DNA of 10,713 nt from the NCBI GenBank assembly GCA_016840405.1, contig JAEOSK010000057.1, positions 1 to 10,713 on the forward strand, written 5' to 3'. This document shows, one piece after another, positions 1 through 10,713 of the stretch. Positions within the stretch are counted from its first letter, which is position 1, and each line of letters starts with the position of its first letter. Source of the stretch: Candidatus Hermodarchaeum yapensis (GTDB taxonomy: Archaea; Asgardarchaeota; Hermodarchaeia; Hermodarchaeales; Hermodarchaeaceae). The notes under the pieces were generated by a model, which had not been told where the DNA came from, ran no database searches, and saw nothing but the letters and a program-made list of their open reading frames with translations. A program made the translations under genes and the position numbers.

Positions 1-677
1 ATGCGAACTTCGAGTTCGCGAAGGAGAAGCCGATAGCATCGTCCCAGTTCCTTTCGGCTGATGCGGCTGTGGTGGGCGATTTCATCGAGGGTTCGGGGGA
101 CTTGCCGTAGGCGACACGCGGCGTATACGCAGGAGGCAATCATGGCTTCAATACTACGACCACGGATGAGGTGGTGTTCAATAGCCCGACGATAAAGGAT
201 AGCTGCTGCTTCTTTAACTGGACGTGGAACACCAAGTTGGCTGGTCAATCGATCAAGTTCACTCATTGCATACGCTAAGTTGCGGTCAATACTAGAATGA
301 ACTCGAGTTCGAATCTGCCATTTTCGAAGCCGGTAGATTTGAGCCCGCCGGCTAGGAGCCAATTTTTTGCCATAGGCATCACGATTGCGCCAGTCAATCA
401 TAGTGCTAAGGCCTTTGTCGTGGACGGTATAGGTCATGGGGCTGCCAACGCGGCTGCGTTTGTCGCGTTCTTCTGAGGTGAATGCCCGCCATTCGGGTCC
501 CTGATCAACCATATGGGCATCGATTACGAGCCCGCAATTTCGGCAGATGATTTCTCCGCGAGTTGTGTCGCGGATGACTTCTTGTCCGCTGCAATCAGGG
601 CAACGGGTTGCTTGGTGAGCTGCCTCAGGCGGTGCGACTCGTAATTTGTCTTCCACAAAAGGTGTTTCTTCAACCAT
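1..677 (-). CDS. tfb: Transcription initiation factor IIB (TFB), 5' part; runs off the window start
   Basis: Manual translation from ATG at 677: [96 protein letters not shown]...[17 protein letters not shown]...[32 protein letters not shown]. It contains the Zn ribbon (CPDC...CRNCG), the B-reader GPEWRAF and the first cyclin repeat. The frame is open to position 1. Confidence 0.97.
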
Positions 678-855
678 TACTCTTTCGACCTTCTTTCTCC
701 GATGAAGAGGGGACGGGGGCGGTTAGAGAGTCTGCTCTCTGTTAGAGCGTCGTCCCAGTCCAATGTTGAATGTTAGTTTTTCCATCGCCCGCTGGTTGCG
801 ATGAAAAGTTGTGCTAACTTTGTCTGTGTTTGTGGTATTTTTCCCCGCTTGGAAT

Positions 856-879
856 GGCGAAACCTTTATAAGGTTCGCC
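856..879 (-). promoter_or_regulatory. Putative tfb promoter (BRE/TATA) inside an inverted repeat
   Basis: Plus strand GGCGAAACCT-TTATA-AGGTTCGCC. The minus strand reads GGCGAACC-TTATAAAG, a BRE-like purine stretch plus TATA pointing toward tfb. Confidence 0.55.
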
Positions 880-1050
880 TTTAGAAAACCGCGTCCCAGC
901 CTTTTAAAGCTTTCTTCAATCATATGTGTAACTATACCAATGTTGATGTTATCTTTACACATATTCTTGTAGTACCCGACTAAAATCTGTTTTTTGAACT
1001 GGTTTTCACGAAAGGGCGAAAATGTTTACAAAATCGTGAAATTTTGAGAG

Positions 1051-2043
1051 CTATTTGGTGGTAATTTCTATGCCGTCTTTGGTTACGAGAAAGGTGTGTT
1101 CGGCTTGTGAAACATAGCTACCTTTGATGTCGGCAAGAACACTGTATTGTCGAACTGCTTTTTTGGTAGTGAGTTCTCGCATCCCGAGGGCTAGGCTGAG
1201 TTTGGGTATGTGTTTTGCGACGTAGCGACGACTAAAGGGAAGGGTTTTGAATTCTCGGGCAACGAGTCGGACGATATCGCGGGCCCCTTGGTTGCGGAGA
1301 GGGATTCGAGCGGGATTGAGGCTGAAGATGTAGTATTGGCCTGTTTCGTGAGCACTCCCGGTGCCGGTGGTGGCGAAAGTTTCGAGGGCGTAGGCTTCGC
1401 CTTCTTCTAGAATGGATCCGTGAGGGACGGCGATATTTGGTAGGTTTTTGGAACCGTGGAGGAGGTATTCGTCCAGCTGGTGTCCGCTGAGGTCGCGGAT
1501 AGGGCGGTATCCGAAGCCTTTAATGGTGTCTTCGATGATTTTTCCGAGATCTTTACTGTTGGTTTTGGGTCGAATGAGAAGGAGGGCTTTATCTAACGCT
1601 TCGCGGCTAGCCTCGACCAATTTTTCGAGTTCGGGGTTAAAACTGACAGTTGAAGCGGTGTCTGCGATATAACCATCGATGTGAACACCCATATCCAGTT
1701 TGACGATATCACCTTCTTGGATGAGGGTATCGTCCTCTTCAGGGCTAGTGTAGTGGGCAGCAACCTCGTTTATTGAGATGTTGGTGGGGAACCCAATACC
1801 TCCGCCTAATTCGATAATCCGTGATTCAGCAGCCTCACACAGATCGAAGACTCGGGCACCAACTTTAATTTGGGGGAGGATTTCTTCCCGAACTTGGCTG
1901 GCAATCTTGCCGGCTTTGCGGTATTTTTCCTCAGGTGCTTCTTCTTCCTCTGTTTCTTCTCCTGATTTCGGGGTTTCTTTAGGTTCTTCTTTTTCCTTCT
2001 GCTCCGGTTCAGGTTGTTCTTTTGGTTCATCACGTTTTGCCAT
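1051..2043 (-). CDS. map: Methionine aminopeptidase, type II
   Basis: Motifs FPTNISINEVAAHYT, KLDMGVHIDGYIADTA, GHQL, ALETFAT and SQAEHT give the D,D,H,E,E metal ligands. The type II helical insertion (TLPFSRRY) is present. Confidence 0.97.
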   Translation of the reverse strand: MAKRDEPKEQPEPEQKEKEEPKETPKSGEETEEEEAPEEKYRKAGKIASQVREEILPQIKVGARVFDLCEAAESRIIELGGGIGFPTNISINEVAAHYTSPEEDDTLIQEGDIVKLDMGVHIDGYIADTASTVSFNPELEKLVEASREALDKALLLIRPKTNSKDLGKIIEDTIKGFGYRPIRDLSGHQLDEYLLHGSKNLPNIAVPHGSILEEGEAYALETFATTGTGSAHETGQYYIFSLNPARIPLRNQGARDIVRLVAREFKTLPFSRRYVAKHIPKLSLALGMRELTTKKAVRQYSVLADIKGSYVSQAEHTFLVTKDGIEITTK

Positions 2044-2203
2044 GGTTATCGCAGCCCTGTTGATTAGGTCAGCCAGTTAAAAAGGGGTTCTTTAAGGTTT
2101 ACGTTAACCAATAGCGTGAAACTAAAATTGCTTTAGGTAATTTGCGCAAACACCAGAACAATTTTAGCTTTTCCTCGGCATGTAGCGAACTGAGGTTAAT
2201 AGA

Positions 2204-2578
2204 GTGTCAACCATTGCAAAGAATTTGCAGGAGCTCCTTCGTCAGATGGAGAGTACAACACCTGGGATTGAAGCCAGTGCTGTTGTTACTGCGCAGGGTT
2301 TGCCAATTGTTGCAGCGATGCCACAGACCATTAATGAGGCAATTGTTGCAGCCATGACTGCAGCCCTCTTGGGTGTAGCTGAGCGGGCGTTAACTGAGAT
2401 CCCCCGCGGGAAGCTTATGCAAATTACAGTTGAAGCAGAAAATGGTTATATCATTCTGAAGGGTGCAGGCGAAAATGCAATTCTCACTTCTCTGGTGAAG
2501 AAGAGTGCGAATCTCGGAATGGTCTTCTTGGTAATGAAGCGTTACAGCAGTCAAATTGAGTCGATTCTACAATCATAA
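2204..2578 (+). CDS. Roadblock/LC7 (MglB/LAMTOR-like) domain protein
   Basis: 124 aa with GIEASAVVTAQGLPI, VAAMTAALLGVAERA and QITVEAENGYIIL, typical of the Roadblock fold. GTG start with GAGGT RBS at 2192-2196. Confidence 0.92.
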   Translation: MSTIAKNLQELLRQMESTTPGIEASAVVTAQGLPIVAAMPQTINEAIVAAMTAALLGVAERALTEIPRGKLMQITVEAENGYIILKGAGENAILTSLVKKSANLGMVFLVMKRYSSQIESILQS

Positions 2579-2665
2579 CTCGACTCAGAGATTCTAACAT
2601 ATCTACATTTTGTATGTTGTTCCACGTAGTACCGTCTAATAGGGCAGAAGAGGTGATAGAATTGT

Positions 2666-2734
2666 GGCGGCTCTGGTCCGCCCGTCGGGTCCATCATCTG
2701 GTATCAGGTCCCAATTGCTTTCCTCATTGCCGCC
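2666..2734 (-). ncRNA. Box C/D 2'-O-methylation guide sRNA
   Basis: Minus strand: GGCGGC-A-[C: ATGAGGA 2727-2721]-AAGCAATTGGGAC-[D': CTGA 2707-2704]-TACCAG-[C': ATGATGG 2697-2691]-ACCCGACGGGCGGAC-[D: CAGA 2675-2672]-GCCGCC. It has a 6-bp terminal stem, canonical C-D'-C'-D order and spacing, and lies 21 nt downstream of the tmk stop on the same strand. Confidence 0.85.
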
Positions 2735-2755
2735 GTGATAAAATGGAGTCACAGC

Positions 2756-3355
2756 TTACTTAAGATTTCCGAGAAGGGGTTGTACATACTTTCGTATCTT
2801 GCTTTGCACTTCTTTGATTGAATGCTCAGCATTCACTACCCTAAACCCCGCTTCTTCTGCGCGAGACAAAAAGATTTGACGGACTTTTTCCAGAAAGGCA
2901 GTTCGCTCAAACTTCTCTTTCTCCTTTGATTTTCTTTTTCGACCGAGAGCAACTTGAGGAGAGATATCAAGCAAGATTGTGATATTGGGTGTGAGAGCAA
3001 GTTTGTTTAATTCTCGAACCCATTCCATGTCAAGACCAGATGAAGTTTGATACGCGATGGAAGATTCAACGTAACGATCAGTAATGACGATTTTGCCTTG
3101 ATCGAGAGCGGGTTGAATGCAATTAATTGTATTATCTACGCGATCTGCAGCAAAAAGGAGGGCATCAATTGCTGATGGCACCGAGGAGTCACGTAATACT
3201 TCTCGAATTACCCGTCCAATTCGACCATTAGTGGGTTCATGGGTCTTTACAACTTCGTAACCTTTCGCTGTCAGCCAACTACTGAGAAGTTTTAAGTGAG
3301 TCGTCGTCCCGCTGCCATCAATTCCTTCAAGCGCAATGAATAACCCGTGCCACAT
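2756..3355 (-). CDS. tmk: Thymidylate (dTMP) kinase
   Basis: FIALEGIDGSGTTT P-loop, THEP, ALLFAADR, VITDRYVESSIAYQ and EKFE motifs. ATG at 3355 is preferred; GTG at 3364 is the alternative. Confidence 0.95.
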   Translation of the reverse strand: MWHGLFIALEGIDGSGTTTHLKLLSSWLTAKGYEVVKTHEPTNGRIGRVIREVLRDSSVPSAIDALLFAADRVDNTINCIQPALDQGKIVITDRYVESSIAYQTSSGLDMEWVRELNKLALTPNITILLDISPQVALGRKRKSKEKEKFERTAFLEKVRQIFLSRAEEAGFRVVNAEHSIKEVQSKIRKYVQPLLGNLK

Positions 3356-3396
3356 ATCAATCACATCTGATGCTGATCGTATAATTTAATGTCTCA

Positions 3397-3975
3397 ATGG
3401 AGGGTAAGTCATCAAATAAAAAGGGAATGCTGATGAATGCTTATACTATGAATGTCCAACCATTGTTCGCCTCTTCAGTCTTTTCCATTTTACCTAATTG
3501 TGAAGTATATCAGGTTCTTAATTATGACTATCATGATCCGGAGGGCATTTACAAAGGACTCCTGGAGGATGAGAAGGAGTTTCAACACGAAGTGAAAAAG
3601 ATTCGCTTGAATATGTCTGAATTTCTTGCAGCCGAGAAAGTGTACATCAATGATTATCGTGTTGAACAGAAAATCCTTCATGTGGATATTGGGTTACGAG
3701 GAAGTGCACATGTTCCTTATTTCCAATGGGTAATTCATTTTCAGGGCCCTTTACGCGCCGATGAAAATTCACTGAAAAGCGATGTTGAGGAAGAAATCGC
3801 AGAATATGATATTGAAGTACTATACCTTTTCCCAGCAGGAACCAAAATCAAAGGGGTTCAAACACCGATGGAATATGAAATCCGTGATTTCTTGCTTTTA
3901 GTATGGGCTCGCAAGGGAGATAGAGTGGGTGGACACGAAGAGGTTCTATTTCAGTTTCCGTCAACTTTGGATTAA
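3397..3975 (+). CDS. Archaeal hypothetical protein
   Basis: 192-aa ORF with protein-like composition (QVLNYDYHDPEG, NMSEFLAAEKVYIN, EEEIAEYDIEVLYLFPAGT), resembling uncharacterised archaeal proteins from memory. The true start may be a downstream ATG such as 3448. Its 3' end overlaps the convergent gene by 15 nt. Confidence 0.75.
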   Translation: MEGKSSNKKGMLMNAYTMNVQPLFASSVFSILPNCEVYQVLNYDYHDPEGIYKGLLEDEKEFQHEVKKIRLNMSEFLAAEKVYINDYRVEQKILHVDIGLRGSAHVPYFQWVIHFQGPLRADENSLKSDVEEEIAEYDIEVLYLFPAGTKIKGVQTPMEYEIRDFLLLVWARKGDRVGGHEEVLFQFPSTLD

Positions 3976-4866
3976 CCTACCGCAGGTGTAACAATATTTT
4001 GTCCCAGTCGTGATTTTTGCCTGGCAGTAAGGACATTTATCAAGAGCAGCCTTTGCCTCTTTTTTAACACCCGTTTTGGGTTTCTTAGCGGAAATTGTAG
4101 GAGGTGGAGCAGCACTCCCAAGAAGTGATCTTAACCCCGAAATTATGCTCGTTAATTTGTTGATTTCTTCATCAATGGCTTTGAGCTGTTTGTTTACATC
4201 CCGTTTTGATATCTCGTCGATTCGGGCACGAATTTGCAAAGTTTCCCTATCAAATTCAAGTTGTTGTTTCCGTTCCTCAAGTTGAACTAGCCAATGATTA
4301 GCAGTTTTAATTTTGGTATCAAGTTGCTGGTTGATGTCAGCTAGTTTGCCGTTATATTCAGTTGAGAGCCGTTGGTGAACTATTTCATCAACTTCTCCTG
4401 ATTTTAGAAGCGCTTCTAGTCGTTGAATGCGACCTTCCTGAATCGTCTTTTCTTGTTGAAGCTGTTCAAGGGGAGTTAGGGCTTTGCTTTCTAGTTCTTC
4501 AATTTCCTTTTGAATAGGGTCCAATCTGTTTTTCAACTTGTTGAGTTGGTCTTGTGTTTCTTGGTCAGAGAGTTCACCGACTAGTTGTTTGACCTTCACT
4601 GTTTCTTGCTCTTCATCCAATGCAACCTTCTGTGTTCGGAGGGTTTCTAGTTTTCCTCTCATAATTAGAGCAGCTTCAACTTGTGGAGGGATTGACTCAA
4701 CTTCTCGTGCAGGTTCAGCACTGGGCGATACGGCTACGCTGGGCCGATTTACTTCAGCGGGGGTCACAGCTGCATGACGTTCTTTCAAAAAAACACCACA
4801 ATACGAACAGAATTTGGCATTGGGTTTCAGTTGCCGACCACATTCAGAGCATTGCGGGCTTGACAT
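3961..4866 (-). CDS. Zinc-ribbon protein with CdvA-like coiled coil, with a ribbon at each terminus
   Basis: N-terminal CSECG...KFCSYCG and C-terminal CPYC...KYCYTCG. The central coiled coil has G/D-E-[LVI]-[SD] turns (QLVGELSD, LKSGEVDE, ARIDEISK). ATG at 4866 is preferred over TTG at 4875. Confidence 0.8.
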   Translation of the reverse strand: MSSPQCSECGRQLKPNAKFCSYCGVFLKERHAAVTPAEVNRPSVAVSPSAEPAREVESIPPQVEAALIMRGKLETLRTQKVALDEEQETVKVKQLVGELSDQETQDQLNKLKNRLDPIQKEIEELESKALTPLEQLQQEKTIQEGRIQRLEALLKSGEVDEIVHQRLSTEYNGKLADINQQLDTKIKTANHWLVQLEERKQQLEFDRETLQIRARIDEISKRDVNKQLKAIDEEINKLTSIISGLRSLLGSAAPPPTISAKKPKTGVKKEAKAALDKCPYCQAKITTGTKYCYTCGRLIQS

Positions 4867-4906
4867 TATTCTCAATCCTGTTAGCTATTGTGAAAGAGCA
4901 GTAACG

Positions 4907-4920
4907 GACTTATAAAGTCG
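4907..4920 (-). promoter_or_regulatory. Putative TATA box of the zinc-ribbon/CdvA-like gene
   Basis: Minus strand CGAC-TTTATAAG about 45 nt upstream of ATG 4866. Confidence 0.5.
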
Positions 4921-4941
4921 GGCTTTAGGACGGTTATTCAA

Positions 4942-6231
4942 TTAAATGAATAAATAGATTCCAAGAACGTGTAAGAGAGTCAGGGTTGTTGCAGTAATCA
5001 AAGGTACTGCAAGATTATCATCTAACTGGAGAGGTAGCATTTCTATAATGGCGGCGACGATAGCACAGATTATCGCTGATAAAGGTGAGACAGTTAGGAG
5101 CAGAACACAGAAGGCTAGACTAAATCCGATAAGTGAACCTTCAACGGTTTTTTTGGGATTGTAGGGATAATGATGTCGTCCTAAGTATATTCCGCCTATT
5201 GTTGAGAACGCATCACCAATGAGAAAAGCGATAATGCTGGCTGCTGCGATGAGGGGGAGTTGGAATAGTGTGCCAAATATTAGTAGTGGCAGGGCGACGC
5301 CAACAGCGAAGTACAGTGGAGAAAGAACATAACTATTGATTTCGTCTTCTCTTCCTGCCGCTAATACCATTTTTGAAATGATGGGAATTTGAACACCAAA
5401 ACTTCGTAGGATTTCAGAAAATACGAAGAGGAGTGATAGCCCTCCGATGATGAGATAGATTGTCAAGTGCCAAGAAGGATCCCAGAGCCAAAGAAGAACG
5501 AGGAATACTGCACTGGCGTGGAGTAATTGACGGATAAGTTCTTGACTTAATCGCCGAGGAACGTGGACACGAACGGTGGGAGAAGAAATTGCAGGAAGCA
5601 ATGCTCGCAAATCAGGATTAGTAACCACCACTCGGACATAGCGCCGGACGACTTGATCAGGGCGGAAGCCTACTGCAAGCTGTGCAAATTTGAAGAGGGG
5701 AACGTTATTTCGGTCATTGGCAACGGCGACGAGTTGGTACTTTTTGAGGTTGTGAATTTCAATTAAATCTTCTAACGTTTCGACTTTGGTTTGTCCTCGG
5801 CAATCTAATGCAGCGATGTGTCCAGTAAGTATGTTATTTTCAACCTCAACTCGTATACCACTACCAAAATGGGCACCTAGATTTTTGGCTAGGCGAGCTA
5901 CAGCGAAGTCAGGAATACCTGAGCTAATTAGGACTATGATATGACCTTGATTTCGGAGAATGTCGAAAGTTTCAATGACTCCACGAAGAAGGCGGACTTG
6001 ATCGGTCATCCTAAGAAGCCAGTCTTTAGAAGCGCCTCGGAGTAATCTATAGGCAAATCGCATGAATGAGGCTATCTCCATCATCCGTGCCTCATAGAGT
6101 ATTCCCAACACGCCAAATACGAAGGCTTTGAATAGACTTTGTCTAGCGATTATCTGCGAAAACCAAGATCCGCGAATTAGGACGCCGTCGACATCAAAGG
6201 CAATAAGTCGCCGTTGGGTTGCCTGTGCCAT
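4942..6231 (-). CDS. Fusion of a HAD (SerB-like) phosphatase domain and a CTP-dependent dolichol/phytol-kinase-type membrane domain
   Basis: N-terminal LIAFDVDGVL (motif I), LISSG (II) and TKVE (III). The C-terminal multi-TM domain has ELIRQLLH, IGDAFSTIGG, KKTVEGSLIGF and DDNLAVPL, signatures of the Sec59/VTE5/Dgk1 kinases. Confidence 0.85.
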   Translation of the reverse strand: MAQATQRRLIAFDVDGVLIRGSWFSQIIARQSLFKAFVFGVLGILYEARMMEIASFMRFAYRLLRGASKDWLLRMTDQVRLLRGVIETFDILRNQGHIIVLISSGIPDFAVARLAKNLGAHFGSGIRVEVENNILTGHIAALDCRGQTKVETLEDLIEIHNLKKYQLVAVANDRNNVPLFKFAQLAVGFRPDQVVRRYVRVVVTNPDLRALLPAISSPTVRVHVPRRLSQELIRQLLHASAVFLVLLWLWDPSWHLTIYLIIGGLSLLFVFSEILRSFGVQIPIISKMVLAAGREDEINSYVLSPLYFAVGVALPLLIFGTLFQLPLIAAASIIAFLIGDAFSTIGGIYLGRHHYPYNPKKTVEGSLIGFSLAFCVLLLTVSPLSAIICAIVAAIIEMLPLQLDDNLAVPLITATTLTLLHVLGIYLFI

Positions 6232-6293
6232 AATACCTTCTACAATGTGTCTGTCCTTTTATCAGTAGCTCAGAATTGTCTCAAAAACCAAGC

Positions 6294-6305
6294 CCTTCTA
6301 GAAGG
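6294..6305. promoter_or_regulatory. Perfect 12-bp palindrome, a candidate operator in the divergent promoter region
   Basis: CCTTCTAGAAGG lies just upstream of the BRE/TATA-like CAACAAAG-TTTTAC (6307-6320) of the Fe-S/AOR operon. Confidence 0.35.
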
Positions 6306-6368
6306 ACAACAAAGTTTTACGGTGTCAAAGAGTAATTGAAGACCCAGTCTGAGAAGAGGTGCAAGTAA

Positions 6369-6866
6369 ATGCGACGTTTCTTGTATGCTGATCCAACCGT
6401 TTGCGTAGGCTGTCGTATCTGTGAAGCGGTTTGTAGTTTCCATTGGGAAAAAACCCTTAACCCGAAAAAAGCTCGAATTCGCGTTCGTCGAGTAGATCCA
6501 GGATTAGATGTCGTGGTTGCTTGTCGTAATTGTGAACACCCATGGTGTGTGGAAGCATGTCCTGAAGAAGCCCTTCAGAAGAATAAGCAAGGAATTGTTG
6601 TCGTAAAATCGAAGAAATGTAGAGGATGTGGGGCGTGTGTGGAAGCGTGCCCCTTTGGAGCAATTTTCTTACATCCTGAGACCCAAAAATCCATCAAGTG
6701 TGTTGCATGCGGTTTTTGCACGACGTATTGTCCCGTGAATACTTTACGGATTACCACCGAAGAAGAATTGGCAGCATTAAAACAACAGAAGGTTATCCAG
6801 CACGAGTGTGGAAATCTACTCGAAGAGCTTCGAGTAGAACGAGAGGAAAAGGGAGGCGAGGAATAA
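6369..6866 (+). CDS. 4x[4Fe-4S] electron-transfer subunit (DmsB/FdhB-like) of the AOR-family enzyme
   Basis: CVGCRICEAVC, CRNCEHPWCVEACP, CRGCGACVEACP and CVACGFCTTYCP. GAGGTG RBS at 6356-6361. The stop overlaps the next start (TAATG). Confidence 0.95.
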   Translation: MRRFLYADPTVCVGCRICEAVCSFHWEKTLNPKKARIRVRRVDPGLDVVVACRNCEHPWCVEACPEEALQKNKQGIVVVKSKKCRGCGACVEACPFGAIFLHPETQKSIKCVACGFCTTYCPVNTLRITTEEELAALKQQKVIQHECGNLLEELRVEREEKGGEE

Positions 6867-8788
6867 TGGCACGTAAACGGAAATTAGGCGGGTATGCAGG
6901 CCAACATCTGCATGTAGATATGACGAAGGGACTGTGTAAACCGGTTCCACTAGAGAAGGAATTTGCTGTCAAATACATTGGAGGACAGGGATTTGCTTCT
7001 CGCATATTATATGACCAGGTTGGTCCTCAAACAAATCCCTTGAGTCCAGACAATATCCTCATTTGGGCGACCGGCCCATTCACCGGCACTCTTTGGCCCC
7101 AAGCATCACGATATGTTGTTGGTGCCAAATCGCCTCTAACAGGAATTTTTGGAGAAGCCCATTCAGCTGGCCATTGGGGTCCAGAATTGAAGTTTGGTGG
7201 GTTCGATACAATTATTGTCACAGGACGGGCAAAAAACCCTGCGTATCTTTTAATTGATAATGGGAAAGCAAAATTAATCGATGCTAAGGATTTGTGGGGA
7301 CGGAACACAAACGAGACTGAAGAGATTATCAAAGAAACGCACCGAGATCCCAACCTCCGAGTCTCATGTATTGGCCAAGCGGGCGAAAATCTGGTTCGAT
7401 TCGCGGCAATTATTAACGACTATGATCGCGCCGCCGCACGTTCTGGCATAGGTGCAGTAGCGGGAAGTAAACGCCTCAAGGCAGTAGCGGTTCGTGGAAG
7501 CCAAGATATTCCGGTGGCTAAACCAGACAAGTATCTTAAAGTCATTGAAAAATTACATCAAAAGATGCTTGACAGTCCCTTCACAGCCAGCCGGGCGAAA
7601 TATGGGACCACTAATCTTGTTGAATTAATGCAAGAAATCGGTCGTCTTCCCAGCTATAACATGCGATCAGGTGTTTTTGCTGAATATCAGAAAATTAGTG
7701 GTGAAGCTATCAGAGAACACTATCTGGTGAAACCCCGTGCAGATTACGCTTGTTTACAGCGATGTGGACGATATACTCTAGTCAAGGCTGGTCCATACGC
7801 GTATTGTGGAGGAAGTCCTGAATATGAATCTCAGTCGGCATTAGGAAGTCGATGTGGTAACGAAAACCTCGAATCCATCCTGTATGGGCACCATTTGAGC
7901 AACTTGTATGGAATGGATACTATTTCAACGGGGGCAACGATTAGTTGGGCTATGGAGGCGTGGGATGAAGGACTAATTACTGCAGAAGATACTGGTGGTC
8001 TCGATTTGAGTTGGGGCAATCATGAAACGATAGTCAAGCTAATTCATATGATTGCCCATCGGGAGGGTTTCGGGGACATTCTCGCAGAAGGAAGTTTCAG
8101 AGCAGCACAAAAGATAGGGAGAGGAACCGAGAAGTTTGTAATGCATAGTAAAAAACAGGAGATAGCTGGACAGGAACCTCGAGCCCAGAAATCTATGGGA
8201 TTAGCTTCAGCCACGGCGGCACGGGGAGCCGACCACTTGTACGCGTTTCCAGTGCTAGATGAAATTGGGTTTGATGAAGAGATTGGAATTCGATACGGCG
8301 AGAAATACCTGCCAGAAATTGGAGACCGTTTGGATCCGAAATACAAGGGAATTATGGTGAAAGAAAACGAGGATTTCTGTGCGGTAGTGGAATCCCTTGG
8401 AGTTTGTAAGTATGGTACAGTGATACCCCCTGTTCTCTTTTACGAAGATATTGTCACGACCTACGAAGTCACAGTCGGAATATCATTAACAGAAGCAGAA
8501 TTCCGGCTGGCGGGTGAACGCATAGTGAACCTGAATCGCGCATTCAACATTCGTGAAGGTATTCGTCGAAAAGATGATTCACTACCACGTCGTCTAACCC
8601 ATACACCAGCCCCAGAAGGGCCTTCAAAAGGTCAAGTTGTGGAACTAGATCAAATGCTCGATGAATACTATGAACAGCGAGGCTGGAATGTAAAGGATGG
8701 ATTACCTACCAACCACACAATGCGTAGAGTAAAACTCGAAGATGTTGTCGAAGATTTAGCCAAACATGGTATAGTTTTACCTAATTGA
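6866..8788 (+). CDS. aor: Aldehyde:ferredoxin oxidoreductase family (tungstopterin) catalytic subunit, 640 aa
   Basis: GGYAG, KYIGGQG, AKSPLTG, IGQAGENLVRFAAI, GAVAGSKRLKAVAVRG, PEYES, YGMDTISTG and RAFNIREG. The start is ATG 6866, translationally coupled, not 6698. Subfamily and substrate are not determinable. Confidence 0.95.
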   Translation: MARKRKLGGYAGQHLHVDMTKGLCKPVPLEKEFAVKYIGGQGFASRILYDQVGPQTNPLSPDNILIWATGPFTGTLWPQASRYVVGAKSPLTGIFGEAHSAGHWGPELKFGGFDTIIVTGRAKNPAYLLIDNGKAKLIDAKDLWGRNTNETEEIIKETHRDPNLRVSCIGQAGENLVRFAAIINDYDRAAARSGIGAVAGSKRLKAVAVRGSQDIPVAKPDKYLKVIEKLHQKMLDSPFTASRAKYGTTNLVELMQEIGRLPSYNMRSGVFAEYQKISGEAIREHYLVKPRADYACLQRCGRYTLVKAGPYAYCGGSPEYESQSALGSRCGNENLESILYGHHLSNLYGMDTISTGATISWAMEAWDEGLITAEDTGGLDLSWGNHETIVKLIHMIAHREGFGDILAEGSFRAAQKIGRGTEKFVMHSKKQEIAGQEPRAQKSMGLASATAARGADHLYAFPVLDEIGFDEEIGIRYGEKYLPEIGDRLDPKYKGIMVKENEDFCAVVESLGVCKYGTVIPPVLFYEDIVTTYEVTVGISLTEAEFRLAGERIVNLNRAFNIREGIRRKDDSLPRRLTHTPAPEGPSKGQVVELDQMLDEYYEQRGWNVKDGLPTNHTMRRVKLEDVVEDLAKHGIVLPN

Positions 8789-8789
8789 A

Positions 8790-8804
8790 ATGATTCTGAA
8801 TCAT
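8790..8804. repeat. Perfect inverted repeat directly after the aor stop
   Basis: ATGATTC-T-GAATCAT. Confidence 0.6.
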
Positions 8805-8819
8805 CTGAGAAGCAAGGTG

Positions 8820-9115
8820 TGACATCCTCCCCTTCTTTGAGGAAAGGGCTTTGGACTGTTCCTTCGGGTTACCCTCGTCGCCGAGGCGCGTTTGGCCCGT
8901 AACTTGCCAGGTTCTGACGTTGTTCCGCCCCACACCGGCCCCTTAGGCAGGGGAATTTCTTGCACATGCCGGAGGGGGCTTCATGTGCGTAGATGCCGCC
9001 CTGCCACGTAATGCCTGGTGTACAGTGCTCCAGTCAGGCATACTTTGAGCTATGACAAAAGAGTCTATATACCCCGCGATTTTTCCTCATCTGCAGGAAG
9101 GGGACTTTTCGCCAA
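8820..9115 (-). mobile_element. Non-autonomous IS200/IS605-family derivative (PATE/MITE-like) carrying a structured ncRNA and no tnpA/tnpB
   Basis: The minus-strand right end AAGCCCTTTCCTCAAAGAAGGGGAGGATGTCA (hairpin 8848-8829, ending GTCA at 8820) resembles IS605/IS1341-type ends of the form AAGCCCC..hairpin..GGGGAGGATGTCA. The left end TTGGCGAAAAGTCCCCTTCCTGCAGATGAGGAAAAATCGC is a degenerate related hairpin. The interior is GC-rich with several stems. The left boundary is approximate. Confidence 0.7.
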
Positions 9116-9152
9116 CAAGGTTAAATCTATGGTATGAAGGTAGCGATGAGGT

Positions 9153-9935
9153 ATGGCGCTGGCAATCGGGAAGAATCGAAGTCGTATGGTGGCGTATCTA
9201 GCGATTTTTATTGCCCTCGTAGCTGTTTTTGATGCGATTCCTATTATCCCAGGATTGTACAGTGGGATTTGGGACTCGTGGATATTTCTCCTCAGTCCCA
9301 TTATTGGTGTCTTATTAGGTCCTTTTCTGGGGTTCATTGCAGTTGGACTAGGAAGTTCACTGGGGCATTTTATCTATTATCGAGATCCATTTGAATTCGT
9401 TTTCATGCTAGGTGCCGCTTTTGGAGCTGCCTGTGCTGTACTAATTTACCACCGGCGTTGGAAACCCGTCCTCATTATCTATTCGGGATTACTACTTGGA
9501 TATTTCCTAACCCCAATAACTTGGTCTCTCCCGTTGATTGGAATTTGGGACATTCTTCTTGGATATGGAATCTTGCTCCTCTTCATTCTCCTTATTAGCA
9601 TCCAAATATGGCCCACTCACCACACGCAAGATCAATGGCTGCGACTGCTCTTCTGTGCCATTATAGGGCTAGAAGCCGATATTCTTCTGCGTGTTTTCAT
9701 TCTCATTCCTCTTGGGACCTACTGGTTCTTCTATGGGATGACACCAGGATTCTTGTACTGGCTCTGGTTAACGGCGGGAATAATCACTCCGTTAAAAGTC
9801 GCAATAAGTGGGGTGTTTACTGTCACTATTGGGTTTAGTCTCCTTCAAATTCTTCCCAGGGTAGGAGTTCCGTTAACTGAAGAAGTCGCCGACATAAAAC
9901 CTGAACAGCCTCCTCCGAATCTGGTGATGGATTGA
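9153..9935 (+). CDS. ECF transporter S-component-like integral membrane protein, substrate unknown
   Basis: About 8 hydrophobic segments. The N-terminal AYLAIFIAL and LSPIIGVLLGPFLGFIAVGLGSSLG match the S-component pattern. TATA-like TTAAAT at 9121-9126. Confidence 0.7.
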   Translation: MALAIGKNRSRMVAYLAIFIALVAVFDAIPIIPGLYSGIWDSWIFLLSPIIGVLLGPFLGFIAVGLGSSLGHFIYYRDPFEFVFMLGAAFGAACAVLIYHRRWKPVLIIYSGLLLGYFLTPITWSLPLIGIWDILLGYGILLLFILLISIQIWPTHHTQDQWLRLLFCAIIGLEADILLRVFILIPLGTYWFFYGMTPGFLYWLWLTAGIITPLKVAISGVFTVTIGFSLLQILPRVGVPLTEEVADIKPEQPPPNLVMD

Positions 9936-10053
9936 AGAAAGGTGGAAAGGAGGAGAATTCCGTCTTTTTTTCATACTGAGCTCCAGAAGGTTTTTACCTG
10001 CAAATTCCTAGCCAACAGCTAGATATTTTTCTTCGATATCGAGGTAGAAGGAA

Positions 10054-10713
10054 ATGGCAAAACTACCCCAATTAGATACAAAAATCACCGCCGTCACTAT
10101 CTATCGTGACGGAGCAAAAATTGAACGCACAGGATCCATCGAATTAAAACCTGGTACTCATAAAATCGAAATCGCAAATTTGACACGATACTTAGATCAA
10201 GAAAGTGTCCGTGTGTCAGGGCGGGGGCATGCTTCGATTACTAGTTTTGATACGGTTGATAAAACCACAGAAGTGAGCGGCTACGACAAACTCGATACGC
10301 TCATCAAGAAAAAAGAAAATCTGGAAAAACAACAACGCCAAATTCAAGGCGAATTGCAACGGATAACTCAACGAATGGTTTTCTATTCACAAATCTTAGA
10401 AAATTCAGCCGGTGAATTCTCACGCTGGATTCCTGCAGGTGAAAGTGACGTTGACAGGGTCAGCACCTTGGAAACCCTTGTTACCACCCAGCTGGATAAA
10501 CTGCACACATCCCAATTCAAACTCAATGAAGATCTCGAAAAAATCCAAAAAGATATCGCGATAGTCCAACGAGAAATCGATAAATTCCGAAGTGAATTCA
10601 ACCAATACGAGATTACACACAGCGTGTTGGTCAACGTTGAAGCTTCCAAACTCGGTAAATGTGAATTCAATCTTTCCTATTTTGTTCACAATGCAAGCTG
10701 GGCACCCACCTAC
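10054..10713 (+). CDS. DUF4140/DUF4139 (mucoidy inhibitor MuiA family) protein, 5' part; runs off the window end
   Basis: Manual translation: MAKLPQLDTKITAVTIYRDGAKIERTGSIELKPGTHKIEIANLTRYLDQESVRVSG, then a coiled coil, then FNLSYFVHNASWAPTY. The frame is open for 220 codons to the window end, with GAGGT RBS at 10041-10045. Confidence 0.92.
   Translation, partial: MAKLPQLDTKITAVTIYRDGAKIERTGSIELKPGTHKIEIANLTRYLDQESVRVSGRGHASITSFDTVDKTTEVSGYDKLDTLIKKKENLEKQQRQIQGELQRITQRMVFYSQILENSAGEFSRWIPAGESDVDRVSTLETLVTTQLDKLHTSQFKLNEDLEKIQKDIAIVQREIDKFRSEFNQYEITHSVLVNVEASKLGKCEFNLSYFVHNASWAPTY

Follow-up and report, generated by a model that had tools for sequence, protein, structure and literature searches.

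A conserved box C/D sRNA of Asgard archaea with a predicted guide to C1402 of the 16S rRNA and a variant kink-turn

The sRNA locus and its gene neighbourhood

The window, i.e. the whole stretch of 10,713 nucleotides that was analysed, represents contig C8 of a 2.7-Mb genome assembly with a G+C content of 44.7% and a completeness of 86%. The host is an Asgard archaeon, as the original prediction had considered possible, and the GTDB class of the window comprises 19 genomes that belong to one family and two genera. The genes encoding fibrillarin (PF01269, 300 bits) and Nop5 (PF01798, 223 bits) are located side by side on contig C18, and L7Ae (PF01248, 93.5 bits) is encoded on contig C30.

The predicted box C/D sRNA occupies positions 2666 to 2734 on the minus strand. 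Its upstream neighbour is the tmk gene encoding thymidylate kinase (positions 2756 to 3364, minus strand; Pfam PF02223, E = 1e-50), and its downstream neighbour is a convergent gene encoding a Roadblock/LC7 protein (positions 2204 to 2578, plus strand; Pfam PF03259). The sRNA starts 21 nt past the tmk stop codon. The original prediction had drawn attention to the synteny at tmk, and the gene order roadblock-sRNA-tmk turned out to be kept across several families: tmk adjoins the sRNA in the families f1, f2, f3 and f7, with an inverted orientation in f2, and the Roadblock gene adjoins it in f1, f2 and f7.

The last two codons of tmk (Leu-Lys) together with the stop codon constitute the sequence CTTAAGTAA (positions 2756 to 2764, minus strand), probably a TATA-like promoter element, at a distance of about 26 nt upstream from the sRNA. 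This sequence is nucleotide-identical, synonymous positions included, in all 17 f1 loci, among which are loci of the sister genus at which tblastn detected no tmk gene. At an equal distance, the other families contain TTAAATAT, TTTATTT or AAATAAT, and every family thus has an A/T-rich sequence resembling a TATA box at about 26 nt upstream of the RNA. Since CTTAAGTAA is identical and is placed where the TATA box of the sRNA would be, a single sequence under two constraints is suggested, and we infer an independent sRNA promoter that would overlap the end of tmk. A run of T residues is located just 3' of the RNA in most homologues; the window has only AATTC at this place.

Architecture of the predicted box C/D sRNA

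Read on the minus strand from position 2734 to position 2666, the deduced RNA of 69 nt extends from the 5' stem to the 3' stem in the order GGCGGC-A-AUGAGGA-(13 nt)-CUGA-UACCAG-AUGAUGG-(14 nt)-CCAGA-GCCGCC and is recovered by the covariance models R1 and R2. The originally proposed box C/D sRNA with a full C-D'-C'-D arrangement and a GGCGGC/GCCGCC stem is accordingly borne out by the sequence and by its conservation. In the terminal stem, GGCGGC as the 5' half (positions 2729 to 2734, minus strand) pairs with GCCGCC as the 3' half (positions 2666 to 2671, minus strand). In the wider family, changes on both sides were observed in four of the six base pairs of this stem, with 94% of the cells paired. 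The predicted fold of the RNA has a closed terminal stem and a free energy of -25.1 kcal/mol (z = -2.6).

The remaining features are likewise encoded on the minus strand. In the Lilley nomenclature of kink-turns, box C provides the nucleotides G1b, A2b, 3b and 4b, and box D provides 4n, 3n, G2n and A1n. Accordingly, box C with the sequence AUGAGGA (positions 2721 to 2727) specifies G2725 as 1b, A2724 as 2b, G2723 as 3b and G2722 as 4b. It is followed by the D' spacer AAGCAAUUGGGAC of 13 nt (positions 2708 to 2720), an orphan guide that varies between the species of the genus, by box D' (positions 2704 to 2707), recognised by its sequence CUGA, and, 6 nt past box D' and separated from it by the loop UACCAG, by box C' with the sequence AUGAUGG (positions 2691 to 2697), which reads AUGAGGU or AUGAAGU in other species of the genus. 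The D spacer ACCCGACGGGCGGA of 14 nt (positions 2677 to 2690) contains the guide core CGACGGGCGG, which extends from position 2687 to position 2678 and pairs with C1399-G1408 of the 16S rRNA. Box D with the sequence CCAGA (positions 2672 to 2676) is interpreted by comparison with relatives as C(4n), C(3n), an inserted A2674, G(2n) and A(1n).

G2725 and A2724 together with G2673 and A2672 provide the tandem sheared G.A pairs that are characteristic of C/D RNAs, and these are located beside the 6-bp terminal stem. Another feature of archaeal C/D sRNAs, a pair of D' and C' boxes inside the RNA with a short loop between them, is also present and is kept in the genus. The archaeal consensus is departed from at 3b:3n, which is not U:U, and in box D, which comprises 5 nt (C-Y-A-G-A) in the genus. 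Moreover, the spacers of the window RNA have lengths of 13 and 14 nt, as compared with 12-13 nt in f7 and f3. The C-D' and C'-D spacers of sRNAs from thermophiles typically comprise about 12 nt, and those of the window RNA are longer.

Chance expectation and comparison with Rfam models

A regular expression covering the four boxes matched 21 sites in the genome, as compared with two to four sites in shuffled sequences, with most of the real matches located within open reading frames. Among these matches, an intergenic position, a terminal stem of 6 bp and a match to rRNA are combined only at the locus described here, and no match with a stem of at least 6 bp was obtained in the shuffled genomes. 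With regard to further C/D sRNAs of the genome, strict consensus patterns gave no match and relaxed patterns matched mostly inside open reading frames. Half-units were loosely defined as a C-like box, 10-16 nt and a D-like box; 10-nt matches to rRNA beside such half-units numbered 27 in the real genome and 23 in a control with reversed spacers. Since the 10-nt match is not enriched genome-wide, a match alone is no proof of a guide, and the weight of the evidence is carried by conservation.

A scan of the whole window with Rfam models at E <= 10 yielded nothing at positions 2666 to 2734, and the model RF00095, when applied to the whole genome, gave weak matches elsewhere and none at the sRNA locus. 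As the C/D models of Rfam are guide-specific, this comparison is a weak test for the presence of a C/D sRNA.

Conservation and distribution of the sRNA

Homologues were searched for by BLAST, followed by the covariance model R1 and then by the broader model R2. Of the 14 genomes that represent the genus, 12 yielded the sRNA, as did all four from the sister genus, and R1 and R2 additionally detected homologues carrying this guide in many other Asgard families. At E <= 0.05, R2 matched 58 of the 151 sampled genomes of the phylum, with the reservation that a few of the weakest matches are devoid of the guide and probably represent other C/D RNAs.

An alignment of 13 sequences from the genus revealed little or no variation in both halves of the terminal stem, in the boxes C, C' and D and in the guide core CGACGGGCG, whereas the D' spacer, the loop and the flanking regions are variable. 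In alignment A1, none of the 14 f1 sequences deviates from the guide core CGACGGGCG. Boxes and a guide that were not shared by relatives would have spoken against the original prediction; conservation was found instead, at the levels of the genus, the sister genus and the wider set of families. Judged by sequence and conservation, the locus can be regarded as confirmed to specify a genuine, conserved box C/D sRNA.

Pairing of the D guide with the decoding site of the 16S rRNA

The 16S rRNA gene of the host is present in a single copy on contig C71 (positions 619 to 4212) and has a length of 3.6 kb, being interrupted by inserts. Its decoding site reads CCUUGCACACA, followed by 31 inserted nucleotides and by CCGCCCGUCGCUCC. 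The guide core CGACGGGCGG is the exact complement of CCGCCCGUCG, which corresponds to C1399-G1408 in E. coli numbering, and ten Watson-Crick pairs are thus possible with the organism's own 16S rRNA. The pairing of the D guide with 16S positions 1399-1408 had been predicted from the sRNA, with a tenth pair on condition that position 1408 is a G; the guide turned out to match at ten of ten positions, and G1408 is indeed present in the 16S rRNA of the host. In the whole 2.7-Mb assembly the target 10-mer occurs at two places only, one of them within the 16S gene and the other on the strand opposite to the sRNA. All sampled 16S genes of the phylum carry a G at position 1408 (CCGCCCGUCGCUCC; L028-L042, 16S 3' regions from 15 genomes), and the Rfam archaeal 16S consensus has an A. 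G1408 is the eukaryote-like state, and CCGCCCGUCG with G1408 is common to eukaryotes and this phylum.

A comparison with the other families provided further evidence for the pairing. The one 16S sequence available for family f3 (L040, genome G031) reads ACACUGCCCGUCG and thus carries the substitution C1400U at a near-universal position. In the f3 guide CGAUGGGCAGU, an A replaces the G (GGGCAGU as compared with GGGCGGU) and compensates C1400U. This compensation in trans between a predicted guide and its putative target is the strongest single argument for a real pairing. The guides of two further families are imperfect, with an A opposite C1404 (position 7) in f7 and an A opposite C1403 (position 6) in f21, both of which represent internal A.C mismatches; in several families an A of the guide is located opposite C1399.

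These data also bear on the question of whether the locus is an independent RNA gene. The 3' untranslated region of tmk might instead contain a GC-rich hairpin that acts as a terminator or stabiliser and resembles a C/D RNA by chance, which would fit the position 21 nt past the stop codon, the lack of an Rfam match and the abundance of loosely matching boxes in this GA-rich genome. For such a hairpin, conservation of the stem would suffice, however, and the boxes and the 9-nt guide core are invariant as well; furthermore, the RNA is kept in f2 with its inverted tmk gene, the f3 guide co-varies with the 16S rRNA, and the family is spread across the phylum. A chance resemblance within the tmk transcript is accordingly considered very improbable.

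As an alternative target, the A-loop of the 23S rRNA had been proposed. The local 23S sequence of the host is GUACGCCUGUU, which pairs poorly with the guide, as position 3 of the latter is mismatched and two of the pairs are G.U, and this candidate was rejected. The 23S gene of the host is split over the ends of the contigs C17 and C60 (L002-L004), with overlapping partial model matches and extra sequence, an arrangement that fits the presence of several inserts and an assembly break within the rRNA operon.

The D' guide had been left without a target in the original prediction, and the outcome was the same when seven D' spacer variants, from the window and six relatives, were compared with the 16S rRNA, the 23S rRNA and the 16 tRNAs detected by aragorn in the 86% complete assembly, in which many tRNAs are missing: no convincing or consistent site was found. 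The D' arm is therefore treated as an orphan.

Sequence variation in the C/D kink-turn

The kink-turn formed by boxes C and D was compared among 23 distinct sequences of the family. The 3b-3n pair is A-U in 13 of them, G-C in six and G.U in four and is broken in none, and the 4b-4n pair is an invariant G-C. Position 5 of box C is a G or an A in the families f1, f2, f3, f7, f18 and f20 and a U in f8, f13, f14 and f21, the latter four having the canonical combination AUGAUGA/CUGA. Box D reads CCAGA or CUAGA in the genus, CUGA in the sister genus and CCGA in f3. Within the genus, AUGAGGA is combined with CCAGA and AUGAAGA with CUAGA, and a G.U pair is found in the sister genus; the window has the G-C pair 2723-2675 as 3b-3n. 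The switch between G-C and A-U in the genus represents a single phylogenetic event.

As a standard 3b-3n pair is possible in 23 of the 23 sequences, the variation points to a Watson-Crick pair accompanied by an inserted A and not to a third G.A pair, the latter being rejected on account of the covariation at 3b-3n. The original description of this kink-turn is consequently retained in part: the usual U-U pair is indeed replaced, and the proposed extra G-A apposition was dropped since position 5 of box C covaries with the pyrimidine of box D. On these comparative grounds, a bulged A within box D is clearly preferred, with some reserve, to the earlier reading of the box as CAGA. The series U.U, A-U, G.U and G-C looks like a stepwise drift during which a pairable 3b-3n combination would have been kept.

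The combination AUGAGG...CCGA of f3 and of the window genus is one that we take to resemble the U4 kink-turn. The kink-turns of archaeal and human C/D RNAs are strongly U:U at 3b:3n, and G:C is strongly conserved at 4b:4n (PMC5689011). A Watson-Crick or G.U pair at 3b-3n makes the folding of kink-turns dependent on an L7Ae-type protein, Mg2+ alone being insufficient; the kink-turn of U4 snRNA, in which 3b-3n is biased to G-C or G-U, folds only upon binding of a protein of the L7Ae family (PMC4382518). Because the Watson-Crick pair G2723-C2675 at 3b-3n is of the kind present in U4, folding of the window kink-turn would be expected only with L7Ae bound. The 5' stem-loop of U4, which binds 15.5K/Snu13, likewise has a G-C or G.U pair at 3b-3n followed by a G-C pair. 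In contrast, the U4 motif is part of a stem-loop with a pentaloop, whereas the motif described here is the terminal C/D motif of a methylation guide and, in the window genus, contains an additional A between 3n and G2n. The likeness to U4 implies no link to Prp31-type proteins.

For the insertion in box D between 3n and 2n, we know of no described precedent. A precedent for an inserted nucleotide on the non-bulged strand is provided by the complex or non-standard kink-turns Kt-11 and Kt-15, and complex kink-turns tolerate a non-linear mapping of their core nucleotides (PMC5061560). Kt-11 and Kt-15 are ribosomal, whereas the insertion predicted here is located in box D.

The register of box D and the predicted methylation site

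In all homologues with a box D of 4 nt, the N+5 rule points to C1402 when counted from the first C of the box. At the junction of guide and box, the sister genus reads GGA-CUGA, family f3 GU-CCGA, the families f2 and f20 AU-CUGA, and the families f7, f8, f14, f18 and f21 GU-CUGA. In the window genus the guide is unchanged (CGACGGGCGGA) and precedes CCAGA or CUAGA, which corresponds to the box with one additional A before the GA. Counted from C2676, G2681 faces C1402 at N+5. Since relatives have the same guide and the box is longer by one A in the genus, the extra nucleotide appears to belong to the box and not to the guide, and C1402 is the likelier target as compared with G1401. The original prediction had named G1401 on a strict reading of CAGA or, alternatively, C1402 with one guide nucleotide looped out; C1402 is now regarded as likely and G1401 as less likely, with the extra nucleotide placed inside box D.

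The same sRNP could nevertheless methylate G1401 if the inserted A were part of a box D of 4 nt (CAGA or UAGA), which would shift the ruler by one nucleotide. Strict N+5 counting from CAGA does give G1401. This reading needs, however, a G.A or A.A combination at 3b.3n and G-C or G.U at 4b.4n, i.e. two unrelated substitutions that occur together, and we know of no Gm1401 in any domain. The guide is also unchanged with respect to the sister genus, which has the canonical CUGA. A bulged A, in contrast, results in a clean switch between G-C and A-U at 3b-3n and in an invariant G-C at 4b-4n as in the relatives, in agreement with the published preferences (PMC5689011). Methylation of G1401 by the window sRNP is therefore regarded as unlikely, though not negligibly so.

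In two homologues, that of genome G011 from the same genus (L059) and that of genome G067 from family f13 (L101), one further nucleotide is present between the D guide and box D. The distance between guide and box is thus not absolutely fixed in evolution, and the predicted site would shift by one in these cases. Such a drift of the register, which the G1401 reading can also claim in its favour, would be compatible with a shift to G1401 in some lineages or with a function that depends more on the pairing than on the exact methylated nucleotide.

A hairpin insert directly upstream of the target

The 16S gene of the host contains a hairpin insert of 31 nt exactly between A1398 and C1399 (L001:804-834; genome G000, contig C71, minus strand), i.e. 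directly 5' of the sRNA target. This site carries inserts of 31-33 nt in the genus, in the sister genus and in one genome of family f12, among them those of G014, G007, G016 (sister genus) and G029 (family f12), and 10 further 16S genes sampled from the phylum have none. In the consensus fold of the inserts, ACAC of the exon (1394-1397) pairs with an invariant GUGU to give a 4-bp helix; a single A bulges out next, and a helix of 5 bp, in which compensatory changes occur, leads to an ARA bulge of 3 nt before the exon. A canonical bulge-helix-bulge was not found in this consensus fold, which yields a relaxed motif only. Small hairpin introns are known from archaeal 16S genes, and the published catalogue contains the locus 1391 and not 1398 (PMC4496867). 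The insert probably represents a small hairpin intron whose position is missing from that catalogue.

A role of the sRNA at the 1398/1399 splice site is conceivable. The sRNA might hold the first ten exon nucleotides after the intron and thereby chaperone folding of the decoding centre or supply in trans the helix beside the bulge at the 3' splice site, with methylation being secondary or lost. Such a function would account for the complementarity beginning exactly at C1399, the first nucleotide past the insert, and for the insert being devoid of an obvious exon-exon outer helix. Moreover, guide position 1 is an unpaired A in all intron-bearing f1 genomes and a U that pairs with A1398 in most families without the insert in their available 16S sequences, and the register drift suggests a weaker constraint on the exact methylated nucleotide. 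The difference at guide position 1 represents a single phylogenetic contrast, however, and all four boxes that are needed for the placement of fibrillarin are conserved. The splice-site role is further weakened by the distribution of the two elements, since the closed f12 genome G029 has the insert and no detectable sRNA homologue, and since the sRNA with the same guide is kept in many families without a 16S insert. A function that consists primarily in pairing is accordingly given a low probability.

Proposed mode of action and relation to known guides

The most probable explanation, which is held with reasonable although not full confidence, is that the locus encodes a C/D sRNA guiding a predicted 2'-O-methylation of C1402 in the 16S rRNA and containing a U4-like kink-turn with an inserted A. 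The sRNA of about 70 nt would be transcribed independently, L7Ae would bind to the terminal C/D kink-turn and to the internal C'/D' motif, and Nop5 and fibrillarin would assemble next. The D guide of 10-11 nt would pair with C1399-G1408 of the 16S rRNA at the decoding centre, and fibrillarin would 2'-O-methylate the nucleotide paired with the guide residue that is fifth upstream of box D. With box D read as C-Y-(A)-G-A and A2674 as a genus-specific insertion, either looped out or absorbed in the kink-turn, the target would be C1402. The anatomy of the sequence, its conservation, the covariation within the RNA and between guide and target, and the occurrence of the protein genes are established by the data presented here, whereas transcription, RNP assembly, methylation and the exact methylated nucleotide are what we infer from them.

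A 2'-O-methylated cytidine at the position equivalent to C1402 has been mapped in P. abyssi (Cm1369), yeast (Cm1639), human (Cm1703) and plants, and E. coli contains m4Cm1402 (PMC11542601). For the archaeal sR12 of Pyrococcus and Sulfolobus, the snR70 site is the predicted target (Gaspin et al. 2000, as cited in PMC3511168), and the supplement of Dennis et al. (2015) lists 16S C1389* for two sRNAs, which corresponds to C1402 when A1395 is mapped to E. coli A1408. Hoeppner and Poole assigned SNORD43/snR70 to the last common ancestor of eukaryotes and regarded orthology and convergence with sR12 as indistinguishable (PMC3511168).

When compared by description, sR12 shares with the window RNA the property of being a box C/D guide predicted for the C1402-equivalent Cm; it is unlike the window RNA in that the latter is from an Asgard archaeon and has spacers of 13-14 nt, a Watson-Crick pair at 3b-3n and a box D of 5 nt with an inserted A. 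The eukaryotic guides SNORD43 (U43), snR70 and AtU43 (clan CL00059) are directed to the same decoding-centre cytidine, namely Cm1639 of yeast, Cm1703 of human and Cm1645 of Arabidopsis (PMC11542601, PMC3511168). The SNORD43/snR70 genes are intronic, whereas the window sRNA has its own TATA-like element. The models of the SNORD43/snR70 group (RF00221 and RF01238) did not match at the locus at E <= 10, and no homology was detected beyond the guide. As any likeness to the eukaryotic RNAs would be confined to the guide, which is dictated by the target, convergence is possible. The original prediction had stated that an Asgard host would bear on the ancestry of snoRNAs; the host is an Asgard archaeon, and the bearing is limited since sR12 and its possible orthology with SNORD43/snR70 have already been discussed (PMC3511168).

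A more far-reaching combination of these elements can be envisaged, in which the Asgard-wide guide would be the direct evolutionary counterpart of SNORD43/snR70 and, in the lineage of the window, would also act on the unspliced 16S precursor, with the guide duplex replacing the missing outer helix beside the bulge at the 3' splice site and with the U4-like, A-inserted kink-turn being part of a specialised RNP. This scenario is speculative and has a small probability in our view; if true, methylation at the decoding centre would be coupled to the removal of a 16S intron.

Conclusions

The function deduced for the sRNA, a guide for Cm1402, is already known from other archaea and from eukaryotes. 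The new aspects are the Asgard-wide distribution of the guide family, its synteny, the co-variation in trans with the 16S rRNA and the variant kink-turn. The targeted C1402 contacts the P-site codon, and its ribose methylation is among the very few that are common to bacteria, which use a protein enzyme, and to archaea and eukaryotes, which use guide RNAs. The candidate pairing of sR12 with SNORD43/snR70, which was proposed from Pyrococcus and Sulfolobus, is hereby extended to the Asgard archaea. Additionally, the family provides a natural series of kink-turns with U.U, A-U, G.U and G-C at 3b-3n, and with G-C or A-U plus an inserted A, that is usable for the analysis of L7Ae-dependent folding and of the N+5 ruler.

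What the first reader, a model, noticed from the sequence alone, without database searches (positions are those of the whole stretch)
8800..9115. Protein-less IS200/IS605 element that looks like a stand-alone TnpB-type guide-RNA cassette
Seen: two related terminal hairpins, a right end finishing ...GGATGTCA, and only ~230 nt between them with no transposase or nuclease ORF. The interior is densely paired: ATGCCTG/CAGGCAT (9011-9017/9035-9041); GGCAGGG/CCCTGCC (8946-8952/8999-9005) enclosing GCACATG/CATGTGC (8962-8968/8982-8988); and GTTAC/GTAAC (8868-8872/8899-8903) enclosing CCTCG/CGAGG. A TATATA at 9066-9071, just inside the left end, would start a minus-strand transcript near 9045, just before the first hairpin. 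Known: TnpB reRNA/omegaRNA scaffolds end at the IS right end and use the next ~16-20 flanking nt as guide. Inference: a ~240-nt RNA with guide CACCUUGCUUCUCAGAUGAU that loads a TnpB or nuclease-dead TnpB encoded elsewhere. The terminal hairpins look decayed while the interior stems are intact, which would fit domestication.
Basis: partly seen in the sequence, partly recalled or inferred. Interest (0 to 1): 0.8.

Follow-up and report, generated by a model that had tools for sequence, protein, structure and literature searches.

The report
Gene-less mini-transposon carrying TnpB-type guide RNA
This is a 302-base, protein-less IS200/IS605-type mini-transposon of an Asgard archaeon that keeps only its two ends, a promoter and a folded RNA of the kind that guides TnpB nucleases, which is a well-documented example of an already described kind of selfish element, not a new system.

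Summary
Window 8819-9120, read on the minus strand, is a sharply bounded 302-nt element inserted 3' of TTTAA (9121-9125) with no target duplication. A sister species has the empty site of a paralogous copy.

The element has four parts:
- a left end homologous to the region just upstream of tnpB genes in this genome;
- a conserved archaeal TATA box (9066-9071);
- a ~225-nt non-coding scaffold with covariation support;
- a right-end hairpin followed by GGATGTCAC.

There are 6 diverged copies in this genome, about 16 more in 7 of 14 sister species, and distant versions in other Asgard families. Every copy has a different flank, which is the would-be guide.

Three parts of the reading are not supported:
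- Domestication. The guide is only flanking DNA with no second target.
- "Decayed" hairpins. The right-end hairpin is intact; only the left-end hairpin of this copy has decayed.
- A known partner. No tnpB in this genome, or in 151 Asgard genomes sampled, carries this scaffold, and no Y1 transposase was found here.

Stand-alone omegaRNAs and PATEs are already published, and this scan has already reported other copies of this family in the same genome. Verdict: a new member of a known kind, of modest interest.

The parts
9121..9125 (-). Target/transposon-adjacent motif TTTAA, outside the element. On the plus strand it reads TTAAA and, with the following T, forms a TATA-like TTAAAT 27-32 nt upstream of the ATG at 9153.
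   Evidence: All copies start TTTAAC, with one ATTAAC. The empty site in G002:C35 reads ...gctatTTTAA|CCCTTATCC..., against the filled G000:C67 copy.
9072..9120 (-). Left end: CCTTGTTGGCGAAAAG, a degenerate subterminal hairpin, then GAAAAATCGCGGGG.
   Evidence: nhmmer matches to the 80-90 nt directly upstream of tnpB ORFs, on the tnpB strand, in the same genome. Matches to left ends of metagenomic tnpB elements. Hairpin weak in this copy. Mean pairwise identity 59%.
9066..9071 (-). Archaeal TATA box. It reads TATATA here, TTTATA in most copies and TATATA/TTTATA in the distant genus.
   Evidence: Conserved in position in alignments A1 and in the g18 family. It lies about 25 nt upstream of the first conserved scaffold base.
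8828..9043 (-). Body of the omegaRNA-like scaffold, starting at (G)UAUGCC, the predicted transcription start at about 9043-9046. It includes the CCUCG-GCGA-CGAGG hairpin at 8873-8886 and the right-end hairpin at 8828-8849.
   Evidence: Covariance model R1 scores 240.7 bits on 8820-9046. Covariation is shown. No conserved reading frame. Mean pairwise identity 79%, against 59-60% for the left end.
8819..8827 (-). Right-end terminus GGATGTCAC, the cleavage side of the element.
   Evidence: Invariant GGATGTCA across own-genome copies. The boundary after C follows from the empty site. The same terminus is found on tnpB-linked metagenome elements.
8799..8818 (-). Guide-like flank ACCUUGCUUCUCAGAUGAUU. 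This is host DNA in the 30-nt gap after the stop codon of the aldehyde:ferredoxin oxidoreductase gene (stop at 8786-8788).
   Evidence: Flanks are unrelated between copies, at 32% identity, which is the random level. No second genomic match beyond chance.

Best explanation
Window 8819-9120 (minus strand) is a non-autonomous, protein-less derivative of an IS200/IS605-family tnpB element, that is, a PATE carrying a stand-alone omegaRNA gene.

What is shown:
- It inserted 3' of TTTAA without a target duplication.
- Its left end and right end are those of tnpB-bearing elements.
- It has a conserved TATA box.
- It holds a ~225-nt non-coding, structurally conserved RNA that ends exactly at the right end.

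What is inferred:
- The TATA box drives a minus-strand transcript from about 9043 through the right end into the flank.
- The scaffold binds a TnpB made elsewhere in the cell.
- The 16-20 flank bases (ACCUUGCUUCUCAGAU...) then direct that TnpB to the element-free allele (TTTAA followed by the same flank). Cutting this allele favours retention or copying of the element, which is the homing logic shown for IS605 elements.

In this genome the element is probably immobile. No Y1 transposase was found, and this copy's left-end hairpin has decayed. The RNA part is still under constraint.
For: Boundaries and copies:
- There are 6 copies at 79-87% identity with sharp common ends and unrelated flanks.
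- About 16 more lie in 7 of 14 same-genus genomes, several at orthologous sites.
- Distant members occur in other Asgard families; 17 of 151 genomes sampled have a hit.

Transposon character:
- The empty site in G002:C35 shows TTTAA|flank and no duplication.
- The left end is homologous to the region upstream of tnpB ORFs in the same genome. All of the 6-7 hits sit immediately 5' of tnpB on its strand.
- The metagenome scan for GAAGCCC-N10-20-GGAGGATGTCAC gave more than 120 loci. In 20 of the 80 examined, a tnpB ends 10-450 nt upstream on the same strand.
- L197, L162, L225, L201 and L235 also carry the TTTAAC...AGAAGTCC-hairpin-GGGGATGAAT left end.

The RNA:
- The family alignment has 90% of cells paired and 23 pairs with compensatory changes, against 9.9 in shuffles and at most 12 with slid partners. 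Many G-U pairs fit only the minus strand.
- No frame is conserved.
- The scaffold is 79% identical between copies, against 59-60% for the left end. It is 85-87% identical between distant orthologues whose flanks are 74-78% identical.
- Model R1 matches a tnpB-linked RNA that overlaps the tnpB 3' end (L214, 24.9 bits, E 7e-6).
- There is a weak Rfam HgcC hit whose 3' end reads GGGAGGAGGUCAG.

Literature:
- Stand-alone omegaRNAs act in trans with compatible effectors (PMC10691335, citing Altae-Tran 2021).
- PATEs often encode omegaRNAs (PMC10055086).
- PATE-derived RNA and HgcC are discussed in PMC4615843.
Against: - No tnpB in this genome (86% complete) carries this scaffold or a GGATGTCAC right end. 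The same holds for the 27 distant loci checked, including those of a 100% complete genome.
- The omegaRNA model of the resident tnpB family (R2) does not match the short elements even with filters off.
- The only tnpB-linked scaffold match (L214) is weak. Its TnpB has no close homologue here or in the distant genus, at 25-35% identity.
- No Y1 transposase was found in the genome, and only 1 of 15 genomes in the genus has one. The excision that creates the TnpB target should therefore be rare.
- Transcription and TnpB binding are untested.
Confidence: 0.7

Rival explanations
1. Domesticated guide RNA. The RNA has been taken over by the host and works with a nuclease-dead or active TnpB as a regulator or defence guide (TldR-like). 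The element is no longer a transposon.
For: - The scaffold is more conserved than the left end, and more conserved than the flanking DNA of distant orthologues.
- Copies are retained at orthologous sites across species.
- The left-end hairpin is decayed in this copy while the right-end hairpin and TATA box are kept.
- No transposase and no cognate tnpB were found.
Against: - Each copy's guide is just its own flank, and none has a second TAM-adjacent match in the genome.
- The partial match at 6348-6361 noted elsewhere has a 2-nt gap in the seed and no TTTAA.
- Presence is patchy: 7 of 14 sister species, plus an empty site in G002.
- 47-nt fused-end relatives show recent mobility in another genus.
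- No dead TnpB partner was identified; this was not tested.
Confidence: 0.1
2. Neutral fossil. The element is a dead mini-transposon whose RNA, if made at all, has no function. Its apparent conservation reflects recent copying or gene conversion.
For: - No transposase and no cognate tnpB were found in the genome.
- This copy's left-end hairpin has decayed.
- Between the two closest species the scaffold (82-86%) is less conserved than the coding flanks (89-92%).
Against: - Copies are 64-95% identical, so they are old, yet the scaffold is kept at 79% against 59% for the left end.
- Stems keep pairing through compensatory changes while loops vary.
- The TATA box and its spacing are conserved even in a different Asgard family.
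Confidence: 0.12
3. A TnpB-independent small RNA. One option is an antisense or promoter-interfering transcript acting on neighbouring genes. Another is a structured RNA with its own function that merely travels on IS200/IS605 ends.
For: - Read-through on the minus strand would be antisense to the 3' end of the aldehyde:ferredoxin oxidoreductase gene.
- Overexpressing a PATE-derived RNA changed growth in Halobacterium (PMC4615843).
- The scaffold body has no detectable relative among the genome's own omegaRNAs.
Against: - Neighbouring genes differ at every copy, so no common cis target exists.
- The 3' module (GNRA hairpin, linker, GAAGCCC-hairpin-GGAGGATGUCAC) is the same as in tnpB-linked elements.
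- The scaffold ends precisely at the transposon end, as omegaRNAs do.
Confidence: 0.08

Closest known systems
Stand-alone omegaRNAs of OMEGA systems and omegaRNA-encoding PATEs (palindrome-associated transposable elements) of IS200/IS605 (PMC10691335 citing Altae-Tran et al. 2021; PMC10055086; PMC3119063)
   Same: - It is protein-less.
- It has IS200/IS605 left and right ends and inserts next to a TAM without duplication.
- It occurs in several copies in a genome that also holds many tnpB genes.
- The RNA scaffold ends at the right end, with the guide taken from the flank.
   Different: - The scaffold (~225 nt) is not that of any tnpB element in the same genome.
- The lineage is found only as short elements across at least two Asgard families.
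- It has its own conserved archaeal TATA box, inherited from the tnpB promoter in the left end.
IS1341-group (tnpB-only) IS200/IS605 elements and their omegaRNA/reRNA, e.g. ISDra2 (PMC8612924, PMC10097598)
   Same: - The left-end architecture and the right-end module (GAAG-hairpin-...TCAC) match.
- The TAM is of the TTTAA/TTGAT type.
- The RNA lies on the tnpB strand.
- A possible relic of the TnpB C-terminal coding sequence is visible (QNLVSFG against NILRFG in L214).
   Different: There is no tnpB. The promoter is joined almost directly to the RNA, because the tnpB start codon position (GTATGC) is now the first base of the scaffold.
Rfam HgcC family RNA (RF00062) and haloarchaeal sotRNAs / the PATE-derived RNA VNG_R0052 (PMC4615843)
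   Same: - All are archaeal, GC-rich structured RNAs tied to IS1341-type right ends.
- They share a GCGA-loop hairpin and a 3' end GGGAGGAnGUCA.
   Different: The match scores only 14.4 bits against a gathering score of 50. It covers only the 3' 115 nt, and the body of the scaffold is unrelated.
TldR (nuclease-dead TnpB) guide RNAs (PMC10705468)
   Same: Both are TnpB-type guide RNAs that would work with a protein not encoded in a mobile unit.
   Different: TldR guides match a conserved host promoter and sit next to the tldR gene. Here the guide is the insertion flank, it differs at each copy, and no partner gene is adjacent.

Membership tests
IS200/IS605-derived non-autonomous element (PATE) | Insertion 3' of a specific short motif with no target-site duplication | tested here: met
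   The empty site G002:C35 reads ...TTTAA|CCCTTATCC.... The filled G000:C67 copy reads TTTAA|CCTTGTC...GGATGTCAC|CCCTTATCC. TTTAA precedes every copy.
IS200/IS605-derived non-autonomous element (PATE) | Asymmetric ends with subterminal hairpins shared with tnpA/tnpB-bearing elements | tested here: met
   - The left end matches the region upstream of resident tnpB genes.
- Both ends are found on metagenomic tnpB elements.
- The hairpin of the distant-genus copies equals the right-end hairpin of that genome's IS605, which has tnpA and tnpB.
IS200/IS605-derived non-autonomous element (PATE) | No protein-coding gene inside | tested here: met
   No frame stays open across 21 copies. There is no TnpB similarity by tblastn.
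IS200/IS605-derived non-autonomous element (PATE) | Mobilised in trans by a Y1 (HUH) TnpA | not testable with these tools
   No PF01797 match in the own genome, which is 86% complete. One of 15 genomes in the genus has a match. Matches are present in the distant genus.
TnpB omegaRNA (OMEGA guide RNA) | Conserved structured scaffold that ends at the right end, followed by a variable flank-derived guide | tested here: met
   Covariation is shown. Conservation drops sharply after GGATGTCAC.
TnpB omegaRNA (OMEGA guide RNA) | Scaffold homologous to one encoded at the 3' end of a tnpB gene | tested here: inconclusive
   - R1 matches tnpB-linked L214 over the whole model at 24.9 bits, and matches the 3' 95 nt of L225 and L188 at 17 bits.
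- The resident-family model R2 does not match the short elements.
- No tnpB locus of the own genome matches beyond the terminal hairpin.
TnpB omegaRNA (OMEGA guide RNA) | Binds TnpB and directs TAM-dependent DNA cleavage | not testable with these tools
   This needs biochemistry. Candidate partners are the intact resident TnpBs.
Rfam HgcC (RF00062) | Covariance-model score at or above the gathering threshold (50 bits) | tested here: not met
   14.4 bits, E 0.7, covering 8807-8921 on the minus strand. Nothing reaches gathering thresholds.
TldR-type domesticated guide RNA | Guide complementary to a conserved host target next to a TAM, with an adjacent or co-occurring nuclease-dead TnpB | tested here: not met
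   There is no second guide match beyond chance for any of the six copies. The 6348-6361 similarity lacks a TAM and has a gap. Catalytic residues of the resident TnpBs were not examined.

The most novel reading that the evidence does not exclude
This may be an Asgard-wide lineage of stand-alone omegaRNA genes that has outlived both its own tnpB and its transposase. It exists only as short promoter-plus-RNA elements in at least two Asgard families. It is kept at orthologous sites, with the RNA under purifying selection. That would mean one of two things. Either it is used by a heterologous TnpB or dead TnpB, which implies relaxed scaffold specificity. Or it acts as a population-level gene drive against element-free alleles.
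Probability: 0.2. Interest if true: 0.6.

Novelty: new member of a known kind. Interest (0 to 1): 0.3.

Why it matters
It adds a cleanly delimited archaeal example to the published class of stand-alone omegaRNAs. The example has an empty site, a TAM, a promoter, a covariation-supported scaffold and tnpB-bearing relatives of its ends.

The one open point of wider interest is which nuclease, if any, uses a scaffold that no tnpB gene in these Asgard genomes encodes. An answer would bear on how strictly TnpB and omegaRNA are matched. It would also bear on how guide RNAs become separated from their nucleases, a step on the road to CRISPR-like and TldR-like systems. Otherwise the element is ordinary for this genome, which holds several such mini-elements.

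Tried and rejected
- RNase P or SRP RNA. This was my first thought, from GAGGAAAG on the plus strand and the ~300-nt size. Rfam gives nothing at gathering thresholds and only a weak HgcC hit on the minus strand. The region is also a six-copy repeat.
- A coding remnant. tblastn with 28 resident TnpBs gives nothing significant, and no frame is conserved.
- A deletion derivative of a resident tnpB element. Only the left end and the terminal hairpin module are similar. blastn, nhmmer, R1 and R2 all fail on the body.
- A second target of the guides. None was found beyond chance with up to 4 mismatches in 20 nt.
- An L214-type cognate TnpB in the own genome or the distant genus. Best identity is only 25-35%.
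- An empty site for the window copy itself. The two flanking genes are not neighbours in any relative. The nearest species has a chimeric element there. The empty site was therefore taken from the C67 paralogue.
- Single-sequence folding statistics. These are uninformative.

Full report
**What is there.**
The gap between the stop codon of an aldehyde:ferredoxin oxidoreductase gene (6698-8788, plus strand; Pfam AFOR_N/AFOR_C) and an unannotated membrane-protein ORF (9153-9935, plus strand) is GC-rich: 59% against about 44% around it. A BLAST of the region against the window's own genome gave five further copies at 79-87% identity. The genome is 2.7 Mb in 77 contigs and 86% complete. Aligned with their flanks, the copies share sharp boundaries. 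On the minus strand every copy starts TTTAAC and ends GGATGTCA(C), and the sequence outside is unrelated. GenBank titles of same-genus assemblies place the organism among Asgard archaea, labelled Hermodarchaeota/Promethearchaeota.

**It is a transposon insertion of IS200/IS605 type.**
- *Empty site.* For the paralogous copy on contig C67, a sister species (G002) has the empty site ...gctatTTTAA|CCCTTATCC.... The filled site reads TTTAA|CCTTGTC...GGATGTCAC|CCCTTATCC. The element therefore lies 3' of TTTAA, ends in ...GTCAC and makes no target duplication.
- *Window coordinates.* Transferred to the window, the element is 9120 to 8819 (302 nt), TTTAA is 9125-9121, and the flank starts at 8818.
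- *Left end.* A profile of the six copies finds, apart from themselves, only weak matches to its first ~90 positions. All of these lie directly upstream of tnpB ORFs on the tnpB strand. The shared pattern is CGAGAAG-hairpin-GATGAATCGCGG-TATA-like box-...GTATGC, in which ATG is the tnpB start. This fixes the orientation: the window's minus strand is the tnpB-equivalent strand.
- *Right end.* Resident tnpB elements end in GAAGC-hairpin-(T)AGTTCAC, a variant of the GAAGCCC-hairpin-GGAGGATGTCAC found here.
Of the 80 examined, 20 have a tnpB ending 10-450 nt upstream on the same strand, about 35 are cut by a contig end, and 25 have none. Five of the tnpB-linked loci also carry a left end like ours, TTTAAC...AGAAGTCC-hairpin-GGGGATGAAT, 1.2-1.8 kb upstream.

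**The cargo is a non-coding structured RNA with its own promoter.**
- *Promoter.* A TATA box (TATATA here, TTTATA in most copies) is conserved about 25 nt upstream of the point where strong conservation begins, (G)UAUGCC at 9043.
- *Not coding.* No reading frame survives across 21 copies.
- *Conservation.* Across 13 full-length copies, mean pairwise identity is 79% for the scaffold, 59-60% for the left end and promoter spacer, and about 30% (random) for the flanks. Between distant orthologous copies the scaffold is 85-87% identical while the mostly coding flanks are 74-78%.
- *Wider distribution.* A covariance model of 21 genus copies (R1) finds further members in other Asgard families, in 17 of 151 genomes sampled.
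- *Covariation.* On the 32-member alignment, 90% of cells pair. Twenty-three pairs show double changes, against 9.9 +/- 2.1 in shuffles and at most 12 with slid partners. The alignment was fitted to the model, so these numbers lean its way, but the slid controls are far lower.
- *Best-supported helices.* These are the CCUCG-GCGA-CGAGG hairpin (8873-8886) with its enclosing stem, and the right-end hairpin (8828-8849).

**Relation to omegaRNAs.**
- The 3' ~95 nt (GNRA-type hairpin, linker, GAAGCCC-hairpin-GGAGGAUGUCAC) align to the same module in tnpB-linked metagenome elements: L225 and L188 at 17 bits, and the terminal hairpin alone at ~15 bits in many others.
- One tnpB-linked RNA, L214, matches the whole model at 24.9 bits (E about 7e-6, rough calibration) and overlaps the tnpB 3' end. 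That end encodes ...DVNAAKNILRFGHE. Our scaffold in one frame reads ...QNLVSFGPNA, a possible relic of that coding sequence.
- Rfam gives only a sub-threshold HgcC match, whose 3' end GGGAGGAGGUCAG resembles ours. HgcC and a PATE-derived RNA were linked to IS1341 right ends by Gomes-Filho et al. (PMC4615843).

**What is missing.**
- *No matching tnpB.* No tnpB in the own genome has this scaffold or a GGATGTCAC end. None of the 27 distant family loci examined has a tnpB in the canonical position, and this includes a 100% complete genome with 7 RNA-bearing copies.
- *Resident omegaRNA model.* The model of the resident tnpB family (R2) matches metagenomic GGATGTCAC elements but not our short elements, even with filters off.
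- *L214-type TnpB.* It has only 25-35% identical relatives here and in the distant genus.
- *Transposase.* No Y1 transposase was found in the own genome, and only 1 of 15 genus genomes has one. The distant genus has an IS605 whose right-end hairpin equals that of its short elements. It also has ~47-nt fused left/right-end solo-hairpin relatives, so the ends are mobilisable there.
- *Hairpins.* In the window copy the left-end hairpin has decayed, whereas all six right-end hairpins are intact.

**Guide.**
The 20 nt after each right end have no second genomic match beyond chance. A similarity at 6348-6361 noted elsewhere in the scan has a 2-nt gap near the seed and no TTTAA. So the guide is simply the insertion flank, as in any IS200/IS605 element. 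Its only expected target is the element-free allele, which does exist in a sister species for the C67 copy.

**Mechanism and verdict.**
The best reading is a PATE-type mini-transposon carrying a stand-alone omegaRNA gene. The tnpB promoter in the left end now drives the scaffold directly, and read-through into the flank supplies the guide. A TnpB made elsewhere would use the RNA to cut empty alleles. This is the homing and retention logic shown for IS605 (PMC10055086), and stand-alone omegaRNAs have been shown to work in trans (PMC10691335, citing Altae-Tran 2021).
- *Shown here:* the ends, the TAM, the empty site, the promoter motif, the conserved structure, and tnpB-bearing relatives of the ends.
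- *Inferred:* transcription, the TnpB partner, and cleavage.
- *Domestication* is not supported, though the constraint on the RNA without a cognate tnpB or transposase keeps a more interesting reading open at about 20%.

Other copies of this same family, and other ORF-less omegaRNA mini-elements in this genome, were already reported by this scan with the same conclusion. It is a new member of a known kind.

Noticed in passing
window 9121-9155: The target motif read on the plus strand (TTAAA plus T, giving TTAAAT) lies 27-32 nt upstream of the ATG at 9153 of the membrane-protein ORF. The element therefore sits directly against what looks like that gene's TATA box and replaces its upstream (BRE) side.
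   Followed up: partly
G000:C14:95567-96190 (L005/L064): A tnpB element of another family, with right end ...GGAGAGTGTCAA, lies convergent to the C14 copy and only 4 nt from its right end. The orthologous copy in G005 has ...TTAC|ATTG... there instead, so this was a later insertion at a TTAC site.
   Followed up: partly
L068 (G005:C315) 1985-2230: In the nearest species the oxidoreductase gene is followed by a chimeric element. Its left end and left flank are orthologous to the G000 C18 copy. Its first hairpin is retained, but the rest of the scaffold is replaced by unrelated sequence with no GGATGTCA end. This suggests recombination between copies and a rearrangement between the species.
   Followed up: partly
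L302, L307-L310, L312 (G056) and L296, L308 (G071): These are ~47-nt solo-hairpin elements, TTTAACTTATGCGGCGGGAAGTCCCC-loop-GGGGAGGATGTCAC. The left-end start is fused to the right-end hairpin, making REP-like minimal relatives of the family.
   Followed up: no
L139, L129, L138 (distant genus g18): A subfamily carries a ~73-nt extra hairpin inserted in the CCCCU/AGGGG stem-loop and a longer GNRA-hairpin region, giving RNA parts of ~325-345 nt. In L129 a tnpB gene starts ~190 nt downstream of the right end.
   Followed up: partly
L063 (G009:C43): The copy orthologous to G000 C13 has an internal duplication of about 35-60 nt. Profile positions 149-182 are matched twice.
   Followed up: no
window 6348-6361: A partial repeat of the guide-like flank (CACCT--CTTCTCAGA on the minus strand), noted elsewhere in the scan, has a 2-nt gap and no adjacent TTTAA. 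It looks like chance.
   Followed up: yes
L156-L235 (metagenome loci): The right-end motif GAAGCCC-hairpin-GGAGGATGTCAC is widespread. It occurs in sediment, marine, rumen and human-gut metagenomes. Matches often lie at contig ends, and about half of the loci with enough upstream sequence have no tnpB.
   Followed up: partly
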